Source: Patescibacteria group bacterium (GTDB taxonomy: Bacteria; Patescibacteriota; Minisyncoccia; Phycocordibacterales; UBA9973). Taken from it: a stretch of 64,000 bases of DNA. The stretch is from the NCBI GenBank assembly GCA_040384805.1, contig JAZKIP010000001.1, positions 51,981 to 115,980 on the forward strand, given 5' to 3'. Both the position numbers and the translations under genes were made by a program. The notes under the pieces were generated by a model. It was not told where the DNA came from and did not search any database. It was given only the letters and a program-made list of their open reading frames with translations. How positions within the stretch are numbered: the first letter of the stretch is position 1; each line of letters begins with the position of its first letter. This document shows, piece after piece, positions 1-64,000 of the stretch.

Positions 1-95
1 GTGAATGCGCTAGTCTTCTCGGATCTTTTTGTCTGATACCTCCTGAGACGTTGCTGAATTATAACATTATCCTTCTTGGGGTAATATTATTTTTT

Positions 96-539
96 TTACT
101 TTCTATATTTTCTCGTGCGCCACTTATCGGCGATCTTGACCCGCGTGAGCGATCGCTCAAGCTCGGTCGCGAAGTGTTCAAAATCTACCACTTCCTTGTT
201 CTCTGCTTGTTTGCGGAGCTCCTCGGCCCGCGCTTTTGCTCTCTCGACTGCGTCTTCGGTGATATCACCGATGTGCTCCGCGAAGTCAGCAAGGATCGCA
301 ACAGTTGTGATGTCGCTCTCTTTTTTGACTTCGATAAATCCTCCGACGACTGCCATCGGAATATGCTCACCATTAGTGATCGCAACGATGTCGCCTGAGA
401 CAAGGCTCGCAATAAGAGGAACGTGCTCTGGAAGGATGGTGATCTCCCCTTGCTCCGTCGGCAAAGTCACGCTTTGAACCTCTTCTTCGAGGATGAGACG
501 TTCGGGAGTAACGATCTTGAGTTTTAATGTCTTTGACAT
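96..539 (-). CDS. atpC: F1 ATP synthase epsilon subunit
   Basis: 147 aa; N-terminal LKLKIVTPE...VTLPTEQGEITILPEH pattern typical of the epsilon beta-sandwich, plus a C-terminal helical region. Sits downstream of atpD. Confidence 0.85.
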   Translation of the reverse strand: MSKTLKLKIVTPERLILEEEVQSVTLPTEQGEITILPEHVPLIASLVSGDIVAITNGEHIPMAVVGGFIEVKKESDITTVAILADFAEHIGDITEDAVERAKARAEELRKQAENKEVVDFEHFATELERSLTRVKIADKWRTRKYRK

Positions 540-594
540 GATATTGACAAGTTAAGTATTATTAGTTATTTTTTAAGAAACTTAAAATTGTGTT

Positions 595-828
595 ATGGAT
601 TATTTTTTAATCATCTTGTTTATTGCTATAGGGGGTTTTACTATTGGAGCTTTAGGCATCTTTATCCAGATTGTCCGTAGTATTATGGTTTCCAATAGCG
701 ATTATAAAGAAATTTACTTAATTCAGAAATCCAATAAGTTTCTTTCCCGAACGATTGCTATTTCATTTGTGATTTTAGCAATTGATGGAATTGCTTATGC
801 TGCTCGTATTTATTGGATTACGCCTTGA
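595..828 (+). CDS. small two-TM membrane protein (hypothetical), antisense-oriented between atpD and atpC
   Basis: 77 aa hydrophobic ORF. Perfect TTGACA at 544-549 upstream; the palindrome at 846-877 lies downstream and could terminate it. Uncertain. Confidence 0.3.
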   Translation: MDYFLIILFIAIGGFTIGALGIFIQIVRSIMVSNSDYKEIYLIQKSNKFLSRTIAISFVILAIDGIAYAARIYWITP

Positions 829-845
829 CCAACTTCAAGATTCTT

Positions 846-877
846 ACACTGCTATTATATTAATATAATAGCAGTGT
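846..877. terminator. perfect 32-nt palindrome/hairpin between atpD stop and the small + ORF
   Basis: cactgctattatat-ta-atataatagcagtg is a perfect inverted repeat just after the atpD stop (883). No strong U-run on the minus side, so it may act as a processing/attenuator hairpin rather than a classic terminator. Confidence 0.45.
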
Positions 878-882
878 TTAAA

Positions 883-2262
<1,380 letters not shown>

Positions 2263-2270
2263 CTAATAAT

Positions 2271-3227
2271 TTAACTGACGCTTGCCATGCCGGCACTTAT
2301 TTCGGATATTTCCTGGGTGATACCTGCTTGACGGGCTTTATTGAACTGCAATGTGAGATCTCCGATCATTTCTCCTGCGGCATCGCTTGCATTCTTCATG
2401 GCAAGCATCCGGGCTGACTGCTCTGATGCCCCCGATTCAAGGAGCATCTGGTAGATCTGCATGCGCACTAATTTCTCTGCAAGAGACTCAATGAGGGTAT
2501 TCATATCTCCATCGAAGGTATAAGATACATCTTCTCCGACCTTTGTCGGAGTCCCGACGTCGGTCGGGACTTTCTGTTCTCCGATACTCTCGATCACTTC
2601 TTTGAGTTCCTGCTTGGAAATCGGCAGAAGTTGTCGAATGTTCGGTTTCTGAGAAAGAGCTGAAATGAAATCAGTATATGCCACATGGACTTCAGCATAC
2701 GTTCCCTTCTTGAATTCTTCGATGATGAGGCGCGATAAGGGAGCGACATCCTGCAAACCAAGAATAGCTGGAAGCTCGGTAAAAGTGGCGATGATATTTT
2801 GTCCAATCCCTGAACCATCCGGTCGGGCAAGTCTTCGCATAGCTGCATCCCCTTTCTTACCGACAGCGACGATGTCGATGGCTTCCGGGGCATTCTTGAG
2901 CATCCCGATCGCTTTCTTGATGATCTGGGAATTATATCCGCCGCAGAGGCTCCCGTTTGATGTGACAAGGACAAGAAGGCTTCGCCCTGCTATAGGAGAT
3001 GTCGCTTGAGCTGTCTTTTTTTCGAAAAAAGGATGAGTGGTTTCTTCGAGCTTGTCTGAAAGCGATGTAAGAAGATCCCATGAATAGCCGGCATACAAGC
3101 GCGACGCAAGAGCCTGGGCGACCGCCCGGCGCATCTTCGAAGCCGCCACGAGTTCCATCGCCTTGGTGATCTTCTTGGTATTTTTTACCGATTTTATTCT
3201 TCGTTTTATTTCTTTAGTTCCTGCCAT
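2271..3227 (-). CDS. atpG: F1 ATP synthase gamma subunit
   Basis: 318 aa; N-terminal MAGTKEIKRRIKSVKNTKKITKAMELVAASKMRRA and C-terminal ...QAGITQEISEI hallmark of gamma. Confidence 0.9.
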   Translation of the reverse strand: MAGTKEIKRRIKSVKNTKKITKAMELVAASKMRRAVAQALASRLYAGYSWDLLTSLSDKLEETTHPFFEKKTAQATSPIAGRSLLVLVTSNGSLCGGYNSQIIKKAIGMLKNAPEAIDIVAVGKKGDAAMRRLARPDGSGIGQNIIATFTELPAILGLQDVAPLSRLIIEEFKKGTYAEVHVAYTDFISALSQKPNIRQLLPISKQELKEVIESIGEQKVPTDVGTPTKVGEDVSYTFDGDMNTLIESLAEKLVRMQIYQMLLESGASEQSARMLAMKNASDAAGEMIGDLTLQFNKARQAGITQEISEISAGMASVS

Positions 3228-3232
3228 AAAAT

Positions 3233-3592
3233 TTAATAAGCGAGAAAAGTAAGGAAACCGATTATTATAAGTGTAAGCATTGCACGTATTACAAGTATTA
3301 ACAATATTATGGAAAGTATCAATAGGATGATATTTTTTGCGCTATTCTTATTTTTTGATTTCTTGTATATGGTAATGCCTTTACTGCAAATCATTGTGAT
3401 CCATATTGATACAATAACGCCTAAGAATATCAATATGATAAATCCGAGTTTGCCCGTAAGTATATATTTTCTTAGAAGGAAATATATATAACCATATCCG
3501 TGCAATACAAAAAATACAAAAAATATTTCTATCGCTATCAGCTGGTTTTGTTTCTTTTCAATTAAATTATCTCTACTAATGCTTTCTTCCAT
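3233..3592 (-). CDS. small polytopic membrane protein of unknown function inserted between atpA and atpG
   Basis: 119 aa with 3-4 predicted TM helices. ATG sits 3 nt after the atpA stop and the ORF ends 5 nt before the atpG start, which suggests translational coupling. Very AT-rich codon usage compared with its neighbours. Confidence 0.5.
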   Translation of the reverse strand: MEESISRDNLIEKKQNQLIAIEIFFVFFVLHGYGYIYFLLRKYILTGKLGFIILIFLGVIVSIWITMICSKGITIYKKSKNKNSAKNIILLILSIILLILVIRAMLTLIIIGFLTFLAY

Positions 3593-3595
3593 AAA

Positions 3596-5098
3596 TTATT
3601 TACCAAAACTGATCTTGAAATCTTCAATTGCCTTCTTTAAACTTGCCTCGCTTCCATCTGTCCACATTTTCTTCTCGATAACATCCGTGTAGAAATCTTT
3701 TGCCTGTGCTTCGCTGTAATCAATGAGGCCTTGCTGGAATTCTCCGATACGGTCTACGGGAACATCGTCGAGATATCCTTTCACAAGAGCATAGAGAACG
3801 ACGACCTGATGTTCGGTCTTGACCGGTGAATACTGCGGCTGTTTGAGCATCTCAGTTGCGCGCTTGCCGCGTTCGAGCTGTCTCTTTGTCGATTCATCAA
3901 GATCAGAACCGAACTGGGAGAAAGCTTCGAGTTCGCGGAACTGGGCAAGGTCGAGCTTGAGCGTTCCCGCTACTTTCTTCATAGCTTTGATCTGGGCTGA
4001 TGATCCGACGCGGGAGACTGAGTTTCCGACATTCACAGCCGGGCGGATTCCCTTGTAGAAGAGATCGGTTTCGAGGAATATCTGTCCGTCGGTAATGGAG
4101 ATGACGTTGGTCGGAATATAGGCTGAAATGTCGCCTGCCTGTGTTTCGATGATCGGCAATGCCGTGATGGATCCTCCTCCGTATTCCTTGTTGCGTCGCG
4201 CGGCGCGCTCAAGCAAACGCGAGTGAAGATAGAAAACGTCTCCGGGGTATGCTTCGCGGCCCGGCGGACGGCGAAGAAGCAACGAGATCTCGCGATATGC
4301 CACAGCATGCTTGGAAAGATCATCGTAGACGATCAAGACATCCTTCCCCTGATCCATGAAGTATTCAGCAATTGAAACGCCCGCATATGGCGCGATGTAT
4401 GAAAGCGCTGCAGATTCCGATGCGCTAGCTGATACGATAACTGTATAGTCCATGGCGCCGCCTTCCCGAAGGCGAGTTTCAAGCTTGCGGAGTTTGGAAT
4501 CCTTCTGTCCGATCGAGACATAGACGCAGATCATATTTTCCCCTTTCTGGTTGAGAATAGCGTCGATGGCGATTGCAGTCTTGCCTGTCTGGCGGTCGCC
4601 GATGATGAGCTCGCGCTGTCCGCGGCCGATCGGGATAAGAGCATCGATGGCTTTGATACCGGTTGCAACAGGCTGGTCGACAGAGAGGCGTGTGACGACT
4701 CCCGGAGCGACTTTTTCAATCGGGTTTGTCTTGTTCGTCTTGATATCTCCCTTGCCGTCGATCGGCTGGCCAAGAGCATTGAGAACGCGGCCGATCTGAG
4801 CGTCCCCGACGGGAACTTCGAGGATTCGTCCTGTGGCTTTGACCTCGTCTCCTTCGCGGATCGTTGAAAAATCACCGAGGATAATGACGCCGACAGAATC
4901 TTCTTCGAGGTTAAGAGTCACGCCGATCTCGCCGCTCGGGAATGTGACCATTTCCGATGCCTTGATATCAGAGAGTCCCGAAATCTTGGCGATGCCGTCG
5001 AATACCTCAACGACATGGCCGATCTTCTCGGCTTTGGCATCAACCTGGAATTGTTCGATTTGCTTTCTTAAATTTTCTACGATTGTGTTTTTTGTCAT
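3596..5098 (-). CDS. atpA: F1 ATP synthase alpha subunit
   Basis: 500 aa; Walker A GDRQTGKT; conserved alpha-subunit architecture. Confidence 0.95.
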
Positions 5099-5099
5099 A

Positions 5100-5507
5100 T
5101 TAATTCCTGATTAAGTAATCTTCTAATTGAGTGATTCGGTGCTTCATTGTCATATCGATAATCTCGTCTCCTATCTGTATCTTCATTCCCCCGATATTGT
5201 TTTCATTAATGCTTATATCGAGATATATTTCTTTCATACCGTATCTTTCCTTTAATTGATTCTTTAGGTCTTCCTCCGTCTCTGTTGAGAGAGGCCGTGC
5301 AGTTTCTGCGCGAGCCCGGAGAACTCCTTCATCATGATCAATCAGTTCCTCGAGGCTCTTGAGAATCTCAGGGGCTTTCGAGAGCAGATGTCTCTTGCTC
5401 AAGAATTCAACGCCATTCGACAGGAAAATCTCAAGGTCTTTCCCTTCTTTCCCTTTTGATCCTTCGTATAATGCCTGCGCGGCGTTTTGTGTTGAAATTG
5501 CTGACAT
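5100..5507 (-). CDS. atpH: F1 ATP synthase delta subunit (OSCP), short form
   Basis: 135 aa; operon position between atpF and atpA; C-terminal ...[15 protein letters not shown]... resembles the delta C-terminus. Shorter than the usual ~180 aa. Confidence 0.7.
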
Positions 5508-5512
5508 ATGAA

Positions 5513-6004
5513 TTATGCGTTGCGAATATTTTTTACCTGTTTCTGATCAAAAGACGCATCTGCCTTATCTTCAAGTAATTTTTCTGTTGCGGCAACGACA
5601 AGGGTTATAATTTCCTTTTTCGCTTCCTCGATCATTTTGGCTTTTTCTCCTTCAAGAGCGTTTTTGCCGTCTGCGATCATTCGGTCAACGTCTACTTTTG
5701 CCTGTTCAAGCATCTCTGTCTTTTTTGCTTCGGCATCGCGCTTCCCTTCCTGGAATATTTCATGAGCTTCCGTTTTTGCCTGCACAACGATGGCATCATA
5801 TTCTTTCTTGGTATCTGCGAGAATCTTCGCGTTGCGCTTTGCATCTTCAAGACCGCCCTCGATGCGGCTCTGCCTTTCGCTCATTATTTTTTTAAGGGGC
5901 TTAAGCGCCAAAAAATATAAAATAACAAGGACAATGATAAAATTGATCGCTTGGGCGATAATGATTTTCCAGTCTATATGAAAAGTTGTAACGAATGATT
6001 CCAT
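5513..6004 (-). CDS. atpF: Fo ATP synthase subunit b
   Basis: 163 aa; single N-terminal TM followed by a long charged helix; operon position. Confidence 0.85.
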   Translation of the reverse strand: MESFVTTFHIDWKIIIAQAINFIIVLVILYFLALKPLKKIMSERQSRIEGGLEDAKRNAKILADTKKEYDAIVVQAKTEAHEIFQEGKRDAEAKKTEMLEQAKVDVDRMIADGKNALEGEKAKMIEEAKKEIITLVVAATEKLLEDKADASFDQKQVKNIRNA

Positions 6005-6106
6005 GCGGAGATAATAATTATGAATTAAAATTGCTAATACGAATTGAGCTTCTCACTCCTAGCCCCTAGTCGATAGAATACTAGTTGCCAGATGTAAAGA
6101 GCCGAA

Positions 6107-6349
<243 letters not shown>

Positions 6350-6371
6350 CTAATAATGGTTGACCTTGAAT

Positions 6372-7298
6372 TTAATGTGCTTCCGCCACGCGATGACTTT
6401 CCTTCGGATGCTCGTCGTGCTTCTCGTCATGGTCCTGGCTTGCCATCGTATAATAGACAAGGGTCAGAATAGCGAAGATGAATGCCTGGATCACACCGAC
6501 AAAGACTTCCAGAAGCAAAAATGGCGTCGGTACAAGATATGCCATGATTGCCGCCATTGCCGCTAAAAGCACTTCGCCGGCGAACACATTTCCGAAAAGA
6601 CGGAATGAAAGCGATGCGATCTTGGCCATTTCTCCAATAAGCTCCAGAAATCCGACAGCGAACATGATCGGAGCCGTTAAAAGGATTGTCGGATCTTTTC
6701 GGACTTTCGTGAAAATGCCTCCGAGCGCCTTTAGATTAACATATTTATTGATGGTTTTCCAGAGACCGATCGTGAATATTCCAAAGAGATTCGCTCCGAG
6801 AACGGACAGGACCGCAAGAGGCAATGTTCCGTTGATGTCGGCCGTTCCGCTTCGAATAAGGGGTATAAACGCTTTGCCATGTTCGGTTGTCTCAATAAAG
6901 CCGAATCCTCCGATTGGCAATATTCCCATCCAGTTATTAAGAAGCACGAAAAGAAAAACAGAGAACACGACTGGAAACGCCTTGTTGGTGATCCTGCGGT
7001 CGCCTGTGACTTGATCAGCGAGCGATTCCGCTCCTTCGATCACGAATTCGAAGAAATTCTGAATCCCCTTCGGTATTTGCTTGAGCTTGAAGCGCATGAT
7101 AACGGCAAAAATGACGAGAATTGCCACGACGATCCAACTTGTAAAAAGCGCATTAGTAACCGTAAAAGATCCGATATGTCCAATCGGTTCGGCATATAAT
7201 GTCGCTTCATGATGCGCTTCTTCGCTTTCGACATGGGTCGCCTCTGGTGCGCCGGTATCCATTATTTCATTTTCTACATGTTCTTGAACTTCTGCCAT
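6372..7298 (-). CDS. atpB: Fo ATP synthase subunit a with N- and C-terminal extensions
   Basis: 308 aa; polytopic; conserved Arg-containing helix (LSFRLFGNVFAGEVLL). Acidic/His-rich N-terminus (~40 aa) and His-rich C-terminal tail (DHDEKHDEHPKESH). Confidence 0.85.
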   Translation of the reverse strand: MAEVQEHVENEIMDTGAPEATHVESEEAHHEATLYAEPIGHIGSFTVTNALFTSWIVVAILVIFAVIMRFKLKQIPKGIQNFFEFVIEGAESLADQVTGDRRITNKAFPVVFSVFLFVLLNNWMGILPIGGFGFIETTEHGKAFIPLIRSGTADINGTLPLAVLSVLGANLFGIFTIGLWKTINKYVNLKALGGIFTKVRKDPTILLTAPIMFAVGFLELIGEMAKIASLSFRLFGNVFAGEVLLAAMAAIMAYLVPTPFLLLEVFVGVIQAFIFAILTLVYYTMASQDHDEKHDEHPKESHRVAEAH

Positions 7299-7301
7299 AT
7301 A

Positions 7302-7565
7302 TTATTTATTTTCTTGAATCTTTTTTGCTTTCTCTTCTTTTTCTATTTTACGAATATATCCGACAACATTTTTCCGTATTGAAAAAAGCGATATAAGGAA
7401 TGCAATTGCCGTAAGCCCCAGGAATATCCACGGTGCCGTGTCATATTTGCCATCGAGATATTTGCCGATACCAAGGGCCAGGATAACGGGGATGGCGATC
7501 GATCCGGAGACTTTCATGAATATGATGAGTCCGGGTTTCCACCAATTTTTGTTCTTGTCTTTCAT
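7302..7565 (-). CDS. AtpI/AtpZ-like small membrane protein preceding atpB
   Basis: 87 aa, two TM helices, first gene of the atp operon, 3 nt upstream of atpB. Confidence 0.5.
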   Translation of the reverse strand: MKDKNKNWWKPGLIIFMKVSGSIAIPVILALGIGKYLDGKYDTAPWIFLGLTAIAFLISLFSIRKNVVGYIRKIEKEEKAKKIQENK

Positions 7566-7592
7566 AAAAAGAAAACGGCCTTAGCCAGCCGC

Positions 7593-7621
7593 ACTATAGC
7601 AAAAAATTGCGATATTTTCAA
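7593..7621 (-). promoter_or_regulatory. candidate sigma70-type promoter for the atp operon (TTGAAA-17-TATAGT) within a 12-bp inverted repeat
   Basis: Minus strand TTGAAA (7621-7616), 17-nt spacer, TATAGT (7598-7593), about 30 nt upstream of the atpI-like ATG. The IR ctatagcaaaaa / tttttgctatag (7598-7609 / 7630-7641) also gives a mirror-image TTGCGA-17-TATAGT on the + strand facing the tRNAs. Confidence 0.45.
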
Positions 7622-7676
7622 GTTTTTGCTATAGTATTCCTACGTTTTAAGGTTTTTCAGTGCATACATCATTAAC

Positions 7677-7770
7677 GCGTGTGGAGTAGAGTGGTAGAAC
7701 CTGCCTACCGGCAAGGCAGGCGCTCGTCCTGATATAACAGGTACAATACGAATGGTTCGCTCGTTGAAAA
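7677..7770 (+). other. degenerate tRNA-like element (duplicate of the tRNA-Ile 5' half with a ~25-nt hairpin insertion)
   Basis: gcgtgtgGAgtAGagtggtagaac nearly matches the acceptor/D-arm of the downstream tRNA-Ile. Then comes an extra hairpin ctgcctaccggcaaggcag, then gtcctgatataacagg resembling the Ile anticodon arm. The T-arm and 3' acceptor are not recoverable. Confidence 0.3.
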
Positions 7771-7794
7771 TGAAATAAGATTAATTCTTTAAGT

Positions 7795-7866
7795 GCGTGT
7801 GTAGTTCAGTGGTAGAACGCTGTCCTGATAAGACAGAGGCCGAAAGTTCGATTCTTTCCACACGCA
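7795..7866 (+). tRNA. tRNA-Ile (anticodon GAT)
   Basis: Cloverleaf readable by eye: acceptor GCGTGTG/CACACGC, D-arm GTTC-AGTGGTA-GAAC, anticodon stem CTGTC/GACAG with loop CTGATAA, T-arm with TTCGATT, discriminator A, no encoded CCA. Confidence 0.85.
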
Positions 7867-7916
7867 CTTAGGGTGGTAGCTTATTTCATTTTGCAACTCA
7901 CTGCCATGTAGCCTTA

Positions 7917-7953
7917 AAACACAAAAGACCCTTGAGGGTCTTTTGTGTTTTAA
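7917..7953. terminator. bidirectional rho-independent terminator
   Basis: aaaacacaaaagaccc-ttga-gggtcttttgtgtttt is a perfect 16-bp stem flanked by A/T runs on both strands; it lies between the tRNA-Ile and the convergent repeat-protein gene. Confidence 0.8.
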
Positions 7954-7974
7954 AATATATATTTAAAAGATCAC

Positions 7975-8405
7975 TTAATTTAATCGATTAATGTCCGTAA
8001 TGATAGATCCAGATTTCTTAACAGGATTTCCTTCTTCATCAAGTTGATTACCAAAACGATCTACTATTTTGCTGGTATTAACAATCGGCGTGCCGCTTGT
8101 ATCAAGCTCATTGCCATAAGGATCTAATAGCTTTTCTTTCTTAACTAATATTCCGCCTGCGTTGATCTCGTACTCATTGCCCAACTTGTCGAGTATCTTT
8201 TTGTCAGGCGAGCCGACAGGCTTGCCATCGGGCCCATATTCCTGACCGAATTGATTTACAAGCGTATTTTTTTAACTAATATTCCACCTGAACTGGTGTC
8301 ATAGGTATTACCTGCTTTGTCTATTATTTTTTTATCTTGAGCGATAGGCTTGCCATCGGGACCAAGTTTATTTCCATCCGGACCTACTATTTTTTCAAAA
8401 TTCAT
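7975..8405 (-). pseudogene. secreted-looking repeat protein (three ~45-aa G-P/N-D-G-K repeats) interrupted by a frameshift at an A7 tract
   Basis: 5' part (8405->8255) encodes MNFEKIVGPDGNKLGPDGKPIAQDKKIIDKAGNTYDTSSGGILVKKIRL*. Adding one A to the A7 run (+ strand T7 at 8267-8273) restores a continuous frame ...GGILVKKNTLVNQFGQEYGPDGKPVGSPDKKILDKLGNEYEINAGGILVKKEKLLDPYGNELD... running into the 69-aa ORF 7975..8184. Confidence 0.5.
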
Positions 8406-8448
8406 AATTAAAATTATATCATTTTTGATCTCATTGTGTCAATAAAAC

Positions 8449-8477
8449 AAAAATACTCCCTTTAAAGGGAGTATTTT
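8449..8477. terminator. rho-independent terminator after the RRM-protein gene
   Basis: aaaatactccc-tttaaa-gggagtattttt hairpin flanked by T/A runs, about 22 nt downstream of the 8499 stop. Confidence 0.7.
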
Positions 8478-8498
8478 TGGATAGAGTAAGCCGATATA

Positions 8499-8792
8499 TT
8501 ATCGGTTTGGGCGGAAACCACCGCCACCTGACTGTGGACGAGCTTCCATAGGACGAGCTTCGTTCACAGTAAGATTTCGACCTTCGAAATCTTTACCGTC
8601 AAACATTGAGATAGCTGTGTCAGCATCTGCATCGTTTTCCATTTCAACGAAACCGAAGCCCTTTGAGCGGCCAGTCATCTTATCCATGATAATAGTTGCT
8701 GATGCTACAGGACCTGCAGCCTCAAAGTGAGCTTTGAGCTCGTCGTTAGTAGTCTTGTAAGGAAGACCGCCAACATATAACTTTTTTGCCAT
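8499..8792 (-). CDS. RNA-binding protein with a single RRM domain and Gly-rich tail
   Basis: MAKKLYVGGLPYKTT...KGFGFVEM (RNP2/RNP1 motifs), C-terminal GGGGFRPNR. Start trimmed to the MAKK Met; the ORF-track N-extension is probably non-coding. Confidence 0.8.
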   Translation of the reverse strand: MAKKLYVGGLPYKTTNDELKAHFEAAGPVASATIIMDKMTGRSKGFGFVEMENDADADTAISMFDGKDFEGRNLTVNEARPMEARPQSGGGGFRPNR

Positions 8793-8998
8793 ATATGACA
8801 ATGTGCTTCTCGTAAACGTACTTTCATACGAATGCGTGAAGAAAACTAATTTATAAATGTAATCGCGTAGCCGATTTTCATTTACATGCCTCAATGTTTA
8901 CACAGCGAAGTATGAAACAAATACCAAAACGTAAGCAAACTACTGAAGGAAAGTATACCACATATATGTCGACCACACAACCAAATTTTAATTAAAAA

Positions 8999-9024
8999 GT
9001 GCCGCCCCTAGGGAGGGACGGCAC
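8999..9024. terminator. GC-rich hairpin/terminator
   Basis: gtgccgcccctagggagggacggcac followed on the minus strand by TTTTTAATT; lies downstream of the 9035..9271 ORF. Confidence 0.5.
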
Positions 9025-9034
9025 AAAGGGGTAT

Positions 9035-9271
9035 CTATTCTTCAACTCCTATACTATTGATAAGTTTCTGTATTTCTTTATATCGTCTTTTTATTCTGAT
9101 TTCCAATAAGAAATAGATAATATAAAATATAACGCCGATAATGCATATGATAAAACCGATTACCATAAAGCTCCTTTCTTTATTGAAAAAAACCAAAAAT
9201 ATGAAGATAGTACTTGAAGCTAGAGAAATAGATGTTAATATGAACAGAATAGTGCTTATTTTCTTTTCCAT
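9035..9271 (-). CDS. small two-TM membrane protein (hypothetical)
   Basis: 78 aa, strongly hydrophobic, AT-rich; has its own downstream hairpin. Confidence 0.35.
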   Translation of the reverse strand: MEKKISTILFILTSISLASSTIFIFLVFFNKERSFMVIGFIICIIGVIFYIIYFLLEIRIKRRYKEIQKLINSIGVEE

Positions 9272-9399
9272 ATAGCAAGGTATTGTTTAATGAGCGAAAA
9301 AGACTTAACAGTTCTTCTTTGCTCATTAAACAAAACTTCTCATCTCTAAACTAAGATTAACTTGGTTTTATTTTAACATACAGTACATAAAAGGTCAAG

Positions 9400-10470
9400 T
9401 TATTCTGGGTTGATAGTGCATATTTTATTAGCAATGTATTTAGCATCCCGGGAAATTCCCGCCAAATGAGACGAGCTTTTACTGTATTGCCAGCGGATGT
9501 TAAGAACATAGAGCCCTTTTATATTTGTTACTCCTCTTGTATGCAAATCCGGATCAAAATCAGGAATATCTATAATGGAAAAATCCGATTTATATCCTGT
9601 GGCCCATATAACGACGGAAACTTCCCCCACATTTCCTTTCTCCGATAGTATTTTTCCTTCTGGCGTTATGCCGGTTATCCGGCCTACTGAAATGACATTT
9701 TCATTATTCAAAAGCATGCCGACATCCATACCCACAGCTTTGCCTTTCGTATACCACCGGACAAGCTTACCCAAAAGCGATTTCTGGGGAATATGGGCAA
9801 GGCCAAGGCGGTATGCCATCCATTGCGAGAGTTGAGAGCTTGGAACGCTTTTCAATTTTCCTTTGTATGAAAAGAATATCTGCCGCCCTGTTTCAATGAG
9901 CTCTTTGGCGATTTCCGAGCCTGAGTTACCTCCGCCGACAACAAGAACCGTGCCCGGAAGCAGTTCTCTTTCATTTTTGTATTGTTTTGCGTGAAGTTGA
10001 TGGATGTCTTTTGGAAGATTGGATGCATAGAAAGGTATAGATGGAGTGTTGAATGGTCCCGTCGCAAGAACAACGGCAGACGATTCATATATGCCATTGT
10101 TCGTTATTGTTATAAACAGATCACCTTCTTTTTGAATTGATAGCACGAGAGTATCAAAGACAGGCGTAATTCCGAATGTATCTGCAAATGATTTTAAATA
10201 TTCTGCAACTTCGTTTTTATGCGGCTGCCGTTTCTGATCTCCCGGAAAAGGAAAGCCTTCAAGATGGCTGTATTTGGCGAATGAATCGATAATAAGTGAG
10301 TCGTATCGATTTATCCACGAAGCCCCGATTTGTTTTTCCTGATCGAGGATGATATATGTTCCTCCTTTCTCTTTTAGATAACGGGCAACCGAAAGTCCTG
10401 CCTGGCCTGCGCCGATTATGATCGTGCCTGTGACAGCTGTCGGTTCCATATTATTCCTCATCTGCGTCAC
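9400..10470 (-). CDS. FAD/NAD(P)-binding oxidoreductase (flavin monooxygenase / pyridine nucleotide-disulfide oxidoreductase-like)
   Basis: 356 aa; N-terminal dinucleotide fold GxGxxG ([13 protein letters not shown]) and a second [14 protein letters not shown] Rossmann motif. Confidence 0.7.
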
Positions 10471-11389
10471 CGACCACTCCTGAAGAGAGAGCTTCTATGA
10501 TCCTGTCGATAGTGCCCTCCATGATGCCCGGAATATTGGACCACGACTGCTTAATGCGGTGATCTGTGACGCGATCCTGGGGAAAATTATAGGTACGGAT
10601 CTTTTCGCTTCTATCGGCTGTGCCGATCTGGGCTTTGCGGTCTCCGGAATATTTCTTCGCTTCCTCTTCGTCTTTGAGCATCTGGAGTTTGGAAAGAAGG
10701 ATCGACATGGCCTTTTCGCGGTTGCCAAGCTGGCTTCGCTCGCTTGTTGAGCGCACATCGATGCCGGTCGGCTTGTGTATCAAGCGCACGGCAGTTTCGA
10801 CTTTGTTGACATTCTGGCCTCCTGCGCCGCCCGAGCGAGAGTACTCCATATCGAGATCAGCGGGATTGATCTCAATCTTGCTTTTCTTGCGGATCGGAAG
10901 GATGGCAACGGATGCTGTCGATGTATGAATGCGTCCGTTCTTCTCGGTTGCCGGAACCCGCTGGACGCGATGAACTCCCGTTTCGTAGCGAAGAAGCTTG
11001 TAGACGTCTTTACCTTTGACTTCGAGCGTGTATTCATCAAGATGCTTGCTCTGCCATCCGCGGTTATCCGAATAGCGTTCGTACATGGCGACAAGTTCAA
11101 GGGCAAAAAGCGCCGCCTCGTCGCCTCCCGCCCCCGCCCGGACTTCAAGAACGATCTCATTAGGGAATTCCTCTTCTTCTTTATCGCCTTTCATGATCTC
11201 TTCGAGCTGCCGTTCGATAGCCTCCTTTTGAAAGCGGATATTTTGGAGTTCTTCGTCGGCTAAATCACGAAGGCTTTCATCCTGCGTGACCATATCAGTG
11301 ACTTTCTTTTCCTCGCTTTCGAGGCGTTCGTATTCCTCGGCAAAGTAGCTTGTTTTATGATTTTTTTTAAGTTCGTTGAGATCAAGCAT
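10451..11389 (-). CDS. prfA: peptide chain release factor 1
   Basis: 312 aa; GGQ motif ([18 protein letters not shown]); RF1-type PAT tripeptide (RVQRVPATE); C-terminal [17 protein letters not shown]-terminally shorter than E. coli RF1. Confidence 0.85.
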
Positions 11390-11454
11390 ATGATTGTTGT
11401 TTCATTATACAGTAAAAAACGCCTTTGTTTGACAAAGAGCGCTTTTCGATATCG

Positions 11455-11673
11455 TTATTTCTTCTTGGTAGATGATGCGGCTGCGCGCTTCTTGAAGCGA
11501 TCAACGCGGCCTGCCGTGTCGAGAACCTTCTCGTTTCCGGTGTAGAAAGGATGGCATTGGCTGCAGATTTCGACGCTAATTTCATCCATTGTAGATCCTA
11601 CAGGAAAAGTAGCTCCGCAGGCGCATGTGACTTTAGCTCCATTATTGTGTTTCGGATGTATGTCTTTTTTCAT
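11455..11673 (-). CDS. rpmE: 50S ribosomal protein L31
   Basis: 72 aa; MKKDIHPK... with CxxC ... CxxC zinc-ribbon pattern typical of L31. Confidence 0.85.
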
Positions 11674-11700
11674 ATAGATTGCTATAATAGCACGGCTTTA

Positions 11701-13092
11701 TTAGTTTTGCAACGGATCAATCATGGTGGTTTGAATGTTGGTCGCTTTCTTCATAACGCTGTCCCCATAGGAGGCGGTTGTTGTTGTGCACTTGGTTCCC
11801 CCTCCGTAATAACGGCATGCGGCAGTACGCTCAGACGTGATACTTCCGTTCTTTGCCCCAAGATCGGTCAGAAACAGGGCTGACGCGATAAAGGCGTCCT
11901 TCGGATTCCATGGATCGGGCGTTACGACGCCAAGAGTCTTCGCGATGCGTGATTTAAGCCCGGTCCACGTCGACGGTATGAACTGCGACGGTCCCATCGC
12001 TCCTCCGTATCCGAGTCCCCCGATCGGGCATGAGACAAGAGTTTTGTATGGATCACGTCCAAGCGATGCCGTGATATCCTGGAATGGTTTCGTATCTCGA
12101 GTCGGCTTCATGACATTTGCTAATACCTTGCCGCTCTTGCTGCTTACTCCCACTCCGGTATCCATATTTGTCACATAGCATGAGCCTTGATTGGTTCCGA
12201 GATTGCTTTCTTGGGTCAATATGGCAAGAAGAAATGCCGGCCGGATGCCCGTTATCTCTTCTGCAAGATTCGCGTATTCAAGCGCTCTTCCAAAAGGAAT
12301 TGCCGAGACATCGCGGAGATTGAAAAGCATCGAAAGGATTTCGGCCCGGCGCTTCGCCTTGTCGTCGAGAACTTTTTGGTATTCTTTTTCTTTGTTCTTG
12401 CTAATCGACAGTAGCTGCTGTTTCTGTGCTTCGCTCGTTTCAACTTCGCGTTGAGCGCTTTCGAGCTGGGCTTTGACATCGATTTCTTGATTCTTTTTTT
12501 CCTCAAGGTTTTTCTTTTCCGATTCGGTCTGAGTCTTCACGCCACGGATTTCATCGACTGAGGATTTGATCCCCTTTTTGATCGACGCGAAAGCGTCGAC
12601 ATCGCCCAAGCTTTCGGAAATTTTCTCCTGGGATAAGATCATAGCAACGAGCGACCGTTCATCGATCTCGCGTTCTTTGCGCATAAGCTGGGCAAGAGAC
12701 TCTTTTTCGTTTTCGATTTTCTCCGTTAAGGTTTCGATCGTCTTGTTCTTTTCCGTAATCTCTCCGCCGAGCTTCTTGATGACAAGATTTTTTGATTGGA
12801 TATCGAGCTTTGCTTTTTTAATCTGGGTCGTCAGTATCGCGATATCGCGCGACAAAGACACAGACTGGCCTTTCTGCGTGCTTAATTCTTTCTGTTTCTG
12901 CGCTATTTCTTGTTCAAGGGCGGAAAGTTCCTGTTGGAGGCGTGCTCGGTCCGCTTGAGCATTTTGGAGAGCCTGATCGGCAGCGCTGGCAGACGGTATT
13001 TTATAGCTAAACCCGCCGAGAACCATTGAAAATATAATGAGAAATGAAAAAATGTATCGTATAATGCGATGCATATAGAACAAGTATATCAT
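11701..13092 (-). CDS. secreted coiled-coil protein with C-terminal lysozyme-like / lytic-transglycosylase-like domain (putative cell-wall hydrolase)
   Basis: 463 aa; N-terminal signal/TM, ~250 aa coiled coil (EnvC-like), C-terminal region with ...LAILTQESNLG... (E-S motif reminiscent of family-1 lytic transglycosylases). Domain call is tentative. Confidence 0.5.
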   Translation of the reverse strand: MIYLFYMHRIIRYIFSFLIIFSMVLGGFSYKIPSASAADQALQNAQADRARLQQELSALEQEIAQKQKELSTQKGQSVSLSRDIAILTTQIKKAKLDIQSKNLVIKKLGGEITEKNKTIETLTEKIENEKESLAQLMRKEREIDERSLVAMILSQEKISESLGDVDAFASIKKGIKSSVDEIRGVKTQTESEKKNLEEKKNQEIDVKAQLESAQREVETSEAQKQQLLSISKNKEKEYQKVLDDKAKRRAEILSMLFNLRDVSAIPFGRALEYANLAEEITGIRPAFLLAILTQESNLGTNQGSCYVTNMDTGVGVSSKSGKVLANVMKPTRDTKPFQDITASLGRDPYKTLVSCPIGGLGYGGAMGPSQFIPSTWTGLKSRIAKTLGVVTPDPWNPKDAFIASALFLTDLGAKNGSITSERTAACRYYGGGTKCTTTTASYGDSVMKKATNIQTTMIDPLQN

Positions 13093-13106
13093 ACAAAAAC
13101 CCTCCC

Positions 13107-13137
13107 TGTTCTTGCCACAGAGAGGGTTTTGTTGTCT
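13107..13137. terminator. rho-independent terminator downstream of rplY
   Basis: ccctccctgt-tcttgcc-acagagaggg (10-bp stem, 1 mismatch) followed by TTTTTGT on the minus strand. Confidence 0.6.
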
Positions 13138-13146
13138 AATTTATAC

Positions 13147-13782
13147 TTATTCGGCAGCTGGAGTTTCTTCTTCCTTCTTGCCCTTCTTTTCTACTTCGAT
13201 GGCAGAGAGATCAACAGGAGCTTCCTCCTCTTTTTCTTCTTTAGCAGCTGCTACGAGCGCGACGACTTCCTCATCGTGAGTGACCATTGTCACCCCGTTC
13301 GGAAGCTTGATGTCTTTGACATGGATCTGATTTTCGAGCGTCTCAAGAGATGAGATGTCGATCTCGATCGAATGAGGAAGATCCTTCGGCAGAGCCTGGA
13401 TTTCCACTTCGTGAAGGACTTTCATGAGAGTGCCGAGTCCGCTCTTTTCAGCCGGCGCGACGCCGATGAATTCAAGTGGGATCTGGACCTTGATCTCCTT
13501 GTTCATGTCCACAGCAAGGAAGTCGACATGGATGGGGAATCCTTTGACGGGATCAACCTGCACTTCGTGGATAAGGACATCGATCTTCTTGCCTTCAAGA
13601 TCAAGCGCGATCGTGCTTGATTCGCCGGCGACTTTCCATACCTTTTTAAAATCAACGCTCGGGACGGAAATCGATGTGTTTTCCACGCGAGCGCCATAGA
13701 CGACAGCAGGAGTCGTACCGTTAGATCGTACAACGTCGAGCTTGTCAGCCTTACTTCGCTTTGTTGCGGTTAATGTTTGCAT
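13147..13782 (-). CDS. rplY: 50S ribosomal protein L25 / general stress protein Ctc
   Basis: 211 aa; N-terminal L25 domain (...RSKADKLD...VPAVVYG...) plus Ctc-type C-terminal acidic extension. Confidence 0.8.
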   Translation of the reverse strand: MQTLTATKRSKADKLDVVRSNGTTPAVVYGARVENTSISVPSVDFKKVWKVAGESSTIALDLEGKKIDVLIHEVQVDPVKGFPIHVDFLAVDMNKEIKVQIPLEFIGVAPAEKSGLGTLMKVLHEVEIQALPKDLPHSIEIDISSLETLENQIHVKDIKLPNGVTMVTHDEEVVALVAAAKEEKEEEAPVDLSAIEVEKKGKKEEETPAAE

Positions 13783-13860
13783 GGGTGTGATAATAGCACG
13801 AAAATCTTAAAACAGCAACCACACATTTTCATTGCACAATTTGCTTTTTTAATAATGCAT

Positions 13861-13898
13861 ATGTAAACAATATGGACGATCGTCCATATTGTTTACAT
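13861..13898. repeat. 38-nt perfect palindrome in the rplY upstream / FAD-oxidase downstream spacer
   Basis: atgtaaacaatatggacgatcgtccatattgtttacat reads identically on both strands. Confidence 0.9.
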
Positions 13899-13918
13899 AT
13901 GAAGATTTTTTAATGATC

Positions 13919-15646
13919 TTATATTTTGTGGGACACGCCATGGTCCTCCTTTATAATATGGTCCCTGATGTATTCTTTTGTCGCGCCGACTTTCTTTCCG
14001 GGATTGAAAATATTCTTGGAATCGAAAATATTCTTTGTCCGAACGAAAAGATCGTACATTTTTTCTCCGAACATCTGTACAAGAAACGGAGAGCGGATGA
14101 TGCCGTCGTTGTGCTCGGCAGTTGTGGATCCTTTATAGAAAAGAACGAGATCATATACTTCCTGCGAAAGATCAAGGATGATTTTCGCCGTATTTGGATC
14201 GGAGAAATCCATCAGCGGAATGATATGGAAATTGCCATTGCCTGCATGGCCTGCGATCGTAACTGTGATCGGATATTTTTTAAGTATCGCATCGAGTTTC
14301 GGGAGAAATTCAGGCAAGACTTCGGGTTGCACAATAATGTCGTCGATAAAGGGCGCCGTATGCTTGTCTTTGACATGCTTGCGCAAAAGAGCGAAGCTTT
14401 CGCGGCGGATGTCCCAGTATTTCTCCGATTCTGTCTGTCCGGTCGTGATCCGGTATTTAAACGGAAATCGTTTCAGATCAAGAAGGAGCTTGCGGGCCTT
14501 CGCATCAATCTCGCTTTCCGATTCTCCTGCGAATTCGACAAGAAGAATAAGCTTCGGAATTCCCAATGCCGTCATCATGAAGACTTCCGGCCAGAAGCTC
14601 CACATGAACTTGATCATCCCCCAAACGCCCTTCTTGGTCAGAAAATCGGGGAAAAATTTAATGGCGAGCTTCATAGTCGCATCATCATATGATTCGAGGC
14701 TTTCCGGGTGATGCGGTAGGATAACATCGACGACTTCCCCGAGCTGGGTTATATCCTTCATGAATACGACAACGAGTTTAGAGACTTTCTTAATCGCCAC
14801 AAGATGCAATGTTATCTTTGTGACGACCCCGAGAGTTCCCTGGGATCCGACGATAAGTTTCGTGAGATCGAATATTTCCTTTTCCTCATCCCAGACATTC
14901 CACAGATAATAACCCGCTGAATTTTTGGATACCTGTGGTTTCGCTTTTTTTATGTCTTCCTTATTCTCATTTATAAGAGTAAAAATATTCTTATAGATTT
15001 CTCCTTCGAAGTCTCCCTGGGCGATCTTGCCGTAGAGCTCCTTTTTCGAAAGAGGTCGGACGGTATATTCCCTGCCATCGGCGAATATGACCCTAAGTTC
15101 TTTTATGTAATCCTCGGTTTTTCCGTATTCGAGCGTTTTTTCTCCCGCAGAATTATTGCCAACCATTCCTCCGATCGCATTGAGGGTTTTGGATGCTGTA
15201 TAGCATGGAAGAAGGAGGCCCTTTGCCATGGCCTTCGGCTCAAATTCCCGGTAGTAGCAACCCGGCTCAACTGTGGCCGTTCCGGAAATTGTGACATCAT
15301 GGGAGCCGGGATATTTAGGGGTGATAGAAAAAGGATTTACATGCTCGATATTCTCAATTGCATGCATATACCGGGTAAAATCGATGATGATTGATTCGCC
15401 GATGGCGCCTCCTGACATGCAGGTACCGGCTGATCGCGGGGTAAGCGCAAGATGCGGATACTTTTCCTTATTCTCATGGACCCATTTTACTAAGTTCTTG
15501 AGATCGTCCCCGTCTTTGGGAAATACGACGAGCTCGGGCCGAACTTCAAGGAGCGATGCGTCGCGCGAATATGTTGTCAACGACTCGGGACTGTCATCAA
15601 GATCTCCTTTGAAAAATTTCTGCAATTCTTCTTTTAATGAATTCAT
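13919..15646 (-). CDS. FAD-linked oxidase (GlcD / D-lactate dehydrogenase family, FAD-binding type 2)
   Basis: 575 aa; N-terminal FAD-binding PCMH-type region (...PRSAGTCMSGGAIG...) and C-terminal FAD-oxidase domain. Confidence 0.7.
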   Translation of the reverse strand: MNSLKEELQKFFKGDLDDSPESLTTYSRDASLLEVRPELVVFPKDGDDLKNLVKWVHENKEKYPHLALTPRSAGTCMSGGAIGESIIIDFTRYMHAIENIEHVNPFSITPKYPGSHDVTISGTATVEPGCYYREFEPKAMAKGLLLPCYTASKTLNAIGGMVGNNSAGEKTLEYGKTEDYIKELRVIFADGREYTVRPLSKKELYGKIAQGDFEGEIYKNIFTLINENKEDIKKAKPQVSKNSAGYYLWNVWDEEKEIFDLTKLIVGSQGTLGVVTKITLHLVAIKKVSKLVVVFMKDITQLGEVVDVILPHHPESLESYDDATMKLAIKFFPDFLTKKGVWGMIKFMWSFWPEVFMMTALGIPKLILLVEFAGESESEIDAKARKLLLDLKRFPFKYRITTGQTESEKYWDIRRESFALLRKHVKDKHTAPFIDDIIVQPEVLPEFLPKLDAILKKYPITVTIAGHAGNGNFHIIPLMDFSDPNTAKIILDLSQEVYDLVLFYKGSTTAEHNDGIIRSPFLVQMFGEKMYDLFVRTKNIFDSKNIFNPGKKVGATKEYIRDHIIKEDHGVSHKI

Positions 15647-15649
15647 AAT

Positions 15650-16504
15650 TTACGCTATTTTATTAAAAAGCCTTAATCGATCCTCCACTATTTTCTCTAT
15701 TGCATCGGCGCCGCTCTGCATTATTTTATACGGTGTCGTTTCGTTGGGATTCTCGGCCATGAATTTCTTGATGGCCTCGGTGAAGGCGACCCGGATTTCT
15801 GTATTGATATGAACAATGGAAATTCCTGCTTGAATACCATTGATGAAATCTTCATCGCGAAGTCCTGATCCTCCATGCAAGACAAGCGGAATATGAACGG
15901 CCGTACTTATTTCCTTTACCAATTCGGGTATGATATGCGGCTTGCCGCTTTTGATGAGACCATGGATACTGCCGACCGAGGGTGCAAGCATATCGATGCC
16001 TGTTTGTTCGACGAATCTTTTGGCTTCTTCTGGCTTTGTTTTGATTCCTGCGCCCTCGGGAATGCTTTCTTTTATGCTTGACCCTGAGCCGATATAGCCG
16101 AGTTCAGCCTCGACAAGTACATCGCGGCCGCTTGCACAGGCATATTCTACGCATTGTTTTGTAAGAGCAACATTTTCTTCGAAGCTTTTGTCAGCGGCAT
16201 CGATGATGACAGCATCAAATCCGGCATCGATGGCATCTTTGACTCTTTCGAATGAATAATGATGATCGGCATTCAAATATATTGGATACTGGTCAGTCTC
16301 CCGGATTTTCTGTATTAAGGCGACTGCTTCATTGGCACCGACAAAATCTTCCTCGCCTTCGGAGAGCCCGATGATAACGGGAACATCTAATTTCTTTGCG
16401 GCATTATAAACTGCATGGAGACCCTCTAAATTCGAAATATTAAAGTGTCCAATGGCGACATTCTTTTCTTTCGCTTCTTGTACTGCCTCTCTCAGGGTTT
16501 TCAT
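15650..16504 (-). CDS. fba: class II fructose-1,6-bisphosphate aldolase (FbaA/tagatose-bisphosphate aldolase family)
   Basis: 284 aa; conserved ...VALDHG..., ...LHGGSG... metal/phosphate-binding motifs of class II aldolases. Confidence 0.85.
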   Translation of the reverse strand: MKTLREAVQEAKEKNVAIGHFNISNLEGLHAVYNAAKKLDVPVIIGLSEGEEDFVGANEAVALIQKIRETDQYPIYLNADHHYSFERVKDAIDAGFDAVIIDAADKSFEENVALTKQCVEYACASGRDVLVEAELGYIGSGSSIKESIPEGAGIKTKPEEAKRFVEQTGIDMLAPSVGSIHGLIKSGKPHIIPELVKEISTAVHIPLVLHGGSGLRDEDFINGIQAGISIVHINTEIRVAFTEAIKKFMAENPNETTPYKIMQSGADAIEKIVEDRLRLFNKIA

Positions 16505-16510
16505 CTTAAA

Positions 16511-16533
16511 AGTATATCATAATATGATATACT
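16511..16533. promoter_or_regulatory. 23-nt perfect palindrome (candidate operator) in the fba / pfkB-kinase divergent region
   Basis: agtatatcat-aat-atgatatact starts 7 nt upstream of the fba start, in the divergent intergenic region shared with the sugar kinase. Confidence 0.4.
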
Positions 16534-16644
16534 GATCCTACTTGTCCCGTATGAAATTTTTGTTTACAAATGAGGTAAGGACAAGCATGATTAGCATAAT
16601 TAATTTAAATTTTACATAAAAAATGATGTAAAATTTCATGTGGG

Positions 16645-17649
16645 ATGGAAAAAACAGAAAAACAAATTGATTTTTTGGCAATAGGCGATCTTGTCGTCGA
16701 TGATTTTATCCGCCTCAAAGATGCCGAAGCGACCTGCGATCTTGATCAGGAAAACTGCAGGCTCTGTGTTCGCTTCGGCGACAAAGTTCCTTATGAATTT
16801 CATGAAGTTTTATATGCTGTCGGCAACAGCGGCAATGCGGCGGTTTCAGCATCGCGATTGGGCCTCTCCACTGCCCATCTTGCTATGGTTGGCGATGACG
16901 ATCTTGGCAAAAAATGCATTGAAGCCCAGAAAGAAGATAATATCGAAACGAGCTATATACAAATCGACCCGAAACTCTGGACCAACTATCATTATGTTCT
17001 CTGGTACGGGCCTGAACGGACGATTCTTGTGAATCACGCTCCCTACGAACGCCATCTTCCTGCGAATTTCATTGCTCCGCGATGGATTTATCTGACATCT
17101 TTGGGCGAGAACACGGAAGCTTTCCATCACGAAATAGCAGAATGGCTCAAGGATCATCCTGAAACGAAATTGGCATTTCAGCCCGGCACGTTCCAGATGA
17201 AGCTTGGTACTGAAAGATTGAAGGATATCTATGCAAACGCCGATATATTTTTCTGTAACATGGAAGAAGCACAGAGAATATTGAAAAATGGAGAGATTGA
17301 TCCGCAAAAACTAATGGACTCCCTTCACGATCTTGGTCCGAAGATCGTTATTATGACAAACGGGATCAAAGGTGCATATGCGCGGAAAGAAGACGGAAGC
17401 ATGTATTTTATTCCCGTCTATCCCCATGTGCCCGTTGAACGCACGGGAGCGGGAGATTCTTTCTCTTCAACAATCGCTTCATGTCTTGCTCTGGACATAT
17501 CGCTTGAGGATGCGCTTCTGTGGGCGCCAATCAATGCTATGTCGGTAACACAATTTACCGGAGCTCAAAAGGGCCTCTTATCTGGAGAGAAAATCAAAGA
17601 ATACTTGCAAAAGGCACCGGAAGATTATAAAATTAAAAAAATAAACTAA
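16645..17649 (+). CDS. PfkB-family carbohydrate kinase (ribokinase / adenosine kinase-like)
   Basis: 334 aa; N-terminal GG dipeptide region; C-terminal anion-hole motif TGAGDSFSS typical of the PfkB family. Confidence 0.75.
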   Translation: MEKTEKQIDFLAIGDLVVDDFIRLKDAEATCDLDQENCRLCVRFGDKVPYEFHEVLYAVGNSGNAAVSASRLGLSTAHLAMVGDDDLGKKCIEAQKEDNIETSYIQIDPKLWTNYHYVLWYGPERTILVNHAPYERHLPANFIAPRWIYLTSLGENTEAFHHEIAEWLKDHPETKLAFQPGTFQMKLGTERLKDIYANADIFFCNMEEAQRILKNGEIDPQKLMDSLHDLGPKIVIMTNGIKGAYARKEDGSMYFIPVYPHVPVERTGAGDSFSSTIASCLALDISLEDALLWAPINAMSVTQFTGAQKGLLSGEKIKEYLQKAPEDYKIKKIN

Positions 17650-17999
17650 CCCGCTATGAAAAATAACTTCGGAAACCTAAACCGCATTGAACAAAGCAAT
17701 GTAACCCAAATAGAAAAAGAAAGAAAAACAGGAGAAAAACTCGACGAACTCAATGAACTTTTAAACGAAAAGAGAAAATTGGATTCACAATGGGTTGATA
17801 CTGTTATCAACAAATCTGATTCGGAGAATTGGGAAGAGTAAAGATCTAGTGTTAATCCAACCATACAAAATGCTTCTTTGCATAATAAGGTGGTTGAAAT
17901 TGACGCTAAAATTACCCAGATCAAGGCAGAACTCCAAGAGTTAACAAAATAGTTTTTCTTTTTTTATTTACTACTAGATAGTCTGTGGGATCCCATGGA

Positions 18000-18995
18000 C
18001 TATTTTCTTTTAAGAATTTTCATCACTTTTTCGGTAATGTGCGATACCCCCATCCCGTAGTGTTCGATCAATTCCTCAGGTGTTCCCGACTGTCCGAATG
18101 TATTATCTACTCCCACGAATTCGATCGGCACAGGATAATTCTGGGCTAAACACTCTGCCACAGCGCTTCCCATACCCGCCGCTATCTGGTGTTCTTCGAC
18201 GGTAACGATCGCTTTCGTTTCTTTAGCGAGCGCGATGACAGCATCTGCATCAAGAGGCTTGATGGTGGAGAGATTCATGACTTTGACTTTGATTCCTTTG
18301 TCCTGTAAATCGCGGGCAGCAACGAGGGCTTTGTGAACCAATGCGCCTGTGGCGATAATGCCCACATGAGCAAGGCCAGTCTCGGGTACGAAAAAGATCT
18401 GTGCCTTCCCTATTTCAAACGGCGTATCAGCTGTCGTCATGACGGGTGTCTTCTCACGGGCAAGACGAAGATAGGTCGGCTCTTTTGTTTGGGCGCAGGC
18501 CATTGTCGCCTTTTTTGCTTCAATGGAATCGCACGGAGATAAAACCACCATATTGGGAATAACCCGCATAAGCGCGATATCCTCGACGGCCTGGTGCGTT
18601 CCCCCGTCAGGTCCGACTGAAATGCCCGCGTGAGACCCTGCAATCTTTACCGGCCGATCGTTATAACAGATCGTTGTTCTGATCTGCTCCCAGTTGCGGC
18701 CGGGAGAAAACATAGCGTATGACGATACGAACGGAATTTTCCCCATGGCGGCCATGCCGGATGCAACGGTTACTAAATTCTGTTCAGCAACGCCGATTTC
18801 GACGAAGCGATCGCGGAATTTATCGGCGAAGAGATTCATCTTCGTCGACTCGGTAAGGTCGGCGCAGAGTGCGACCACATTCTCGTTATCGATGCCGGCT
18901 TGCAATAATCCTTCGCCGAATCCTTGGCGAATAGGAATTTTCTCAACATCGTCGTTGAATGTTTTTGTATTGAGCTTAAGCGACTGATTGAGCAT
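18000..18995 (-). CDS. transketolase, C-terminal subunit (pyrimidine-binding + C-terminal domains)
   Basis: 331 aa; matches the C-terminal half of Tkt (…GEDGPTHQ-like GPDGGTHQAVEDIALMR…). Confidence 0.85.
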   Translation of the reverse strand: MLNQSLKLNTKTFNDDVEKIPIRQGFGEGLLQAGIDNENVVALCADLTESTKMNLFADKFRDRFVEIGVAEQNLVTVASGMAAMGKIPFVSSYAMFSPGRNWEQIRTTICYNDRPVKIAGSHAGISVGPDGGTHQAVEDIALMRVIPNMVVLSPCDSIEAKKATMACAQTKEPTYLRLAREKTPVMTTADTPFEIGKAQIFFVPETGLAHVGIIATGALVHKALVAARDLQDKGIKVKVMNLSTIKPLDADAVIALAKETKAIVTVEEHQIAAGMGSAVAECLAQNYPVPIEFVGVDNTFGQSGTPEELIEHYGMGVSHITEKVMKILKRK

Positions 18996-19287
18996 GTGTT
19001 CTTATTATACCCTTGTCAGGAAAAATAAAAAAGGAACCTTGCCTGAGGCAAAGTTCCGGAACGACGAATCTTTAGTAGATTGTTTCAGTAGTTACCGAAA
19101 GCCTTCTGGAAAGGTGTGTTCGCGAAAGGATAGTTCGGAAAATAAAAAGAAGCCAAAGCTACTAAAGCTAAAAGTAATGCTGCATACAGCATTACTTTCC
19201 TTGTTTTTTCTGTTATCATCTTGCATATATTATAACCTAAAGTTTGTAAAAAGCAAATTTTTACACCTATCTAAGATTTTCGTCATT

Positions 19288-20157
19288 TTATTCATGTTCG
19301 CTTTTGATTCGTCCGCCTAAAGTACGCAATTCTTTGAGTGCCATATCCCCCTGTTCCTTGTCGGGAGGCGTGCCATGCCAGTGATAATCGCGTTCAAATT
19401 CCTTTACTCCCTTGCCGGGAATTGTGATAGCGATAATGACCGAGGGCTTGTCAAAAACCGCTTTTGCGCGGTTGATTGCGTTGTTGATTTCGTCGAAATT
19501 ATGACCGTCGATTTCCTGTACATGCCATCCGAACTGCGCGTATTTTTCCCCGAGGTCCCCGAGCGGCATAATATCTTCGGTATATCCGTCGATCTGGATG
19601 TTGTTGCGGTCGACGATCGCGATCAGCTTATGCAGTTTTTCCTTTCCCCCGAGAAGTATAGCTTCCCATGTATTGCCTTCGTCATGTTCGCCATCTGATA
19701 GAAGCGCATAGATCGTTTTGTCCGATACTTTTCCATTGTCGATCCGGTCAGCTAAAGCCATGCCGCATGCCTGAGAAAGTCCCGAACCCAAAGGACCTGA
19801 TGAGTTTTCAAGCCAGGGCATGTATTCGCGATGCGGGTGGCCCTGGAGGCGCGAGCCGAACTTTCGAAGCGTCTGCAATTCTTCAATGGGCATATATCCG
19901 GCATGAGCCATCGTCGCGTACAGAACGGGGCAAATGTGGCCATTTGAAAGAACGAGCCTGTCGCGATCTTTCCAGTCGGGGCGATTAGGATCATGTCGCA
20001 AGGCATGAAAGTACAAGAGCGTAAATATATCAGTCATACCCAAAGGCCCTGCCGTATGTCCGCTCTTAGCTTCGACGAGCATAGAAATAATACTCTCTCG
20101 AATACTGTTTGCCCGCAAAGCAAGACTCTTTATTTTTTCATCGGTTAGATTTTCCAT
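19288..20157 (-). CDS. transketolase, N-terminal subunit (thiamine-diphosphate binding)
   Basis: 289 aa; GH..S..GPLGMG motif (SGHTAGPLGMT); TPP-binding GDG...EG region (SDGEHDEGNTWEA). Confidence 0.85.
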   Translation of the reverse strand: MENLTDEKIKSLALRANSIRESIISMLVEAKSGHTAGPLGMTDIFTLLYFHALRHDPNRPDWKDRDRLVLSNGHICPVLYATMAHAGYMPIEELQTLRKFGSRLQGHPHREYMPWLENSSGPLGSGLSQACGMALADRIDNGKVSDKTIYALLSDGEHDEGNTWEAILLGGKEKLHKLIAIVDRNNIQIDGYTEDIMPLGDLGEKYAQFGWHVQEIDGHNFDEINNAINRAKAVFDKPSVIIAITIPGKGVKEFERDYHWHGTPPDKEQGDMALKELRTLGGRIKSEHE

Positions 20158-20158
20158 T

Positions 20159-20848
20159 TTATAAATTTTCCAATTCTTTCATCGTTTCGCGGATGTCATA
20201 ACTATGCATCAAAGCTGATCCGACGACGAGTCGGTTTGCCCCCGCTGCAACGAGGATGGGCGCAGTTGTTTCATTGACGCTTCCATCTATACTTATTATA
20301 AGCTCTGGATACGCATGCCGCAATGAGCGCACTTGGTCGAGTACTCTTTCGTCGAATGGCTCTCCTTGTTCTCCGATACGCTCGATTCCCATGCACTGGA
20401 CAAAGTCAACATGCGGAATGATGGACTTTGCGTTTTCGATTGGGGTCGTTGTGTTGAGAGCTATACCTATCTGGATATTTTCACGCGTATACATGTCGAT
20501 ACCTTCGAGGAATTCTCGAAACTCTTCAATAGGGCCTTCGGCTTCTAGATGAAAGACAATTCTCCGCGGGCCGAGCCGGACGAAAAATTCGAATTGCTTA
20601 TGAGCGTTTACAACCATGAGATCGAACTCGAAATCAAGGGTGTCCCAATACGGCAGACCCTCCTCTTCGTTGAGGATTCTCTCGACGCTTGCTTCGTCGT
20701 GCGGATTCATCGGCCATGAAAGAGTCGGGACGAATTTTCCGTCACAGATATCGATCTGAACCGTTCGTGCAACGGAAACAACGCGCGCTAGTTTCTCACG
20801 CATGCTCTCGTAATTTTCTTCTAAAATGGCGGGAATAACTTCGGTCAT
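20159..20848 (-). CDS. rpe: ribulose-phosphate 3-epimerase
   Basis: 229 aa TIM-barrel; ...IPAILEEN...DICDGKFVP...HVDFVQCMGI... pattern of Rpe. Confidence 0.8.
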   Translation of the reverse strand: MTEVIPAILEENYESMREKLARVVSVARTVQIDICDGKFVPTLSWPMNPHDEASVERILNEEEGLPYWDTLDFEFDLMVVNAHKQFEFFVRLGPRRIVFHLEAEGPIEEFREFLEGIDMYTRENIQIGIALNTTTPIENAKSIIPHVDFVQCMGIERIGEQGEPFDERVLDQVRSLRHAYPELIISIDGSVNETTAPILVAAGANRLVVGSALMHSYDIRETMKELENL

Positions 20849-20858
20849 ATTATAAATA

Positions 20859-21590
20859 CTAGTGAATAAGAGTAGCTATAAGGATAAAGACGGGAAGAAG
20901 TATTAAAAAGATAATTATATCAATCCAATTTCTCTTCTTTAATATATGAAATAGATATATGATGATGCCGATGTTAAAAATAATCGGCAGTATAAAAATT
21001 ATGGGAGATGTCGGCTCTGTCATACAGCACATCTCCTGTCCTCTTCTTAAATTTATTATTAGCTTTAATACAAGAATAGCCAAGATAGGGAAATAAAAAA
21101 GTATATTAAAGAAAATCAAACTCTCATATACTTTTTTCATTAATTTCTTTTCCGGTTCTAGTTTTTTAATGCGTTGTACATGGCGATCATCAGAAGAGAA
21201 CTTTGTTTCAAGAAATACCCTTACCGCGTCTTTTGCTTCCTGTTCGGTTGCAAACCGTGCGCCGAGTGAAAGAACATTGGCATCGTTGTGCTCACGGGAT
21301 ATTCGAACGATATCCAAAGAACCACCATAATATTCCGTAGCTCGAACCCCCGGAATCTTATTAGCCGCCATAGCCTCTCCTTGGCCGCTTCCTCCAATGA
21401 CGATTCCCCTGCTGTCGGGATTATTCGCGACTGCTTGAGCCGTTGGAATTATAAAGTCAGGATAATCATCCGTTTCATTGTATTGAAATGCTCCATTGTC
21501 ATATGTTGTATATCCGAGCTCGTTCAAATAATTTTTGAGTTTCTCCTTTAATTCATATCCTGCATGGTCTGTGCCAATATAGACTTTCAT
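20859..21590 (-). CDS. rpiB: ribose-5-phosphate isomerase B fused to a C-terminal ~90-aa membrane domain
   Basis: N-terminal 150 aa MKVYIGTDHAGYELK...GGSGQGEAMAANK... is RpiB/LacAB family. The reading frame continues without a stop into 2-3 predicted TM helices (AT-rich DNA). Confidence 0.75.
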   Translation of the reverse strand: MKVYIGTDHAGYELKEKLKNYLNELGYTTYDNGAFQYNETDDYPDFIIPTAQAVANNPDSRGIVIGGSGQGEAMAANKIPGVRATEYYGGSLDIVRISREHNDANVLSLGARFATEQEAKDAVRVFLETKFSSDDRHVQRIKKLEPEKKLMKKVYESLIFFNILFYFPILAILVLKLIINLRRGQEMCCMTEPTSPIIFILPIIFNIGIIIYLFHILKKRNWIDIIIFLILLPVFILIATLIH

Positions 21591-21720
21591 GTGTCAATTA
21601 TATCATTTATTGAAAACATATTATAACCCCGCTAGTGAATTTTAATATTACACTGGCTTCTTAAGCAAGTGTGCTCTCATAAGCTTTATTAAAATCTACT
21701 ACGGGGTATAATAGGCTTAT

Positions 21721-22497
21721 ATGATTGCATTTTATAAATACCACGGCGCGGGAAACGACTTTATCATGATCGACAATCGGAATTGTCTTTTCGATCCGAC
21801 TGATACTGAGCGTATAAAGCTGATGTGTCATCGTCGCTTTGGAATGGGAGCAGACGGAATATTGTTGCTTCAAGACGCTCCGGGGTACGATTTCGGCATG
21901 GTCTATATCAATTCAGACGGGAGTATCGGATCGATGTGCGGCAACGGCGGCAGATGCATCGTTCATTTTGCGCATCATGTCTTGAGCATTATAAAAGACC
22001 CGGCAAAAGTTGTATTCGAAGCTGTAGACGGAGTTCATCATGCAGAAATAAAAGACGACGAAGTCAGATTAAAAATGAGAGACATTAAGGAAATCGGAAT
22101 ACGCAACGATCTTCCCTTCATCCGTCAGGGCACGACTCCTCATAATATTTTATTAGTTGAAGACCTCAAGGAATATCCGGTTTTTGAGACAGGCCGCACG
22201 ATAAGAAAAAGCGATCCTGACGGGGTCAATGTGAACTTCGTGCAAGAAATCGATGGTGTGTTCCATGTTCGTACATATGAGCGTGGGGTCGAGGACGAGA
22301 CATGGGCCTGCGGGACGGGAGCGACATCGGTTGCCATCGCAGTTCACGATATGGGCCTTTTAAAAGAAAATATATGCCGCATTACAATGCCGGGCGGCGA
22401 TCTTACTGTTGAATTTGAAAAAATGTCGGACGGAACATATCAGAATATATGGCTCACCGGATCGGCAAAATGCGTGTTTAAAGGAGAATGGGAATAA
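21721..22497 (+). CDS. dapF: diaminopimelate epimerase
   Basis: 258 aa; N-terminal YHGAGNDF motif and second catalytic Cys region (WACGTGATS). TATAAT about 10 nt upstream. Confidence 0.85.
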   Translation: MIAFYKYHGAGNDFIMIDNRNCLFDPTDTERIKLMCHRRFGMGADGILLLQDAPGYDFGMVYINSDGSIGSMCGNGGRCIVHFAHHVLSIIKDPAKVVFEAVDGVHHAEIKDDEVRLKMRDIKEIGIRNDLPFIRQGTTPHNILLVEDLKEYPVFETGRTIRKSDPDGVNVNFVQEIDGVFHVRTYERGVEDETWACGTGATSVAIAVHDMGLLKENICRITMPGGDLTVEFEKMSDGTYQNIWLTGSAKCVFKGEWE

Positions 22498-22550
22498 TTA
22501 TTTCCTATTTTAACAAAGCTCTATGCTTCCAGAAATTTACTTTATTGTAT

Positions 22551-22582
22551 TCCCAGTCTTGATGACTCGGTCAACAAGACTA
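22551..22582. terminator. hairpin between dapF and the convergent hypothetical gene
   Basis: gtcttgatgac-tcg-gtcaacaagac, an 11-bp stem with 1 mismatch; bidirectional position. Confidence 0.45.
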
Positions 22583-22619
22583 TTGGCATACCTCCATTCA
22601 GTATTTAAATTATATTAAT

Positions 22620-23078
22620 TTAAATACTTACATTCCAGTTGAGTTCTTTTTTGATTCTCTCTTGCAAGTCTTGCTTAAACTCCTCTATAAATTTAGGCGG
22701 ATAATATCCAAGCTTATTTCCTGTATTATGTTCGACTATCTTTATAGCTTCAGGAGAACGTAGCATGTATACATTCATATAATTTGTAATTCCTGATCTT
22801 AAAATATCTTCGGTAAGTAATCCTGATTTGTAAAGTAATTTCCAGCGATAGAGAACAGATTTGTAATCTAAGTCATTCTCAATGCGTTTCATCCCTTCTT
22901 CAACTAAATGCTTAATCGTTTTTTGGTCGATATCACTTATGTGGTAAGGTTTCGGTTGAATGCCATTTTCAATAATCCAAAGACCTAATCCTGTTGGATC
23001 TCCATTGTGCGATAAGTTTTGTAGCGCATGTCGTAGTGTATCTGGGGTATTGAATTTTGGCATCTCTACTGATTCCAT
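22620..23078 (-). CDS. hypothetical protein (no recognisable family)
   Basis: 152 aa, AT-rich islet between dapF and gap; no motif recognised by eye. Confidence 0.45.
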   Translation of the reverse strand: MESVEMPKFNTPDTLRHALQNLSHNGDPTGLGLWIIENGIQPKPYHISDIDQKTIKHLVEEGMKRIENDLDYKSVLYRWKLLYKSGLLTEDILRSGITNYMNVYMLRSPEAIKIVEHNTGNKLGYYPPKFIEEFKQDLQERIKKELNWNVSI

Positions 23079-23163
23079 CTTGATTATTTTATAGTTTTTC
23101 CTGTCTTTATCACATGATCAACGAGGGTATTGGTATAGTTTAATTCATTACGATACCACGTCA

Positions 23164-23496
23164 TTATTCCTTAATACTCCAAGCACTTTCCGGTGTTTTG
23201 ACCTTTTCAATTAACTCAGAAAACTCTTTGTTAATTGAATGACCGTCTTCTAAGGAAAGCAGTTGAACTATTCTCTTTCCAGCAGTACCGGAAGTTTGAG
23301 TAATAATATCTTTAACTTGAAATCGATCACCACCATCTCTTTGGATTATGATCTGACTCCTTAACCAGTCTTCGGAATATATTTCTGCGGTTTTTTCTTC
23401 TTTCAAATTATCAATGAGTTTGCCTTTGAGTTTTGATTCCTCTTCTGGCTTCTCATTTAATTTTTTAAGAAGATTACCTTTTAGTTCGCCTTCCAT
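23164..23496 (-). CDS. hypothetical protein (Lys/Glu-rich N-terminus, small beta-rich C-terminal domain)
   Basis: 110 aa; immediately downstream of gap, upstream of the 152-aa ORF; no family recognised. Confidence 0.45.
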   Translation of the reverse strand: MEGELKGNLLKKLNEKPEEESKLKGKLIDNLKEEKTAEIYSEDWLRSQIIIQRDGGDRFQVKDIITQTSGTAGKRIVQLLSLEDGHSINKEFSELIEKVKTPESAWSIKE

Positions 23497-23497
23497 A

Positions 23498-24526
23498 TTA
23501 CTTGATTGTATTACCTGTTTTAATAACGTGTTCGACTAAAGTATGCGTGTACCCCATTTCATTGTCATACCAGCCGAGAACTTTAACGAGATTGCCGCCG
23601 ATGACACGGGTCATGGCAAGATCTGCAATCGATGCATGCGATTCGCCGAGGATATCGCTTGATACGAGGGGCTCGTTGGTAACGGCAAAAAGTTTATTCC
23701 ATTTGTCACCTGCAGCTGCTTTCGTGAGAATGTCATTGACTTCTTCGGCTGTCGTATTTCTTTTTGCGATAAAGGTGACATCGACGATCGAACCTGCGGG
23801 CACTGGTACGCGGAGGGATATTCCATCAAAGAGTCCTTCAAGATCGGGAAAAGCTTTCGTTACGGCGATAGCAGCCCCTGTAGAGCTTGGAACGATATTC
23901 TGCGCGGCTGCGCGGCCTTCGCGGAGGTCTTTCTTGCTCGGACCGTCAACGAGGGCCTGCGAGGCCGTATATCCGTGCGTCGTTGAAAGCACCGCTTTCT
24001 CGATGCCGATTGCTTCATGTAATATGCCAATCAATGGAGAGACCGCATTTGTCGTACATGATGCATTAGATGTAATATCGCATGTGCCGAATTTATCTTC
24101 GTTGACTCCAAGGAGGATTGTCTCGCCAGGAGCTGTACCTTCTCCCTCTTTGGCGGGTGCCGAGATGACGACTTTCTTCGCGCCATCATCGATATGGAAT
24201 TTTGCTTTATCGTATGAGGTAAAGAGGCCGGTCGATTCGACAACGACATCGATATTAAGATCTTTCCATGGAAGTTTCGTCGTGTCTTTCTCGGAAATAA
24301 AATGAATCTGCTTTCCATCAACCCAGATGTCCTTGCCGTCATGTTTAATATCATGCTTCCATGTGCGGTAGACTGTGTCGTATTTAAGGAGATATGTAAG
24401 GCTGTCGAGTGACCCTAAGTCATTAACCGCGACGATCTCGATCTCAGGACGCTCCCATGCGATCTTTACGAACGCCCGGCCGATACGCCCAAACCCATTC
24501 ACTGCAACCCTGATTTTCTTTTCCAT
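23498..24526 (-). CDS. gap: glyceraldehyde-3-phosphate dehydrogenase
   Basis: MEKKIRVAVNGFGRIGR NAD-binding start; catalytic ...SNASCTTN... Start trimmed: the ORF-track N-terminal 45 aa are probably leader. Confidence 0.9.
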   Translation of the reverse strand: MEKKIRVAVNGFGRIGRAFVKIAWERPEIEIVAVNDLGSLDSLTYLLKYDTVYRTWKHDIKHDGKDIWVDGKQIHFISEKDTTKLPWKDLNIDVVVESTGLFTSYDKAKFHIDDGAKKVVISAPAKEGEGTAPGETILLGVNEDKFGTCDITSNASCTTNAVSPLIGILHEAIGIEKAVLSTTHGYTASQALVDGPSKKDLREGRAAAQNIVPSSTGAAIAVTKAFPDLEGLFDGISLRVPVPAGSIVDVTFIAKRNTTAEEVNDILTKAAAGDKWNKLFAVTNEPLVSSDILGESHASIADLAMTRVIGGNLVKVLGWYDNEMGYTHTLVEHVIKTGNTIK

Positions 24527-24718
24527 AATTGATGAAAGTATAATAAATAGTATAGGTATATTATAGCAGTTTGACCCTGAGAATAAAAGAAAAGCCCCAC
24601 TGTAGAAACAGCAGAGCGTAGCCCTCCCCTTACGGGATAAAATTGCTGGGCATATGAACATTTTGTCTCCTTGTAAATAACAAGGAAAAGAAGTTAGTGC
24701 TTAATATGAGTATAGCAT

Positions 24719-24949
24719 TTATCCCAAGTAAGTAAACCGTGGGCCTCTATAATCTTCCCTCTCTACATTCTCAAGGAACATATCAAGCGGTCGAGCCCAT
24801 ACTCTCCATCCATTGCTATTAAGATCCGTTTGTCTTTCATATACAACCATCCACTCCTCCGTTTCAGTATTCTTGGCAAGGGTAATAATCTTGTATGTAT
24901 CTCCTTTGAAATGCTTATATATCTGTCCCGGCTTAATATTATGTTCCAT
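24719..24949 (-). CDS. DUF1653-family small protein
   Basis: 76 aa; PGQIYKHFKGDTYKII...WMVVYE...GWRVWARP pattern recalled as characteristic of DUF1653. Confidence 0.55.
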   Translation of the reverse strand: MEHNIKPGQIYKHFKGDTYKIITLAKNTETEEWMVVYERQTDLNSNGWRVWARPLDMFLENVEREDYRGPRFTYLG

Positions 24950-24952
24950 GAT

Positions 24953-26443
24953 TTAAGAAATCAATTCTTTTAATAATTTAAGGACAGTCTGGGGATTTGC
25001 CGATCCATTGGTGTCCTTCATTATTTTCCCTACGAGTGACATGAGAGCATTTTCTTTGCCGCTTTTGTATGTTGCAACGACGGCAGGATTGGCGTCAATT
25101 ACTTTCTGCACGATTTCTGTGAGCGCTCCCTCGTCATTCTTTTGTAGGAGGTCTTTGTCTGTTGCGATTTTCCGGGGAGATATGTCCTCGTGAACGATCA
25201 TGGCAAGGATATCTTTTGCCGCGCGCGATGATATTTCACCGCCCGTTGCCATCATAATTAATTCGGCAAAGTTCTCCGCGCGTGGCATAGAAATATTCGG
25301 ATTATTCTTTTTAAGGCCCAGATAATCCGATGTAATATAGTTGGACGCGGTTTTGACCTTGTCGTTGTCTTTTAAGATTTCCGCAATATTTTCAAACCAG
25401 GCGCCGAGTTCGCGATCAACGATATATGTTTCCACGTCTTCGTCTTTGATTCCATAATCTGTCTTGTAGCGGTCGCGCTTTACTTGCGGAAGCTCCGGAA
25501 TGCTGCTGCGAAGTTTTTCAATATCAAACGCTTTCGATAGATACAGTTTCGGCAGATCAGGATCAGGGAAATAGCGGTAATCGTTGGCATTTTCTTTTGA
25601 CCGTTGAGAGAATGTGGATTGCTTGGCCTCATCCCAGCCGCGCGTTTCTTGTACGATCTCCGTACCGCGACCTCCATCCAAAAGATCGATCATGCGCTTT
25701 GTTTCGTATTCTGCGGCTCTTTCAACAGAGCGGAATGAATTGATGTTTTTAACTTCGACTTTCGTGCCAAGCGTATCAGGATCGGAAGATATGGAAATAT
25801 TGAGCTCAACTCTCATTTGTCCTTTGTCCATATTTGCTTCGGATACGCCAAGATATCGCAAAAGAAGCTGAAGTTCGCGGCCGAAATCCCCCGCTTCTTT
25901 CGCACTGTGGATGACCGGCTCGGTGACAAGTTCCATAAGAGGGACTCCTGCACGGTTGAAATCGACAAGGGAGTAACCTGCCTGTCCGGCAGGCAGGTTC
26001 CCCTTGTCGTGCTTACTGTTCGCCGTGTCTTCTTCAAGATGAATGCGGGTGATGGCGATGCCATTGAGCATGCCGCCCGAGACAATCGGATATTTATATT
26101 GGGAGATTTGATATGCTTTGGGAATATCAGGATAGAAATAATTCTTGCGGTCGAACTCGGTAAAGTCTGCGATGGTCGCTCCTAGAGCAAGACCTACCGT
26201 GATGACATTCTCGACAGCCTTCTTGTTGATGACAGGAAGGGTGCCGGGATGAGCCATGCAGACGGGGCAGATATTGATGTTAGGCTTCTCTTCGTCAGGA
26301 TTGTTCGCGCAACCGCAGAACATCTTAGATTTGGTATTGAGTTCGGCGTGAATTTCAAGGCCGATGGTTGTATGGTATCGATTCTCCATGTATTGATGAT
26401 TATAAGGCTCAATCGTCGAATTTCCAAATCTGCGAATATGCAT
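24953..26443 (-). CDS. gatB: Asp-tRNA(Asn)/Glu-tRNA(Gln) amidotransferase subunit B
   Basis: 496 aa; ...IGLEIHAELNTKSKMFCGC... and C-terminal GatB/YqeY domain. Confidence 0.9.
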   Translation of the reverse strand: MHIRRFGNSTIEPYNHQYMENRYHTTIGLEIHAELNTKSKMFCGCANNPDEEKPNINICPVCMAHPGTLPVINKKAVENVITVGLALGATIADFTEFDRKNYFYPDIPKAYQISQYKYPIVSGGMLNGIAITRIHLEEDTANSKHDKGNLPAGQAGYSLVDFNRAGVPLMELVTEPVIHSAKEAGDFGRELQLLLRYLGVSEANMDKGQMRVELNISISSDPDTLGTKVEVKNINSFRSVERAAEYETKRMIDLLDGGRGTEIVQETRGWDEAKQSTFSQRSKENANDYRYFPDPDLPKLYLSKAFDIEKLRSSIPELPQVKRDRYKTDYGIKDEDVETYIVDRELGAWFENIAEILKDNDKVKTASNYITSDYLGLKKNNPNISMPRAENFAELIMMATGGEISSRAAKDILAMIVHEDISPRKIATDKDLLQKNDEGALTEIVQKVIDANPAVVATYKSGKENALMSLVGKIMKDTNGSANPQTVLKLLKELIS

Positions 26444-27269
26444 GGATCAGCCGTAGAGGATTGATTGTTTTGATATATGCATATACTCTATCGCGGAAAT
26501 CGTCGTATACATCTGCAGCGGTTTTCCCTTCAATAATTATGTGTTCCCCTTCCCGACGGGTAAAATATTTCTCTGGCATTTCTTCCCCTAGTCTTGCGGA
26601 TTTAAATGAAAATGATATTGAAAAAGGCGACGGAGTGGAAAGGGGAAGAACGGTCTTATGGATCGCTTTCTCTGCCGCGATCTCGATCTTTTTATATATA
26701 TCTTCCGGTCGAGGCGTTTCTTTTTCGTTTTTCGTTTCTATGCATATTGTTTGCATGTCCAATGACCGTATTTCAGAAACCGCAAAATTGTCTCCTGTCA
26801 TAAGAGTTATCGGTATGTTCATGCTCCCGGCAACATATGCCCATAAAGATGCCTCCCCGATAGATTTACCCTTTATCTTTAATGTTTTTATTGTATATCG
26901 CATGCTATGAGCGATTGGAACTGATATCTCCGCTTTCGCATGAAAACCGATAAGAAAAACTTTTTCGATCGTTCCGGATTTCAAAAAATCAGTTTCGCCT
27001 TTTTGGATAACGGTGACGCCTTCTGGCATTTCTTTCTGGGAAAAATTATGATGAGTCGAGTGCCAATCAAGAACGACGATCTCTTCCGGTTTTAGTCCGG
27101 CTCGGACCGCGCCTCGAATAGACGCTTTTATTTCTTTTATGAGAAGCCGACGCTTGAAAAAATAAAGAGGATGACCGGGAACTGTTGCCCAAAATTGATT
27201 CATTGGGATTCCGGCGATCCCTTCCATATCGGAGACGATGAGTAGTTTTTTCATGGTTATATGGAACAA
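26409..27269 (-). CDS. M55-family D-aminopeptidase (DppA-like)
   Basis: 286 aa; N-terminal LIVSDMEGIAGI resembles the DppA start (ISADMEGI.G); size fits. Confidence 0.55.
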   Translation of the reverse strand: MFHITMKKLLIVSDMEGIAGIPMNQFWATVPGHPLYFFKRRLLIKEIKASIRGAVRAGLKPEEIVVLDWHSTHHNFSQKEMPEGVTVIQKGETDFLKSGTIEKVFLIGFHAKAEISVPIAHSMRYTIKTLKIKGKSIGEASLWAYVAGSMNIPITLMTGDNFAVSEIRSLDMQTICIETKNEKETPRPEDIYKKIEIAAEKAIHKTVLPLSTPSPFSISFSFKSARLGEEMPEKYFTRREGEHIIIEGKTAADVYDDFRDRVYAYIKTINPLRLIHAYSQIWKFDD

Positions 27270-27468
27270 AGTATAGCAGATATATTATTGCAGATAAAGC
27301 CGAATAAGAGCCGGTTTTATTGTTATTCATAAAAAATAAGATTTATACGCTGCAGAAGATAAAATATGATTTCGCGTATTTGGTCACACATAATCCCTCG
27401 CCGTCGCATCGGGATTTGCGCGACCCCGCCTCGCGATGCCCCCGTGCTCGCGGCATATCGCTCCGGCT

Positions 27469-27523
27469 CACAAAAGCGCAAAAGAGTACCGCAGGGTACT
27501 CTTTGTGAAATGCGCGCTTTTGT
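27469..27523. terminator. compound hairpin immediately 3' of tRNA-Leu (candidate terminator)
   Basis: Outer stem cacaaaagcgc/gcgcttttgtg (11 bp) enclosing inner stem aaagagtacc-gcag-ggtactcttt (10 bp). Confidence 0.45.
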
Positions 27524-27604
27524 GCCCGAGGTGGGGGTCGAACCCACATCCCTTGCGAGACACGATTTTAAGTCGTGCGCGTATACCAGTTCCGCCACTC
27601 GGGC
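27523..27604 (-). tRNA. tRNA-Leu (anticodon TAA), long variable arm
   Basis: Minus strand GCCCGAG-TGGCGGAACTGGTA...CACGA-CTTAAAA-TCGTG, variable arm TCTCGCAAGGGATGT, T-arm GGGTTCGACCCCC, CTCGGGC-A. The overlapping ORFs in the track are spurious. Confidence 0.85.
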
Positions 27605-27766
27605 AATATAATATTGATTTTTCCTTTCACTGAAAACTTAATGCATATAGATAATTACATATTTTTAGTGATTTTACAATGATATTATAAGGCTCGTTTC
27701 GTACAAGGTCTTGCCTTGTATTGGAGAGGAATCTCCAAGGCCAAGCATATTATACACTTAATCCCG

Positions 27767-29074
27767 TTAATCCCGTGGTGTATCGTTCTTGAGCTGTGTT
27801 GAAGTTATCTTTGGCAGATAAAGCATCGGATCAAGGTAGGATGTTTTGGCGGCGATCGGCATGATGAAATTTTTTCCGCTGCAGGAAAGACTCGGAACAG
27901 TGTCTACTTTGGCGCCATCGGATGCGTATATGGCGACATGCAAATGCGGTCCGGTCGAATGACCCGTATTGCCCGAAAGGGCGACTGTATCCCCTGCCTT
28001 TACTTTCTGGCCTGCCGCGGATGATATGACCGACAGATGTCCGAAGGTGCTTGAAAGGCCGTTGTCGTATTTTATGAAAACCCACTTGCCGAATGATGCG
28101 CCTTTGCAGAAAATATCCGTGTCTCCCGTACCCATAACCGTACCCGACCCCATCGCTTTGACAGGTGTGCCAACGGATGCCCGGAAGTCCACTCCGCTAT
28201 GCGATCCCGAAACATACAAACGCTTTGCTGCGACAGTCTTTCCGAAGAGTTGGGTGACGAATACATTATCAAGAGGCCACGATAAGGCGCTTGATCCTTC
28301 TTTTGGCAAGGATTTTGGATTGAGGATGAACTGAAGATCAGCTTCATACTTTTCAAGGGCCTTTTCGAACTCATCGCGCTTTTTTTGCCTCTCTGCCAAA
28401 AGCTTTTTATATGCCGCTTCCTGGTTTTTTGTTTGACTTAAGAGCGTATCTTTTTCTTTTTTTGCAACCTCGATTGCCATTTGCTTCTCTGTTAAGTTGT
28501 TCTTGAGAGTCGTAAGAGCTTCCTGTTCGCCGACTTTCTTTTCTTTTGTCTGGTCGAGCTCCTGTATATCGCCGTTTAACTGACCGATGCGTTCCCGGAG
28601 ATTCTCGTTAACCGATACCATACTATTATATTCTCGGCTTGCTTCAGCTATATTTTCCTGCGAGAAGAGCCGCTCCACGAGAACAATACCGTCGCGCCTG
28701 TAAAGCTCGTTGAGCATTGCGCTTATAGACTGCTTTGCCCGGTTGATATTTTCTTCTTTTGTGTGTATATCGCTATCGAGCGCGCCGATAATAAATCCAG
28801 TCGCGGTGATCTTCTTCTGTGTTTGTTCTTTTTCCTTCAGAAGCTTGGAGCGCGTCAGTGTCAGCTCCTTGATCAGGTTTGAAAGAGTATTTGATTGCTG
28901 ATTCGTTTCAGAAATCTGGTCCTGATATTGCTTGATTTCCCTGTCGAGGGCTTGAATCTGAGCATTCGTATTTTCTATCTGTTTTTGTATACCAGTAATA
29001 CTCTCGGAGAATACATGTCCCGATACGAAAAAGAGGCCTATGAATATGAGTGAAAAGGATAGATATTTCTTCAT
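27767..29074 (-). CDS. M23-family metallopeptidase with N-terminal coiled coil (EnvC/NlpD-like murein hydrolase activator/peptidase)
   Basis: 435 aa; signal peptide; ~250 aa coiled coil; C-terminal M23 motifs ...HSGVDF... and NTGHSTGPHLHVAIY. Confidence 0.85.
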   Translation of the reverse strand: MKKYLSFSLIFIGLFFVSGHVFSESITGIQKQIENTNAQIQALDREIKQYQDQISETNQQSNTLSNLIKELTLTRSKLLKEKEQTQKKITATGFIIGALDSDIHTKEENINRAKQSISAMLNELYRRDGIVLVERLFSQENIAEASREYNSMVSVNENLRERIGQLNGDIQELDQTKEKKVGEQEALTTLKNNLTEKQMAIEVAKKEKDTLLSQTKNQEAAYKKLLAERQKKRDEFEKALEKYEADLQFILNPKSLPKEGSSALSWPLDNVFVTQLFGKTVAAKRLYVSGSHSGVDFRASVGTPVKAMGSGTVMGTGDTDIFCKGASFGKWVFIKYDNGLSSTFGHLSVISSAAGQKVKAGDTVALSGNTGHSTGPHLHVAIYASDGAKVDTVPSLSCSGKNFIMPIAAKTSYLDPMLYLPKITSTQLKNDTPRD

Positions 29075-29094
29075 TACCTCCCTAGTATACTATA

Positions 29095-30573
29095 TTATCC
29101 GAGCATTTGAATTGCCGTTCGTATGCGACTTATCGTTTCCTCCTTGCCGAGTATTTCTGCCAAGACAAATGGATCAGGCGACTTGTCGCGTCCCGATAAG
29201 GCGAATCGCATGGGCCACAGAATGTCACCTCTGCCCACTTCCTCGGCATAGGGCCAAAGAGTTTCTTTGATATGCTCTTTCGTAAAGTTAGTATCGGAAA
29301 TCGCACCAAGAAGATCTGTGACATGAGAAAGATATGAAGACAGGATTCTATATTTATCATCCTCGGGTATCTTTGAAGATTTAAAGAAAAGAGTCTCCTT
29401 ATCATATGTTGGCTTGCCGAAGAAATAGGCGAGTTCTCCCTCTTCGGCCATGCGAACGACATCGATCCCTTTCGAAATTCGCTCCATGATAACAGGCGTA
29501 ATATTATGAATGATAGTGTTGGTATAGCCGGGGAGCTCTATAAGGCCTTCAGGGATGAATTTTCTTATATACTCTTCTTGTTCCTCGTATGAAAGGCGTT
29601 TTAAATGCTCACGATTGATCCATTCGAGCTTCTCCTCGTTAAATTGTCCGCCGCTTTTATGGACATGATCAAGATCGAATAACCGTACGAATTCGTCCGG
29701 AGTGATTATCTCCGTTTCGTCTCCTGGATGCCAGCCGATAAAGGCAAGGAAGTTCAACATTGCTTCCGGGAGGTAACCTTCTTTTTGGTAATCAAGGACA
29801 TCCTTGGCGCCATCGCGCTTGCCGAGTTTCTTGTTGCCGCCGAGAGCCATAATTGGCGGAAGAGTCGCTATTTCAGGCCTCTCTATTTCAAGAGCATCAT
29901 ACAATGCCAAAAATTTCGGCGTCGAAGAGATAAATTCATTCGCTCTCATGATATGTGTCACTCCCATTTCAAGATCATCGATGACATGGGCAAAATTGTA
30001 TGTCGGATATCCGTCGCTTTTGATGAGTATGAAATCATCGAGAGCCTCGGGTCCTGCAGTAAGATCTCCCATCACGAGATCATGCCATTCATATGATTTG
30101 ATGTCTGTGATCTTGAAACGCAAGGCTTGGGTTCCGTCCCATGCGGGCGGATTCTCCGGACGGTGATCCCTGTAGAGAAATGGGCGTTTCTCTACATCCG
30201 CTTTCTGGCGAAAAGATTCAAGTTCCTCCGATGTATAGGGATCAGCATAGGCAAGACCCTTATCTAGGAGGATTTTTGCGTATTTTTTATAGGATTCAAG
30301 GCGTTCCGACTGCAGATACGGCGCATGAGGTCCTCCGATATCAGGACCTTCATCCCATGAGATGCCAAGCCATGATAAGGATTTCACTATGTGATCGATT
30401 GACCCCTCGACTTCTCGCCCTTTGTCAGTATCTTCGATGCGAAGAATAAAAGTGCCCTCATGTTTGCGGGCATATGCCCATGCGAAAAGAGCAGTTCGGA
30501 CACCGCCGATATGCATATAGCCTGTCGGACTTGGAGCGAAACGCGTTACTACTTTTTTGGGGCTATGATTCAT
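29095..30573 (-). CDS. gltX: glutamyl-tRNA synthetase
   Basis: 492 aa; N-terminal RFAPSPTGYMHIGG (HIGH) and KLGKRDG (KMSKS-like) class I motifs typical of GluRS. Confidence 0.9.
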   Translation of the reverse strand: MNHSPKKVVTRFAPSPTGYMHIGGVRTALFAWAYARKHEGTFILRIEDTDKGREVEGSIDHIVKSLSWLGISWDEGPDIGGPHAPYLQSERLESYKKYAKILLDKGLAYADPYTSEELESFRQKADVEKRPFLYRDHRPENPPAWDGTQALRFKITDIKSYEWHDLVMGDLTAGPEALDDFILIKSDGYPTYNFAHVIDDLEMGVTHIMRANEFISSTPKFLALYDALEIERPEIATLPPIMALGGNKKLGKRDGAKDVLDYQKEGYLPEAMLNFLAFIGWHPGDETEIITPDEFVRLFDLDHVHKSGGQFNEEKLEWINREHLKRLSYEEQEEYIRKFIPEGLIELPGYTNTIIHNITPVIMERISKGIDVVRMAEEGELAYFFGKPTYDKETLFFKSSKIPEDDKYRILSSYLSHVTDLLGAISDTNFTKEHIKETLWPYAEEVGRGDILWPMRFALSGRDKSPDPFVLAEILGKEETISRIRTAIQMLG

Positions 30574-31690
30574 GGGACAAAGCTATGTTAAGTGCCTCTT
30601 GGGCGATCTTTTCGGCGGCAAGAGGTGAGGCGAACGAAAGAGCGTGTTCTTTCATCTGGGCTAGGCGTTCAGTATTGCTTGCAAGCTTATCGATTTCTGA
30701 TATAAGGACATGCGGGGACAGATTTCCCTCTTCGATCACTTCGCATGCCCCGGTGCGCGCGTAACTGAATGCGTTTTTCCGTTGATGATCGCCATTGGAA
30801 TGTGAAATGGGAATAATGATGGAGGGCACGCCCCATGAGGCGATCTCAAAGATCGTCGAACCCGCACGAGAGATGACAAGCGTGGCGATCCCTGCCGCCA
30901 TCTTGGTTTCTAGAGTATTCACATACGGGAACGGCTTATAACGTCCCTTATTAGGATTATTTTCAAGAACAAGATTCGATCGGGAATAGACATCATCGAA
31001 AAGCTTTGTACCTGTCTGATGAATCACCTGATAGCGGGAAACAAGATCCGGAAGAGCTTCGATGATCGTATTGTTGATTATTTCAGCCCCCGACGAGCCG
31101 CCCAAAATGACGATAACCGGCAAAGCCGATGTCAGCTTGAAAAAGTCAGCTGCTCCTTCAGGGCTGCCGTGAAGAATATCCTTGCGGATCGGTTGGCCTG
31201 TCCACGCCGTCTTTTCTTTTGGAAGAAATTGTGCCGCCTCGGGCCATGAGAGAGCAACGCGCTTTGCGAATTTTGCCGTCCACAGATTCAGGCGTCCCGG
31301 TGCTGAATCAGATTCATGAACGATGACCGGTACGCGCAGGAGTCTGGCCGCAAAGACGGCGGGAAATGCGGCATATCCCCCCTTTGATACGACGACGTCG
31401 GGATAGATGAAGAACATCGACAGCAATCCGAAAAATGCTCCGACAGATGTTTTTATAACATCTGTCGCATTGCGCAAAGAGAAATATAATCGCATCTTGC
31501 CGGCTGGGATCTCTACATAGGCAATCCCATTTTCAAAAAGCATCCGCTTGTCATAGGGGGCATCTGACATGTAGTAGAGTTTTAGGTCGACAATCTTTTG
31601 TTCTTCTGAAAGCTGGTTGAGTTTTTCGGCGATGGCGATGAGCGGATAGAAATGCCCTCCTGTGCCTCCGCCTGTAAGCAGTATTTTCAT
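30563..31690 (-). CDS. murG: undecaprenyldiphospho-muramoylpentapeptide beta-N-acetylglucosaminyltransferase
   Basis: 375 aa; MKILLTGGGTGGHFYP start and GT-B fold pattern of MurG; operon with ftsW/mraY. Confidence 0.85.
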   Translation of the reverse strand: MKILLTGGGTGGHFYPLIAIAEKLNQLSEEQKIVDLKLYYMSDAPYDKRMLFENGIAYVEIPAGKMRLYFSLRNATDVIKTSVGAFFGLLSMFFIYPDVVVSKGGYAAFPAVFAARLLRVPVIVHESDSAPGRLNLWTAKFAKRVALSWPEAAQFLPKEKTAWTGQPIRKDILHGSPEGAADFFKLTSALPVIVILGGSSGAEIINNTIIEALPDLVSRYQVIHQTGTKLFDDVYSRSNLVLENNPNKGRYKPFPYVNTLETKMAAGIATLVISRAGSTIFEIASWGVPSIIIPISHSNGDHQRKNAFSYARTGACEVIEEGNLSPHVLISEIDKLASNTERLAQMKEHALSFASPLAAEKIAQEALNIALSHES

Positions 31691-31702
31691 ATATCCTTTA
31701 TA

Positions 31703-32827
31703 TTAACTTATTTTACGGCTTTTTTCCAAGCTCTTTTTCTGGTGTCGGGAAATATTGAGAATAATTCCCATGATGCCGAGAGACAGAAGCAATGCTGTTC
31801 CTCCGTGACTGATAAAGACAAGAGGAACTCCCGTCAGAGGAAAGACTCCGATGATCGAGGCTATATTCATGAATGATTGAGCGATGATCATAGTGATTGC
31901 GCCGATGACGAAAAGCTTGCTGAATGAGTCGGGTGCATGATAGGCAATCCGATATCCGCGCAGAGCGAATGCCACGAAAAGGCAAATGATAAGGGCGCAT
32001 CCGATGAATCCAAGTTCCTCTCCGATCACGGCGAAAATTGAATCGCCCTGCGGTTCCGGCAGATAATTGAATTTCTGAATGCTTTGTCCGACCCCTCTGC
32101 CGAATATTCCCCCGGAGCCGACCGATATCAGGGATTGTTGGAGTTGATATGATGAGCCGGAGCTGTTCTGGCTCGGATGAAGAAATGTTTCAATACGCTC
32201 CATAAGATAGGGTTTGAAGAAGACAAGAACGGCGAAAGCGAAGATGCTTACGACCAAAAAACCGAGAATGTATCTCCATGGCGTTCCTGAGACAAAAAGC
32301 ATGACAAGGGCTGTGATGGTAATAAGGATAATGCTTTTCGTATCCGGCTGCCGTATAAGGACAACGGCGATAATCCCCAGAAGAACGACAAGGGGCATAA
32401 TGCTGAATTTTAAATCCCGTACGCGGCCTTTGGCCCATGAGAGCCACGCGGCGAAATAGATAATAAAGCCTATTTTTAAAAATTCCACTGGCTGAAAGGA
32501 GACGCCGAAGATTGTAACCCATCGCCGCGCGCCGCCGTGGCTTAATCCGAGCGACGGCACGAAAACGAGAGCTGTCAGGATGATGGATCCGACAAATAAC
32601 GGCAGTGAATACTGTCGCCAGAATTTATACGGTATGCGCAGTCCGAAATAAAGCGCTATCGATCCTCCAACAAGGCCAAGAACGAATTGACCGAAGATAA
32701 CTCCGTAGAATTTGGTTTCGTTTTTCGCAAGAATGCCCAAGGAGGCAGATGTAAACATGACAACGCCGATCGCCACCAGTGCGATAACGATTCCAAAAAA
32801 GATCCGATCAATTCCTTTTGTCTTCAT
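31703..32827 (-). CDS. ftsW: SEDS-family peptidoglycan glycosyltransferase (FtsW/RodA)
   Basis: 374 aa; ~10 TM; conserved ...PEPQGDSIFAVIGEELGFIG... motif; between mraY and murG as in dcw clusters. Confidence 0.85.
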   Translation of the reverse strand: MKTKGIDRIFFGIVIALVAIGVVMFTSASLGILAKNETKFYGVIFGQFVLGLVGGSIALYFGLRIPYKFWRQYSLPLFVGSIILTALVFVPSLGLSHGGARRWVTIFGVSFQPVEFLKIGFIIYFAAWLSWAKGRVRDLKFSIMPLVVLLGIIAVVLIRQPDTKSIILITITALVMLFVSGTPWRYILGFLVVSIFAFAVLVFFKPYLMERIETFLHPSQNSSGSSYQLQQSLISVGSGGIFGRGVGQSIQKFNYLPEPQGDSIFAVIGEELGFIGCALIICLFVAFALRGYRIAYHAPDSFSKLFVIGAITMIIAQSFMNIASIIGVFPLTGVPLVFISHGGTALLLSLGIMGIILNISRHQKKSLEKSRKIS

Positions 32828-32838
32828 CTTTTAATTCT

Positions 32839-33888
32839 TTAACTGATTATCGAAATAATAACTCCTATGACGGCGGTAATGATGCTCAAAATCCAATAAC
32901 GCATAGTCACTTTGTATTTCGGCCACCCGATAGCTTCGAAATGATGATGAAGCGGCGCGAACAGGAAAATTCTTTTCCCTTTTCGCAATCGGCGCGATGT
33001 CATCTGAATGATGCCGGAAAGCGATGTGATGAAAAGAGGAAAGGCGATGATCGGCAGGAGCAATACGGTATCGGTCAGAAATGCGATTACAGCAAGGGTG
33101 ACGGTAAGTCCGATCATTCCCGTTTCTCCCATGTAGAATCGGGCAGGAGGAATATTAAACCACAAAAATGCCAAAATTGCTCCGGTAATGACCGCACATA
33201 AGGCCGCCAAATTCAATTGATCCTTGAAGAAGGCTATCAAGGTATATGCCATGAAAATCGAAGCCATAACTCCGCCCGAGAGCCCGTCAATCCCATCGAT
33301 CACGCTTGAAGACCAGACGCCAAGCATAATGATCATGAAAAAAGGAATAAAGAGAAATCCAACATGGATGAATCCGTACCATGGAATATAGAACTCATGT
33401 ATACCGAGCTTAGCGAAGAACCACCACCCGATCGCAAGGCCGAGTATAACGATGATACCGATCTTCAGATAACGCAGGATTATGGGATCGCGTGTCCACT
33501 TACCTTTGCCGAAAATCTGCAGGAAATCATCTCCAAGACCAATAAGCGACGCTGTAAGAAGCGTAAACAAAGGAAGAACAGTCTGATTGCGGCTTATAAA
33601 ATTAAGCTTGCTTGTAAGGGGCGTATTGAGAATAGAGTCCGAGAGAATAACCAGAAAAATAGTGATGATAACCGACATCCAGATAATGATTCCTCCCGTC
33701 CGCGGAGTTGAAAGTTCGGATGCATCGTCATGAATATCATGGAACCGGCTCACAGGAACGTTCTCTTTTCGCGATACGCGACGCCACATTTTGTACTTAT
33801 AAAAATAATGGGTTGCGACAGGGGTCAGTAGGATTCCGACGATAAAGCTTGCTGCCGCGGGGAGAAGTATTTTTAAGGCGTTAGTCAT
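32839..33888 (-). CDS. mraY: phospho-N-acetylmuramoyl-pentapeptide transferase
   Basis: VIDGIDGLSGGV and other MraY motifs; start trimmed to MTNALKIL so it abuts scpB rather than overlapping it by 100 nt. Confidence 0.85.
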   Translation of the reverse strand: MTNALKILLPAAASFIVGILLTPVATHYFYKYKMWRRVSRKENVPVSRFHDIHDDASELSTPRTGGIIIWMSVIITIFLVILSDSILNTPLTSKLNFISRNQTVLPLFTLLTASLIGLGDDFLQIFGKGKWTRDPIILRYLKIGIIVILGLAIGWWFFAKLGIHEFYIPWYGFIHVGFLFIPFFMIIMLGVWSSSVIDGIDGLSGGVMASIFMAYTLIAFFKDQLNLAALCAVITGAILAFLWFNIPPARFYMGETGMIGLTVTLAVIAFLTDTVLLLPIIAFPLFITSLSGIIQMTSRRLRKGKRIFLFAPLHHHFEAIGWPKYKVTMRYWILSIITAVIGVIISIIS

Positions 33889-34420
33889 TCGTTGTTTCGG
33901 CATTAATGATTCCTTGTAATTGATTCTGTATTTCGCGGTAATTCGGCAACGCTTCAATCGAAGATGCTCCCATATAGGAAAGGGCATCAAATGAGGGTCG
34001 ATACAGGATACGCCTGCTGTCTTTCGGATCTACGATTTTTTCTATCAATCCTCGTACTAAGAGGTTTCGCAGGATAAAGCTTGAATTGACTCCTCGGATG
34101 TAATCGATTTCGCTTCGCGATACCCCATTCTTATAAAGAACGATAGAAAGAGTCTCAAGAGCGGCTTTCGACAGATCTTTCGTTATCTCCTCTTTCCTGA
34201 TTGATTCGATAAGAGGGCTCAAATCCGCTGAAATGCCGAGAACAACGGAATCATCCTTGCGAACCAGAACCAATCCCCTGTCTTTGTAGGATTCGGAAAG
34301 TTCCGCCAGAGCTTCCTCGATTTCTTCGATCGTCGCATGCAAAAGATCGGCCAGTTTCTTGACCTGTACTTCTTCGCCCTTATAAAAAAGCAATCCTTCG
34401 ATTTTTGATTCCAGTTGCAT
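33881..34420 (-). CDS. scpB: segregation and condensation protein B
   Basis: 179 aa; two winged-helix repeats; ...IEGLLFYKGEEVQVKKLADLL... typical ScpB start. Confidence 0.8.
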   Translation of the reverse strand: MQLESKIEGLLFYKGEEVQVKKLADLLHATIEEIEEALAELSESYKDRGLVLVRKDDSVVLGISADLSPLIESIRKEEITKDLSKAALETLSIVLYKNGVSRSEIDYIRGVNSSFILRNLLVRGLIEKIVDPKDSRRILYRPSFDALSYMGASSIEALPNYREIQNQLQGIINAETTND

Positions 34421-34421
34421 A

Positions 34422-35195
34422 TTATTCGATAGTTTTTGATAATTCCTGCTTGCTCATCTCGATATCTCCAAACGATGCATTTTGAATGACATCGATGATA
34501 CCTTCACGCACTAATTCTAACATGGCAAGAAATGAAACGATAACATGAACCTTCACTTCTTCTATCGTCTCACCTTTGTGACTTGCCGCAAATTCGCGAA
34601 ATGACATATTCATGGCGGTTTGGATGCGTTCAGTGAGACCTTCGATCATGTGATCGATACTGATCACCTTTTTTACCTCCACCTCAGGCAGAGGAACGAT
34701 CTTCTGCGGAGCATGAGACAAAACGTCGCTTATTCCTTGCAGCATGTTTTCAATCGTCATCCCGGGATCAGGAGAAAAAAGAGGCTCGCTCCATACACGC
34801 TCAGGAGGAGTAAAGATGATCTTCATGCCGAATGTATTCTTGATATCAATAGTTGCATTCTTGATGATCTGATAAAGGGCAAGACGCTTTTCCAAGTCAA
34901 CAATCTTTTCTTCTTCGTCGTCTGTAAGCGCGAGACTTGGCAGAAGGGATTTCGATTTTATAAGTATCAAGGTTGCCGCAATCAGGATGAAATACGAAAT
35001 ATCGGCGATTCTTTTTTCTGTATCATTCTCTGACAATGACTTGATATATGCGATGTAATCGCTGGTTACTTCTGCAAGAGATATTTCATTGACGAAAAGC
35101 TTGCGTTGTTCGATAAGGGAAAGCAGAAGATCCAGTGGCCCTTCGAATTGGCCTGCTTTGACTTTATATGCTGATAATGTATTTTCATCTGTCAT
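34422..35195 (-). CDS. scpA: segregation and condensation protein A
   Basis: Kleisin N-terminal motif FEGPLDLLLSLIEQRKL; start trimmed to MTDEN to avoid overlap with the HIT gene. Confidence 0.8.
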   Translation of the reverse strand: MTDENTLSAYKVKAGQFEGPLDLLLSLIEQRKLFVNEISLAEVTSDYIAYIKSLSENDTEKRIADISYFILIAATLILIKSKSLLPSLALTDDEEEKIVDLEKRLALYQIIKNATIDIKNTFGMKIIFTPPERVWSEPLFSPDPGMTIENMLQGISDVLSHAPQKIVPLPEVEVKKVISIDHMIEGLTERIQTAMNMSFREFAASHKGETIEEVKVHVIVSFLAMLELVREGIIDVIQNASFGDIEMSKQELSKTIE

Positions 35196-35200
35196 AATAA

Positions 35201-35653
35201 TTATTCCTTTATCTTCTTCGCAGTCTTTGCAAGCCATGCGTCATCTGCCCGCTTGTAATCATGAGAAGAAATATATCCCTCATAAGTATCGAAGAATTTA
35301 TCAGGTTTTCCTATGTTCTGTTTCCGCTCTCCTTTTTGAGTGCCGTGCATCGGAAAAAGCTTTGCATGAACATGATTGACTCCGAATCCTTCGAATATCA
35401 TTCCTGTACGGCCGACATCATCTAATTTTTCATCAAGCAATTTTCCGACTACCTTTGAGGCAAGAACAAGTTTGGAAAGAACATCATCGGGCAGATCGAA
35501 CGCATAGCTATCATAATGCTCCTTGGTTATGACGACAGTAAATCCTTCGGTATTTGGAAAAATCGTGAGAAATGCCAAATGATCCTGATCTTCCCAGATC
35601 GTGTATGATGGCGCCTCCCCTTTTACGATTTTACAAAAAATACAGTCTTCCAT
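35201..35653 (-). CDS. HIT-family nucleotide hydrolase/transferase
   Basis: 150 aa; MEDCIFCKIVKGEAPSYTIWEDQDHLAFL N-terminus and NHVHAKLFP histidine-triad-like motif (third His replaced). Confidence 0.7.
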   Translation of the reverse strand: MEDCIFCKIVKGEAPSYTIWEDQDHLAFLTIFPNTEGFTVVITKEHYDSYAFDLPDDVLSKLVLASKVVGKLLDEKLDDVGRTGMIFEGFGVNHVHAKLFPMHGTQKGERKQNIGKPDKFFDTYEGYISSHDYKRADDAWLAKTAKKIKE

Positions 35654-35655
35654 GA

Positions 35656-37074
35656 TTATTTTTTAGATATTTCTATACTTAACTCTTTTAATTGCTTGGA
35701 GGATACTTCTGACGGTGATTCCATCATGAGATCTTTTCCTTCCCCTGTCTTTGGAAAAGGAATGACTTCGCGGATATTAGGTTCTCCTTCAAGAAGCATT
35801 AATAGGCGGTCAAAACCCCAGGCGATACCTCCATGTGGAGGTGTCCCCGTGCCTAAAGCATGGAGCATGTGGCCGAAATTTTTATCGATATTCTCGTCGG
35901 TATGCCCAATAATACGAAGGACTTGTTGAAGGGCGTCAGGTGTGTGGTTTCTGATGCTTCCTCCTCCGATCTCATATCCGTTAAGTATTATATCGTATTG
36001 GGTTGTCAGAATGTTGCCTATGTCTTTTCTTTCCATAAGACTATTCATATGCTCTGGAATCGGTGCGGAAAAGGGATTATGAGTGAAAGTCCACTCACCT
36101 TCGGCTTGTGGATTATCAGACTTATCGGTTCTTTCGAAGAAAGGAAATTCGACAACCCACGCAAATGCAAGAATGTTCGGGTCATCTTTGTCGTTTCGGA
36201 TATCAGGCCTGTCGTTGCCATATTTTTCCATAGCTTCTTTGTATGTAATTCGGGGAAAAGGAATCTGCTGAATCTTTTTTTCAGGATAAAGCTTCGTTAC
36301 AAGATCGATCAATAATTTTTCGTTGACATTCATAACATCTTCTTGCTCAACAAAACTCATTTCAAGATCAAGCTGTGTAAATTCTGGTTGGCGGTCACCA
36401 CGCGTGTCTTCGTCACGCATACAGCGCGCGATCTGGAAATATTTTTCCATACCCCCAGCCATTAAAAGCTGCTTGTACTGCTGGGGCGACTGTGGCAATG
36501 CATAGAAAGTTCCGGGGTATAACCGAGACGGCACTATATAATCACGTGCTCCTTCAGGTGTCGATTTCGTAAGTATAGGAGTTTCAATTTCAATAAAATT
36601 CTCCTTATCAAGGAAATCACGAATGAATTTAGTAACTCGATGACGATTGCGAATATTCTTCTGCATGCGCGGACGGCGCAGATCAAGGTAGCGGTATTGC
36701 AAGCGGTGCTCTTCTCCGATCTCTTTGCCGTCGCTTGTTACATCGAAGTTTGGCGTATTTGAAGCATTGAGGATCTCAATTCCAATAATCTCAAGCTCTA
36801 TGTCGCCATTAACCACTCCTTCTTTGATATTTCTCTCTGGTCGCTTGTTTACTAAGCCTTTTATTTTGATAACCCACTCTGAGCGGACTTCTTTGACTTG
36901 CTCCATTGCTTCCGCATGGTTCGGGAGAACTACTCCCTGAACTTTGCCCGTCATGTCACGCATGTCCATGAAGACAAGCTTGCCTTGGTCGCGCCTGACA
37001 TCAACCCATCCGGCGATGAGGACTTCTTTTCCAACATGCTCTCCTAAATCTTTTATATATATTCTGTCTTTCAT
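35656..37074 (-). CDS. aspS: aspartyl-tRNA synthetase (compact form; likely non-discriminating given gatB)
   Basis: N-terminal OB anticodon-binding fold; class II motif 2 FQIARCMRDEDTRGDRQPEFTQLDLEMSF; motif 3 near the C-terminus. Start set at MKDRIY (37074) because the ORF-track start (37137) would run through the T-box terminator. Confidence 0.85.
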   Translation of the reverse strand: MKDRIYIKDLGEHVGKEVLIAGWVDVRRDQGKLVFMDMRDMTGKVQGVVLPNHAEAMEQVKEVRSEWVIKIKGLVNKRPERNIKEGVVNGDIELEIIGIEILNASNTPNFDVTSDGKEIGEEHRLQYRYLDLRRPRMQKNIRNRHRVTKFIRDFLDKENFIEIETPILTKSTPEGARDYIVPSRLYPGTFYALPQSPQQYKQLLMAGGMEKYFQIARCMRDEDTRGDRQPEFTQLDLEMSFVEQEDVMNVNEKLLIDLVTKLYPEKKIQQIPFPRITYKEAMEKYGNDRPDIRNDKDDPNILAFAWVVEFPFFERTDKSDNPQAEGEWTFTHNPFSAPIPEHMNSLMERKDIGNILTTQYDIILNGYEIGGGSIRNHTPDALQQVLRIIGHTDENIDKNFGHMLHALGTGTPPHGGIAWGFDRLLMLLEGEPNIREVIPFPKTGEGKDLMMESPSEVSSKQLKELSIEISKK

Positions 37075-37280
37075 ATGTGACCTTAAGCTTAGAGAAAACA
37101 AAAATCGCCTCTCTAAACGTATTAAATAATAATACATTTATAGGGGCGATGTTTGTCGCGGTGCCACCCTACTTTTGAACTCTTTGCGCTTTATCGCAAG
37201 CAGTGCGGAAGGTTCTACTTGTCCGTCTGGGGCGGATTTTCTTCCTTCGCCTCCCCAGTGTCAGCTGGTTCAAAGGCATA
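37075..37280 (-). promoter_or_regulatory. T-box riboswitch leader of aspS (Asp specifier GAC candidate)
   Basis: Minus strand AAAGTAGGGTGGCACCGCGAC (revcomp of 37155-37175) matches the T-box consensus AATTAGGGTGGNACCGCG. Upstream is a GC-rich stem CTGGGGAGGCG...CGCCCCAG with an AG bulge, and GGACAAG (codon GAC + A). Downstream, the ATCGCC...GGCGAT helix plus TTTTTGTTTT precedes the ATG. Confidence 0.6.
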
Positions 37281-37316
37281 TATTTATAGTATCACAAAGA
37301 TTTCGAATAAAAAAGC

Positions 37317-37595
37317 TTAATGAATATCCTTCGCGATGAGGAATTCATACGGCACGGAAATGACGAATGTTATGCCCACAAGAATCCAATAAAAGGGTGT
37401 AAAAGCGTAATACATTACCTCGTCCTTTTTCCGCATGCCGAAATACCATTTCTGGACAGCAGTCTGGAAAGCATTAAGCGGGATATAAATAATTCCTAAA
37501 GCCACGGTCAAAAGAACGCGCACAGGCTTAAGGAGCATGATGGCAAAATAGATAGCGGCTATGATCAGTATGACCCGTATGATTTCGTAGAGCAT
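37317..37595 (-). CDS. small two/three-TM membrane protein (hypothetical)
   Basis: 92 aa hydrophobic ORF, 8 nt upstream of trpS. Confidence 0.35.
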   Translation of the reverse strand: MLYEIIRVILIIAAIYFAIMLLKPVRVLLTVALGIIYIPLNAFQTAVQKWYFGMRKKDEVMYYAFTPFYWILVGITFVISVPYEFLIAKDIH

Positions 37596-37602
37596 ATAGG
37601 CA

Positions 37603-38607
37603 TTATAAATTTACTCCTATTTTATCGCGCACTTCGGTCATTTTCGCATCCATGAAGACTTTCGCCTTGTGGGCACCTTCGCGAAGAATCTGGCGGACAA
37701 GATCGGGATCGTTTTCGTATTTTTTCCTCCTTTCCCTCAGGGGAGAGATATATGAGATAATTTCCGATGCAAGCATGTCTTTCGATTCTTTATATCCAAT
37801 ACCTCCATCCTGATATCGTTTTCGCAAAGTGCCGATATCTTCATTGTTGAGAAATAATTTATGAAGAGCAAAAATATTGCATGTCTCGGGATCTTTTGGC
37901 TCCTCGGGAGTTTTCGAATCCGTGACGATGCTCATGACAGCTTTCTTGATCTCTTCATCGCTTCCAAATAGCGGGATAATATTGCCATAACTTTTCGACA
38001 TTTTTCGCCCGTCAGTTCCCGGAACGATCGCGACTGTTTCTAAGATCATAGGTTCCGGCATTTTGAATGTCTCGCCGAAAATATTATTGAATTTCTGTGC
38101 CGTATCGCGCGCATATTCAATATGCTGTTTCTGGTCGGCTCCGACAGGAACGATATCGGCATCATGAATCAAGATGTCTGCAGTCATCAGAAGCGGATAG
38201 TCAAAAAGACCCATGGTAACCTCTTTGGCTTTCATATGAGCATCCTTGTAGGCTGTTGCGCGTTCAAGGTAAGCGACAGTCGTAATACAATTGAAATACC
38301 ATGTAAGTTCGGTGACATACGGGAGATCGGACTGCTTGAAGATAATTACTTTGGCAGGATCAAGTCCTGCAGCAAGATAATCCATGGCGATTTCGAGCGT
38401 TCCTTGGGAAAGCTTCTCCCTGTCCTGAACTGTCGTTAATGCATGGAGATCGACAATGATGATGCGGCTGTCATAAGCGTCCTGAAGATCAACAAATTGC
38501 TTTATAGCTCCGAAATAATTGCCTATATGGAGCGTTCCTGACGGCTGAATACCTGAAACGAGTACTTTTTTCATCCCATATGAGATAGGGATCCTATGAT
38601 CTCCCAT
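37603..38607 (-). CDS. trpS: tryptophanyl-tRNA synthetase
   Basis: 334 aa; GIQPSGTLHIGNYFGAI (HIGH-type) and KMSKS (RKMSKSYGN) motifs; size typical of TrpRS. Confidence 0.9.
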   Translation of the reverse strand: MGDHRIPISYGMKKVLVSGIQPSGTLHIGNYFGAIKQFVDLQDAYDSRIIIVDLHALTTVQDREKLSQGTLEIAMDYLAAGLDPAKVIIFKQSDLPYVTELTWYFNCITTVAYLERATAYKDAHMKAKEVTMGLFDYPLLMTADILIHDADIVPVGADQKQHIEYARDTAQKFNNIFGETFKMPEPMILETVAIVPGTDGRKMSKSYGNIIPLFGSDEEIKKAVMSIVTDSKTPEEPKDPETCNIFALHKLFLNNEDIGTLRKRYQDGGIGYKESKDMLASEIISYISPLRERRKKYENDPDLVRQILREGAHKAKVFMDAKMTEVRDKIGVNL

Positions 38608-38756
38608 CTGTAAATTAAATAATAAATATATGTCCGCTATAAATCTTCTAAAACATACTTATGTATATCTCATACGGGACACGTATATATAAATCATAGC
38701 AAAAAAGACTTTGTTTTGCACATCTTACCCACAGAGTTGTTCATTTTTGGGGAATT

Positions 38757-40196
38757 TTGAGACTTGCCACATATGCTACAATAGGGACTATGGCAGACAG
38801 AAATACCCATCACAAAGCGAACTTACGAGTTCCTCCTCACAGTCTGGAATCCGAGAAAGCGGTTCTTGGATCAATAATGCTTCGCCCGGGAGCTATCCAT
38901 GAGATCAGCGATATTATCTTTGCCGAATGCTTTTACGCTTCCAAGCACGGGCAGATTTACAACACAATGCTTGAGATTTCAAGTAAGGGCGATCCGATCG
39001 ATATTCTTTCTGTTTCGCATAAACTCGGGGAGAAAGGTCTTATTGACCAGGTTGGCGGCTCGCATTATTTAAGCGAACTTGCCGATGCTGTTCCGGCATC
39101 GACGAATATAAAGCATTATGCGGAAATCGTCGTTAAGAAGCATATTCTTCGCAAGATCATTGAAGCGGGCGCCGATATTTCCGAGCTTGGTTTCCGAGAA
39201 GATATCGAGGATGTTTTCGAGACGCTTGATCATGCGGAAAAGCGCATGATGGGAATCAACAACAATGCGAGCAGCCATACCTATACCTCTTTAAAGCAAA
39301 GCTTGCCTGAGGCATGGGAACGTCTTGAAAAGCTTCACGACAACAAGGGCGAACTTCGCGGCGTACCGACAGGCTTTCACGATCTTGATCAATATCTTTC
39401 CGGTCTCCAAAAATCCGATCTTGTCATTATTGCCGCGAGACCTTCGATGGGTAAAACCACCCTTGTTCTTGATATCGCCCGTCAGACGGCGCTTACGCAT
39501 GGAACTCCGACCATTATATTCTCCCTTGAAATGAGTACCCAGCAGCTTGTTGACCGCATGCTCGCCGCTCAGTCGAAAGTGAATGCCTGGAATCTGCGAA
39601 CCGGTAATCTTTCGGCTGAAAATGAATTCGCCAAGATTCGAGACTCTCTTGATCATCTGTCACGCGCTCCTATTTTCGTCGATGACATGGCCGGCAATTC
39701 GATTGTCCGCATGCGTTCAGTCTGTAGACGTATCCGCGCTGAGCATGGCTTGGGCCTGATTATCGTCGACTATCTGCAATTGATGTCGACATCAAAAAAT
39801 TATGACAGTATGGTCAATCAGGTAACTGAGATTTCTCGATCACTTAAGGCCCTTGCCAAGGAATTCAATGTTCCCGTTGTCGCCTTGTCTCAGCTTTCCC
39901 GTGCTGTCGAATCACGCGGTGGCCGGCCCCGTCTATCGGATCTTCGTGACTCGGGATCCATTGAACAGGATGCCGATGTCGTCATGTTTATTCACAGCGA
40001 AGACAAGGGCAAAGACGAGCATGAGCAGACCCATATTACAGAGATTCTTATCGAAAAGCATCGTAATGGTCCTGTCGGCAAAGTGGACATCTTCTTTGAC
40101 AAGAAATCAGCGACATTCATGAATATCGAGAAGACTAATATCAACCAATTCGCCTCTTCCTTCGACTCGCCTGCACGCGATGTTGATCACTTTTAA
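38757..40196 (+). CDS. dnaB: replicative DNA helicase
   Basis: 479 aa; N-terminal PPHSLESEKAVLGS; Walker A ARPSMGKTT; RecA-like C-terminal domain. No intein. Confidence 0.9.
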   Translation: MRLATYATIGTMADRNTHHKANLRVPPHSLESEKAVLGSIMLRPGAIHEISDIIFAECFYASKHGQIYNTMLEISSKGDPIDILSVSHKLGEKGLIDQVGGSHYLSELADAVPASTNIKHYAEIVVKKHILRKIIEAGADISELGFREDIEDVFETLDHAEKRMMGINNNASSHTYTSLKQSLPEAWERLEKLHDNKGELRGVPTGFHDLDQYLSGLQKSDLVIIAARPSMGKTTLVLDIARQTALTHGTPTIIFSLEMSTQQLVDRMLAAQSKVNAWNLRTGNLSAENEFAKIRDSLDHLSRAPIFVDDMAGNSIVRMRSVCRRIRAEHGLGLIIVDYLQLMSTSKNYDSMVNQVTEISRSLKALAKEFNVPVVALSQLSRAVESRGGRPRLSDLRDSGSIEQDADVVMFIHSEDKGKDEHEQTHITEILIEKHRNGPVGKVDIFFDKKSATFMNIEKTNINQFASSFDSPARDVDHF

Positions 40197-40299
40197 ACAT
40201 ATAAATCCTGTAGTAAAAATGGCATTATGTATAACTATCATAAAGAAATAAAAATATGCAGTACATATAAAAGGTCTTTATTAGATTTAACTAATAAAA

Positions 40300-40947
40300 A
40301 TGGCAGAGCCTATGCCATTTTTCACTAACGGGATGAACCCCATTGAGCGCCTCGCGGAATATTTTAAAGAATTTCCCGGTATCGGCGAGCGTCAGGCAAA
40401 GCGCTTTGTTTATTTTCTTCTTCGCAAAAATCCCCAGTATGTCAAAGATCTTGCCGATGCGGTTCTTATTCTTCGTGATTCCATTCATCAGTGCTCCTCC
40501 TGTTTTTTATTCTTCAAAGGGAATGCGGGAGAACTCTGCGACATATGCGGGAATCCCAAGACTGACTCGAGCACACTTATGATCGTAGAAAAGGATGCCG
40601 ATGTTGAAAGCATCAAAAAGAGCAAGATATATACCGGCAAATATTTCATATTAGGAGGTTTGGTGCCGATTGTAACAAAAGAGACTCCGACGTTCGTTCG
40701 GACAAAGGAATTAACAAGAACCATCGAAGAACGATCGAAAACGTCTGATCTTGCGGAAATTATTATTGCTTTGTCTCTCAATCCTCAAGGAGAACATACT
40801 GACATGTATGTGCGGGAACTTTTATCCCCGCTTGAAAAAAAATACGGGTTCAAGATCGTATCTCTTGGCCGAGGTCTCTCGACCGGTACGGAGCTTGAAT
40901 ACTCCGACAGCGAGACGATCAAGAACGCTTTGCGGAACAGGTCTTAA
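40300..40947 (+). CDS. recR: recombination protein RecR
   Basis: 215 aa; HhH N-terminus, C4 zinc finger CSSC...CDIC, Toprim domain. Confidence 0.85.
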   Translation: MAEPMPFFTNGMNPIERLAEYFKEFPGIGERQAKRFVYFLLRKNPQYVKDLADAVLILRDSIHQCSSCFLFFKGNAGELCDICGNPKTDSSTLMIVEKDADVESIKKSKIYTGKYFILGGLVPIVTKETPTFVRTKELTRTIEERSKTSDLAEIIIALSLNPQGEHTDMYVRELLSPLEKKYGFKIVSLGRGLSTGTELEYSDSETIKNALRNRS

Positions 40948-40953
40948 TAAAAT

Positions 40954-40976
40954 AAAACCGCGCACTGCGCGGTTTT
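40954..40976. terminator. bidirectional rho-independent terminator between recR and rplU
   Basis: aaaaccgcgca-ct-gcgcggtttt with T-run; the rplU stop overlaps its 3' edge. Confidence 0.75.
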
Positions 40977-41340
40977 ATTTTATTGCTGAGATTTTAACTT
41001 CTACGAACGGCTGTCGATGCCCGTTCTTTTTATGGTAGCGGCTTTTCTGCTTGTATTTAACAACGGTAACGGTCTTTGCTTTGCCTGACCGCTGAAATAG
41101 CGATTCAACGGATGCGGTAGGTATATACGGAGAACCGATAGTCGTATCGATTCCGTTATCGACGAGAAGCACCTTGTCGAAGATAATCTTATCGCCGAGA
41201 GCGAATTCTCCTTCGAGTTTTTCAACTTTAAGAACATCGCCAACGGCAACTTTGTATTGCTTGCCGCCTGTTTCAATTACCGCGAATTCCTTGGAGTCGG
41301 ATGCTACTTTCTTTTTCTGTGGTGTTGTTTTTGTTGCCAT
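40975..41340 (-). CDS. rplU: 50S ribosomal protein L21 (with N-terminal basic extension)
   Basis: 121 aa; ...FAVIETGGKQYKV..GDVLKVEKL... L21 core. No rpmA follows, because recR is convergent. Confidence 0.85.
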   Translation of the reverse strand: MATKTTPQKKKVASDSKEFAVIETGGKQYKVAVGDVLKVEKLEGEFALGDKIIFDKVLLVDNGIDTTIGSPYIPTASVESLFQRSGKAKTVTVVKYKQKSRYHKKNGHRQPFVEVKISAIK

Positions 41341-41438
41341 AATACTTGCAAGGAAAGCTCAAAAATAAAGCTTTTCTATAGGGCCTATCATACACAAAAA
41401 CTTTGAGAAATGCAAGCCAGACGGTATAATCACAAAAT

Positions 41439-42350
41439 ATGATATCAAAATACGCTTATCTGGGCCAAATATGGATCGATCTTGACTCCCCGACCGAAGA
41501 AGAACTTGGCCATGTGATGGAAGAATATTCTATTCCGAACCTTGTTGGCGAAGAGATACGTTCACGAAATATTCAATCGAAGGTCGATCTTTTCCCTTCT
41601 TTTATATATCTTGTTATGCATTTTCCGCATGTAGGCCGCGCGGGAAGCCACAATGCCGATCACGAGATCGACTTTATCATGGGCGCTGATTTCCTCATTA
41701 CCGTTCATTATGGATTTATACCGTCACTCCATGAGTTTTCAAAGACATTCGAAGTTGATGCGATCTTAGAAAAAAAAACCAGCATTAGCCATGCCGGAAT
41801 CCTTTTTCTCTCCCTTATTAAGACACTCTACTCCCATTCGCAAGATCAGCTCCGCGACATACATGTTCTCTTGAAAGAAACTGAGAGAAAAATATTCGAG
41901 GCTACTGAGCGCAAGACCGTAGTTATGATTTCCAATACCAATCGCATGCTCCTTGGTTTTCGGCAGGCTCTTCGATTCCATAAGAGCATTTTGAACTCTT
42001 TTGAACAGAGCGCCATGCGTTTTTACGGCGAAAGCTTCGCCCACCATATTTCACTGATTCACAGCGAGTATGATAAGACACAGGCCATTCTCGACAGCCA
42101 CAAAGAAATTCTGGATGATCTGCGCGATACGAACGATTCTCTGCTTGCCAACAGGACGAACGAGACGATGAAAATCCTGACCATCATTACATTTCTCCTG
42201 TCGCCTTTTACCGTCATCTCAAGCATCTTCATGATGAATACGGATTCCCTGCTCATTTCGTCCCTTTCGGATTATTATCTCGTTGTCGGAGCGATGCTTC
42301 TGATAAGCATTATTATCTTTATTTATTTTAAAAAGAAAAAATGGCTCTAA
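41439..42350 (+). CDS. corA: CorA-family divalent cation transporter
   Basis: 303 aa; cytoplasmic alpha/beta domain plus two C-terminal TM helices. The usual GMN motif is MMN here (IFMMNTD). TATAAT about 10 nt upstream. Confidence 0.65.
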   Translation: MISKYAYLGQIWIDLDSPTEEELGHVMEEYSIPNLVGEEIRSRNIQSKVDLFPSFIYLVMHFPHVGRAGSHNADHEIDFIMGADFLITVHYGFIPSLHEFSKTFEVDAILEKKTSISHAGILFLSLIKTLYSHSQDQLRDIHVLLKETERKIFEATERKTVVMISNTNRMLLGFRQALRFHKSILNSFEQSAMRFYGESFAHHISLIHSEYDKTQAILDSHKEILDDLRDTNDSLLANRTNETMKILTIITFLLSPFTVISSIFMMNTDSLLISSLSDYYLVVGAMLLISIIIFIYFKKKKWL

Positions 42351-43747
42351 TACTCTACAATTCCCTGTCCCGTGACAAAGAAATGTTTGAACCGCTCGGT
42401 CACACCGGCACTGTGGGCCTGTATACCTGCGGCCCGACCGTATATGATTATGTGACTATCGGGAATTGGCGCACATATACCTTGGGAGACATCACGGCCC
42501 GCGTTCTCTCCTTCGACGGCTATGCGGTGAAATATTTCATGAATATCACCGATGTCGGACATTTGACTGGTGACAACGAAGGTGATGCAGATACGGGCGA
42601 GGATCGCATGGAAAAGGCCAAGAAACGCGAAGGGAAAACCGCATGGGATGTCGCTCATTTTTATGCCGATGACTTTTTGATAGGCTACAAAAAACTGAAC
42701 CTTTTTCCTCCTGAAAAATTTCTCAAGGCAACCGACTATATTCCAGAGCAAATCGCTCTGGTTGAGCGTTTGATGGATCATGATCTTGCATACGCGATCG
42801 ATGATGGAATCTATTTCAATACAGCCGCATATGAGGCGCGAGGCTTCATGTACGGAGAACTTTCGAATCTCGATCATATCAAAGCAGGCGCGCGCGTTGA
42901 GTTCAATCCGGAGAAAAAGAATCCCCGAGATTTCGCATTGTGGAAATTCAGCCCAAAAGATGAGAAACGCGATATGGAGTGGGAAAGCCCCTGGGATATC
43001 GGATTCCCCGGATGGCATATAGAATGTTCCGCCATGAGCATGAAGTTTCTCGGCGAGCAGTTCGATATCCATGTCGGCGGCGAAGATTTGAAAAGCACTC
43101 ATCATCCGAATGAAATAGCACAGTCACAGGGAGCAACCGGCATGGTTCCCTTCGTAAAATATTGGATCCATGGAGCATTCCTGCAAGTTGACGGAGGACG
43201 CATGGGGAAGAGCCTTGGCAATGCATATACTCTTCACGATATCGAGAAGAAAGGGATAAATCCTCTTGCGCTCCGCTACTTCTATATGACCAGCCATTAC
43301 AGATCCCCTCTTAATTTTACATGGGAAGGGCTTGAGGCATCACAAAATGCGCTTCATAAATTATATAAAGAGTATAAAAAGCTTTCACAGGGGAGCAACT
43401 CGACAACGAGTATGGCCCATGTTGAAAAATTCACCGAAGCTCTCAATGATGACCTGAATCTGCCCAAAGCGCTTGCGGTGTTATGGGAACTTATAAAAGA
43501 CGACACCATAGCGGATGCGGATAAGAAAGAGACGCTTTTGCGCCTCGATACTGTCTTGGGCTTTAACCTTTCTTCTTTAAAAGAAGAAATTATCCCAGTG
43601 GAAGTGACGCGTCTTGTGGCGTTGCGAGAACAAGCTCGTCGTGATAAAAAATGGCAGGAAAGCGACGCTTTCAGAGCCAATATCAAAGCTCTCGGCTTTG
43701 ATATTGTTGATACCGATCACGGTCCTGTCGTCTCTCCTCTCTCGTAG
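42341..43747 (+). CDS. cysS: cysteinyl-tRNA synthetase with non-canonical signature motifs
   Basis: 468 aa; LYTCGPTVYDYVTIGNWRTY (zinc Cys; HIGH replaced by TIGN), GWHIECSAM zinc site, RMGKS in place of KMSKS, C-terminal anticodon-binding helical domain. Confidence 0.8.
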   Translation: MALILYNSLSRDKEMFEPLGHTGTVGLYTCGPTVYDYVTIGNWRTYTLGDITARVLSFDGYAVKYFMNITDVGHLTGDNEGDADTGEDRMEKAKKREGKTAWDVAHFYADDFLIGYKKLNLFPPEKFLKATDYIPEQIALVERLMDHDLAYAIDDGIYFNTAAYEARGFMYGELSNLDHIKAGARVEFNPEKKNPRDFALWKFSPKDEKRDMEWESPWDIGFPGWHIECSAMSMKFLGEQFDIHVGGEDLKSTHHPNEIAQSQGATGMVPFVKYWIHGAFLQVDGGRMGKSLGNAYTLHDIEKKGINPLALRYFYMTSHYRSPLNFTWEGLEASQNALHKLYKEYKKLSQGSNSTTSMAHVEKFTEALNDDLNLPKALAVLWELIKDDTIADADKKETLLRLDTVLGFNLSSLKEEIIPVEVTRLVALREQARRDKKWQESDAFRANIKALGFDIVDTDHGPVVSPLS

Positions 43748-43784
43748 GCAAAAAAGCGCGAAGCGCCTAATCTTGTTCCGCTCT

Positions 43785-44816
43785 CTATTGACGAGTAATC
43801 ACAGGCTCTTCCCGTGTCATGCAATGGATCGCTCCTCCGCCGTAAATAATATCCGAGCAATCAATCCCGACGCAAGCGCGATCGGGGAAAAGGCTGGAAA
43901 TGACAGCAAGAGCACGTTCGTCATTGGGATCGTTAAAGAGAGGTACCAGAACTTTTTCATTTGCAATATAGAAATTGACATAGGATGCAGGAGCTTTTGT
44001 TCCGTCGTCATATATTACATGAGGCATCGGTATTTTTACGACAGTAAACGGTTTGCCATCGTAATCGCGGGCCTTCAGGAGATCCTCGTAATTTTTCTGC
44101 AAAATATTAAAGTTCAGATCAGACTCATCTTCCTCGTATGCGCAGAGAATCGTCTGTTTATCCGTAAATCGAGCTATGTCATCGACATGACCATCTGTGT
44201 GATCGTTAATGATGCCTTCGTCAAGCCAGACGATGCGTTTTGCTCCGCAATATTTCGCTAAAATGCTTTCTATCTGGGTTTGAGAGAGCTCAGGATTGCG
44301 ATTCTCGTTAAGCAGGCACTGTTTGGTAGTAATGAGCGTCCCCATACCGTTTGATTCTAGCGCCCCGCCTTCCATATAAAGCGGCACGTCGACCATCGGC
44401 TCTTTAATCACGCTTGAAAGAGTGCGGAAGACGACATCATCCTTCAGAAGATCGCCGAATTTGAAACCATAGGCATTATATCGCCATTTCAACCACGAAA
44501 GCTTTCCCTTCATATCTCTCACAAAGAAAGGTCCGTAATCGCGAAGCCATACATCGGCGTAATCAGCCATATAAAAGAGAACCTGCGTCTGATTGACACT
44601 GTGCGCATGTAACCGTGATTCAATATCTTTTCTTGCTGCTTCGTCGCGAACAAGTAATTTGACCGTCTCGCTTTCCGCTGCATGTCGAATTATTTCTATA
44701 ACGGCATCACGGGCTTTTTCTATTCGCTCCGGAAAGGTGATAGTATCTTCCGGCCACGCAAGCCAGACAGCGCGATGCTTTTCCCATTCGGCAGGCATGG
44801 TAAATACTGTTTCCAT
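43785..44816 (-). CDS. aguA: agmatine deiminase
   Basis: 343 aa; MPAEWEKHRAVWLAWPED start and C-terminal catalytic Cys region (GGGAIHCMTREEP) of the agmatine deiminase / PAD family. Confidence 0.85.
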   Translation of the reverse strand: METVFTMPAEWEKHRAVWLAWPEDTITFPERIEKARDAVIEIIRHAAESETVKLLVRDEAARKDIESRLHAHSVNQTQVLFYMADYADVWLRDYGPFFVRDMKGKLSWLKWRYNAYGFKFGDLLKDDVVFRTLSSVIKEPMVDVPLYMEGGALESNGMGTLITTKQCLLNENRNPELSQTQIESILAKYCGAKRIVWLDEGIINDHTDGHVDDIARFTDKQTILCAYEEDESDLNFNILQKNYEDLLKARDYDGKPFTVVKIPMPHVIYDDGTKAPASYVNFYIANEKVLVPLFNDPNDERALAVISSLFPDRACVGIDCSDIIYGGGAIHCMTREEPVITRQ

Positions 44817-44819
44817 AGA

Positions 44820-45761
44820 TTATTTCTTCTTTTTGCCGAGGGCTTTCTTCATCGAGGCGTAATGATCGACATTCTGAAGCTTTTTAGATTTTTTAGTCAA
44901 TTTCTGATGAGTAAGATCCGAATATGTATCAGGCCGCCTGTTGCGCAGGAATCCCCAGCCTTCCTCATAGAATGCGTTCCTGGAAAGATCAAGAGTGGCT
45001 ACGATAACTTCATCCTTGTCTGACGATGCTTTCTTGAGAATCTCTCCGAAAGGACCCGCTATGAATGATTGCCCATAGAATTCCATATTGCCTTCCCGTC
45101 CGATGCGGTTTATGGCAGCGATATAAACGCTGTTTGCGATTCCGTGAGACCGTTGGATAGTTTCCCACGCATTATGCCAGTCTCCTTCTGCTTTGTAATC
45201 AACAATATGGCCGATGGCAGTCGGGTAGAAAATCACTTGAGCGCCTGCCAAACGGCTCATACGGGCCGCTTCAGGGAACCATTGGTCATAGCAGATAAGA
45301 ACCGAGAACTTTACGCCATCGATTGAAAATGTCTTATAACCAAGCTCTCCATGCTCAAAATAATCTTTCTCGTAGAATCCCGGATCGTGCGGGATGTGGA
45401 TTTTGTGATAATGCCCGATAATCGATCCTTTCTTATTGATGACGACTGCTGTATTGAAGTATTTGCCGTCCTTCTCTTCATAGAACGGCACAATAATAGC
45501 GACATGAAGTCGTTTTGCTGTTTTTCTCATGGCCGCTATGGTTGCGCCTGAAAGAGGCTCTGCAAAATCATCTTTGTTCTTTTTTTGCCACTGCGGGAAA
45601 TAGGGAGTTTGAAAGAGTTCCTGAAGCGCGATGATCGCCGCGCCTTTGCTGGCAGCTTGCTCGATAAGAGTGATCGTCTTTGCAACGTTGGCCACGCTAT
45701 CGTCTGAGACGCTGGTTTGGACAAGTCCTATGATTATTTTCGATGTCTTTTTAGAGACCAT
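44820..45761 (-). CDS. aguB: N-carbamoylputrescine amidohydrolase (nitrilase superfamily)
   Basis: CN-hydrolase E-K-C triad context (...ALQELF..., ...ICYDQWFPE...). Start trimmed to MVSKK. Confidence 0.8.
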   Translation of the reverse strand: MVSKKTSKIIIGLVQTSVSDDSVANVAKTITLIEQAASKGAAIIALQELFQTPYFPQWQKKNKDDFAEPLSGATIAAMRKTAKRLHVAIIVPFYEEKDGKYFNTAVVINKKGSIIGHYHKIHIPHDPGFYEKDYFEHGELGYKTFSIDGVKFSVLICYDQWFPEAARMSRLAGAQVIFYPTAIGHIVDYKAEGDWHNAWETIQRSHGIANSVYIAAINRIGREGNMEFYGQSFIAGPFGEILKKASSDKDEVIVATLDLSRNAFYEEGWGFLRNRRPDTYSDLTHQKLTKKSKKLQNVDHYASMKKALGKKKK

Positions 45762-46827
45762 ATGCTGAAATAAGCTTATTGGCTTCCTCCGGGTAAGCCT
45801 TGCATTCAAGGAGGGCGGTGAGCATGAGGGGCGCTACGATCGTGGCATCCGATTCGACGACAAACATAGGCGTGTCTTTTGTCAGCTTATCCCATGTGAT
45901 TTTCTCATTGGGAGTAGCTCCTGAATATGAGCCGTATGATGTTGTTGAATCGGAGATCTGGCAGAAATAAGCCCATGGCTTTGCCTCCTGTTCCATATCA
46001 TATTTAAGCGATGGCACCACGCATATCGGAAAATCTCCTGCGATCCCTCCGCCGATCTGGAAGAATCCTATTCCCTCTCCTTCTGAAAGCGTTTGATACT
46101 GATCATAGAAATGGGCCATATATTCGATTCCTGATTTTGCAATCAGTGCCTCGAAATCGCCATGTTTAACATGCGAGGCAAAAATATTGCCGAATGTCGA
46201 ATCTTCATACCCGGGAACAACGATGGGAAGGTTTTTCTCGGCCGCCGCCAAAAGCCAGCACTCGTCGGGATTCCCCTCATGAGATTCTGTATCGACTTTC
46301 TGGATAAGATCATAGAAATATTCATGCCAGAATCGGCGGTCCTTGCTTTCGTATGCTTGCTTCCACATGGGAACTATATATTTTTCAACAGCACGGAAGG
46401 CTTCGTCTTCAGGGATGCTCGTGTCGGTAACGCGGCGCATGCGGTCTTCCAAGATCTTCGTATCATGTTCCTTTGTAAAATACCGATAGTCGGGAAAGTC
46501 GACATAGCTATCATGAGCGACAAGACGAAACAATGATTCCTCGAGATTCGCTCCGGTGCTCGAGATGCCATGAATAAGGCCGTTGCGGATAGCCGGGGCT
46601 AAAACGATGCCAAGTTGGGCCGAACTCATAGCTCCTGCAAGTGCCCAAAACATTTTTCCTCCTTTTTCGATATGACGCCAGTAAGCGAGGATAGCGTCCC
46701 GGGTCGCACGGGCGTTGAAATTCTTGTAATTCTTAAGTACGAATTCTAGTGTCGGAAGATTGCTGTTCATAATGTGTAATCTTAATTTTATAATCTCTCT
46801 ATAGTATAGCGTATTCCAAGAATCCAC
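45751..46827 (-). CDS. deoxyhypusine synthase-like protein (DHS / homospermidine synthase-like)
   Basis: 358 aa; NAD-binding Rossmann pattern and conserved DHS-family blocks (...GLIHGISSTGANLEE..., ...VPGYEDSTFG...). Function in bacteria is uncertain. Confidence 0.65.
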   Translation of the reverse strand: MDSWNTLYYREIIKLRLHIMNSNLPTLEFVLKNYKNFNARATRDAILAYWRHIEKGGKMFWALAGAMSSAQLGIVLAPAIRNGLIHGISSTGANLEESLFRLVAHDSYVDFPDYRYFTKEHDTKILEDRMRRVTDTSIPEDEAFRAVEKYIVPMWKQAYESKDRRFWHEYFYDLIQKVDTESHEGNPDECWLLAAAEKNLPIVVPGYEDSTFGNIFASHVKHGDFEALIAKSGIEYMAHFYDQYQTLSEGEGIGFFQIGGGIAGDFPICVVPSLKYDMEQEAKPWAYFCQISDSTTSYGSYSGATPNEKITWDKLTKDTPMFVVESDATIVAPLMLTALLECKAYPEEANKLISAYGL

Positions 46828-47030
46828 AAAATAGGATCAGGTGCGAGTTGAAAAAGTGAATACTTGGAGCTTTTGCAAGACCCATTGAGGACTTTTCCGT
46901 GGGAAAAGATCCAATGAGTGGACTGTTCCTGTAAGGAAAGGTGAGGATTGAGAACAAGATTGCACAGGTCTGCTTTGCGGAAGTAACCGGAATCGACAAC
47001 AAAGCAGATGGTCCCATTTTCTCGATTCGA

Positions 47031-48407
47031 CTACCAGCCAAACATCTTGCCAACCTCCTCCGGAGTTTCTCTCTTTCTGGCTACAACGACATGGCCGTTC
47101 TCGACGATAATTTTCAAAGGTGACGAAAGAAGACAATGATGCATGACCAAAGCGTCTTCATATGCTCCGGTGTCAAATACGGCTATATACATGGCATGAC
47201 TCTCATCCATTTCATAATCTGGTAAAGCAATGGAACCTGGGCCTGTGTATACATCGTCGGAATCACATGTAGAGCCAGCAAGCCAGACATTCGTGAGATT
47301 CTTGTCATTGCTTATATTGACTGGTGCAATCGCCCACTGTTGTTTAATGGCCCATGTATCACAAAGATCGTTCATAAAGCTTCCATCGATAACATACCAC
47401 TTTGAAGCAGCTGCTTTCTTGTTCGGTATCTTTTTCGTATCGATGACCTTGTATATATTTATCTGCGCAGGCGCAGCTATATATCTTCCCCATTCGCAAA
47501 TAATATTCGGATGCGGCATGCCCTGCTTCTCTGATTCTTTCTTGATCACCTCGAATATCTTCTCAAGCAGCTTGTCGACGGGATAACTTTTTGTCCGTTC
47601 ATAGGGTATCGGCATGCCGCCTCCGATATCAAGAGTATCAAGCGACGGATTTTTCTCCTTGAGCTTGAAATAAACATCGAGGGCATACTTGATTGGGCCG
47701 ATGACATCGGAAAGCTTCTCGATCTGAGATCCTATATGGTAATGAAGAATTTTGAGGTTTTTAAACGATCCCATCTGGAGAATTTCTTTTGCAGAAAATC
47801 CAAAGCGGTCAATCGTCTTATTCCAATATGAACTTGCTTTGATCGGCATATCAAGCCGAATGCCGACATCGTATTTGGAATGCTGGAGAAACTTCAGTTC
47901 ATTCGGGCCTTCAATGATCGGAAATATTTTTGTTCCCTTGTGCTGAAGTTCGTCGATGAGATTCATATATTTGTCGGTCTTCGGGCCGTTACAGAGAATA
48001 CGGATATTCGGATTGAAGGATTCCTGTTCAAGCATCTTTTTTATCAAGTAAAGGTCGTTATATGAAGATGTCTCAAGATGAGCTCCTTCTCCGACGATTG
48101 CCATGATGGCCTCCTTATTCTGGTTGACTTTCATAGGGAAATGATAAAAGAATTTGCCTTTATAGCTGATCTTTTTCGAGAAGACTTGGGCGATATCAAG
48201 AAGATCTTCGAGGCGCTCTTCGATGACAAAAGGCATCAGGATCTCAAGCGAGGTTCCCATCTTATCCGCCAGATAACGGACATTATATATATTGTGACCT
48301 TCTTTGATGATGAGGTCGCCCTCTTTGTTAAAATCAAAATATTGTGTATTAAATTCCTTTGCACCGATTTTCCACAGCTTCTTTGAAGCGATAGAGCGTT
48401 TCGTCAT
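47031..48407 (-). CDS. PLP-dependent Orn/DAP/Arg decarboxylase (fold type III), putative arginine decarboxylase
   Basis: 458 aa; alanine-racemase-like TIM barrel with HxGSQ-type motif (HYHIGSQ) and C-terminal beta domain (GAYEDA..). Operon context with DHS-like, aguB and aguA suggests agmatine formation. LysA cannot be excluded. Confidence 0.6.
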   Translation of the reverse strand: MTKRSIASKKLWKIGAKEFNTQYFDFNKEGDLIIKEGHNIYNVRYLADKMGTSLEILMPFVIEERLEDLLDIAQVFSKKISYKGKFFYHFPMKVNQNKEAIMAIVGEGAHLETSSYNDLYLIKKMLEQESFNPNIRILCNGPKTDKYMNLIDELQHKGTKIFPIIEGPNELKFLQHSKYDVGIRLDMPIKASSYWNKTIDRFGFSAKEILQMGSFKNLKILHYHIGSQIEKLSDVIGPIKYALDVYFKLKEKNPSLDTLDIGGGMPIPYERTKSYPVDKLLEKIFEVIKKESEKQGMPHPNIICEWGRYIAAPAQINIYKVIDTKKIPNKKAAASKWYVIDGSFMNDLCDTWAIKQQWAIAPVNISNDKNLTNVWLAGSTCDSDDVYTGPGSIALPDYEMDESHAMYIAVFDTGAYEDALVMHHCLLSSPLKIIVENGHVVVARKRETPEEVGKMFGW

Positions 48408-48493
48408 CTTCTTTTATACCAAGCGCTTCTTCTTGCCTGCGCCTGTGAAAAATAATAATACTGTATATCATAGCAGAATCTTCATATATGTAA

Positions 48494-48537
48494 ATAGAAA
48501 CAGCCCCGACAATAATAATTGTCGGGGCTGTTTCTAT
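48494..48537. terminator. strong hairpin terminator downstream of dnaJ
   Basis: atagaaacagccccgacaa-taataa-ttgtcggggctgtttctat, a perfect 19-bp stem ending 2 nt from the dnaJ stop. Confidence 0.7.
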
Positions 48538-48538
48538 T

Positions 48539-49612
48539 CTATACTCCTTCTTGTTGGAGTTTTTCCACCAGTTCTTTCGACTTCTTTGAAAGTTTCGATG
48601 GCATTTTTACGAGTATCCGGATAATGATATCTCCTCTGCCCCCTCGGGATGGCACTCCTTTGCCTCTGACACGGAGGAATTCTCCATGATTGATTCCTTC
48701 CGGAATTTTCACCGAGACCGTATTCCCTTCAAGAATCGGGAGGTCGTATTCCATGCCAAGAAGGGCATCGGAAAGTTTGATCGGAAGATCCATAATAAGA
48801 TTAAGGCCATCGCGCTTAAATACTCCATGAGGGCGGACATTGATCTTAATATAGAGATCTCCTGTTGTAGCACCCTGTAGTGCCTCTCCGAGTCCTGTCA
48901 TCCGGACCATTTCGCCGTTGTTGATGCCTGCTGGTATATTTACCGTGATCTCTTCCTGTTTTCTCCTGACGCCCGCACCGCGGCATTCGGCGCATTTTTC
49001 ACTCGGGACTTTTCCGAGACCATTACATGTCTCGCACGAGCGCGTGCTTGAAAAAGATCCGAGGATTGAACGCTTCGTTTCCCTGATCTGCCCGTTGCCG
49101 TTGCATGTCTTGCATGTTTCCATCTTCGTACCCGGCTTTCCACCGCTTCCTTTGCAGATATCGCAGAGAGACTGCTTGGTAATCAGAATGGTACGCGAAA
49201 CTCCAAATATTGATTCTTCGAACGATATGTCGATTTCTGTCGAGATATCGCGTCCGCGGCGCGCTTCCGCTCTCCTGCCCATGCCGCCTCCGAAGAAATC
49301 ACCGAAGATGTCTCCCAAATCTCCCATGTCGAATTCAACGCCTCCGTTTCCGAATCCTCCAAATCCCCCATATCCTCCTTGTCCACCGTTAAATCCCTGT
49401 GGGCCGTCTGCAGAGCCGAATTGGTCGTAATTGGCGCGCTTCTTATCATCTGAAAGGGTTTGGTAGGCTTCGTTGACCTCCTTGAATTTCTTGTCATCAC
49501 CCTTGTTTTTGTCGGGGTGATGCTTATGCGCGAGTTTATGAAAAGCCTTCTTGATCTCTTCTTTCAAAGCACCTTTCTCAACTCCCAGTATTTCGTAATA
49601 GTCTTTTGCCAT
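48539..49612 (-). CDS. dnaJ: chaperone DnaJ
   Basis: 357 aa; J-domain with HPD, G/F-rich region, four CxxCxGxG zinc repeats. Confidence 0.95.
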   Translation of the reverse strand: MAKDYYEILGVEKGALKEEIKKAFHKLAHKHHPDKNKGDDKKFKEVNEAYQTLSDDKKRANYDQFGSADGPQGFNGGQGGYGGFGGFGNGGVEFDMGDLGDIFGDFFGGGMGRRAEARRGRDISTEIDISFEESIFGVSRTILITKQSLCDICKGSGGKPGTKMETCKTCNGNGQIRETKRSILGSFSSTRSCETCNGLGKVPSEKCAECRGAGVRRKQEEITVNIPAGINNGEMVRMTGLGEALQGATTGDLYIKINVRPHGVFKRDGLNLIMDLPIKLSDALLGMEYDLPILEGNTVSVKIPEGINHGEFLRVRGKGVPSRGGRGDIIIRILVKMPSKLSKKSKELVEKLQQEGV

Positions 49613-49756
49613 ATGATTAATGATTATACAATTATCTTCTTAAAAAACAAAAATAGTCTTTTGGAAGAGGCTTATACGCTCGACGGAGCGGATATGGAGA
49701 AAATTTCTAGCAGGAAATTTTCGTACTCTTCCAGAAGAGCTATTTTTGTTTTTTGG

Positions 49757-51658
49757 TTATTCCTTTGTAGGATTGTCGTTGACTTCAGCGTCCTTGATCT
49801 CAGGATTCTGTTCTTCGGGAATTTTTGATTCCTCGCTTCCGCCCGAGGCGGATCCGCTTTGAGCGGACATTGCTTCGCCGATCTTGGAGAGTTCATTCGA
49901 GAGTTCAGTTGTCGCTGTCTTGATCGCGACGCTATCCGTACCGTCTTTTGCTGTCTTAAGAGCATTGACCTTGTCTTCAACGGATGTTTTCACTTCCGCA
50001 GGAACTTTATCTCCGTAATCTTTAAGGGATTTCTCAGCGGTAAAAATCATCATCTCGGCAGTGTTTTTCATATCTGCCATTTCTTTCTTCTTCGCATCTT
50101 CTTCCGCGTGGACTTCTGCATCATCGCGCATTTTCTTTATATCTGCTTCGGATAAACCTGAGCTTGCTTCAATACGGATAGATTGCTCCTTGCCTGATGC
50201 CTTATCTTTCGCTTTGACATTAAGAATGCCATTGGCATCGACATCAAAAGTGACTTCCACTTGAGGAATACCGCGCGGTGCAGGAGGAATGCCTTCAAGA
50301 ATAAATCGGCCGAGAGATTTGTTGTCAGAGGCCATCGGGCGCTCTCCCTGAGTGATATGAATCTCCACGCTCGTCTGGTTATCAGCGGCTGTCGAGAATG
50401 TTTGCGATTTTGAGCTTGGAATGGTCGTATTTCGCTCGACGAGCTTCGTCGATACGCCTCCGAGGGTTTCAATACCCAAGGAGAGCGGTATAACATCAAG
50501 AAGAAGAACGTCGCGCACATCTCCCTGTAGGACTCCTGCCTGAACGGCCGCTCCAAGAGCGACAACTTCATCGGGGTTGATCGACCGGTTCGGATCCTTA
50601 CCGAAAAGCTTCTTGACCGCTTCAACGATCGCAGGCATGCGTGTCTGGCCTCCGACAAGAATGATCTCATTGATCTCATCCATCTTAAAGGGCGATGCTT
50701 CGATTGCGCGCTTGGTAATCTCGATCGAACGTGTAATATATTCCTCCGCCAATGATTCGAGAGTCGCCCTGCTCATTTTCAAAAGCAAGTGCTTCGGGCC
50801 TGTTGCATCGGACGTGATAAACGGGATATTGATCTCAGATTCGGGAGTCGTCGAAAGCTCGTGTTTTGTCTTTTCTGCAGCTTCCTTGAGACGCTGGAGA
50901 GCCAAGACATCCTTTGTGACATCGATTCCTGATTCCTTTTTATATTCATCGGCAATCCAACGAATGATCTTCTGATCGATATCCTCGCCGCCCATATGAG
51001 AGTCCCCGTCTGTCGATTTTACTTCAATGACGTCATCGCCGACTTCAAGGACTGATACGTCGAATGTTCCCCCTCCGAAGTCATACACGACGATCTTTTC
51101 ATTCTTCTTCGTATTGAATCCGTATGCGAGAGCTGCTGCTGTCGGCTCATTGATGATGCGTTTTACGTCAAGCCCTGCAATGGCGCCCGCATCCTTTGTT
51201 GCTTTGCGCTGAGCGTCGTTGAAATATGCCGGAACAGTAATGACCGCTTCGGTAATTTTCTCTCCGAGCTTTGCTTCGACATCTGCTTTGATCTTGCCGA
51301 GGATCATAGCTGAAATCTCTTCCGGACGTGACCATGCATCGCCGAGCTTCACTTCAACTCCTCCTGTTGATCCTTTTTGGATTTTGTACGGAATCGTCTT
51401 TTCGTCTTTCTGGATTTCAGGATCATCATACATGTGACCCATGAAGCGTTTGATGCCGTAGATCGTATTTTCGGGATTTGTCACTGATTGGCGCTTCGCG
51501 AGAAGCCCTACCATGCGCTCACCGCTTTTCGTGATAGTAACGATAGAAGGAGTCGTTCGTGCGCCTTCAATATTTTCGATTATTTTCGGCTGGCCGCCTT
51601 CTATAATCGCAACTGCACTGTTTGTTGTACCCAAGTCTATACCAATTATTTTTGCCAT
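49757..51658 (-). CDS. dnaK: chaperone DnaK (Hsp70)
   Basis: 633 aa; [18 protein letters not shown], full Hsp70 architecture. Confidence 0.95.
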
Positions 51659-51862
51659 ATGCTTTAAAATTGATTACTAATAAATTTTAATAAAAGTATT
51701 ATCAGTATACACTCAACTATTATTTTTGACAAGTATTTCGCGACCACTAAAATATTGTTTAATATATAGAATTATATTATACTAGTCAAATACCTGTCCC
51801 GTTAGAAAATCAACTAATGCTACAGGTCAAATATAGCCTTTATTATTAAATTTTTTAACGGG

Positions 51863-52405
51863 ATGAAGAAAAAACCCTCAATTCAAAAGGCAATTCTTAA
51901 AATTTTGGCCAATAAAAAAGCTATTTCCCTCGATACAATAAAAGACGCTGCAGAGAGCTCTCTTATGCCTGAAATTAAGAGTACTAAGGCAGAGTATGCA
52001 CTGACCCGTTCGATGAAGAACCTCGTTTCTGACGGCCTTGTAGAGGCTTTCAGTTCAGAGCACAAACAATACTTCCGCCTGACCCCCGAAGGCAAGCATA
52101 AGCTCAATAGTCTCACGCTCGATACGGATTCTAGCTTGGTTTCCACGCAATGGGACGGATATTGGCGTATCGTACTTCTTGATCTTCCTGAGAACCGCAA
52201 GAGCGAGCGCGAAGCCTTGCGCTACCTTCTGAAGAAAGCGGGATTCATCTGCGTGAAAAATTCAGTCTGGATATCCATGCACCCGTTCGAACATCTCTTT
52301 ACGAACATAAAGAAGGATCTAGGATTAACAACCGAACTTATCATTTTGGTTACCGACAAGCTTGACGATACAACCGAAGAATCATTTCTGGATTTGATGA
52401 AATAG
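51863..52405 (+). CDS. PaaX-like winged-helix transcriptional regulator
   Basis: 180 aa; N-terminal wHTH; central WDGYWRIVLLDLPENRKSEREALRYLLKKAGFICVKNSVWIS block resembling the PaaX middle domain. Divergent from dnaK, between grpE and dnaK. Confidence 0.45.
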   Translation: MKKKPSIQKAILKILANKKAISLDTIKDAAESSLMPEIKSTKAEYALTRSMKNLVSDGLVEAFSSEHKQYFRLTPEGKHKLNSLTLDTDSSLVSTQWDGYWRIVLLDLPENRKSEREALRYLLKKAGFICVKNSVWISMHPFEHLFTNIKKDLGLTTELIILVTDKLDDTTEESFLDLMK

Positions 52406-52445
52406 AAAAGAGCCCCGATCGGGGCTCTTTTCTATGAAATGAATT

Positions 52446-53027
52446 TTATTTTTTGTATTCGTATATGTTTACCCGTGCCGGCCGTACGATTCTTTCCCCT
52501 ATTTTATATCCTGCTTGGAGAACCCTCTCAACTGTATGATCTTTTGATTGATCATCTGTCGGGACCGTGTCGATCGATTGATGCAGATTCGGGTCAAAGG
52601 GCGCATGAGCCTGATCGATCTTCTCTATACCGGATTCAGTGAGAGCCGTTACGAACTGTTGGAATATATATTCGATGCCTGTTCGCCAATTCTGATCGAC
52701 TTTCTCCCATGCATCCTTGTTTGCGAATGCCATATCAAAACTGTCGAGCACCGGAAGAAAATTTTTGGCCATCTTTTCTTTTGCTATAAGTGAGCTATTG
52801 GCGCGGAGCTCCGTCATTTCCTTTTGAAGATTCACATAATCAGCTTTGGCTCTTTGCCATCCTGTTAAGTATTCTTCCTTTTCCTTGCGGACTGTCTTGA
52901 GGTCTTCCCTGAGTTTTTTCGTCATATCCTTGCCGGATAATTCTTCTCCATCCTCGGTGCTTTCGACAAAAGTCACGTCGTCAAAGGATTCATCGTTATT
53001 CTTATTATCTTTTTCTGTATCTTCCAT
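52446..53027 (-). CDS. grpE: nucleotide exchange factor GrpE
   Basis: 193 aa; acidic N-terminus, long helix, C-terminal beta domain ...PFDPNLHQ... typical of GrpE. Confidence 0.85.
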   Translation of the reverse strand: MEDTEKDNKNNDESFDDVTFVESTEDGEELSGKDMTKKLREDLKTVRKEKEEYLTGWQRAKADYVNLQKEMTELRANSSLIAKEKMAKNFLPVLDSFDMAFANKDAWEKVDQNWRTGIEYIFQQFVTALTESGIEKIDQAHAPFDPNLHQSIDTVPTDDQSKDHTVERVLQAGYKIGERIVRPARVNIYEYKK

Positions 53028-53071
53028 GAGAAATAGTATACCGAAAAAGAATCTTTTTGCAAAACAGCCGA

Positions 53072-54277
53072 TTACTTATCGAGAGATAGGCGGTAAATAA
53101 CTCCCTGTTCATCATCTGAAATATATGCAATTTCGTCATCAGTGAATTTTATATCAACAGGCCTTCCGTATTTCTTTCCGTCCTTCCCAAGCCACCCGGT
53201 GATGAAATCTTCGGTATCGACATATCGTCCTTGATCATCGAATTTTACTCTGACAATCTTATATCCTGTCGGAACTGACCTATTCCAAGATCCGTGATAT
53301 GCAACGAGAAGATCATTCGCATATTCCTTACCCCAGCTCTCTGGAATAAACGTAAGCCCAAGAGGCGCTGAATGCGCCTGAAGATCAACATATGATTCCT
53401 TTTCCAAGGGTTCCATGCAGGGATTTCTTATATAGGTATTTTTATCGAAATCAGTGTCATGAATATTCTTTCCGTAGCAGATAGGCCAGCCGTAGCTGCC
53501 TCCTTTTTCGATGATGTTTATCTCATCAGGCGGGATATTGTCTCCCAGACCGTCACGACCCATTTCGGTGGCATACACTTTATCGTTATGGAGCGTCATG
53601 AAAACAGCATTGCGAAGGCCTTTTACATAGGGATCTGTTTTTCCTGTTTTCGTATCGTATTGAATGATCGATCCATGACTGTCATCCTCATGGCAGACAT
53701 TACAGGATGATCCGATGGATATAAGAAGAATATTCTCATTCGGAGAAGGAAGGAATAATAGATCGCGGGTAAAGTGTCGATCTGTTGATCCGGATGGCAG
53801 ATCCAGGAGTTTTTTGTAGCTTGAAACAGTACCTTTCTCCTGATCGTAATCATAGCGAACAAGCGCATTAGAGAGAGCCACATATAAATAGCATGTTTCT
53901 CGGCAATCAAATGCCATCCCATGCGGCTTGTTGATCTTATCAACAAGCGTAGTATGATTATCCGCGCTACCGTTCTTGTCAGAATCTGCGAGAACCGATA
54001 TTTTCCCTTCCCCGGGCTGGCTGACAAGCATTCTACCTTTGGGATCAAATTGAATAACTCGGGCGTCAGGAAGATTCTCGGCATAGATATTCATAACAAG
54101 GCCTGTCGGAAGAGATAGGTATGCTATTGATCGATTATCGCCATTGCTGCCTTCTTTTTTTACTGTATCCGGAATAGTGATTGTTCCGACTTCTTTTTTA
54201 AAAAGGTAAAATCCGAATAGAGTTATAGCTACAATGATAATCACGACAATAATCCATTTTTTAGAAATAGCAGTCAT
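53072..54277 (-). CDS. membrane-anchored soluble-glucose/sorbosone dehydrogenase-family beta-propeller protein (PQQ-dependent sugar dehydrogenase-like)
   Basis: 401 aa; N-terminal TM; ...KPHGMAF... and ...GGSYGWP... motifs characteristic of the GSDH family. Confidence 0.6.
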   Translation of the reverse strand: MTAISKKWIIVVIIIVAITLFGFYLFKKEVGTITIPDTVKKEGSNGDNRSIAYLSLPTGLVMNIYAENLPDARVIQFDPKGRMLVSQPGEGKISVLADSDKNGSADNHTTLVDKINKPHGMAFDCRETCYLYVALSNALVRYDYDQEKGTVSSYKKLLDLPSGSTDRHFTRDLLFLPSPNENILLISIGSSCNVCHEDDSHGSIIQYDTKTGKTDPYVKGLRNAVFMTLHNDKVYATEMGRDGLGDNIPPDEINIIEKGGSYGWPICYGKNIHDTDFDKNTYIRNPCMEPLEKESYVDLQAHSAPLGLTFIPESWGKEYANDLLVAYHGSWNRSVPTGYKIVRVKFDDQGRYVDTEDFITGWLGKDGKKYGRPVDIKFTDDEIAYISDDEQGVIYRLSLDK

Positions 54278-54278
54278 A

Positions 54279-54473
54279 TTATTTTTTGGATTTCTTAGTT
54301 TTGCGCGCAGGAACTTTCCCTCCGGTTTTCCGGGCTTCGGAAAGCCCTATGGCGATAGCCTGCGTGCGGCTTTTGACTTTCTTGCCGCTTTTACCGGATT
54401 TTAATTTCCCTTCTTTATATTCGTGCATGACTTTGTGAACTTTCCTTTGAGTTTTTGTTTCTTTTTTAGGCAT
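54279..54473 (-). CDS. small lysine-rich basic protein (hypothetical)
   Basis: 64 aa, about 40% K/R; 2 nt downstream of the GSDH-like gene. Confidence 0.4.
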   Translation of the reverse strand: MPKKETKTQRKVHKVMHEYKEGKLKSGKSGKKVKSRTQAIAIGLSEARKTGGKVPARKTKKSKK

Positions 54474-54580
54474 ATTATAAAATTGATTATTTTTTATAAA
54501 ACGACTCCTTTTAAATTATGAACTTTCCAGAAAATATATGCAATATACTTATCCACCAAAAGTAATGACCACGCCTGTTC

Positions 54581-55045
54581 TTAAAACAAGCATGGTCGTT
54601 GATAATAGCCTTTCATCGCTTCCTGTGGCACGGTGCGCGTATGCATAGTTAATGCAACGCAGGAATAGCAAAATTTGATATCTTTTGCCGGTTCAGTTCT
54701 GTATAACTCGTATCTCTCCTGTTCTCCACAGCATCCTTTTGTTTGGCATTTGTATTTTACCAATGGAAGCGGCTTGCGAACTTCTTTTTCATCAAGGGAC
54801 TTATGTTTTATTTCCGGCTGCGGAATATATTTTAAGTCCGTGAAATGGGCTGGACGTTGATAATTTTTTACATTATCATCATCTGGCAAAATACGGTTAT
54901 GCAGAGTGATTTTCCTGCACGAAGAACAATTTTTTATATCTTCGACCCATGGAGCATACAACTCATATAGTTTATGGTTGCAGGAACCGCAGGTTTTGCA
55001 TGTATATAGAACAAGCGCGAGCGGCTGTTTGGTAGGTTCTATGTC
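54581..55045 (-). CDS. tandem zinc-ribbon protein (two C-x2-C...YELY...C-x2-C...H modules), unknown function
   Basis: Internal duplication: LVLYTCKTCGSCNHKLYELY...CSSCRKITLHNRILP...YQRP and LVKYKCQTKGCCGEQERYELY...CYSCVALTMHTRTVP...YQRP. Alternative start at 55066. Confidence 0.5.
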   Translation of the reverse strand, partial: DIEPTKQPLALVLYTCKTCGSCNHKLYELYAPWVEDIKNCSSCRKITLHNRILPDDDNVKNYQRPAHFTDLKYIPQPEIKHKSLDEKEVRKPLPLVKYKCQTKGCCGEQERYELYRTEPAKDIKFCYSCVALTMHTRTVPQEAMKGYYQRPCLF

Positions 55046-55115
55046 CATTTGAGAAAATTTTTTCAATCATATCATATATATTATATGTCTGCTTTTACGT
55101 TTTCCACAGGTACTA

Positions 55116-55142
55116 AAAAAGACCCGGGCACAGGGTCTTTTT
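55116..55142. terminator. bidirectional rho-independent terminator after rpsI
   Basis: aaaaagaccc-gggcaca-gggtcttttt. Confidence 0.7.
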
Positions 55143-55154
55143 ATGTAGAAATCA

Positions 55155-55565
55155 TTATCGCTTGCTCCACTGTGGGGCTTTGCGGGCTTTCTTGAGTCCG
55201 AACTTCTTTCGTTCTTTTTGACGAGGATCGCGCTTAAGCATTTTCGCCTTCTTAAGAGGTGATCGTAATTCTATATCAAATGAAACAAGAGCGCGGGAAA
55301 TGCCGTGACGGACAGCTTCAGCCTGAGAGTGTATGCCTCCGCCCTTGGCTGTGGCGACAACTTCGAATTTCTCGCTTGGATTTGACTCTTCGAATGCACC
55401 GGTAACTATTTTCTTAAGGTCAGCAGTCGGGAAATAAACAGTAAAATCTTTTCCGTTTATGGAATACGATGTTTTGGCTGCTTTAGTAAGGCGCACGACA
55501 GCTGTCGCGGTCTTGCGTCGTCCGATAGCGCGTATATATTCTTTTGTAGATGCTTTCTTTTCCAT
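55155..55565 (-). CDS. rpsI: 30S ribosomal protein S9
   Basis: 136 aa; C-terminal ...KKARKAPQWSKR. Confidence 0.9.
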   Translation of the reverse strand: MEKKASTKEYIRAIGRRKTATAVVRLTKAAKTSYSINGKDFTVYFPTADLKKIVTGAFEESNPSEKFEVVATAKGGGIHSQAEAVRHGISRALVSFDIELRSPLKKAKMLKRDPRQKERKKFGLKKARKAPQWSKR

Positions 55566-55568
55566 ATA

Positions 55569-55919
55569 TTATTCGGTGATTGTTAAGTGTTTCATCATAA
55601 GAGGTCGAAGTTTATTCGAAGGAAGCATGCCATACACCCCAAGCTCATAAAGAGCTTTCCATCCCTTCTTAGCGATTATTTCTGCATTCGTAGCTGTCTT
55701 GAATCCTCCGGGAAATCCTGAGTAATTTTCATGGATCGTAGTATTCAATCGCGCTTCAGACATGCGGGTCTTCGAAGCGTTAACGATATTTACCTTTACG
55801 TCAGCAACGGTATTAGCCGTGTAATCCGCTGATGTCTTGCCCATCAAAGCTTTAGCAGCAGCCGATGCTACGCGACCGAACGTTTTTCCTTCTGCGTCGA
55901 TTGTGTGTGTTGTTGTCAT
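55569..55919 (-). CDS. rplM: 50S ribosomal protein L13
   Basis: 116 aa; operon position upstream of rpsI; L13 core. Confidence 0.85.
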   Translation of the reverse strand: MTTTHTIDAEGKTFGRVASAAAKALMGKTSADYTANTVADVKVNIVNASKTRMSEARLNTTIHENYSGFPGGFKTATNAEIIAKKGWKALYELGVYGMLPSNKLRPLMMKHLTITE

Positions 55920-55920
55920 A

Positions 55921-56274
55921 TTATATAAATTCGATTATTGCCATTTTGCTTGCATCTCCCGCTCGGCGAGGAAGCTTGGTAATGCGCGTGTATCCGCCCG
56001 CCTGACCTTTGTATTTCGGAGCGATCGTATCGATAAGCTTGTTGGCTGAGGATGTCAGGCCGTAAAGCCGGGAAATAACGAGGCGTCGGGATGCTAGCGT
56101 GCCGACATTGGCCTTCGTGACGAGCTTCTCGATTGTCGGGCGAAGTTCCTTTGCTTTTGCTTCCGTCGTCTCGATACGTCCATGAGCAATCAAAGAAAGC
56201 ATCAAGCCCTTCAATAAAGCGGTGCGCTGATTCTTGTTTCTTCCAAATTTTCTAACGTTGCTGTGATGTCTCAT
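55921..56274 (-). CDS. rplQ: 50S ribosomal protein L17
   Basis: 117 aa; MRHHSNVRKFGRNKNQRTALLKGL start. Confidence 0.9.
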   Translation of the reverse strand: MRHHSNVRKFGRNKNQRTALLKGLMLSLIAHGRIETTEAKAKELRPTIEKLVTKANVGTLASRRLVISRLYGLTSSANKLIDTIAPKYKGQAGGYTRITKLPRRAGDASKMAIIEFI

Positions 56275-56288
56275 ATATGCTGATTATT

Positions 56289-57302
56289 TTATTTAAGGGT
56301 AATGCCATATCCGCCAAGGACTTTCTTTATCTCTTGGATCCCCTTATCTCCAATGCCTTCGATTTCCAAAAGATCTTCCTTTTTCTTGCGGGCAATGCCT
56401 CCGATGGTCCGGATATTTGCTCCCGTTAAGGCATTTAAGGTGCGGGTCGAAAGATCAAGAGTATCAATGCGGGTTTTAAGAATGTCTGTAAATTCATTTG
56501 GAGCGGCTACGTCTTTTGAATCACCCTTGCTATCTTCTTCGTTTTCATGGGAAGATTCTTGAAATGACCGCCCGGATAATATTGTAAAGCCGACAATAGC
56601 CTGTAGCTGTTCTACCATAAGAGTGATGGACTTTTCAAGGGCTTCCCGAGGTGTAAGAGTTCCGTCAGTTTCAATCGTCATTCTGAGGCGGTTATGGTTA
56701 GTTTTATCTCCTACGCGCATGTTCTCGACTTCATAGGAGACGCGGCGGATAGGAGTAAATATTGCATCTAAGGCGATTGTACCGACTTCCATCTTCGCTT
56801 TCTGGTGAACATCTTTTGAGACAAAGCCAAGACCTTTTTCAACAGTCATTTCAATAGAAAGAGTATTTTTCCCCGTTACTTCGGCGATATGAAGGTCCTT
56901 ATTGAGAATTTCTACTTGTCCTGAAACTTCGATGTCCGATGCGGTGACTTCCTTCGGTCCCTTAACGACGAGTTTTACTGTCTGGGGCTCATCGGTCAAA
57001 AGGCGGAAACGAACCTGCTTAAGATTAAGTAAGATTGTGATAACGTCTTCCTTGACGCCGTCGAGAACTGAGAACTCATGCGACGCTCCGTCGATCTTCA
57101 AGGATGTGATCGCCGCGCCTGTCAGAGATGAAAGAATGATGCGGCGGAGCGAATTACCCAAGGTATGTCCGTATCCCGGGTACAATCCGTCGATTTCATA
57201 GACACCCTTGGTGCCTGCTTCTGAAACGATGGATAATTTCGATGGTAACATTATATTTAAATCAGACATATGATATTGATATGCGCGAGAGTAGTCTCGC
57301 AA
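56289..57302 (-). CDS. rpoA: DNA-directed RNA polymerase alpha subunit
   Basis: 337 aa; NTD dimerisation and CTD (…LDLSTRTLNAL…IRTIG…) motifs. Confidence 0.9.
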   Translation of the reverse strand: MRDYSRAYQYHMSDLNIMLPSKLSIVSEAGTKGVYEIDGLYPGYGHTLGNSLRRIILSSLTGAAITSLKIDGASHEFSVLDGVKEDVITILLNLKQVRFRLLTDEPQTVKLVVKGPKEVTASDIEVSGQVEILNKDLHIAEVTGKNTLSIEMTVEKGLGFVSKDVHQKAKMEVGTIALDAIFTPIRRVSYEVENMRVGDKTNHNRLRMTIETDGTLTPREALEKSITLMVEQLQAIVGFTILSGRSFQESSHENEEDSKGDSKDVAAPNEFTDILKTRIDTLDLSTRTLNALTGANIRTIGGIARKKKEDLLEIEGIGDKGIQEIKKVLGGYGITLK

Positions 57303-57336
57303 TATTATCTATTAAAAGCGAACCTATCGCGTCTGC

Positions 57337-57945
57337 TTAACGACTATAAAATTCAAGAACCGTATTAAGATCGAGGAATCCTTCGATGTTTTTCGGCTTG
57401 CCTTGTATATTTCCGGAAAGGGCGCCGGCATCGAATTTCAACCAGTTCGGAAGCGTATATTCTTTCATCTTCTTCTCCATATCGCCGAATAAAGGGCTCT
57501 TGCGGCTTCCTTCACGCACTGCAATAGTATCAGCGGATTTTACGCGATACGATGCGATCGTCGTTTTCTTTCCATTGACGGTAATATGGCCATGAGACAC
57601 GAGTTGTCGAGAAAGGCGACGCGTATGGGCAAGACCCATGCGGTAGACGACATTGTCCAAGCGGCTTTCCAAAAGTTCAAAAAGATATTCGGTTGCGAGC
57701 GTCCCTTTATGCGCCACGGCTTCCTTGACGTAATTGGAAAATTGCTTCTCGCTTATATTGTACATAAAGCGAACCTTCTGCTTTTCTACGAACTGAAGCG
57801 CGTATCCAGAAAGAGCCTTCGGACGCTTATTCTTCGCGTTCTTGGCGTGCCGGGCCTCAGACATGACGAATTTAGGCGTTTGACATTTCTCAAACACGCC
57901 TGATCCTAAACGTCTGCACATTTTATATTTTTGAACTGTTTTCAT
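57337..57945 (-). CDS. rpsD: 30S ribosomal protein S4
   Basis: 202 aa; zinc-ribbon-like N-terminus, S4 RNA-binding domain. Confidence 0.9.
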   Translation of the reverse strand: MKTVQKYKMCRRLGSGVFEKCQTPKFVMSEARHAKNAKNKRPKALSGYALQFVEKQKVRFMYNISEKQFSNYVKEAVAHKGTLATEYLFELLESRLDNVVYRMGLAHTRRLSRQLVSHGHITVNGKKTTIASYRVKSADTIAVREGSRKSPLFGDMEKKMKEYTLPNWLKFDAGALSGNIQGKPKNIEGFLDLNTVLEFYSR

Positions 57946-57975
57946 TTAAATAAATTTTTTAATTATCGATATGAT

Positions 57976-58416
57976 TTAAACTCGTCGAGGCTTCTTCGGT
58001 TTCGGTCCGTTATGCGGTACCGGAGTGACATCGCGAACGGATGATATATCGATATCAAATGCCATGAATGCGCGTATTGTAGGCTCTCGACCGCTTCCGA
58101 CGCCCTTTACCTGAACATCAACCTCCTTGATGCCGAGCGCTTTTGCTTTTTCTCCGATAACAGATCCCGCTTTAGAAGCTGCGAACGGGGTTCCTTTTTT
58201 TGCTCCCTTGAATCCAAGCGACCCTGCCGATGTCCAAAAGAGCGTGTTTCCTTCCTTATCCGAAAGCACGACTTTCGTGTTATTGAATGTTGCTTCAACA
58301 TGAAGCGTTCCTGAAACGACTTTCTTCTTCGGAACTTTCACCGCAGATGAAACCGGACTTGAATCTTTTTCCGAGACAACCTCTTCTTTTTTATTTGTGA
58401 TTTTTATTTTTCCCAT
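57976..58416 (-). CDS. rpsK: 30S ribosomal protein S11 (with N-terminal extension)
   Basis: 146 aa; C-terminal ...GVGSGREPTIRAF...DVTPVPHNGPKPKKPRRV. Confidence 0.9.
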   Translation of the reverse strand: MGKIKITNKKEEVVSEKDSSPVSSAVKVPKKKVVSGTLHVEATFNNTKVVLSDKEGNTLFWTSAGSLGFKGAKKGTPFAASKAGSVIGEKAKALGIKEVDVQVKGVGSGREPTIRAFMAFDIDISSVRDVTPVPHNGPKPKKPRRV

Positions 58417-58418
58417 AA

Positions 58419-58799
58419 TTATGTCTTAGATTCCTTTCGACGGCCTGATGCCATAGTCTTTCGTACGTTTCCTCTGATTGTTCGAGAATTCGTCTTTGTT
58501 CTCTGTCCCCGGGCAGGCAATCGGCGCATGTGCCTGACGCCACGATATGCTTTGATATCTTTGAGCCGTTTGATATTGGATGCGACTTCTCTCTTAAGAG
58601 TTCCTTCGATAGACATTGTTTCAATAACTTTGCGGATGGCATTCTCCTGATCAACAGTAAGAGCGTCCCCTTTCATCGTAGGATCAATCTTGACTTCCTT
58701 GAGGATCATGCGAGCTCGCGAGAGACCTATACCGTATAAAGATGTAAGGCCGATATCGAGATGCTTGTTGTTTGGAATTGTTATACCGAGGATTCGCAT
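58419..58799 (-). CDS. rpsM: 30S ribosomal protein S13
   Basis: 126 aa; MRILGITIPNNKHLDIGLTSLYGIG. Confidence 0.9.
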   Translation of the reverse strand: MRILGITIPNNKHLDIGLTSLYGIGLSRARMILKEVKIDPTMKGDALTVDQENAIRKVIETMSIEGTLKREVASNIKRLKDIKAYRGVRHMRRLPARGQRTKTNSRTIRGNVRKTMASGRRKESKT

Positions 58800-58803
58800 A
58801 AAT

Positions 58804-58914
58804 AATTATTGTTTTTGCTTGTGCTTAGGGTTTGAACAAATGACGCGAAGATGGCCTTCACGCTTGACTAATTTGCATTTTGCACAGATTTTTTTAACTG
58901 CGGATTTGATCTTC
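58804..58914 (-). CDS. rpmJ: 50S ribosomal protein L36
   Basis: Not in the ORF track (36 aa): [36 protein letters not shown], canonical L36 C-x2-C...C...H zinc ribbon; sits between rpsM and infA. Confidence 0.85.
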
Positions 58915-59033
58915 ATGATGCCTTAACGCTAAACAAAAACAGAGGGCTTGTACCCTATATTTCGATTCAAAGCGTATATGTGGTTTATCCTAACATTATT
59001 TGAATAAGTTTGCAAGCCCCGTACTCATAATGC

Positions 59034-59249
59034 TTACTGTCTTTTAATGATCCGGCCCTTGCCTCCGTAGGGATCAAGAAGGACTTCAACCTTGTCTCCC
59101 ACCAGAACCTTGATACGATGCATTCGCATTTTCCCCGCAAGGTACGACAGGATGATTTTATCATTTCCTATGTCAACTCGAAACAGTGTATTGGGAAGAG
59201 CTTCCATAACCGTGCCTATGACCGTATTATTGTCGTCTTTTTGATTCAT
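59034..59249 (-). CDS. infA: translation initiation factor IF-1
   Basis: 71 aa; S1-like OB fold ...GTVMEALPNTLFRV...RMHRIKVLVGDKV... Confidence 0.9.
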   Translation of the reverse strand: MNQKDDNNTVIGTVMEALPNTLFRVDIGNDKIILSYLAGKMRMHRIKVLVGDKVEVLLDPYGGKGRIIKRQ

Positions 59250-59294
59250 GTATATGTAGAGATAATAACAAAAAATGTCAGCAACGTCAACTTA

Positions 59295-60599
59295 CTAGAT
59301 ATCGATCTTGATTTTTTTCGCATCGAATGGCAGATGGCCTTGCCATGGAGGAAATATTTTTACTGTAGCGCTCTTTACTCCTTTATCCTGATTGAAAATG
59401 GAAGAGGCCATAACTCGAGGAATCCCAGCCAGACTCTTTTGGATTTTCTCCGTATCTGAATGCCACAGGGCGGTACTTTCTCCCGTAAGCGTAAATGACA
59501 GGCTTTCAAGATCTTTTTGAACCGTTTGTCCGGAGTCTCTGAAAGAGAATGACAGCGTATCGAGTTCAGATAGCTCTATCTGGGTTATGTCGCTTGCTTC
59601 CTTTGCGTCCGGAATAAAGCGTCTGACAAGAGCTTGTGACAAATCGCTTCGGCGCAAGATTACCGCAGACAAAGTTCCGGCAACTTCGACTTTTGCGTTG
59701 GGGGTTGGATAAAGAGCATCCGTTTTTGTCATGTTGGCAAAGGAAAAAGCATCGTTATAAAGAATATATCCTTCCGGAACCTGAGCGGCTATTTTTTTCA
59801 GAAGGTTATTCTTGAATGTGGATGAGGCGAAAGCGGTCAAAGCGCCTTTTTGCTCAGAATCAAGCATGTATGCAAGGCCTTGAGCGCCTCCTGAAACAGG
59901 GATGGCCGCTTTCGCGTATATCTTGTTATATTTTGGCGTACCTTTGAATAAGACAATCTTGAGATCCTCGGGCATCGCGTTATACACATCGCCGGGGAGG
60001 AATGCATGGATTCCCACAGTGACAGCGCCCGGTATGATCTTTTTGTCCTTATCAAGAGTGTATCCCGGTATGGTAATAGCAGCATCGGTCGTATACGATT
60101 TTCCTGTTTCATCGGATAGACGCGTAGCAGTCACTAATTTCTGGGGCGTAGGCGTATATTCATTATAGAAGATCGCCTCTCCGGAAGCTTTCAAAGAAAC
60201 TTCTTCAGCATGCGTCAGTAGCATATCTTTGTATCCCGTATCCGATATTATCATTATTTCAAAATGCACAGGACCTGCGTTTTTTGAAGCTGTAAATTCA
60301 TCCTGCGCAAGGGTCAGACGATCTGTTCGTTCAACAATAGCAACTTTTGCATGCTCAAAAAAAACAAGGCCCCAATATCCCGCAGCTATGACGAGAACGC
60401 TTGCGAGAACAAAGAAAAGAGTCTTGGGCTTTTTCGGTCGCGGCGCTCGAGGAGCGCGCTGCATCCGTCGCGAAATCTGAGGCGCTCGCTCGGGCCGGAT
60501 CTCTTCTCTTTGGTCGTGGAGGATGGTAATAATATTGGCCTTATTCGATTTTATATCTTGGATTTTTTTCGGCATGTTATTTTTCCATCTTACGCGCAA
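59295..60599 (-). CDS. bitopic membrane protein, unknown function (basic/Pro-rich cytoplasmic N-terminus, single TM, ~350-aa extracytoplasmic domain)
   Basis: 434 aa; TM at about residues 60-82; overlaps the upstream actin-fold ATPase gene by 23 nt (operon). No family recognised. PilN/PilO-like topology is speculative. Confidence 0.5.
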   Translation of the reverse strand: MRVRWKNNMPKKIQDIKSNKANIITILHDQREEIRPERAPQISRRMQRAPRAPRPKKPKTLFFVLASVLVIAAGYWGLVFFEHAKVAIVERTDRLTLAQDEFTASKNAGPVHFEIMIISDTGYKDMLLTHAEEVSLKASGEAIFYNEYTPTPQKLVTATRLSDETGKSYTTDAAITIPGYTLDKDKKIIPGAVTVGIHAFLPGDVYNAMPEDLKIVLFKGTPKYNKIYAKAAIPVSGGAQGLAYMLDSEQKGALTAFASSTFKNNLLKKIAAQVPEGYILYNDAFSFANMTKTDALYPTPNAKVEVAGTLSAVILRRSDLSQALVRRFIPDAKEASDITQIELSELDTLSFSFRDSGQTVQKDLESLSFTLTGESTALWHSDTEKIQKSLAGIPRVMASSIFNQDKGVKSATVKIFPPWQGHLPFDAKKIKIDI

Positions 60600-61758
60600 C
60601 GCTTATCGCTTCTATCATCAGAAACGGATCGCATACTGTATTTTTGACGGCGCACATGTTTAAAAATTCCGGCCCTGAAAAGGAGACCACTCGGACTTCC
60701 CGATCGGGGCGAAGGGATCGAAGATATTCCTCGTTTCTTAAGAGTCCGGCAAACCACCCCTCGACATCCGCATCGGCTGTGAGAAAAATAGTTTCCGGAA
60801 AGGAAGCCGAGGCGCTTATGGCGCTGATGCTTTTCCGGAAAGCGTCGAGCCAAAGCTTTTCCATGGAAGCGAAGATCGGGCCAAGAGATTCCTTTTTCTT
60901 ATGAGAAAGAATGCCTGACAAATAAAGACCTGCTACTTCTTGCGCGTCTCTATACTCTATTCCGGCCTTATCGGCCAGATGTGAATAAATATGCCTTTTA
61001 CCGACAGGAAATGAAATGGAGGTGGTAAGTACGTCTTGTGAGACGAAGGCGATATCGGTCACTTCTCCCCCGATATCAATTAGGATATAGGAATCAAGGC
61101 TTATATAGCGGTCTCGAACAGCAAGGTATGAAGAGAGAACAAAAGACGAAAATGAAACGGGAGTATCATGGAATACGCTAGAGAGCGCGAGCCGTATCGC
61201 GTCAAGACACGCTTTCGGTGCAGCGGATACAGCCATGCTTATTTCTACCGTTCGTGTCTTCTGCACATCAAGAAGGCTTACGGGGTAACCGTTAAGCGCA
61301 ATGCCGACGATACGTTGTTCGAATAATTCCAATTCGCTTTCCGCAGTGCCGTATTTTTCCTTGTAGAGATGGCTGAGAAAAGTAACTTCCTTTTGAATCA
61401 GTTCATCAGCAAGGCGCTTGGTAAAAACGAACGGATTCTCCCGAGACGTTTTTATTATCCGCGTTTCGGAAAGGTGCCATGGCGACGCAAGCACGCAGAC
61501 TATAGTTGTGGGAACAACCGCCGCGCTCTTGTATAAAACATCAGCCGTCGCGCAAAGGGCACGCGTCATGTCATCCATGTAACGGTCGAGATTGAAAGCG
61601 CCGCGCTCTGTGATCTCAGTGCGAGAAGACGCCACGATCGTTGGCAGTTCCCCGTCGGCATTTTTCGGCAGGCGGACATAGGCGCCGCCCACGCTTCCGG
61701 ATCCAATATCGAAAATCGCCACTCCGTGTTCTTTTTGTGCAGATGAAAATAATCCCAT
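60577..61758 (-). CDS. actin-fold ATPase (FtsA/PilM/Ppx-GppA superfamily), subfamily unassigned
   Basis: 393 aa; phosphate-1 IFDIGSGSVGGAYV, phosphate-2 LIDIGGEVTDIAFV (like DxGGGTTD), adenosine-like ...TIFLTADADVEG... Confidence 0.55.
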   Translation of the reverse strand: MGLFSSAQKEHGVAIFDIGSGSVGGAYVRLPKNADGELPTIVASSRTEITERGAFNLDRYMDDMTRALCATADVLYKSAAVVPTTIVCVLASPWHLSETRIIKTSRENPFVFTKRLADELIQKEVTFLSHLYKEKYGTAESELELFEQRIVGIALNGYPVSLLDVQKTRTVEISMAVSAAPKACLDAIRLALSSVFHDTPVSFSSFVLSSYLAVRDRYISLDSYILIDIGGEVTDIAFVSQDVLTTSISFPVGKRHIYSHLADKAGIEYRDAQEVAGLYLSGILSHKKKESLGPIFASMEKLWLDAFRKSISAISASASFPETIFLTADADVEGWFAGLLRNEEYLRSLRPDREVRVVSFSGPEFLNMCAVKNTVCDPFLMIEAISVARKMEK

Positions 61759-61806
61759 ACTACCGATAGTATACTACAGGATGGATAAAAGATGATAGCA
61801 AGATCT

Positions 61807-63546
61807 TTATTCGAGGGTCGCCTTAATGCGCCTGATCCCCTGCGCTACTGCCTCTTCTTTTACAATTATGAACCGCCCGAGTTCTTTCGTGGAAGATACA
61901 TGCGGACCGCCGCAGAATTCCTTCGAAAGAGCGCTGCCCTCCTCGTCTTCGATGAAATAGACTGACACGATATCAGGGTATTTTGCCCCGAACTCCATTT
62001 GAGCACCGATATTCTCAGCTTCTTTAAGAGGCATAGTCTTCTGTATGACTCGCAATCCTCGCGTAATTTTATCATTGACCCACTCTTCCACCTCTTTTTT
62101 TTCCATATCGGAAAGCTTATGGTCGCCCAAAAAGTCGATGCGGAGCCTCTCTTCCGTAATATTGCTTCCTCTTTGCCTGATCGCGGGACTCACAATAGCT
62201 TGGAGTCCCGCGAGGAGCAGGTGGTGAGCGGTATGGAGCCTGATAGTTTTTTCGTTGTGATTGGCAAGCCCGCCCTTAAACATCCCGGCTCCGGCAGTAC
62301 GGGAAAGAGTCTGGTGTTCGGTCATTTTTCTGTCGAACTCCGCACGATCAATAAGTGCACCTGACTCTCTCGCCAACTCTTCCGTAAGCTCTATAGGGAA
62401 TCCGTATGTTGTTGCAAGAATAAACGGATCGATTCCCTTTTCAAATTCCTTCACTCCTTCCTGCAGAGTTTTTAGGAATTTTCCTTCCTCTGCTTGAAAA
62501 ATAACTTTTATATCAACCGTACCGAGCTTTTCATAGAGCGAGCCGTACTTGCTGATAAAATAATCGATGATCCTCTCGCCTATTGCAGGATCAAGACGGA
62601 GGGTCTTCATTTTAAAAACCGCGCGGCGGACAAGACGGCGCAAAACATAGCCCTGATCCTTGTTCGAAGGCAGGACCCCATCCGAAATCAGGAAAGTCGC
62701 GCTTCTCATATGGTCAGCAACGATCCGCGCTGTTTTTTCATCATATGCGGAAGAATTTTCCCTCATGAGCGCCATGACCGGTGAAAATATATCCGTATCG
62801 TAAATGCTTTCTTTTCCCTGAGCGACGGCAGTTACGCGCTCAAGACCTGCTCCCGTATCGACATTCTTGTTGGGAAGCCCTGAAGAAACATGTCCGTTCT
62901 CCTGCTTATAGACCATAAAGACATCATTCCAGATCTCGACGACTTTCTGCTCATCTTCGGCTTTTTCAAATTCTGCTTGATTCATCTCTCCAAGAGAACC
63001 CGTAAGATCATAAAACATTTCAGTCGAAGGCCCTGCCGGAGAATTCAAGCCCGCGCTCCACCAGTTTGATTTGGAACTTTTAAAATAAATGCGGTTTTCC
63101 GACATGCCGAGAGATTTCCATAATTTTACCGACTCGGTATCGACGGGAACTTTATCGCTTCCTCCGAAAACAGTTATATACAGGCGTTTCGGATCAAGGC
63201 CAAGCCCTTCTTCCCGGGATGTCAGAAATTCATAACTCCATCGTATCGCATCTTCCTTGAAATAATCGCCGAGCGACCAGTTGCCCATCATTTCAAAAAA
63301 AGTTAAATGGGTATTGTCTCCTACTTCATCGAAGTCGACGGTCCGCAGGCATTTTTGAATATTGACAAGCCGTGTCCCGTCCGGATGCTTTTCTCCTAAA
63401 AGATACGGCATCAGGGGCTGCATTCCTGCGATATTAAAAAGAACCGAGCGATCGTTCTCGGGTACCAAAGAAGCGGAAGGAATTACGGCGTGCCCTCTCG
63501 CCTTAAAAAAAGCGAGGAATCGCGACCGGATTTCATCTGATGTCAT
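61807..63546 (-). CDS. alaS: alanyl-tRNA synthetase, compact form lacking the C-terminal C-Ala domain
   Basis: 579 aa; class II catalytic core (...FNIAGMQPL..., ...FEMMGNWSLGDYFK...) and editing-domain HxxxH (HTAHHLL) / CGGPH motifs. Ends soon after the editing domain. Confidence 0.85.
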   Translation of the reverse strand: MTSDEIRSRFLAFFKARGHAVIPSASLVPENDRSVLFNIAGMQPLMPYLLGEKHPDGTRLVNIQKCLRTVDFDEVGDNTHLTFFEMMGNWSLGDYFKEDAIRWSYEFLTSREEGLGLDPKRLYITVFGGSDKVPVDTESVKLWKSLGMSENRIYFKSSKSNWWSAGLNSPAGPSTEMFYDLTGSLGEMNQAEFEKAEDEQKVVEIWNDVFMVYKQENGHVSSGLPNKNVDTGAGLERVTAVAQGKESIYDTDIFSPVMALMRENSSAYDEKTARIVADHMRSATFLISDGVLPSNKDQGYVLRRLVRRAVFKMKTLRLDPAIGERIIDYFISKYGSLYEKLGTVDIKVIFQAEEGKFLKTLQEGVKEFEKGIDPFILATTYGFPIELTEELARESGALIDRAEFDRKMTEHQTLSRTAGAGMFKGGLANHNEKTIRLHTAHHLLLAGLQAIVSPAIRQRGSNITEERLRIDFLGDHKLSDMEKKEVEEWVNDKITRGLRVIQKTMPLKEAENIGAQMEFGAKYPDIVSVYFIEDEEGSALSKEFCGGPHVSSTKELGRFIIVKEEAVAQGIRRIKATLE

Positions 63547-63585
63547 AAATCAATACTATACTAAAAAGGAAAAACGGAAAAGCTC

Positions 63586-64000
63586 CTACTCGGGAGTTTT
63601 TTCCTGATGATTCTCTTCAAAGCTGCCCTTGAAGAATTTGGTTTTGCGCAAATGTTGCTCGACGGACCAGAGAACAATGAAAATAAAAAGGGTCAGAATC
63701 GTCGCGATGATCGCAATAGCAAAGAGACCGAATCCAGATGCCATACCGATTCCCGCAGATACCCATAATCCCGTCGCGGTTGTCAGGCCCATTAATTTAG
63801 AATCCTTGGTGAAAATAAGACCTGTACCGATAAATCCAACACCAACGACGATTTGCGAAATAATCATGAGAGGATTCATGCCGGAGAAATTAGAAAATGT
63901 CTTCACCATTTCGCCTGACACAATCACAAACAAAGCTGAGCCCATGGATACAAGCGCATATGTTCGCATTCCTGCGGTCTTATGCGCTCGCAAGCGCTCA
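63586..64000 (-). CDS. mgtC: MgtC/SapB-family membrane protein (5' end beyond window)
   Basis: ...GMRTYALVSMGSALFVIVS...QIVVGVGFIGTGLIF...GLTTATGLWVSAGIGMASG... matches the MgtC family; the ORF is open to the window edge. Confidence 0.7.
   Translation of the reverse strand, partial: ERLRAHKTAGMRTYALVSMGSALFVIVSGEMVKTFSNFSGMNPLMIISQIVVGVGFIGTGLIFTKDSKLMGLTTATGLWVSAGIGMASGFGLFAIAIIATILTLFIFIVLWSVEQHLRKTKFFKGSFEENHQEKTPE

Follow-up and report, generated by a model that had tools for sequence, protein, structure and literature searches.

The window, that is, the whole 64,000-nt stretch of DNA analyzed here, carries a tRNA-Ile(GAU) gene in the region between a divergent ATP synthase operon and a gene for an RRM protein, both on the minus strand. 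By the homologues of its AtpB protein, the organism belongs to Patescibacteria, among MAGs labelled Paceibacteria or Nomurabacteria. The features of the locus are as follows:

3596-5098, minus strand: atpA
6372-7298, minus strand: atpB
7302-7565, minus strand: AtpZ/I-like gene
7607-7635, plus strand: putative sigma-70-like promoter (TTGCGA, 17 nt, TG-n-TATAGT), recognized by its match to the consensus alone
7677-7699, plus strand: relic of an outer tRNA-Ile 5′ half, part 1 (5′ strand of the acceptor stem and D arm)
7700-7720, plus strand: inserted 21-nt palindrome CCTGCCTACCGGCAAGGCAGG, with a 7-bp stem and a 7-nt loop
7721-7732, plus strand: outer 5′ half relic, part 2 (position 26, 5′ strand of the anticodon stem, and loop to A35)
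7733-7750, plus strand: junction segment TATAACAGGTACAATACG, conserved in sequence within the subfamily of the window and lacking a stable hairpin
7751-7794, plus strand: arm X, a leader strand with the family motif GGTTCGCTCG that pairs with arm Y and continues directly into the acceptor stem
7795-7866 (7866/7), plus strand: functional inner tRNA-Ile(GAU) without an encoded CCA (ARAGORN; Rfam tRNA, 76 bits)
7867-7907, plus strand: arm Y, a trailer strand complementary to X, with the family motif AACTCACTGCC
7914-7953, plus strand: terminator-like hairpin of 18 pairs followed by a T run, at the site taken by an outer 3′ half in other loci
8499-8894, minus strand: RRM gene

The putative promoter would place the start of a transcript about 40 nt 5′ of the relic, and relatives that share the gene order also have its sequence, ATTGCGATATTTTCAAGTTTTTGCTATA, 5′ of tRNA-Ile. 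Besides the ATP synthase and RRM genes, the neighbors of the element are FMO-like, RF-1 and SLT genes. On the 3′ side of the terminator, the stretch from 7960 to 9400 contains short ORFs only, one of which (69 aa, 7975-8184, minus strand) has no Pfam match, and the interval 8001-10000 has the lowest G+C content of the window (0.386).

The relic is a near-copy of the neighboring tRNA gene, as an initial annotation of the locus had proposed for its acceptor and D-arm portion: 7677-7700 (GCGTGTGGAGTAGAGTGGTAGAAC) and tRNA-Ile 7795-7818 are identical at 21 of 24 bases. All seven bases of the acceptor strand are conserved, and the differences are located at positions 8, 12 and 13, the last two of which break the D stem. 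No other match to the relic with three mismatches or fewer was found in the 64 kb, and a second match was obtained in none of 100 shuffled windows. The same annotation had described a hairpin inside the copy and a displaced anticodon arm behind it. The hairpin is the palindrome at 7700-7720 (CCTGCCT-ACCGGCA-AGGCAGG), and once it is removed the relic reads GTGGTAGAA followed directly by CGCT(C)GTCCTGA, which is tRNA sequence through position 35 with one extra C; the displaced arm had therefore been correctly recognized. Neither a T arm nor a 3′ acceptor strand follows the copy, again as first described. ARAGORN calls no tRNA within 7677-7770 and Rfam reports no match there even at E<=10; the first reading did not overlook a tRNA here. 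The segment 7677-7732 is thus a partial tRNA duplicate or pseudogene in the usual sense, similar to a functional neighbor and structurally incomplete. The CGG/CCG that the hairpin could present in its loop is not an anticodon; the hairpin is a member of a palindrome family also found elsewhere. We also rejected the idea that the hairpin (CTGCC...GGCAG) is the anticodon arm of the copy with a compensatory T-A to C-G change, the alignment showing a clean insertion of 21-22 nt. A separate assembly for this organism (Logan contig, run SRR26324625) is identical to the window over 7504-7823 and stops inside the repeat.

To place the relic among related loci, we used AtpB similarity to collect 80 loci from species-representative genomes. 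The tRNA-Ile(GAU) gene adjoins the atp operon in most of these, in either orientation, and in six (L002, L008, L016, L053, L056 and L077) the tRNA gene is embedded in a larger unit composed, in this order, of a tRNA-Ile 5′ half, a short junction, arm X, a complete tRNA-Ile, arm Y and a tRNA-Ile 3′ half. In this arrangement, to which we refer as a nest, a second tRNA-Ile copy is interrupted in its anticodon loop, after position 35, by a complete tRNA-Ile lying between complementary arms. The outer 5′ half ends at CCTGA (position 35) in all members of the family and the outer 3′ half begins with (T)AAGACAG, while the arms measure about 45 nt each in the nests of the genome loci. The nest occupies a locus shared by related Paceibacteria, a group of ultra-small bacteria, with the RRM gene, tRNA-Ile and the atp operon. 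A scan of metagenomes for two tRNA-Ile 5′ halves located 50-80 nt apart yielded 33 further loci with the same plan, several on contigs of 50-635 kb and several in the same gene neighborhood. Hereafter, the six genome loci and the window are referred to as the unbiased nest loci (n = 7). Nests come in single, double and triple layers, which in L094 and its relatives take the form of repeated (5′ half-X) and (Y-3′ half) units. A literature search on tRNA genes of Patescibacteria that are nested, split, permuted or disrupted returned nothing beyond a paper on group I introns, and the nested family appears to be undescribed.

The window element is a decayed member of this conserved nested architecture. 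The segment 7677-7794 aligns over its full length with the outer 5′ half, junction and X of 12 loci at 70-86% identity (80-86% for L082, L085, L086, L087, L089 and L053), the sole gap relative to intact outer halves being the palindrome of 21-22 nt, and 7867-7907 aligns with arm Y of other nests. As in these, the outer 5′ half of the window ends at CCTGA (7732), here interrupted by one palindrome, and homologous arms X and Y pair and extend the inner acceptor stem. The outer 3′ half (AAGACAG...) is missing after Y, where at most AAAAGAC is left and the terminator-like hairpin stands instead, and the window is therefore a partial nest. Its outer copy is dead, having a broken D stem, the 21-nt palindrome, a 1-nt insertion and no 3′ half; what is intact is the X:Y helix, which runs on into the acceptor stem of the functional tRNA at 7795-7866. 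Among the closest relatives with this gene order and promoter, L086 and L091 have complete nests, and L114, L117 and L118 have an identical tRNA and no nest parts. Related Paceibacteria carry a homologous element at the orthologous site, which modifies several of the first proposals. A pseudogene or duplication scar is right insofar as the copy is degenerate and partial, and wrong insofar as a one-off local event was meant, given that the same architecture recurs at orthologous loci. What was considered a possible tRNA with its own intron or insertion is instead the 5′ flank of a nested architecture conserved at many Paceibacteria loci. A structured leader describes the part formed by arm X in its pairing with Y, the remainder being an outer-half relic. 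Of the extent first given, 7677-7770, the start is retained and the end is moved to 7794, the end of arm X, with the pairing partner at 7867-7907.

The inserted palindrome belongs to a family, CCTGCCTRYCGGYAGGCAGG, that recurs at unrelated sites. Its copies and near-twins are:

7700-7720, plus strand, window: copy in the relic
25977-25997, minus strand, window: copy inside the GatB ORF
3460-3479, L069: near-twin
1086-1105, L092: near-twin
about 2402-2426, L106: near-twin
6746-6765, L117: near-twin in the atpA-atpG spacer

Three of these sites lie in D arms, each belonging to a different outer tRNA half (window, L069 and the tRNA-Val half of L092). The copy in the GatB ORF encodes ..NLPAGQAG.. 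in a loop that is variable among solved GatB structures and is only 2 to 8 residues longer than in the references, an ambiguous case of a possible in-frame insertion. The family possibly constitutes a mobile palindromic element of small size. Known small palindromic insertion elements are REP sequences and Rickettsia palindromic elements; the 7700-7720 palindrome resembles them in being short, GC-rich and present at unrelated sites, including an ORF and RNA-gene relics, and differs from them in measuring only about 20 nt.

Pairing between the arms is the feature most consistently retained by the nests. In the window, X and Y form an interrupted helix of 33 pairs, 4 of them G-U, with an energy of −30.0 kcal/mol. 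An alignment-free test of 22 loci indicated that the Y arm of the same locus is the best partner of X in 21 of them, including the window (rank 1 of 22), with a mean energy of −32.4 kcal/mol for own-locus pairs compared with −14.7 kcal/mol for cross-locus pairs. The pairing is strong in 7/7 unbiased nest loci and runs unbroken into the acceptor stem, U(-1) facing A73. Minimum free energy folds consist of an outer acceptor stem, the X:Y helix and the inner cloverleaf at its tip (z-scores of −7.9 for L008, −4.7 for L016 and −7.7 for the window), and RNAalifold applied to 12 complete nests predicted 59 pairs, 31 of which display compensatory changes, including all seven pairs of helix A, the helix nearest to the outer anticodon stem. 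X:Y has the form of a leader-trailer stalk, a long helix continuous with the terminal helix of a mature RNA. Such processing stalks are exemplified by the RNase III stems that flank bacterial 16S and 23S rRNA. The nest resembles them in that a helix between 5′ leader and 3′ trailer prolongs the terminal helix of the mature RNA, whereas its stalk, for which cleavage is presumed, flanks a tRNA and occurs only together with outer halves. No leader-trailer pairing was found in non-nested tRNA-Ile loci, which are devoid of outer halves, or at the tRNA-Leu of the window, and we discarded on that account the possibility that the arms are a general trait of tRNA precursors in this clade.

Two properties of the arms qualify this picture. 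Sense and antisense X:Y duplexes have similar energies (−32.4 and −31.4 kcal/mol, p = 0.45), and the arms could therefore equally be an inverted repeat acting at the DNA level. Moreover, an internal loop of the arms (GGUUCGCUCG on one side, CUCGCUGCC on the other) is conserved in its primary sequence, which simple stalk pairing does not require and which hints at a specific partner. The junction hairpin, which we considered as a conserved covarying element, is present in some lineages only, the subfamily of the window having no stable hairpin. A derivation of X from a decayed tRNA 3′ half and of Y from a decayed 5′ half is suggestive and too weak to claim; in L086, the outer half, junction and X together give a weak tRNA match of 22.8 bits, and Y resembles GGTA...AAC..GCTG.CC.

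The outer tRNA has fared differently. It is intact in one of the seven unbiased loci (L008); the other unbiased nests exhibit altered anticodon regions, acceptor mismatches or missing halves, and insertions of GC-rich hairpins into the D, variable or T loops. Since the outer tRNA is usually broken and X:Y is always kept, we read the window as a dead outer half next to a stalk that still pairs. Among outer 3′ halves only, different GC-rich hairpins of 25-60 nt are inserted at almost identical positions, at the boundary of T stem and T loop (about 53/54 to 57/58) in L056, L077, L091, L094/L097/L103/L107, L100 and L106, and in the variable loop in L081; the insert at the T boundary of L094 is tandemly duplicated. 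Outer 5′ halves of distant lineages share two D-arm variants that are not found in tRNA, GTAGAGTGG and GTTGTTGG; they are carried by the window (7686-7694), by the L088/L094 cluster and by L001, L007, L010, L016, L017, L022 and L049, and the first 7-12 nt of these 5′ halves still match the acceptor sequence of the resident tRNA.

Nests are not restricted to tRNA-Ile. L106 and L092 contain tRNA-Val(GAC) nests that are also broken after UGA at position 35. They are located at about 4230-4420 in L106 and at about 1070-1270 in L092, with another around 474-547 on the minus strand of L090, in which the break is in the D loop. In the tRNA-Val nests of L106 and L092, the outer 5′ half is broken after TTGA or ATGA and followed by short complementary arms, e.g. 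TCCCGCACCTTTTA and TAAAAGGTGCGGGA, around a complete inner tRNA-Val of a different allele, and then by the outer 3′ part. In L095 (5692-6016) and L104, a tRNA-Ala(TGC) directly follows the nested tRNA-Ile, a combination characteristic of rRNA operon spacers. In most relatives (L001-L080) the tRNA-Ile module and the atp operon point in the same direction, and the module is inverted, hence divergent as in the window, in the subgroup with the ATTGCGATATTTTCAAGTTTTTGCTATA promoter (L001, L011, L015, L017, L021 and L027, and further L032, L042, L068, L114 and L117). A second conserved element follows tRNA-Ile in L018 (853-965), L080 (3633-3760) and L014 (733-900), and is also found 3′ of tRNA-Ile in L032, L086 and L117. 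From an acceptor-like GCGKGTGAG at its start it extends through a hairpin with the loop AAACTGCTTT to a terminal repeat of the last 18 nt of the tRNA (GATTCC...CACACGCA). It has no Rfam match and a fold z-score of −4.7, and looks like another tRNA-derived structured RNA.

We consider it probable that the element under study represents the 5′ flank, now decayed, of a nested tRNA-Ile gene that works and has evolved in the following manner. The whole unit would be transcribed as a single precursor from the putative promoter at 7607-7635. X:Y would zip leader and trailer together and hold the inner cloverleaf in register, at the same time keeping the upstream acceptor look-alike from mispairing and thereby serving as a folding insulator. 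A double-strand-specific endonuclease and RNase P would then take off the stalk, with trimming of the 3′ end and addition of CCA, and the outer half would have no function in this genome. As for its history, the arrangement is presumably old and mostly vertically inherited, with gene conversion keeping the outer halves similar to the inner tRNA in some lineages, and deletion between the direct repeats causing its loss or erosion in others. Divergence of X and Y correlates with that of AtpB (Spearman 0.56, p = 7e-6), which argues for mainly vertical descent under constraint with repeated loss. The persistence of nests over deep divergence, despite direct repeats that are prone to deletion, suggests selection for more than a relic.

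The alternative that survives best, and which we still regard as unlikely, is that X-tRNA-Y is a mobile, self-replacing cassette. This non-autonomous unit would insert at 35/36 of tRNA genes of the same kind and spread by means of a recombinase or nuclease acting in trans, or by homologous recombination on the tRNA halves after DNA uptake; as the cassette carries a replacement tRNA, its insertion would be harmless, and the element in the window would be what an old invasion left behind. This scenario accounts for the fact that outer and inner tRNAs are different, each self-consistent alleles in L106, L105, L092 and L002, and also in L090 and L101. In L106, for instance, the outer acceptor strands are GGGCGGC/GCCGCCC and the inner ones GCGCACA/TGTGCGC, and the same two tRNA-Val alleles exchange inner and outer roles between L106 and L092. 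Such differences are not explained by purely vertical decay. Mobility would also be in line with the layering, the outermost of the three shells of L085 being the most decayed, with the patchy presence of nests among close relatives, with the constancy of the break, which follows UGA at position 35 in Ile as well as in Val, and with the arms themselves, which like the termini of a MITE are imperfect inverted repeats without strand bias. On the other hand, there is one syntenic locus per genome, the nest lying at the same site in all genomes examined, and the dispersed copies and fixed target-site duplication of a MITE are not observed, the window having one locus and the junction overlaps varying from 0 to 4 nt. 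No recombinase, endonuclease, transposase or integrase gene was found within about 5 kb of the window element, and two pattern scans of viral contigs revealed no nest copies, a result that led us to reject a phage or plasmid as carrier. The divergence of the arms follows that of the host, and the two outer layers of L094 copy each other and not the inner tRNA, which looks like local recombination rather than fresh invasion.

It is quite unlikely that the relic is instead a regulatory leader in which the acceptor/D-arm look-alike, as a tRNA mimic or alternative pairing partner, would tune RNase P or sense a tRNA-binding factor. Short copies of the tRNA's first 12 nt do persist in the leaders of about 10 further loci and match the acceptor of their own lineage (GCGTGTG versus GAGCGTG), and the D-arm variants described above are common to distant lineages. 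Gene conversion from the adjacent tRNA explains this tracking, however, and L114 and L117, among the closest relatives, combine an identical tRNA and promoter with no mimic, while the window copy is broken by a palindrome that has also landed in unrelated places.

We give still less credence to the notion that the nest is a functional intron, from which an insert of roughly 180 nt (junction, X, inner tRNA and Y) would be excised and the outer halves ligated, so that two tRNAs would be obtained per transcript and the window copy would be a dead version. The predicted precursor fold does join the outer halves into a cloverleaf, and these halves are 100% identical to the inner tRNA in L008, L086, L095, L098 and L102. 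The break at 35/36 is also the site favored by group I introns that sit in Patescibacteria genes for tRNA-Asn and tRNA-Asp (Nakagawa et al., mSystems 2026, PMC13011429), in a study that makes no mention of tRNA-Ile(GAU), duplicates or nesting. The two systems share the phylum, the position of the break in the anticodon loop and the fact of being missed by standard tRNA finders. They differ in that the nest has no catalytic core: comparison with Rfam yielded neither a group I core nor another family in the window, in 16 loci at the gathering threshold, or, at E<=10, in L086 and L018, and a group I intron was rejected. The upstream exon of a group I intron ends in a U paired with a G in P1, whereas all outer 5′ halves end at A35, followed by U or G. 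The nest insert also differs in consisting mostly of a long two-strand helix and a complete tRNA, and in that many copies cannot regenerate the anticodon. Indeed, many outer halves read CCTGAG on the 5′ side, with G36, and ...TTTAAAAGACAG on the 3′ side, and joining them cannot therefore restore GAU. These points, the intact outer tRNA in only one of the seven unbiased loci and the lack of any 3′ half in the window all speak against splicing.

The one case that speaks for excision is L055 (164-286), where the 5′ half alone is duplicated with a period of 51 nt and ARAGORN calls no tRNA. Its 3′ acceptor strand, CAGACGC, forms 7/7 pairs with the upstream 5′ half (GCGTCTG) and 4/7 with the adjacent one (GCGAGCG), and the locus is either a dead chimera or a gene that needs a 51-nt excision; a deletion chimera can also explain the case.

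Other routes to excision received no better support. Archaea and red algae possess disrupted tRNA genes with bulge-helix-bulge (BHB) introns as well as split and circularly permuted tRNAs (PMC4033280, PMC3978253). Like these, the nest has halves that are separated in the DNA and would be joined in the precursor by long complementary flanks next to the anticodon loop. Unlike them, it is bacterial, its halves are redundant in view of the complete tRNA between them, and its outer copy is usually broken. Inspection of the nest junctions did not reveal a BHB motif (two 3-nt bulges separated by a 4-bp helix); they are three-way junctions of anticodon stem, junction segment and helix A, and nothing ahead of the 3′ half is complementary to the 4-nt CUGA that follows the anticodon stem. 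A hammerhead-like three-way junction, suggested by CUGAU and the topology, was rejected because the core purines G8 and G12 are missing and Rfam gives no match, and small self-cleaving ribozymes had no Rfam matches at E<=10.

Least probable of all is an ordinary scar, left by a one-off tandem partial duplication or as the att remnant of an integrative element that uses tRNA genes: the copy is clearly degenerate and partial direct tRNA repeats beside an intact gene are typical of integrase footprints, but dozens of independent assemblies contain homologous elements that share its boundaries and arms, and the orthologous loci contradict it. The nest shares with att duplications the partial direct repeat beside an intact gene. 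In contrast to them, the repeat in the window is the 5′ half and not the 3′ part of the tRNA, and elsewhere both halves surround the gene, the 3′ half only about 100 nt away; the arms are complementary, several layers are possible, and there is no ORF, integrase, recombinase or cargo.

Considered by itself, the window has a modest consequence, namely a dead relic and a structured leader-trailer stalk around a normal tRNA. Nests also matter for genome annotation: tRNA finders overlook their outer halves, which interrupt assemblies and may be misread as pseudogenes. We also entertain, tentatively and as the less probable outcome, that nests represent an unrecognized class of interruption of bacterial tRNA genes, intron-like and layered, selected or self-spreading and maybe excised as RNA, of which the window would be a fossil; if this is true, excision of the unit at the RNA level might yield another tRNA or a tRNA-like RNA in two pieces. 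Bacterial tRNA genes are otherwise held to be structurally uniform, self-splicing introns of groups I and II being the only known exceptions (PMC4033280). A tRNA inside the anticodon loop of another, with pairing arms, up to three layers and two isoacceptors, would add a gene architecture to the Candidate Phyla Radiation. Nests bear on the origin of tRNA introns and split tRNAs, on the tolerance of insertions by an essential single-copy tRNA gene, and on the concerted evolution of tRNA genes with nearby copies.

Follow-up and report, generated by a model that had tools for sequence, protein, structure and literature searches.

An orphan three-repeat gene interrupted at an A7 run beside tRNA-Ile in a Patescibacteria genome

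The locus described here lies in a window of 64,000 nucleotides (the whole stretch of DNA that was analyzed, to which all coordinates refer) from the genome of an uncultured member of the Patescibacteria. The closest relatives by AtpB (ATP synthase subunit a) are Paceibacteria/Nomurabacteria-type MAGs, the best of them at 81% identity. A repeat-protein gene occupies positions 7975-8405 of the minus strand, forming a single 431-nt insert between the gene for an RRM protein and the gene for tRNA-Ile. Its G+C content is 38.5%, compared with 44.6% for the window. In the NCBI annotation this gene appears as two hypothetical proteins: V4665_00400 (MES2930233.1, here P0002; 8256-8405, minus strand), with 49 codons and a stop, comprising repeat 1 and then the out-of-register residues IRL, and V4665_00395 (MES2930232.1, here P0001; 7975-8184, minus strand), a 69-aa ORF with a TTG start within repeat 2. 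The tRNA-Ile(GAU) gene (7795-7867, plus strand; Rfam tRNA, 76 bits) faces the repeat gene in convergent orientation. An RNA gene instead of an ORF was rejected, the tRNA-Ile being the only Rfam match above threshold in 7500-8900.

The repeat gene is equipped with its own expression signals. A sigma-70-type promoter at 8413-8442 (minus strand) combines TTGACA (8442-8437), an 18-nt spacer, an extended -10 TG, and TATAAT (8418-8413); it matches the consensus at 12 of 12 positions and is the sole perfect site in 7550-8900. The promoter ends 7 nt 5' of the ATG at 8405, with no Shine-Dalgarno (SD) motif, and from this spacing the mRNA would be leaderless or nearly so. The same promoter-ATG spacing is found for other genes of the window. 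In many of them a TATAAT-like box precedes the ATG by 7-14 nt, as seen for the genes ending at 11389, 18995, 21590, 37595, and 49612 and for those starting at 21721 and 41439, and even a loose SD motif accompanies only 11 of the 61 start codons examined. This suggests that leaderless or very short-leader mRNAs are widespread in this Patescibacteria genome. The upstream RRM-protein gene ends in a terminator hairpin with a perfect 16-bp stem (8448-8479, minus strand), which sets the repeat gene apart as a transcription unit of its own. At the other end, a hairpin of 19 perfect base pairs (7914-7953), whose arms are U-rich on either strand, is predicted to act as a bidirectional intrinsic terminator for the repeat gene on the minus strand and tRNA-Ile on the plus strand. 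The preliminary description had the repeat gene lying directly after tRNA-Ile and its terminator; instead, the two genes converge and the hairpin is common to both.

The upstream reading frame opens at ATG 8405 on the minus strand and continues for 49 codons (MNFEK...GGILVKKIRL) to a TAA stop at 8258-8256; it is translated as MNFEKIVGPDGNKLGPDGKPIAQDKKIIDKAGNTYDTSSGGILVKKIRL. The downstream frame, which is -1 relative to the start codon, extends over 7975-8271 (minus strand) with 98 codons and a stop at 7977-7975, and encodes repeats 2 and 3 and a C-terminal tail. Between them lies an A7 run (T7 on the plus strand) at 8267-8273 of the minus strand, read as GTT AAA AAA ATA three codons 5' of the 0-frame stop. 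In the -1 frame, a TAA at 8274-8272 overlaps the first two A's of the run. Because of this stop and the 0-frame stop at 8258-8256, the frame change is confined to the 13 nt of 8259-8271, where the A7 run is the only slippery element. The junction between repeats 1 and 2, measured from the conserved GTT codon to the conserved GGT codon, is 26 nt long, compared with 27 nt for the junction between repeats 2 and 3. One added A yields a single product of 143 aa with the junction stretch GGILVKKNTLVNQFGQEYGPDGK, in agreement with the earlier proposal that one inserted A restores a frame of about this length. The lesion had also been called a +1 frameshift; this has to be corrected, as the DNA is one base short and a ribosome would need a -1 shift. 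A second A7 run of the gene, at 8327-8333, is in frame and harmless.

The repaired protein contains three repeats of 43-45 aa (~44 aa), all encoded on the minus strand. Repeat 1 (8268-8396) covers residues 4-46, EKIVGPDGNKLGPDGKPIAQDKKIIDKAGNTYDTSSGGILVKK; repeat 2 (8137-8267) covers residues 47-90, NTLVNQFGQEYGPDGKPVGSPDKKILDKLGNEYEINAGGILVKK; and repeat 3 (7996-8136), the most divergent, covers residues 91 to about 136, EKLLDPYGNELDTSGTPIVNTSKIVDRFGNQLDEEGNPVKKSGSII. Repeats 1 and 2 are identical at 24 of 43 residues, including GPDGKP and GGILVKK, and repeat 3 has GNPVKK in place of GGILVKK. Each repeat is made up of two half-units of ~22 aa, and autocorrelation of the sequence peaks at lags 21-22, 44, and 65-66.

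Several lines of evidence connect the two frames. BLASTP pairs the upstream peptide with the translation of the downstream frame at 57% identity across 42 residues (E = 6e-14) and gives a second match to repeat 3 (E = 2e-8). At the DNA level the repeats are spaced by 131 and 128 nt, both equal to 2 modulo 3, and hence homologous codons occupy different frames on either side of the A7 run. Codon usage was scored with a model trained on 37 long genes of the window, whose mean is 0.377 bits per codon. In the upstream segment, frame 0 had log-odds of +18.3 bits over 46 codons (0.40 per codon); in the downstream segment, the -1 frame had +36.6 bits over 97 codons (0.38 per codon), with no internal stop. 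The other four combinations of frame and segment had negative log-odds and 6-11 stops each. Between the repeat copies, pS was 0.66, 0.61, and 0.75 versus pN of 0.27, 0.38, and 0.44, the pair of repeats 1 and 2 having 0.66/0.27. With pS well above pN, the repeats diverged under protein-level selection, which acted on frame 0 in the upstream part and on frame -1 in the downstream part. Both halves are genuine coding sequence and were once continuous. BLASTP, codon usage, and repeat spacings thus agree with the original description of one repeat-protein gene broken at or beside the A7 run, where a single base is missing, and the locus is confirmed as a single gene, recently or still. As in a pseudogene, the frame is disrupted relative to an intact reference, which here is provided by the internal repeats. 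No further decay (extra stops, indels, or relaxed codon usage) was found in the 97 downstream codons, where the frame is open and codon usage is native. The annotated pair V4665_00395 and V4665_00400 is best treated as a single frameshifted gene, a correction of value chiefly for annotation.

The repaired protein has a mass of 15.4 kDa, a pI of 5.5, and a GRAVY of -0.70. It is rich in Gly, Lys (18 of 143 residues), Asn, Asp, and Ile; Cys, His, and Trp are absent. A hydropathy scan, used here rather than a dedicated signal-peptide predictor, detected neither a hydrophobic N-terminus nor a membrane segment (the Kyte-Doolittle 19-residue maximum is 0.16), and therefore gave no hint of Sec-dependent export or membrane anchoring. 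The surface or secreted protein considered in the preliminary description thereby loses its main support. If intact, the gene would yield a hydrophilic, soluble protein of 15 kDa comprising ~6.5 short 'hhDxxGNxh-DxxGxPh' units of the beta-hairpin type, arranged as three ~44-aa repeats; the beta-hairpin-type fold is a prediction from this residue pattern. The single-sequence AlphaFold model, with a mean pLDDT of 53, is unreliable, contains only short strands, and is too poor for a fold search.

The repaired protein had no match in Pfam or NCBIfam, even at E up to 10; PHROGs yielded only noise, as did sequence matches to the PDB (E 0.04 or worse). A HMMER scan of 1.84 billion representatives returned the two halves of the protein itself, together with a handful of large proteins, mostly of eukaryotic appearance, that contain periodic 'hhDxxG(R/N)xh' repeats. 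One of them is the eukaryotic protein P0003 (phmmer E 1e-20; BLASTP E 8e-9; 29% identity over about 125 residues), whose repeats pass the Pfam RHS_repeat cut-off, and four weak matches (P0004, P0005, P0008, and P0009) carry DUF3659. The window protein resembles YD/RHS repeats (PF05593, and the two-copy unit TIGR01643) and DUF3659 (PF12396) in its period of ~21-22 aa, its D-x-x-G turns, and their aliphatic flanks. Unlike YD repeats, it has no conserved Tyr-Asp, and unlike RHS proteins, it is only 143 aa long and has no toxin, shell, or anchor domains. Assignment to YD/RHS (PF05593, TIGR01643) was rejected, the sole link being indirect, through P0003; assignment to DUF3659 (PF12396) was rejected as well, as there was no Pfam match. 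A periodic composition, and not common ancestry, may underlie the YD-like similarity.

Word-indexed protein searches for orthologues with the repaired protein and with a three-repeat profile returned only its own halves or nothing, the full HMMER scan of the 1.84 billion representatives contained no orthologue, and peptide-pattern scans of genome, metagenome, and viral contigs found no other copy. No homologue was detected by tblastn, phmmer, or the repeat HMM in six-frame translations of 150 syntenic loci, 70 of them from species-representative genomes and 80 from metagenomes; the best match, in locus L033 at E 0.65, was dismissed as an unrelated coiled-coil protein. Judging from these searches, the repeat gene is an orphan, known only from this genome. 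Its sequence is present in one assembly (n = 1) in the databases searched, and an exact-product look-up with both halves and the neighbor genes found no independent assembly on record. An independent short-read contig of 3217 bp (L001, Logan SRR26324625) is 100% identical to window positions 4607-7823, so the same organism is present in that run; this contig breaks within tRNA-Ile, short of the repeat gene.

The gene occupies a variable slot in an otherwise conserved neighborhood. In relatives, the gene order is release factor, RRM protein, tRNA-Ile, atpZ, and atpB. Among the 42 genomes with both markers, the spacer between the RRM gene and tRNA-Ile has a median of 158 nt; it is at most 250 nt in 33 genomes and 640-1400 nt in nine. 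In the window it is 631 nt. In eight of the nine long-spacer relatives, those for which ORFs are listed, the slot ORFs are unrelated to the repeat gene. The accessory-locus position postulated in the preliminary description is thus upheld by a spacer that varies among relatives and, where long, carries unrelated ORFs. Two relatives contain similar ORFs in this slot (L012, 8270-8953, and L016, 8601-9389), both beginning ...FLVYYFENPIFVIMNK and sharing EDYYYD/EDHYYD and EWE(K/I)SKKTKIP; hence the slot can host gene families common to some species. Insertion of a tRNA-targeted integrative island or another mobile element was considered and rejected, with no flanking direct repeats and no integrase. 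A tRNA-like remnant located nearby is present also in relatives without the repeat gene.

The interpretation that we favor, with a probability of about 0.5, is a recent one-base slippage deletion (A8 to A7) in a dispensable orphan accessory gene. The Lys-Lys-Asn codons at the junction of repeats 1 and 2 would need A8 where A7 is found, and replication slippage would have removed one A recently. Translation from ATG 8405 would then end at 49 residues, and repeats 2 and 3 would remain unmade, save for rare unprogrammed slips. The result would be a newly arisen allele, null or truncated, of an accessory gene that the organism can do without; reversion is possible in principle. The lesion is read as recent because the 97 downstream codons contain no other lesion. 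However, an intact gene would account equally well for the lack of further decay. The alternative is an error in assembly or consensus: the organism would have A8, and with it an unbroken 143-aa gene, and an A would have dropped out while this metagenome-assembled genome (MAG) was sequenced, assembled, or polished. Among residual errors, those in homopolymer length are the most frequent. The native codon usage in both frames and the otherwise undamaged gene agree with such an error, and the sequence comes from a single assembly, the independent Logan contig stopping before the gene. On the other hand, intact ORFs of the same 64 kb contain another 22 runs of 7-9 bases, four of them 8 and one 9 bases long, which implies a low error rate per run and makes a systematic homopolymer error unlikely. 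Coding sequence makes up ~92% of the window, where no second gene is visibly split; among the suspicious-looking overlapping ORFs, the pairs that were checked belong to different families. By our estimate, a random error would fall in the orphan gene in only about 2 cases in 24. A real mutation is favored, since the only broken run belongs to the only gene that is clearly a dispensable orphan. On these grounds the missing base is probably a true mutation, and probably a recent one, and an assembly error, although a serious alternative, is on balance unlikely. These two, the recent pseudogene and the assembly error, were both named in the preliminary description and are the leading explanations. 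A deletion at the A7 run would resemble authentic-frameshift pseudogenes, in which an ORF is split by a one-base change at a mononucleotide run and the halves remain recognizable. Unlike in the usual cases of this kind, it is the internal repeats, not intact orthologues, that attest to a single gene, and unlike decayed frameshift pseudogenes, the repeat gene has no further decay, so that the frameshift may be very recent or not real. If real, it provides an example of accessory-gene turnover in the variable slot beside tRNA-Ile in the very small genomes of Patescibacteria.

Other explanations assign a function to the interrupted state. The locus might be a phase-variation (contingency) locus, where the tract is kept as a hypermutable A7/A8 on/off switch for the three-repeat protein, as the preliminary description suggested. 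As in the surface and restriction-modification contingency genes of Neisseria, Haemophilus, and Campylobacter, a coding homopolymer sets the reading frame of an accessory gene: the A7 run falls in the 13-nt interval of frame change, the OFF allele is otherwise undamaged, and the gene resides in a variable slot. Unlike in those loci, the run is short for an A/T switch and is no longer than the genomic background, as the 22 other runs of 7-9 bases demonstrate, and the product, having no signal peptide or membrane anchor by the hydropathy scan, does not look surface-exposed. The run is accounted for as a by-product of the AAA AAA codons for Lys-Lys in a Lys-rich, A/T-rich gene, the second A7 being in frame, and no second allele was present in any database searched. 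A switch is therefore decidedly unlikely. We know of no described phase-variable gene in the Candidate Phyla Radiation (CPR), and a literature search on Patescibacteria, frameshift, and homopolymer found no paper. A7/A8 heterogeneity, if it existed, would make this a candidate phase-variable CPR gene; nothing in the present data points that way. A further alternative is programmed recoding, by which a -1 slip of the ribosome on A_AAA or the addition of an A by RNA polymerase would give both 49-aa and 143-aa products. It is exactly within the run that the -1 frame becomes open, three codons later the 0 frame reaches its stop, the tetramer A_AAA is present in frame, and an SD-like AGGUG ends 11 nt upstream of the run. 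In E. coli dnaX, an SD-like element at a spacing of ~11 nt stimulates -1 shifting. The A-rich slip site, the upstream element, and the pairing of a short 0-frame product with a long trans-frame product are all reminiscent of dnaX and the IS3 family. Unlike in these systems, the in-frame heptamer, U_AAA_AAA followed by AUA, does not conform to the canonical X_XXY_YYZ, and there is no structure 5-9 nt downstream: the sole predicted hairpin starts 20 nt past the run, and its fold is no better than that of shuffled sequences (z = -1.62). The 3' end of 16S rRNA lies outside the window, and a stimulator of the SD type is doubtful because SD motifs are rare here (11 of 61 genes). In bacteria, efficient transcriptional slippage typically takes an A or T run of nine or more nucleotides. 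Selection against transcriptional slippage is usually evident at runs of nine in many genomes (PMC1088944). The present run, with 7 nt, is below nine, and the genome tolerates A8 and A9 in ORFs. As there is also no orthologue to show conservation, programmed recoding is very unlikely. The broader claim that the A7 run is a genuine site of recoding or A7/A8 switching on a leaderless mRNA, yielding a 49-aa one-repeat product and a 143-aa three-repeat product of a previously undescribed beta-hairpin repeat family in a Patescibacteria symbiont, is likewise quite unlikely. Finally, the NCBI pipeline called both ORFs, as expected for two separate functional small genes of 49 and 69 aa. However, the 69-aa ORF (V4665_00395) starts at a TTG in the middle of repeat 2, leaving upstream of its start 29 codons of well-conserved repeat with native codon usage, and it has no SD motif and no promoter-like site of its own at 8185-8260 (minus strand). 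Because of this internal TTG and the lack of signals, the 69-aa ORF is probably a gene-calling by-product of the frameshift, and the existence of two functional genes is extremely unlikely.

Additional features lie around the repeat gene. Upstream of tRNA-Ile, at 7683-7793 (plus strand), there is a degenerate partial copy of tRNA-Ile, with the acceptor and D arm followed by the anticodon-arm-like CTCGTCCTGATATAACAGG; in the window this remnant is interrupted by a 22-nt hairpin, CTGCCTACCGGCAAGGCAGGCG. ARAGORN and Rfam called no tRNA at 7683-7793. The block that follows the remnant, GGTTCGCTCGTT.AAAATGAAATAAGATTAATTCTTT, is nearly invariant in the relatives L002, L025, L032, and L038, which share only 66-81% AtpB identity. 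The region may be an old tandem tRNA relic together with the tRNA promoter. In the window, the whole tRNA-Ile cassette (remnant, tRNA, and terminator; 7676-7953) has an inverted orientation with respect to the atp operon. This inversion is also observed in 7 of 42 scorable relatives and in L003, which has no RRM match (L003, L005, L008, L019, L022, L031, L034, and L042), and the tRNA is co-oriented with atpZ/atpB in the other 35 of 42.

On the opposite side, two extra genes are located between the release-factor and RRM genes (9035-10470, minus strand). One of them (9400-10470) encodes a 356-aa flavin monooxygenase-like oxidoreductase with a GTG start and overlaps the release-factor gene by 20 nt. 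The other (9035-9271), at 26% G+C, encodes an orphan of 78 aa that contains two hydrophobic segments. In the 70 genome loci, neither gene had a homologue within 6 kb of atpB, and the pair is apparently a second lineage-specific insertion beside the repeat gene. The release-factor gene itself (10451-11389, minus strand) is of class I and encodes only 312 aa with PCRF and RF-1 domains, and its match to the PCRF profile begins at position 30 of that profile. This gene, too, is preceded by a TATAAT, 14 nt 5' of its ATG.

Follow-up and report, generated by a model that had tools for sequence, protein, structure and literature searches.

The question raised by this locus is how two small genes came to occupy an AT-rich kilobase directly behind the glyceraldehyde-3-phosphate dehydrogenase gene (gap) of a Patescibacteria (CPR) genome, and whether they belong together. 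The analysis covered a window of 64,000 nucleotides, which is the whole stretch of DNA with positions counted from its first letter. The initial annotation had described two co-oriented ORFs of 110 and 152 aa, 85 nt apart, in a compositionally distinct segment flanked by housekeeping genes, and this description holds: both ORFs (orfA and orfB hereafter) lie on the minus strand with that spacing, and the flanking genes were confirmed as gap and dapF by Pfam. Positions 22498-23497 have a GC content of 33.7%, the lowest among all 1-kb windows (mean 44.6%, sd 3.3%), and the codon-usage check assigned to orfA the lowest GC3 among 74 ORFs (0.27; mean 0.459, sd 0.07) and to orfB the lowest among window ORFs of at least 150 aa (0.30). 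Neither protein gave a family match below E 0.01 in PADLOC, Pfam, PHROGs and NCBIfam, nor any match among PDB sequences, in agreement with the earlier impression that no family could be recognised. The start of gap was taken at MEKKIRVAVNGFG, within a longer ORF (23498..24661). The features of the locus, in minus-strand order, are as follows:

26443..24953, minus strand: gatB, upstream of gap
24949..24719, minus strand: DUF1653 ORF, between gatB and gap
23498..24526, minus strand: gap, encoding GAPDH of 342 aa (Pfam Gp_dh_N, E 8e-36; Gp_dh_C, E 5e-50)
23498..23581, minus strand: last 27 codons and stop of gap, the resident (attL-type) repeat copy (nhmmer model of gap 3' ends and alignments)
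23164..23496, minus strand: orfA, 110 aa, with its ATG 1 nt past the gap TAA
23082..23166, minus strand: R1, a degenerate copy of the gap 3' end filling the 85-nt spacer (tblastn, nhmmer, Smith-Waterman and reading frame)
23164..23084, minus strand: R1 mini-ORF, open over 26 codons (reading-frame check)
22620..23078, minus strand: orfB, 152 aa, an ORF of a small Patescibacteria-only family
22528..22603, minus strand: R2, a second degenerate copy of the gap 3' end, directly after orfB (tblastn, nhmmer and Smith-Waterman)
22555..22628, no strand: AT palindrome and 12-bp hairpin at the end of the array (folding z -6.5)
21721..22497, plus strand: dapF, convergent with the array (DAP_epimerase, E 3e-40)
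beyond dapF, minus strand: rpiB, rpe, tktN and tktC (gene order in the window)

The 85-nt spacer between the two ORFs is not featureless, as it reproduces the 3' end of gap, a feature overlooked in the initial annotation. When the last 47 GAPDH residues were used as a tblastn query against the window, matches were obtained in R1 (23167..23087, 'IMTWYRNELNYTNTLVDHVIKTGKTIK', E 5e-9) and in R2 (22599..22540, 'EWRYANSLVDRVIKTGNTIK', E 3e-4). At the DNA level, nhmmer recovered R1 with a profile of gap 3' ends (E 6e-11) as well as R2 (E 5e-9, and 3e-15 in a further search), and Smith-Waterman comparison against shuffles gave z values of 11.4 and 10.5 for R1 and R2, respectively. The copied stretch corresponds to about the last 27 codons of gap (~80 nt), of which R2 (76 nt) represents the right two-thirds, closing with ...VIKTGNTIK*. 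The ATG of the mini-ORF in R1 overlaps the orfA stop codon (TAATG), and its TAA lies 5 nt ahead of the orfB ATG. Beyond the gap end itself, R1 and R2, the repeat was found at no other place in the 64 kb, and among 74 window genes a duplicated 3' end is seen in gap alone; a candidate fragment of atpD at 9035-9271 was rejected as a chance match within a small membrane ORF.

The array ends in the hairpin and AT-only palindrome that had been reported downstream, with slightly shifted coordinates. The palindrome is perfect at 22600-22628 (13-nt arms, 3-nt loop) and overlaps the orfB stop, and the 12-bp hairpin at 22555-22581 is formed within R2; jointly they fold with -18.4 kcal/mol (z = -6.5 versus shuffles). 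Across the window, about 12 sites form perfect hairpins with a stem of 11 bp or longer, the expected number being 0.25. The two stem-loops, located in the convergent interval with dapF, are probably a terminator or an RNA-end structure. An Rfam scan of positions 20000-26000 gave no match, and a consensus scan for promoters and terminators returned no more sites than were present in shuffles.

The same gap 3' end recurs in temperate phages. The conserved coding pattern ...VxHVIKTG, searched for in IMG/VR, matched a 30.9-kb viral contig which starts inside a CPR-type gap, 75% identical to that of the window, and continues past the gap stop with genes for an AAA_24 ATPase, replication protein O, RusA, a ParB-methylase and a portal protein with MuF. 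The portal protein of this contig was used to retrieve eight related phage loci. In L040/L031, L038 and L033, gap is directly followed by the homologous phage genes (AAA_24, Rep_O, RusA, ParB-methylase and portal), which is the layout of an attL, and L034 and L035 contain only the last 27 codons of gap and no full gene. The order in L035/L041 is a tyrosine integrase (PF00589, E 1e-17), a 79-aa ORF, an 81-nt gap mimic and the early genes, and no gap gene lies upstream of the mimic in L034/L035/L041; judged by this gene order, the mimic beside the integrase is the arrangement of a predicted attP. On the left side of GGGTACAC, the attL of L033 resembles host sequence, and on the right side it matches the attP of L035 apart from a few mismatches, the phage-derived right part including the GAPDH C-terminus and a terminator. 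The alignment of this junction thus indicates that the gap 3' end serves as phage attB in this clade and that integration duplicates about 80 nt.

The attR end was sought in bases 8671-30206 of IMGVR_UViG_3300025536_000189, which contain tail, lysis and restriction-modification genes and neither an integrase nor a repeat; no excised circle, empty site or complete-lysogen attR was seen among these phage loci, the lysogen contig stopping short of the integrase. A gap-linked integration site in Patescibacteria was not found described in a full-text literature search, and, to our knowledge, lysogeny in Patescibacteria is poorly characterised. A concrete attB (the gap 3' end), attP and integrase can now be named for temperate phages of these bacteria.

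Repeats of the gap end also accompany small genes behind gap in related bacteria. They follow orfA and a His_Phos_1 gene in L003/L004, lie on both sides of orfA in L005, and follow an orfB-like gene and a 100-aa membrane ORF in L013. All copies end at the gap-frame stop codon, with the ATG of the following ORF 1-24 nt further on, and the R type found after orfA in the window is the same as that after the orfB-like gene in L013. A breakpoint at GGGTATAC in L013 was considered as a crossover and rejected, as it represents an internal deletion between ATAC microhomologies. The left arms of the R copies do without the Asp codon of WYDNE and have TGAC or TGAT before TGGTA, as attP does, and overall they resemble attP to a modest degree (60-70%). 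Their identity to the left arms of hosts is 50-67%, as against 73-93% among the host arms themselves; being unlike all host gap ends, the R copies have the appearance expected of attR, with an element-derived left part and a resident right part.

The 392 kb of related phage loci and the IMG/VR scans yielded no homologue of orfA or orfB, and no match to the R1-type left arm was obtained in IMG/VR, so that the tie between cargo and phage consists only in the resemblance of att sites. No integrase was detected by tblastn in the array or elsewhere in the 64-kb window.

In light of these findings, the AT-rich kilobase is probably made up of two att-flanked single-gene units stacked at a phage attB behind gap. 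As is evident in the phage loci, the attP mimics the final 27 codons of gap over ~81 nt, and a crossover near GGGTAYAC, seen at the phage junctions and presumed for the window, would rebuild the GAPDH C-terminus from phage DNA and leave a further copy of the gap end, the attR, on the opposite side. The series gap, orfA, R1, orfB, R2 would then be the residue of two such events, with one promoterless ORF kept per att pair; the orfA unit, next to gap, would be the newer and the orfB unit, farther out, the older. Such units may be decayed elements akin to the cis-mobilizable elements (CIMEs) of streptococci, or miniature integrase-dependent cassettes. As the target gene, gap is also likely to supply the array with transcription and translation: the anatomy suggests that the units could be co-transcribed with gap and translated, probably, by re-initiation from the gap stop to orfA, and from the orfA stop through the R1 mini-ORF to orfB, with the hairpins that would have evolved in and beside R2 closing the unit. 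A phage-host, lysogenic-conversion-type or GAPDH-related role for the two products is a guess.

Certain observations are to be counted against this phage-attachment reading, namely the missing circle, empty site and attR, the failure to find the cargo genes or the R1-type left arm in IMG/VR phages, the modest likeness of the left arms to attP, orfA loci with only a terminator, purifying selection that would also fit a long-resident vertical partner of gap, and distant relatives of orfB without a duplicated upstream 3' end. The further proposal that the orfA unit (a 330-nt ORF plus the ~81-nt mimic) is a working miniature mobile cassette, borrowing phage integrases, carrying its own GAPDH C-terminus and expressed by re-initiation, is advanced only tentatively, as a doubtful possibility. 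If true, a mobile orfA cassette would be an integron-like form of gene capture on a phage attachment site in Patescibacteria, and its product would act on phage (e.g., by blocking integration or superinfection) or on GAPDH.

The main competing reading, unlikely by our estimate, is that orfA is instead a vertical, clade-specific operon partner of GAPDH, such as a regulator or adaptor, with the repeats derived from later insertions and only orfB and the other genes of the slot being mobile. CP12 is a precedent for a small GAPDH-binding protein. The arguments for such a partner come from position and conservation. In all 11 distinct orfA-bearing arrangements (L003/4, L005, L006-8, L009, L010, L019/20, L021, L022/23, two listed without DNA, and the window), orfA lies directly after gap, often with 1-nt spacing. 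An intrinsic terminator right after orfA in L021, L022 and L006 makes a clean gap-orfA dicistron there, and in L019, L021 and L022 the order is gap, orfA and terminator with no repeat detectable. The 14 clusters of orfA homologues share 60-93% identity and 24 invariant columns, including the polar residues R53, D54, D84 and H86, and the dN of orfA (0.06-0.08) is below that of gap with dS near saturation; by these substitution rates, orfA is under strong purifying selection and more conserved than gap. A synteny of gatB, gap, orfA, rpiB, rpe and tkt had indeed led to a first reading of orfA as a core operon gene, which was revised once the repeats were found.

On the other side stand composition, distribution and the history of the junctions. 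Besides having the lowest GC3 in the window, orfA keeps a nearly constant GC content (0.32-0.36) across hosts of 0.33-0.45, and it is missing from L001, L012 and the gap loci of the phage hosts. The orfA-R1 junction (TAATGAC.TGGTATCGTAA) is common to three lineages, with a decayed trace in L006, and the TAATG overlap is likewise present in L003 and L005 and decayed in L006; since the junction is shared in this way, the repeat seems to have accompanied orfA from early on. In L005, the gap end attached to orfA is 79-83% identical to the orfA-linked ends of the window and L003 and only 64% identical to the resident gap end of L005 itself, suggesting that this type of end moves with orfA. About 40 nt separate the two ends in L005, and, as far as the sequence tells, the extra one looks like a gene-less micro-remnant of another insertion. 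Between lineages, orfA is 85-89% identical, as compared with 78-81% for gap and 45-55% for rpe, and tktN, gatB and rpiB are also less alike than orfA; between the window and L003, the pS of orfA is 0.46 versus 0.79-0.83 for flanking genes. These figures and the deviating GC, seen in orfA and in an orfB-like gene of L012, point independently to horizontal acquisition.

The slot between gap and rpiB is variable in gene content among relatives. What follows orfA up to rpiB differs each time, being nothing, a 96-aa ORF, a His_Phos_1 gene, an 85-aa ORF or four small ORFs, and in the window orfB and dapF. The view of the region as an accessory islet, of horizontal derivation, is thus sustained by its foreign composition, this variable slot and the phage-linked att-like repeats. 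The initial annotation had considered that the islet idea would fail if both proteins were conserved core genes of known fold at the same place in all relatives; the position of orfA is indeed constant where the gene is present, but its distribution is narrow and its fold generic, and orfB does not fit this description.

Structure prediction had been proposed for both proteins. The N-terminus of orfA is disordered and Lys/Glu-rich with two xLKGxLxxxL repeats, and residues 40-110 are predicted by AlphaFold to form an SH3/Tudor-like small beta-barrel plus a helix (pLDDT 85-92), which may be comparable to known small barrels of this type such as the N-terminal domain of CarD (PDB 4l5g) and DUF1653 (PDB 3be3). 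A structure search of BFVD with orfA gave weak matches, several of them to phage DUF1653 proteins. At the sequence level, none of 15 orfA-family members matched DUF1653 (PF07866) at E up to 1, and comparison of orfA with the DUF1653 protein of the window itself (hhalign probability 0.4%) revealed no sequence link. As a protein more conserved than GAPDH, orfA is a candidate worth expressing.

An integron-like cassette system, with a recombination site that mimics the gap end and works independently of phages, is highly improbable. It would account for units of one promoterless ORF in a single orientation, each with a site-like repeat at its 3' side and expressed from upstream, which are features that the array has in common with integron cassettes, and the R types and ORFs seem to have been reassorted (orfA in the window versus the orfB-like gene in L013). 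The array differs from integron cassettes in having no attC hairpin, adjacent intI, attI or Pc, and its site is a mimic of coding sequence. As DNA folds, the R copies gave z values of +0.7 to -0.05 (window R1, L003 and L005) and -2.4 (L013), about zero in four of five copies, and folding is strong only in window R2, owing to its lineage-specific hairpins. At the array loci gap stands upstream with no recombinase nearby, and no intI-like gene was found near any array. Membership among integrons therefore fails for want of an attC hairpin and intI, and the repeats are accounted for by the phage integrase and its corresponding attP.

The orfB protein is predicted to be all-alpha, with seven helices of moderate confidence, and the model has only generic structural neighbours. 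A single close relative was found among 5.8 billion clusters, and an exhaustive profile search extended the family to 17 further members of about 150 aa, all from Patescibacteria, one spurious 1707-aa repeat protein being left out of the count. The only invariant column besides the initiator Met is G86, so orfB is unlike an enzyme. Broad alignments were too diverse for locus retrieval, and a narrower one gave only L011-L013. Close relatives (46-61% identical) take the place right behind gap, with orfA absent, in L001/L011 and in L012, a Candidatus Nomurabacteria genome in which the GC3 of the orfB-like gene is 0.29 versus 0.60 in the flanks. Distant relatives are located after pth, after LemA or near copper-resistance genes, and no duplicated 3' end of the upstream gene was found for them (L014, L015 and L018; pth and LemA tested). 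On the evidence of these homologue families, together with the invariant columns of orfA and its low dN versus dS near saturation, both orfA and orfB are real genes.

The initial annotation had noted that toxin-antitoxin, abortive-infection or other accessory functions usually reside in small two-gene cassettes of this kind. That orfA and orfB work together as such a two-component module is scarcely credible, as the two genes occur together at no locus outside the window, each is flanked by a repeat of its own, searches of PADLOC, Pfam and PHROGs matched neither of them to a toxin-antitoxin or defence model, and orfB is not enzyme-like. In the arrangements outside the window orfA occurs without orfB, and orfB-like genes occur without orfA in L001, L012, L014, L015 and L018; the lack of co-occurrence at other loci excludes an obligate pair, and orfA and orfB are independent cargo rather than partners.

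The proposed stacking of att-flanked units behind gap has consequences for annotation. Synteny of a small unidentified gene behind a housekeeping gene can come from site-specific insertion and not from operon membership, which calls for caution in guilt-by-association annotation of reduced genomes. It also provides a search rule for integrase-less cargo in metagenome-assembled genomes, namely to look downstream of a gene for degenerate copies of its last 80 nt.

Several known systems resemble the proposed units in part. In E. coli, the e14 element and phage 21 integrate in the 3' end of icd and supply a substitute gene end. The phage loci described here are similar in that the attP copies the gap 3' end, leaving the gene intact and a displaced pseudo-end at the other junction; in the window, unlike in icd prophages, the prophage is gone, single ORFs are all that is left between the att copies, and two events follow one another in tandem. 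In islands at ssrA and tRNA genes, the 3' end of one conserved gene is reused and the resulting arrays are parted by direct repeats of that end. The gap 3' end likewise appears to be used repeatedly as an integration site with direct repeats between units, the differences being the protein-coding target, the coding repeat of about 80 nt and the single small ORFs. Tandem genomic islands at ssrA have been described in Dehalococcoides (PMC3146451).

Together with the icd prophages, the closest parallel is offered by the CIMEs of streptococci, where elements of the ICESt1/ICESt3 family accrete in tandem at the 3' ends of the genes fda, rpsI and rpmG (PMC7563491). Like CIMEs, the units of the array lie between att sites derived from a housekeeping gene's 3' end (the streptococcal fda being also glycolytic), are without their own integrase and stand in tandem beside the target gene, and gene-less 'microCIME' remnants are known (PMC7563491), with which the extra gap end of L005 may be compared. 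Several features of CIMEs are present at this locus. Direct repeats from the target 3' end bound the units (the gap end, R1 and R2), the interior is free of recombinase and transfer genes (one ORF per unit, with no match to Phage_integrase or any other family), and integrase-bearing elements at the same site are represented by the attP of L035/L041 and the prophage genes in L033, L038 and L040. In contrast to CIMEs, the integrase-bearing partner is a phage and not an ICE or IME, the units measure 0.41 and 0.55 kb with one ORF each (1.2-13 kb in classical CIMEs), they abut the stop codon, their translation appears to be coupled to that of the target gene, and they occur in a Patescibacterium rather than in a streptococcus.

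Degenerate copies of the last ~80 nt of gap (the GAPDH gene) were also found as repeats in two loci from relatives. In L005 (5988-6100), the complete gap has an unusual C-terminus, ...LIQHVIKVGEKI*, and a second gap-end copy lies ~40 nt further on, where a 1-nt deletion joins it in frame to orfA (the 110-aa minus-strand ORF behind gap in the window) to give a 141-aa product, P0006. This second copy looks like the gene-less micro-remnant of another insertion. In L013 (317-432 and 735-777), the order is an orfB-like gene, a gap-end repeat, a 100-aa membrane ORF, and a second gap-end repeat with an internal deletion of ~40 nt bounded by ATAC microhomologies. The phages of four IMG/VR loci (L033, L035, L038, and L040) supply their lysogens with a different GAPDH C-terminus (e.g., ...GYTYTLVNHVIAAGRLV*), which is followed by an intrinsic terminator. 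Near its far end (L043 15414-21051), the lysogen contig also encodes a type III restriction-modification pair, together with what, judged by eye, may be a Fic-like gene.

The interval between gatB and gap forms a second variable slot, as revealed by comparison of the window with three relatives. It spans 4 nt in L003, where a DUF1653 gene is located after tktC instead, and holds three small ORFs in L005 and a 117-aa ORF on the opposite strand in L012. The neighbours of the gap array in the window are as follows:

24719-24949, minus strand: DUF1653 gene (E 6e-22), 3 nt downstream of gatB and 192 nt upstream of gap
21721-22497, plus strand: dapF, in the opposite orientation to the cassette array and rpiB, which flank it

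With a GC3 of 0.47, dapF is host-like in composition; none of the relatives examined had it at this position.

The window has ~12 perfect hairpins at gene ends, with stem lengths of 11-21 bp, versus 0.25 expected in shuffles; these are presumably terminators. Examples include:

846-877, 7914-7953, 13858-13901, 40946-40984, 48493-48538, 52402-52435: gene-end hairpins

AT-rich stems, like that at 22600-22628, occur in two hairpins, at 846-877 (mostly AT) and 16607-16636 (almost entirely AT).

Two further loci have a distant member of the orfB family (orfB being the 152-aa ORF of the window's gap array) 6-7 nt downstream of an unrelated housekeeping gene (pth or LemA):

L015 6001-6477: distant orfB-family gene
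L018 4085-4552: distant orfB-family gene

The GC3 of both genes is likewise below that of their neighbours, which suggests that members of this family reach new operons by a different route. The wedging of small AT-rich ORFs into housekeeping operons seems to be common in the genome of the window, and a duplicated upstream 3' end was absent from all of the following:

3233-3592, minus strand: membrane ORF of 119 aa (28% GC, GC3 0.30) between atpA and atpG of the ATP synthase operon, with no family match
595-828, 9035-9271, 17646-17924: further small ORFs with low GC3

In the window's rpiB ORF (20859..21590, minus strand), the Pfam RpiB match covers residues 3-144, after which an extra hydrophobic tail of ~90 residues continues in frame (20859-21140, minus strand). 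The GC content of this tail is 28% (GC3 0.34), versus 43% in the RpiB core. It seems to be either a small AT-rich membrane ORF (start 'MKKVYESLIFF...') fused to rpiB via stop-codon loss or another inserted piece.

Follow-up and report, generated by a model that had tools for sequence, protein, structure and literature searches.

The leader of the aspartyl-tRNA synthetase gene (aspS) of a bacterium of the Patescibacteria (Candidate Phyla Radiation, CPR) with a tiny genome can be regarded, with high confidence, as a genuine tRNA-sensing T-box riboswitch that acts by transcription attenuation. The leader spans 240 nt of the minus strand of the window, the whole 64,000-nt stretch of DNA that was analysed, and lies between a 92-aa ORF, whose stop is at 37317, and aspS. 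The analysis directly establishes which sequence elements are present, that they covary, that two folds exclude each other and that the codon in the Stem I loop is linked to the downstream gene.

The minus-strand leader contains AAAGUAGGGUGGCACCGCGAC, which the original prediction had read as a match of about 15/18 to the T-box consensus. The agreement proved better than this: the 14-nt core AGGGUGGCACCGCG at 37170-37157 (-) is exactly the consensus AGGGUGGNACCGCG, as quoted in PMC11297988, and is unique in the 64 kb window even when up to two mismatches are tolerated. The Rfam T-box model RF00230 aligned over its full length (model positions 1-219) to 37282-37139 (-) with 44.4 bits, a score below the Rfam gathering score of 93, and with E-values of 1.3e-8 locally and 1.6e-6 over the entire window. 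Default annotation misses the leader because its score falls under the gathering score. At gathering thresholds, Rfam reported two tRNAs and no T-box in the window, and the T-box was recovered by reporting on E-value rather than by the gathering cut-off. The shortfall is due to the deletion of the distal half of Stem I and to the missing Stem III: 74 distal Stem I positions of the model are reduced to 4 nt, and the 15-nt Stem III insert to 1 nt in the window. The alignment is good at the Stem I base, in Stem II, in the F-box region and in the antiterminator. The leaders of nine relatives scored 25-53 bits against the same threshold of 93.

No second T-box was found in the window by Rfam at E < 0.1 or by the covariance model R1 described below, and the trpS, gltX and cysS genes of the window showed no match to either, so T-box control here appears restricted to aspS. 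At 40878-40980 (+), Leu_leader (RF00512) gave a weak Rfam match of 28.8 bits (gathering score 50; E 0.071), probably due to chance.

Structural domains of the leader and their conservation

The structure was evaluated in leaders from related genomes and from metagenomes. Fourteen full leaders were aligned with MAFFT (alignment A1) and scored for a 21-pair structure comprising the base and upper helix of Stem I, the outer helix of Stem II, and the antiterminator helices A1 and A2. In this alignment 95.9% of the cells were paired and 15/21 pairs presented compensatory changes, against 30-48% pairing in slid controls. The covariance model R1, built from the same 14 leaders, gave one match in the window (127 bits) and matches in 21/80 related Patescibacteria loci, each located 5' of an AspRS gene. 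With 22 leaders, pairing was 94.5% and compensatory changes were present in 17/21 pairs, and the slid controls for the alignments of genome relatives were 30-49% paired.

For the metagenomes, the search pattern fixed the Stem I K-turn and upper helix and the T-box core, and placed no constraint on the codon, on Stem II or on the antiterminator's 3' half; it covered spacings of 62-92 nt from Stem I to the T-box, a range out of which Stem II-less variants fall. This codon-agnostic pattern recovered 53 leaders, all matched by R1 with 79-137 bits, and their 44 distinct sequences presented 98.9% of cells paired. An AspRS is encoded in the operon of 22/22 genome leaders and of 49/49 metagenome leaders whose downstream sequence was long enough. 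Some of these enzymes are shorter bacterial AspRS like that of the window, and others are archaeal-type Asp-tRNA(Asn) ligases (NF003483, 455-516 bits, cutoff 353). Three loci carry a small ORF between the T-box leader and aspS; it encodes 168 aa in L060 (2488-2994) and 132-136 aa in L088 and L108, whose products are mutually similar.

Stem I (37277-37249, -) is an ultrashort hairpin of 29 nt, delimited by the RF00230 alignment, covariation and folding, and its length is the same in 75/75 leaders. Its sequence, in order, is GCC-UUUGAA-CCAG-[CUGACA]-CUGG-GGA-GGC, with the helix GCC/GGC at the base, a 4-bp upper helix CCAG/CUGG and the 6-nt apical loop CUGACA. In each of the three alignments, pairing in both helices amounts to 90-100% and compensatory changes are present, and the isolated Stem I folds with -10.1 kcal/mol. 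The K-turn (GA motif) usual at the base of a T-box Stem I is present by its sequence pattern, from which the three-dimensional kink is predicted: UUUGAA (37274-37269) and GGA (37254-37252) provide a UUU bulge and the G.A/A.G pairs, and positions G10, A11, A29 and G30 are invariant in the 14-leader alignment. The distal Stem I platform of Classes I and II, formed by the T-loops of the AG bulge and distal loop and stacking on the tRNA elbow, is absent from the leader.

The Specifier codon is GAC (Asp) at 37262-37260 (-), within the apical loop (37264-37259), and is followed by the conserved purine A37259; a codon for the amino acid of the regulated gene, with its purine, is present before aspS as GAC-A. 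The loop reads NN[G/A]ACA in 75/75 leaders (22 from genomes and 53 from metagenomes), with 57 GAC, 18 AAC and no other codon, and the metagenome pattern had left the codon free. The 18/75 AAC (Asn) leaders are those of L017, L048, L053, L062, L039, L065, L080, L037, L051 and L078 and of eight metagenome loci. In L062 (1417-4410), the AAC leader is followed by tandem AspRS genes, the first for an archaeal-type ligase (NF003483, 481 bits) and the second for a bacterial-type enzyme.

Stem II (37248-37208, -), identified by covariation, consists of the outer helix GAAGG/CCUUC, the S-turn strands AGAAA and AGUAGAA (37219-37213) and the inner hairpin CCG/CGG. Compensatory changes occur in 5/5 pairs of the outer helix, which is 99.5% paired in the 44 distinct metagenome leaders, where the search pattern did not constrain Stem II. 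There is little or no variation in the AGUAGAA and GAAA columns of the 14-leader alignment.

The Stem IIA/B pseudoknot (CGCACUGCUUGCGAUAAAGCG, 37207-37187, -) follows, with IIA formed by CGC (37207-37205)/GCG (37197-37195) and IIB by UGCUU (37202-37198)/AAGCG (37191-37187). An H-type pseudoknot occurs at the equivalent site in 10/13 Stem II-bearing leaders, and its IIB pairs vary (UGCUU/AAGCG, UUUUGCU/AGCAAAA, CCGC/GCGG, UUUGC/GCAAA, AUCU/AGAU, GAAGC/GCUUC and others); the summed pseudoknot score was 90.5, against 43.5 +/- 8.8 in shuffles (maximum 65.5). Taken by itself, the window equally allows the hairpin UUGCG/CGCAA (37199-37184), which was considered as a Stem III, and is not decisive between the two; the IIA/B pseudoknot is preferred by homology with the relatives. 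The window has no Stem III, an element that usually belongs to the discriminator domain; from the pseudoknot to helix A1 there is just GAGUUCAAAAGU. Stem III is present in L008, L017, L015, L019 and L060 and absent from the other relatives.

The antiterminator (37171-37141, -), which includes the T-box sequence at 37170-37157, is supported by consensus, folding and covariation. It is formed by helix A1 (UAGGG/CCCUA), the 7-nt bulge UGGCACC and helix A2 (GCGA/UCGC), folds as predicted with -10.2 kcal/mol, and has both helices 97-100% paired with compensatory changes. The UGGC at 37166-37163, in this bulge, is the complement of a tRNA 3' GCCA and is the probable acceptor-end sensor, as originally predicted. 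In bacteria, both tRNA(Asp) and tRNA(Asn) have G73 as discriminator base, a base that would suit UGGC; the UGGU found in 8/53 metagenome leaders corresponds to a G.U wobble with G73. No tRNA(Asp) or tRNA(Asn) gene was found in the window or in the 133 fetched loci.

The intrinsic terminator (37150-37095, -), indicated by folding and by the relatives, is the hairpin AUCGCCCCUAUAAA...UUUAGAGAGGCGAU (AUCGCC...GGCGAU) at 37150-37104 followed by UUUUGUUUU at 37103-37095; it had been proposed with this helix and tract, and its stability (-20.5 kcal/mol, z = -7.97) bears this out. Its 5' strand AUCGCCCCUA is the antiterminator 3' strand, and folding showed that the two structures share CGCCCCUA and are mutually exclusive. 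The arrangement typical of a T-box, two helices with a 7-nt UGGN bulge exclusive with a terminator, is present in the leader. The consensus promoter and terminator scan of the window missed this terminator because its loop exceeds the 8 nt limit of the scan. A hairpin with a U-tract overlapping the antiterminator was detected by scripted scan in 20/21 genome relatives, and in the remaining one, L051, the terminator is visible by eye and lies under the thresholds of the script.

After the terminator, the segment UCUCUAA (37095-37089, -) is perfectly complementary to UUAGAGA (37116-37110), located midway along the terminator 3' strand. A perfect complement of 6-8 nt occurs at the equivalent site in about 25/60 distinct leaders, with covarying sequences. 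A UCUCUAA/UUAGAGA helix is possible only in read-through transcripts.

The aspS gene and its upstream region

The aspS gene (35656-37074, -) encodes a bacterial-type aspartyl-tRNA synthetase of 472 aa, which matches NCBIfam NF001750 with 629.8 bits (cutoff 443) in two stretches of the 590-position profile. The first stretch covers profile positions 15-296, and the short enzyme may have lost the insertion (GAD) domain. Its best relatives, with 63-81% identity, belong to Paceibacterota, Nomurabacteria, Taylorbacteria and other Patescibacteria MAGs, and the length is similar in all 80 relatives.

The ATG at 37074 is supported as the start of aspS, in agreement with the shift from 37137 to 37074 in the original prediction, and the annotation of the start codon is corrected in this way. 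The relatives begin at the equivalent MK(D/E)RIYIKDL, with AT-rich non-coding DNA 5' of it; the ATG at 37137 falls within the terminator loop; and a Shine-Dalgarno-like AAGG is located at 37084-37081 (-).

A candidate promoter with the extended -10 box TGaTACTAT was located at 37294-37286 (-) from the sequence and the relatives. The 22 related leaders present a TATAAT-like hexamer 3-18 nt 5' of Stem I, often with TG before it and with a TTGCA-like -35 element, and it is from this conserved -10/-35 arrangement that we infer the promoter, with a putative transcription start about 1-2 nt before Stem I. The simple consensus promoter scan of the window did not call this box.

The leader is part of a same-strand gene run formed by trpS (37603-38607), the 92-aa ORF and aspS. 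The ORF (37317-37595, -), between trpS and the leader, encodes a hydrophobic product without an NCBIfam match. The leader is absent in the closest aspS relatives, L001, L002, L004, L007 and L011, which indicates that it is dispensable and that its presence is patchy. The same 92-aa ORF (…KVQKWYLPMWKKDK…FAPFYWIL…) is found 5' of aspS in these five T-box-less loci. The window also contains gatB (24953-26443), gltX (29095-30573) and cysS (42341-43747).

Proposed mechanism and alternative readings

The proposed mechanism follows established T-box biology (PMC7583486, PMC10482949, PMC11297988). Transcription would begin just 5' of 37277, and the nascent leader would form the short K-turn Stem I hairpin, displaying GAC in its 6-nt apical loop, next to which the S-turn-bearing Stem II and the IIA/B pseudoknot would fold. 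By analogy with solved Class III complexes, Stem I, Stem II and the pseudoknot may together shape a groove in which the anticodon stem-loop of tRNA(Asp), with anticodon GUC, is clamped. When this tRNA is uncharged, its 3' GCCA would pair with UGGC and stabilise the weaker antiterminator (37171-37141), allowing read-through into aspS. When it is aminoacylated, GCCA pairing would be blocked, and the stronger terminator (37150-37104 plus the U-tract) would stop transcription before aspS. Within this scheme, tRNA binding, the geometry of the groove, the promoter and the regulatory outcome are inferred from the conserved elements. The control of aspS by competition between terminator and antiterminator, as in the original prediction, is supported by the exclusive folds and the covariation.

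The original prediction had also placed the decoding domain differently, with a Stem I made of the GC-rich pair CTGGGGAGGCG (37258-37248)/CGCCCCAG (37234-37227), an AG bulge and an A-rich, platform-like loop, and with the Specifier in GGACAAG (37224-37218). The two segments do exist and are complementary in the window, and GGACAAG does hold a GAC followed by A, but this fold is highly improbable. The helix is 40.3% paired in the relatives, as in controls (39.6% shuffled, 26-43% slid), without covariation, and the columns of GGACAAG read GTGCAAG, AAGCAAG, AAACTAG and the like, so the GAC is not conserved at that alignment position. The helix is furthermore incompatible with two covarying elements, the 3' strand of Stem I and Stem II, to which its bases really belong, the Rfam model also assigning them to Stem II. 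The covarying 29-nt hairpin, with no platform and with its GAC in the apical loop, is therefore retained as Stem I.

That the T-box works mainly on translation, by sequestering the ribosome-binding site as in most Class III members, is very unlikely, even though the leader has no platform of the kind regarded as necessary for tRNA to be captured during transcription. Control at the level of transcription rather than translation is indicated by the hairpin and U-tract and by a Shine-Dalgarno sequence located past that tract: a GC-based hairpin directly before UUUUGUUUU is the signature of an intrinsic terminator, it recurs in the genome relatives as described above, and AAGG and ATG lie 11-21 nt past the U-tract, outside both helices. 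It is scarcely credible that the element is an ordinary terminator of the upstream trpS/small-ORF transcript with a T-box-like motif, or the relic of a decayed T-box. Its position inside the same-strand run and the leader-less spacer of the closest relatives would suit such an origin; against it, the covariance-model match spans the full length, every domain is conserved and covaries in the 75 leaders of diverged genomes, the loop codon is always GAC or AAC, and the leader precedes an AspRS gene in every operon that could be evaluated, regardless of the upstream content. A functional T-box that attenuates transcription remains the preferred reading.

Relation to known T-boxes and significance

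Class III T-boxes are defined by a short, platform-less Stem I, a Specifier in a 5-6 nt apical loop and a required Stem II (PMC10482949; PMC7583486), and the known examples are actinobacterial ileS leaders, as in Mycobacterium tuberculosis and Nocardia farcinica. The decoding half of the aspS leader matches this definition in its predicted structure. Shared features are the short Stem I with a basal K-turn and without a distal platform (IDTM), the hexanucleotide apical-loop Specifier followed by a purine (CCAG-[CUGACA]-CUGG), the Stem II S-turn, the IIA/B pseudoknot, the T-box sequence and the bulged antiterminator-type helix. Work by Sherwood, Grundy and Henkin in 2015 reportedly described the actinobacterial ileS T-boxes of Class III as mostly translational. 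The usual Class III context (Shine-Dalgarno sequestrator, ileS, Actinobacteria) was not found here, and, with "mostly" translational being the wording of the literature, that context is usual rather than absolute. The aspS leader differs in that a U-tract-bearing intrinsic terminator, and not a Shine-Dalgarno sequestrator, serves as its expression platform, and in that it is specific for Asp (Asn in relatives) in Patescibacteria, whereas Class III is specific for Ile in Actinobacteria. In addition, Stem III is absent in the window, and some relatives are entirely without Stem II.

With Class I (Bacillus subtilis tyrS type; RF00230), the leader shares attenuation by competition between antiterminator and terminator, the T-box sequence, the K-turn, the Stem II S-turn, the IIA/B pseudoknot and the regulation of a cognate synthetase gene. 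In contrast to Class I, its Stem I has about 29 nt rather than about 100 nt and has no internal Specifier loop, AG bulge or distal loop platform. Since the platform is missing, a contact with the tRNA elbow is not expected. According to reviews, transcriptional T-boxes generally need a long platform Stem I for fast tRNA capture (PMC7583486), a point that speaks against the present reading.

The alternation of codons has a possible explanation in the neighbouring genes. The presence of gatB in the window makes it plausible that AspRS also charges tRNA(Asn), and AAC is then a sensible alternative Specifier. The AAC leaders would sense tRNA(Asn), as implied by their codon and consistent with a non-discriminating AspRS acting with GatCAB. 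Saad et al., in 2012/2013, reportedly found Asn-specifier T-boxes on genes of the tRNA-dependent Asn pathway in Clostridium acetobutylicum. The relatives with AAC before AspRS would resemble these in their predicted reading of tRNA(Asn) and in a possible connection with an indirect Asn-tRNA pathway; on the other hand, those of C. acetobutylicum are Firmicute leaders with a long Stem I, and the window leader presents GAC (Asp).

Variants shorter than the window leader were also observed. Stem II and the IIA/B pseudoknot are missing in L005 (2839-2932), L031 (778-872) and L063 (2825-2923), and also in L015, L019, L051 and L078. These leaders retain the ultrashort Stem I, the GAC/AAC loop, the T-box, the antiterminator and the terminator, and have a linker of 22-35 nt, or just Stem III, where Stem II would be. 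None of the four published classes combines the absence of the elbow platform with that of Stem II. In L005, L031 and L063, a short linker is all that separates Stem I from the antiterminator, which is followed by the terminator. If these derivatives work, they would be two-contact "minimal" T-boxes (anticodon and NCCA), in contradiction with the rule that a platform or Stem II is needed for tRNA binding.

Concerning novelty, TBDB restricted the search with its short-Stem-I model to Actinobacteria and to leaders that Rfam had detected (PMC7778990). This scope, together with scores of 25-53 bits against a threshold of 93, suggests how the Patescibacteria leaders escaped notice. A search of the open-access literature for T-boxes together with Candidate Phyla Radiation, Patescibacteria, Parcubacteria or Saccharibacteria found no paper, which is weak evidence. 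The combination of Class III-type decoding with an intrinsic terminator, Asp/Asn-specific and in CPR bacteria, appears, as far as the open-access literature shows, to be unreported. More tentatively, and as a possibility that may well not hold, these leaders could represent an undescribed T-box lineage of Patescibacteria dedicated to AspRS, with a platform-less Stem I and an intrinsic terminator, free switching between GAC and AAC, and natural minimal derivatives (L005, L031 and L063).

The very short natural variants are attractive as minimal building parts of engineered tRNA sensors, and the occurrence of a platform-less Stem I before an intrinsic terminator provides natural test cases for the kinetic argument on tRNA capture. 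The alternation of GAC and AAC, together with gatB, ties the specificity of the riboswitch to the dual Asp/Asn role of a non-discriminating AspRS. T-boxes are usually regarded as a Gram-positive device, and CPR bacteria have few known regulators and do not make most amino acids. The view in the original prediction that a T-box in such a reduced genome is noteworthy is upheld, and the leaders analysed here suggest that tRNA-sensing riboswitches are present, but unannotated, in CPR bacteria.

Follow-up and report, generated by a model that had tools for sequence, protein, structure and literature searches.

A head-to-tail fusion of two predicted zinc ribbons, with ribosomal protein bL33 as closest relative, encoded between rpsI and grpE of a Patescibacteria genome

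The gene directly downstream of rpsI in a 64,000-nt stretch of Patescibacteria DNA (the whole stretch analysed, here called the window) encodes a protein, ORF-A, in which two copies of a small zinc-ribbon protein are joined head to tail, a one-off arrangement. Each module is a predicted Cys4 ribbon whose closest structural and profile relative is the ribosomal protein bL33. Judged by sequence comparison, the module represents a rare, previously undescribed family that has neither a Pfam nor an NCBIfam model, and its range comprises a few Saccharibacteria-like Patescibacteria. As read from the DNA, the zinc-ribbon gene is a self-contained cassette: 66-85 codons preceded by a promoter block and a leader, with a terminator across the stop codon. 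It occupies the rpsI-grpE gap, a variable slot bounded by the terminator of rpsI and the promoter of grpE.

Table 1. Features of the ORF-A region, in the order of transcription (positions in the window).
Feature	Position	Strand	Remarks
rpoA	56289-57302	minus	
rplM	55569-55919	minus	
rpsI	55155-55565	minus	
Intrinsic terminator of the rplM-rpsI operon	55116-55142	minus	GC stem followed by U6; -14.3 kcal/mol, z -4.0
Putative promoter and leader block	55051-55074	minus	TGATATGATTGAAAAAATTTTCTC; extended -10 (TGnTATGAT); ATG 2 nt on
ORF-A, tandem zinc-ribbon gene	54581-55048	minus	NCBI gene call; internal repeat
Module 1 (P9-F69)	54842-55024	minus	ligands C17, C20, C41, C44; H50; tail ILPDDDNVKNYQRPAHF
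Linker (T70-K92)	54773-54841	minus	between the two modules
Module 2 (P93-F155)	54584-54772	minus	ligands C101, C106, C127, C130; H136
ORF-A terminator hairpin	54567-54597	minus	lies over the stop codon; -21 kcal/mol, z -6.5; T-rich tract follows
Promoter-like site of ORF-B	54486-54515	minus	TTTAAA, 17-18 nt, AATAAT; consensus match only
ORF-B, DUF6496 gene	54279-54473	minus	Pfam; independent neighbour, outside the zinc-ribbon cassette
GSDH-like gene	53072-54277	minus	Pfam GSDH, 2.9e-13
grpE promoter	53035-53062	minus	-35 TTGCAA, -10 TATACT, 7 nt to ATG
grpE	52446-53027	minus	

Architecture, relatives and predicted fold of ORF-A

The ORF-A product has 155 aa and is listed at NCBI as hypothetical protein V4665_00645 of a 'Patescibacteria group bacterium' MAG. 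Its two halves align with 41% identity over 71 aa (BLASTP, E 6e-16). The internal duplication is therefore real, and the two homologous modules described in the first-pass annotation are confirmed. The same annotation had given a length of 154-161 aa. The longest possible reading frame (54581-55066) would begin with a TTG at 55066, which falls inside the conserved -10 block; the start was therefore placed at the ATG at 55048, so that the length of 155 aa stands and the TTG start does not. A C-x2-C-x2-C motif had been ascribed to each module. It is present in module 1; module 2 reads C-x4-C-C instead, and the third cysteine is not conserved family-wide. The remaining motifs (YELY, CxxC, H and YQRP) were correctly read, as both modules carry them. 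The first knuckle of module 2 has the form Cx4C, as in family member P0008, and its tail has diverged to TVPQEAMKGYYQRPCLF, the acidic LPDDD being gone.

Module 1 ends with ..YQRPAHF at the point where the single-module relatives stop (..RPxLF), and a linker of 23 residues then leads to the PLP..Y start of module 2. The first residue of the single-module relatives lies a few positions before PLA and their last is at ..RPxLF. From these boundaries, the linker probably corresponds to former intergenic DNA together with the 5' sequence of a second gene copy. ORF-A looks as if it arose when a gene was duplicated in tandem and the stop codon of the first copy was later lost.

Relatives were collected by several searches. 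A HMMER scan of 1.84 billion representative proteins gave 11 true relatives of ORF-A, all of them single-module proteins of 66-85 aa, and among these matches the two-module form was represented by ORF-A alone. One further relative came from a profile search, six more loci from an exact 20-mer scan of metagenomes with the upstream DNA block, and one Saccharibacteria genome from a profile search of genome contigs. All homologues were aligned on module 1 by MAFFT. A word-indexed protein search with ORF-A returned only ORF-A itself, and a peptide-pattern scan of metagenomes for zinc-ribbon relatives found none. Comparison of ORF-A and its modules with Pfam, NCBIfam, PHROGs and PADLOC assigned no family (best match DUF7044, E 0.03-0.25). 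Neither a phmmer search of the PDB with ORF-A nor a search of the PDB with the tail peptide gave a useful or informative match. The first-pass annotation had placed neither ORF-A nor its small neighbour ORF-B in a recognisable family; this holds for ORF-A, which no model matches, and fails for ORF-B, a Pfam DUF6496 protein (see below). A phage origin of the zinc-ribbon gene was rejected, as neither relatives nor the promoter block were found in viral contigs.

The alignment of 18 sequences yields the consensus PLAxVxYxCxxCG..(Y/F)ELY..KxCSxCxxITxHxRILPxDDxxKHYx(R/K)PxLF, in which C17, C20, C41, C44, H50, P55 and Y63 are invariant. The C-terminal tail LPxDD..Y(K/R)(K/R)PxLF, about 20 residues long, is nearly invariant across the family. 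Among five close zinc-ribbon genes dN/dS ranged from 0.02 to 0.24, which indicates that the gene is translated and under purifying selection. In near relatives the protein is 35-58% identical, versus 77-87% for RpsI and RplM.

From the family alignment AlphaFold2 predicted a four-stranded structure (strands 11-17, 24-29, 36-41 and 46-53) in which each knuckle sits at the tip of a hairpin. The core has a pLDDT of 81-92; the conserved tail is modelled with low confidence and is predicted to be unstructured. Two CxxC-type knuckles, four invariant cysteines and strands on either side, the features of the C4 zinc-ribbon fold, are all present. The tandem zinc ribbon suggested by the first-pass annotation is thus supported by Cys4 knuckles that are invariant in 18 sequences and by the predicted four-stranded ribbon. 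The best four Foldseek matches, none with a significant E-value, were to chains 48-49 residues long from entries of bacterial 70S ribosomes. We take these chains to be L33; the output carries no chain names.

Further support for a relation to L33 is provided by profile comparisons. When PDB sequences were searched with the family profile (hmmsearch), the best match was L33 (E 0.0022), with CxxCG ... KfCxxCxKxTLHxx aligned. Comparison of the family with an L33 profile by hhalign gave a probability of 82-91% (E 1e-5 to 1e-6); the L33 profile used was confirmed against PDB L33 chains (hmmsearch E 1e-31). Six zinc-binding families served as controls. Rubredoxin reached 23-25%, Zim17 12-15% and the N-terminus of Ruc 2-5%, and L36, L31 and L32 remained below 2% each. 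Kinship with L36, which had appeared in hmmsearch at E 0.009, was rejected because of the hhalign value below 2%.

At the threshold of the Pfam Ribosomal_L33 model, neither ORF-A nor either of its modules matched, and the best value was reached by one of 14 members (E 0.0054). The KNKRN loop between the two knuckles, the most conserved basic loop of L33, is represented in the family by (Y/F)ELY and a variable stretch. Net charges of the family members run from +1 to +10, apart from one member at -1, with pI values of 6.6-9.5; L33 carries +8 to +9 over 50 aa. A mildly basic protein with an acidic DDD motif is atypical for one embedded in rRNA. Since the Pfam model is not reached, KNKRN is replaced by YELY and the proteins are only mildly basic, the family is classed here as an L33-like ribbon that probably derives from L33 but is not itself an L33. 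The first-pass annotation had held against its own reading the case that the repeats align to a known ribosomal zinc ribbon; this is partly so, as the alignment to bL33 is weak but specific.

Signals and gene neighbourhood of the cassette

In the window rpoA, rplQ, rplM, rpsI, ORF-A, ORF-B, the GSDH-like gene and grpE follow one another in this order on the minus strand (Table 1). Beyond grpE lie a PaaX_M-type regulator on the opposite strand and then dnaK and dnaJ, which were assigned from ORF size and synteny with locus L004. The window carries rpmJ and rpmE; the rplK/rpmG region is outside it. The terminator hairpin of rpsI has counterparts 3' of rpsI in eight loci (L001, L004, L006, L009, L010, L012, L021 and L023). 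Rfam searches of the window, of L001, L004, L012, L023 and L033, and of the gaps in L033 and L004 gave only tRNAs and a 25-nt piece resembling 23S rRNA.

The first-pass annotation had placed ORF-A directly after the rplM-rpsI terminator with a promoter-like TATAAT of its own. Indeed, this hexamer is found at 55078-55083, and the conserved element is the block adjacent to it. What the relatives share there is the TGATATGAT extended -10 box. In the general form TG[GAC]TAT[GC]ATTGAAAAAATTTGCCA the block occurs in the window and in 10 other loci, 3-5 nt before the start codon, and the sequences farther upstream are unrelated. Each locus has one copy, and none was found near grpE, dnaK or the PaaX-like gene. 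The leader is short (about 12-15 nt) and lacks a Shine-Dalgarno sequence. The block has the sequence expected of an extended -10 promoter with a short leader. Its frame varies between loci, being in frame with the gene in some (gene calls beginning 'MIEKIC..') and out of frame in others, and in two loci the block has no ATG. The block is thus conserved at the level of DNA or RNA.

At the 3' end, a hairpin was present in all family loci inspected (12/12). Its 5' arm consists of the last codons, its 3' arm lies just past the gene, and a T-rich tract follows; the arm sequences are unlike between loci. The promoter of grpE is kept as TTTTGCAAA..TTTTTGTATACT in eight loci (L005, L009, L010, L023, L029, L033, L035 and L038), at 7-10 nt from the grpE ATG across loci. 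Since the cassette and grpE each have their own signals, the adjacency of the zinc-ribbon gene to rpsI and grpE reflects synteny and not co-transcription.

In every locus with sufficient flanking sequence the zinc-ribbon gene is located between rpsI and grpE. It is the only gene there in L001, L004, L009 and L023 and, within the reach of their contigs, also in L006 and L010/L011. Other loci contain additional genes. In L005 the order is rpsI, an RmrA-like M78 peptidase gene, a DUF4411 gene, a GSDH gene, the zinc-ribbon gene and grpE; in L012, from an 'uncultured Candidatus Saccharibacteria' genome, an ORF of 188 aa lies between rpsI and the zinc-ribbon gene; and in L033 and L029 an ORF of 195 aa immediately precedes the zinc-ribbon gene. 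Across the carriers RpsI is 54-87% identical to that of the window, versus 35-58% for the zinc-ribbon protein, which marks the slot position as old and the protein as fast-evolving. In L038, where RpsI is 85% identical to that of the window, the slot contains, in the order from rpsI to grpE, an ORF for a 91-aa membrane protein and a DUF6496 gene; no zinc-ribbon gene was found in it. As the slot of this close relative lacks it, the zinc-ribbon gene is accessory and not universal in its lineage, and it is unlikely to encode a core ribosomal component.

Two further occupants of the slot, unrelated to the zinc-ribbon gene, are ORF-B and the GSDH-like gene. ORF-B has 64 aa as first described, and the Lys/Arg content given then as about 40% was counted as 36% (19 Lys and 4 Arg; pI 10.9). 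It matches Pfam DUF6496 (PF20106) with 72.6 bits against a cut-off of 24, residues 8-58 covering profile positions 6-58 of 58. Its homologues fall into more than 5,300 clusters, many of them 64-86% identical, and the name at NCBI is DUF6496 domain-containing protein. The DUF6496 alignment is highly conserved and ORF-B keeps all invariant residues, including QAIAIGLSEAR. These sequence matches make ORF-B a typical protein of DUF6496, a widespread family. The structure model is a helix-loop-helix with no specific fold relative, and DUF6496 is not mentioned in the literature searched. The closest protein to ORF-B is the orthologous DUF6496 protein of L038 (86% identical), and the sequence GTCGTTTTATAAAAAATAATC around the promoter-like site of ORF-B is common to the window and this L038 gene. 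The GSDH-like gene encodes a GSDH/PQQ-type beta-propeller of 401 aa with an N-terminal membrane helix; a GSDH homologue is also found in the L005 slot. ORF-B and the GSDH-like gene are probably co-transcribed, since 1 nt separates the ORF-B stop from the first codon of the latter.

Possible roles of the zinc-ribbon protein

The reading that we prefer, with a probability of about 0.4, is that the zinc-ribbon protein acts as an L33-derived accessory factor associated with RNA or the ribosome, possibly autoregulated via the conserved block. The family would descend from a zinc-binding L33 paralogue. It would have kept the ribbon and the K-x-C-x-x-C-x-K/x-x-T-x-H-x-R face, part of the second-knuckle face, and it would have lost the basic KNKRN loop of L33 and gained a docking tail. 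Zinc would stabilise the ribbon as a scaffold from which the conserved tail LPxDD..Y(K/R)(K/R)PxLF could dock a partner, and autoregulation would act through the promoter and leader block, which is conserved to an unusual degree. The fused ORF-A protein would be bivalent, with the acidic LPDDD part of the tail in module 1 only. A bolder version, to which we assign a small chance, makes the single-module protein a lineage-specific, L33-derived subunit or regulator of Saccharibacteria translation or proteostasis that would control itself via the 24-nt block. It might, for example, be a stress-specific occupant of the L33 site or competitor for it, or it might couple ribosomes to the adjacent DnaK system. 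Overall, we rank the L33-derived accessory role first, a DnaK partner second and a role in transcription or at RNA polymerase third, and we regard a replacement of bL33 as unlikely.

A partner of the DnaK system would act together with GrpE, DnaK and DnaJ, either as a zinc/redox holdase like Ruc or as an escort like Hep1/Zim17, and its tail would dock DnaK or GrpE. In nearly all loci the gene is directly upstream of grpE, and this adjacency is kept despite insertions after rpsI (L005, L012, L029 and L033). Indeed, where insertions split the slot, the gene lies beside grpE in these four loci and beside rpsI in the window and L004; it is thus more often kept with grpE, which favours the chaperone reading. 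There are also precedents: Ruc combines a Cys4 ribbon and a disordered C-terminus with a chaperone-linked gene (PMC7448276), and Hep1/Zim17 is a zinc-ribbon escort of mitochondrial Hsp70 (PMC4890766). Although it is the main rival, we regard a DnaK partner as unlikely. The hhalign probabilities for the Ruc N-terminus and the Zim17 core are far below that for L33 (2-5% and 12-15% vs 82-91%), and no FmdB or zf-DNL match is among the Pfam families listed for members. The tail is short and invariant, whereas that of Ruc is long, variable and hydrophilic. Moreover, the gene is flanked by its own promoter and terminator and grpE is served by another promoter; no second copy of the block stands before grpE or dnaK, and in the window two genes lie between ORF-A and grpE. 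A transcription factor or an RNA-polymerase-binding zinc ribbon similar to RbpA or Elf1, possibly repressing its own promoter, would fit the unusual conservation of the 24-nt promoter and leader block and its restriction to this gene; in addition, rpoA is located three genes upstream and member P0011 carries the JGI label 'Elf1'. However, the gene call of P0011 begins inside the promoter block, the Pfam families listed for 14 members (25 of 42) do not include Elf1, the similarity to RbpA is marginal, and a helical domain for interaction with sigma is missing. The conserved block may also be just a strong promoter. Such a role therefore appears rather improbable.

The protein might also be the organism's own bL33, encoded by a relocated and highly diverged rpmG that replaced the canonical gene in the lineage. 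L33 is the best match in fold and profile, the gene stands at the end of a ribosomal-protein operon, and a canonical rpmG was not found in the 64-kb window or in L001-L012, all of it DNA without the rpmG-secE-nusG region. Against this, L038 lacks the zinc-ribbon gene in its slot at the same RpsI distance, and the family proteins, which have lost the basic loop, are weakly basic and evolve much faster than RpsI and RplM (35-58% vs 77-87% identity in near relatives). Surveys report the loss of bL33 elsewhere, namely in Peregrinibacteria, Gracilibacteria and Absconditabacteria, and not in Saccharibacteria, which instead are without bL32 and bL9 (PMC9297842). We regard a replacement of bL33 as highly improbable. 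The functional pair of nucleic-acid-binding proteins that the first-pass annotation had seen in ORF-A and ORF-B is largely refuted and retains hardly any probability. In the window the genes are neighbours with the same orientation, and both proteins are small and basic, but DUF6496 occurs in none of the 17 other zinc-ribbon loci (0/17) and the closest DUF6496 locus, L038, is without the zinc ribbon. Between ORF-A and ORF-B there is a terminator hairpin as well as a separate promoter-like site. DUF6496 is widespread and found in unrelated gene contexts elsewhere, which together with the lack of co-occurrence argues that ORF-A and ORF-B do not form a pair.

If the L33 ancestry is true, Patescibacteria with their reduced genomes have turned a ribosomal zinc-ribbon paralogue into a mini-gene that stands alone and regulates itself. 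The ribosomes of these bacteria are known as atypical, bL9 and bL32 being missing in Saccharibacteria (PMC9297842). New in this locus are an uncharacterised small-protein family, annotated as 'hypothetical' or mislabelled as Elf1, and its clear cis-regulatory block; the lysine-rich ORF-B had already been catalogued as a DUF. The practical value is modest, as the zinc-ribbon family is rare and accessory.

Comparison with known systems

ORF-B matches the full model of DUF6496 (PF20106) and shows no notable difference from it. For the zinc-ribbon family three known systems come into question. Hep1/Zim17/Tim15 (zf-DNL), a eukaryotic organellar family, likewise combines a zinc ribbon with a conserved segment containing His and Asp past the second CxxC. 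The link to Hsp70 is functional in that family and consists here of gene adjacency; moreover, the DNL motif is absent from the zinc-ribbon family and hhalign gave 12-15%. Ruc (Rv0991c of M. tuberculosis) is encoded by a gene linked to dnaK, dnaJ, grpE and hrcA in many phyla (PMC7448276). It resembles the family in having a small Cys4 ribbon followed by an unstructured C-terminus, which is predicted here, and in its chaperone linkage, as the zinc-ribbon gene adjoins grpE(-dnaK-dnaJ) in nearly all loci. However, there is no detectable similarity in sequence or profile (hhalign 2-5%), the zinc-ribbon gene is a transcription unit apart from grpE, and the short, nearly invariant family tail differs from the C-terminus of Ruc, which is long, hydrophilic and variable in sequence (PMC7448276).

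The closest system is bL33 (RpmG, PF00471), in particular its zinc-binding C+ form and paralogues. Both share a four-stranded ribbon of about 50 residues with two CxxC knuckles, and both carry the signature K-x-C-x-x-C-x-K-x-T-x-H-x-(R/K) around the second knuckle. Extra L33 paralogues are known to be kept by bacteria (PMC5007448 and PMC5912738), such as RpmGA, RpmGB and RpmGC of B. subtilis and the alternative L33 of mycobacteria. In contrast to bL33, the zinc-ribbon family remains below the Pfam threshold, has YELY in place of KNKRN and is only mildly basic. Its gene lies away from rpmB or secE-nusG, is accessory and fast-evolving, and occurs here in a tandem-fused form. To the ribbon that it shares with bL33, the family adds a tail of about 20 residues that is conserved and has both acidic and aromatic positions.

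Occupants of the rpsI-grpE interval

The variable interval between rpsI and grpE is an insertion hotspot, as marked in the related locus L005 by a peptidase and DUF4411 pair (table). The M78 peptidase was matched by PADLOC to RmrA (E 3e-25), and the pair is a defence- or toxin-antitoxin-like module. In two genomes the interval holds a GSDH/PQQ-type beta-propeller gene, which lies on one side of the zinc-ribbon gene in L005 and on the other in the window, where it begins 1 nt after the stop of the lysine-rich DUF6496 gene. Non-coding DNA was also found. The conserved stretch in L033 and L021 had no match in Rfam. In L004, the 430-nt non-coding gap from the zinc-ribbon gene to grpE contains 25 nt (6462-6486) matching positions 187-211 of bacterial 23S rRNA (Rfam LSU, E 0.039).

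Features of the window and of related loci
Feature	Location	Strand	Remarks
rpmE (L31)	window 11464-11673	-	canonical; Cys motif present
wHTH + PaaX_M (Cas2-like) regulator	window 51863-52405	+	grpE-dnaK interval, opposite strand
grpE promoter	window 53035-53062	-	-35 TTGCAA, 16-17 nt, (TG)TATACT; consensus-like
GSDH/PQQ-type beta-propeller	window 53072-54277	-	N-terminal membrane helix; rpsI-grpE
rpmJ (L36)	window 58809-58916	-	canonical; Cys motif present
M78 peptidase + DUF4411 protein	L005 1820-3474		immediately after rpsI
GSDH/PQQ-type beta-propeller	L005 3707-4939		rpsI-grpE
Conserved non-coding stretch, ~430 nt	L033 1602-2037 (zinc-ribbon gene on +; record 11882-12317); L021 188-740		after rpsI

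Expression of grpE and the genomic background

The promoter upstream of grpE is conserved in the window and in L005, L009, L010, L023, L029, L033, L035 and L038. It lies only 7-10 nt from the grpE ATG, which would leave the transcript with almost no leader. The PaaX_M regulator gene keeps its position and orientation in L004, L006, L009, L012 (where it is present twice), L029, L033, L035 and L038. No hrcA was seen in the window or in these eight loci, and the regulator is a candidate heat-shock regulator of the lineage. Canonical rpmJ and rpmE are both present with their Cys motifs, and the genome therefore retains ordinary zinc-binding ribosomal proteins. Its uL13 is short (116 aa), a reported feature of CPR bacteria.

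Starts, linker and tail of the zinc-ribbon protein

In the single-module proteins P0007 and P0011 (L009 834-1079) and in L021-type loci, the called start ATG falls within the -10 promoter block. Their 'MIEKIC..' N-terminus is spurious, because gene callers pick this ATG. The JGI name 'Elf1' for P0011 likewise looks like an annotation artefact. In the fused window gene, the inter-module linker DNA CTTGATGAAAAAGAAGTTCGCAAG (54770-54795, minus strand) loosely resembles the promoter block TATGATTGAAAAAATTTGCCA, a likeness without statistical support, and may be what remains of the promoter of the second copy. The invariant C-terminus of the family, ..(Q/K/R)(R/K)P(S/T)LF (e.g. window 54584-54601), may resemble the bacterial beta-clamp-binding pentapeptide QL(S/D)LF.
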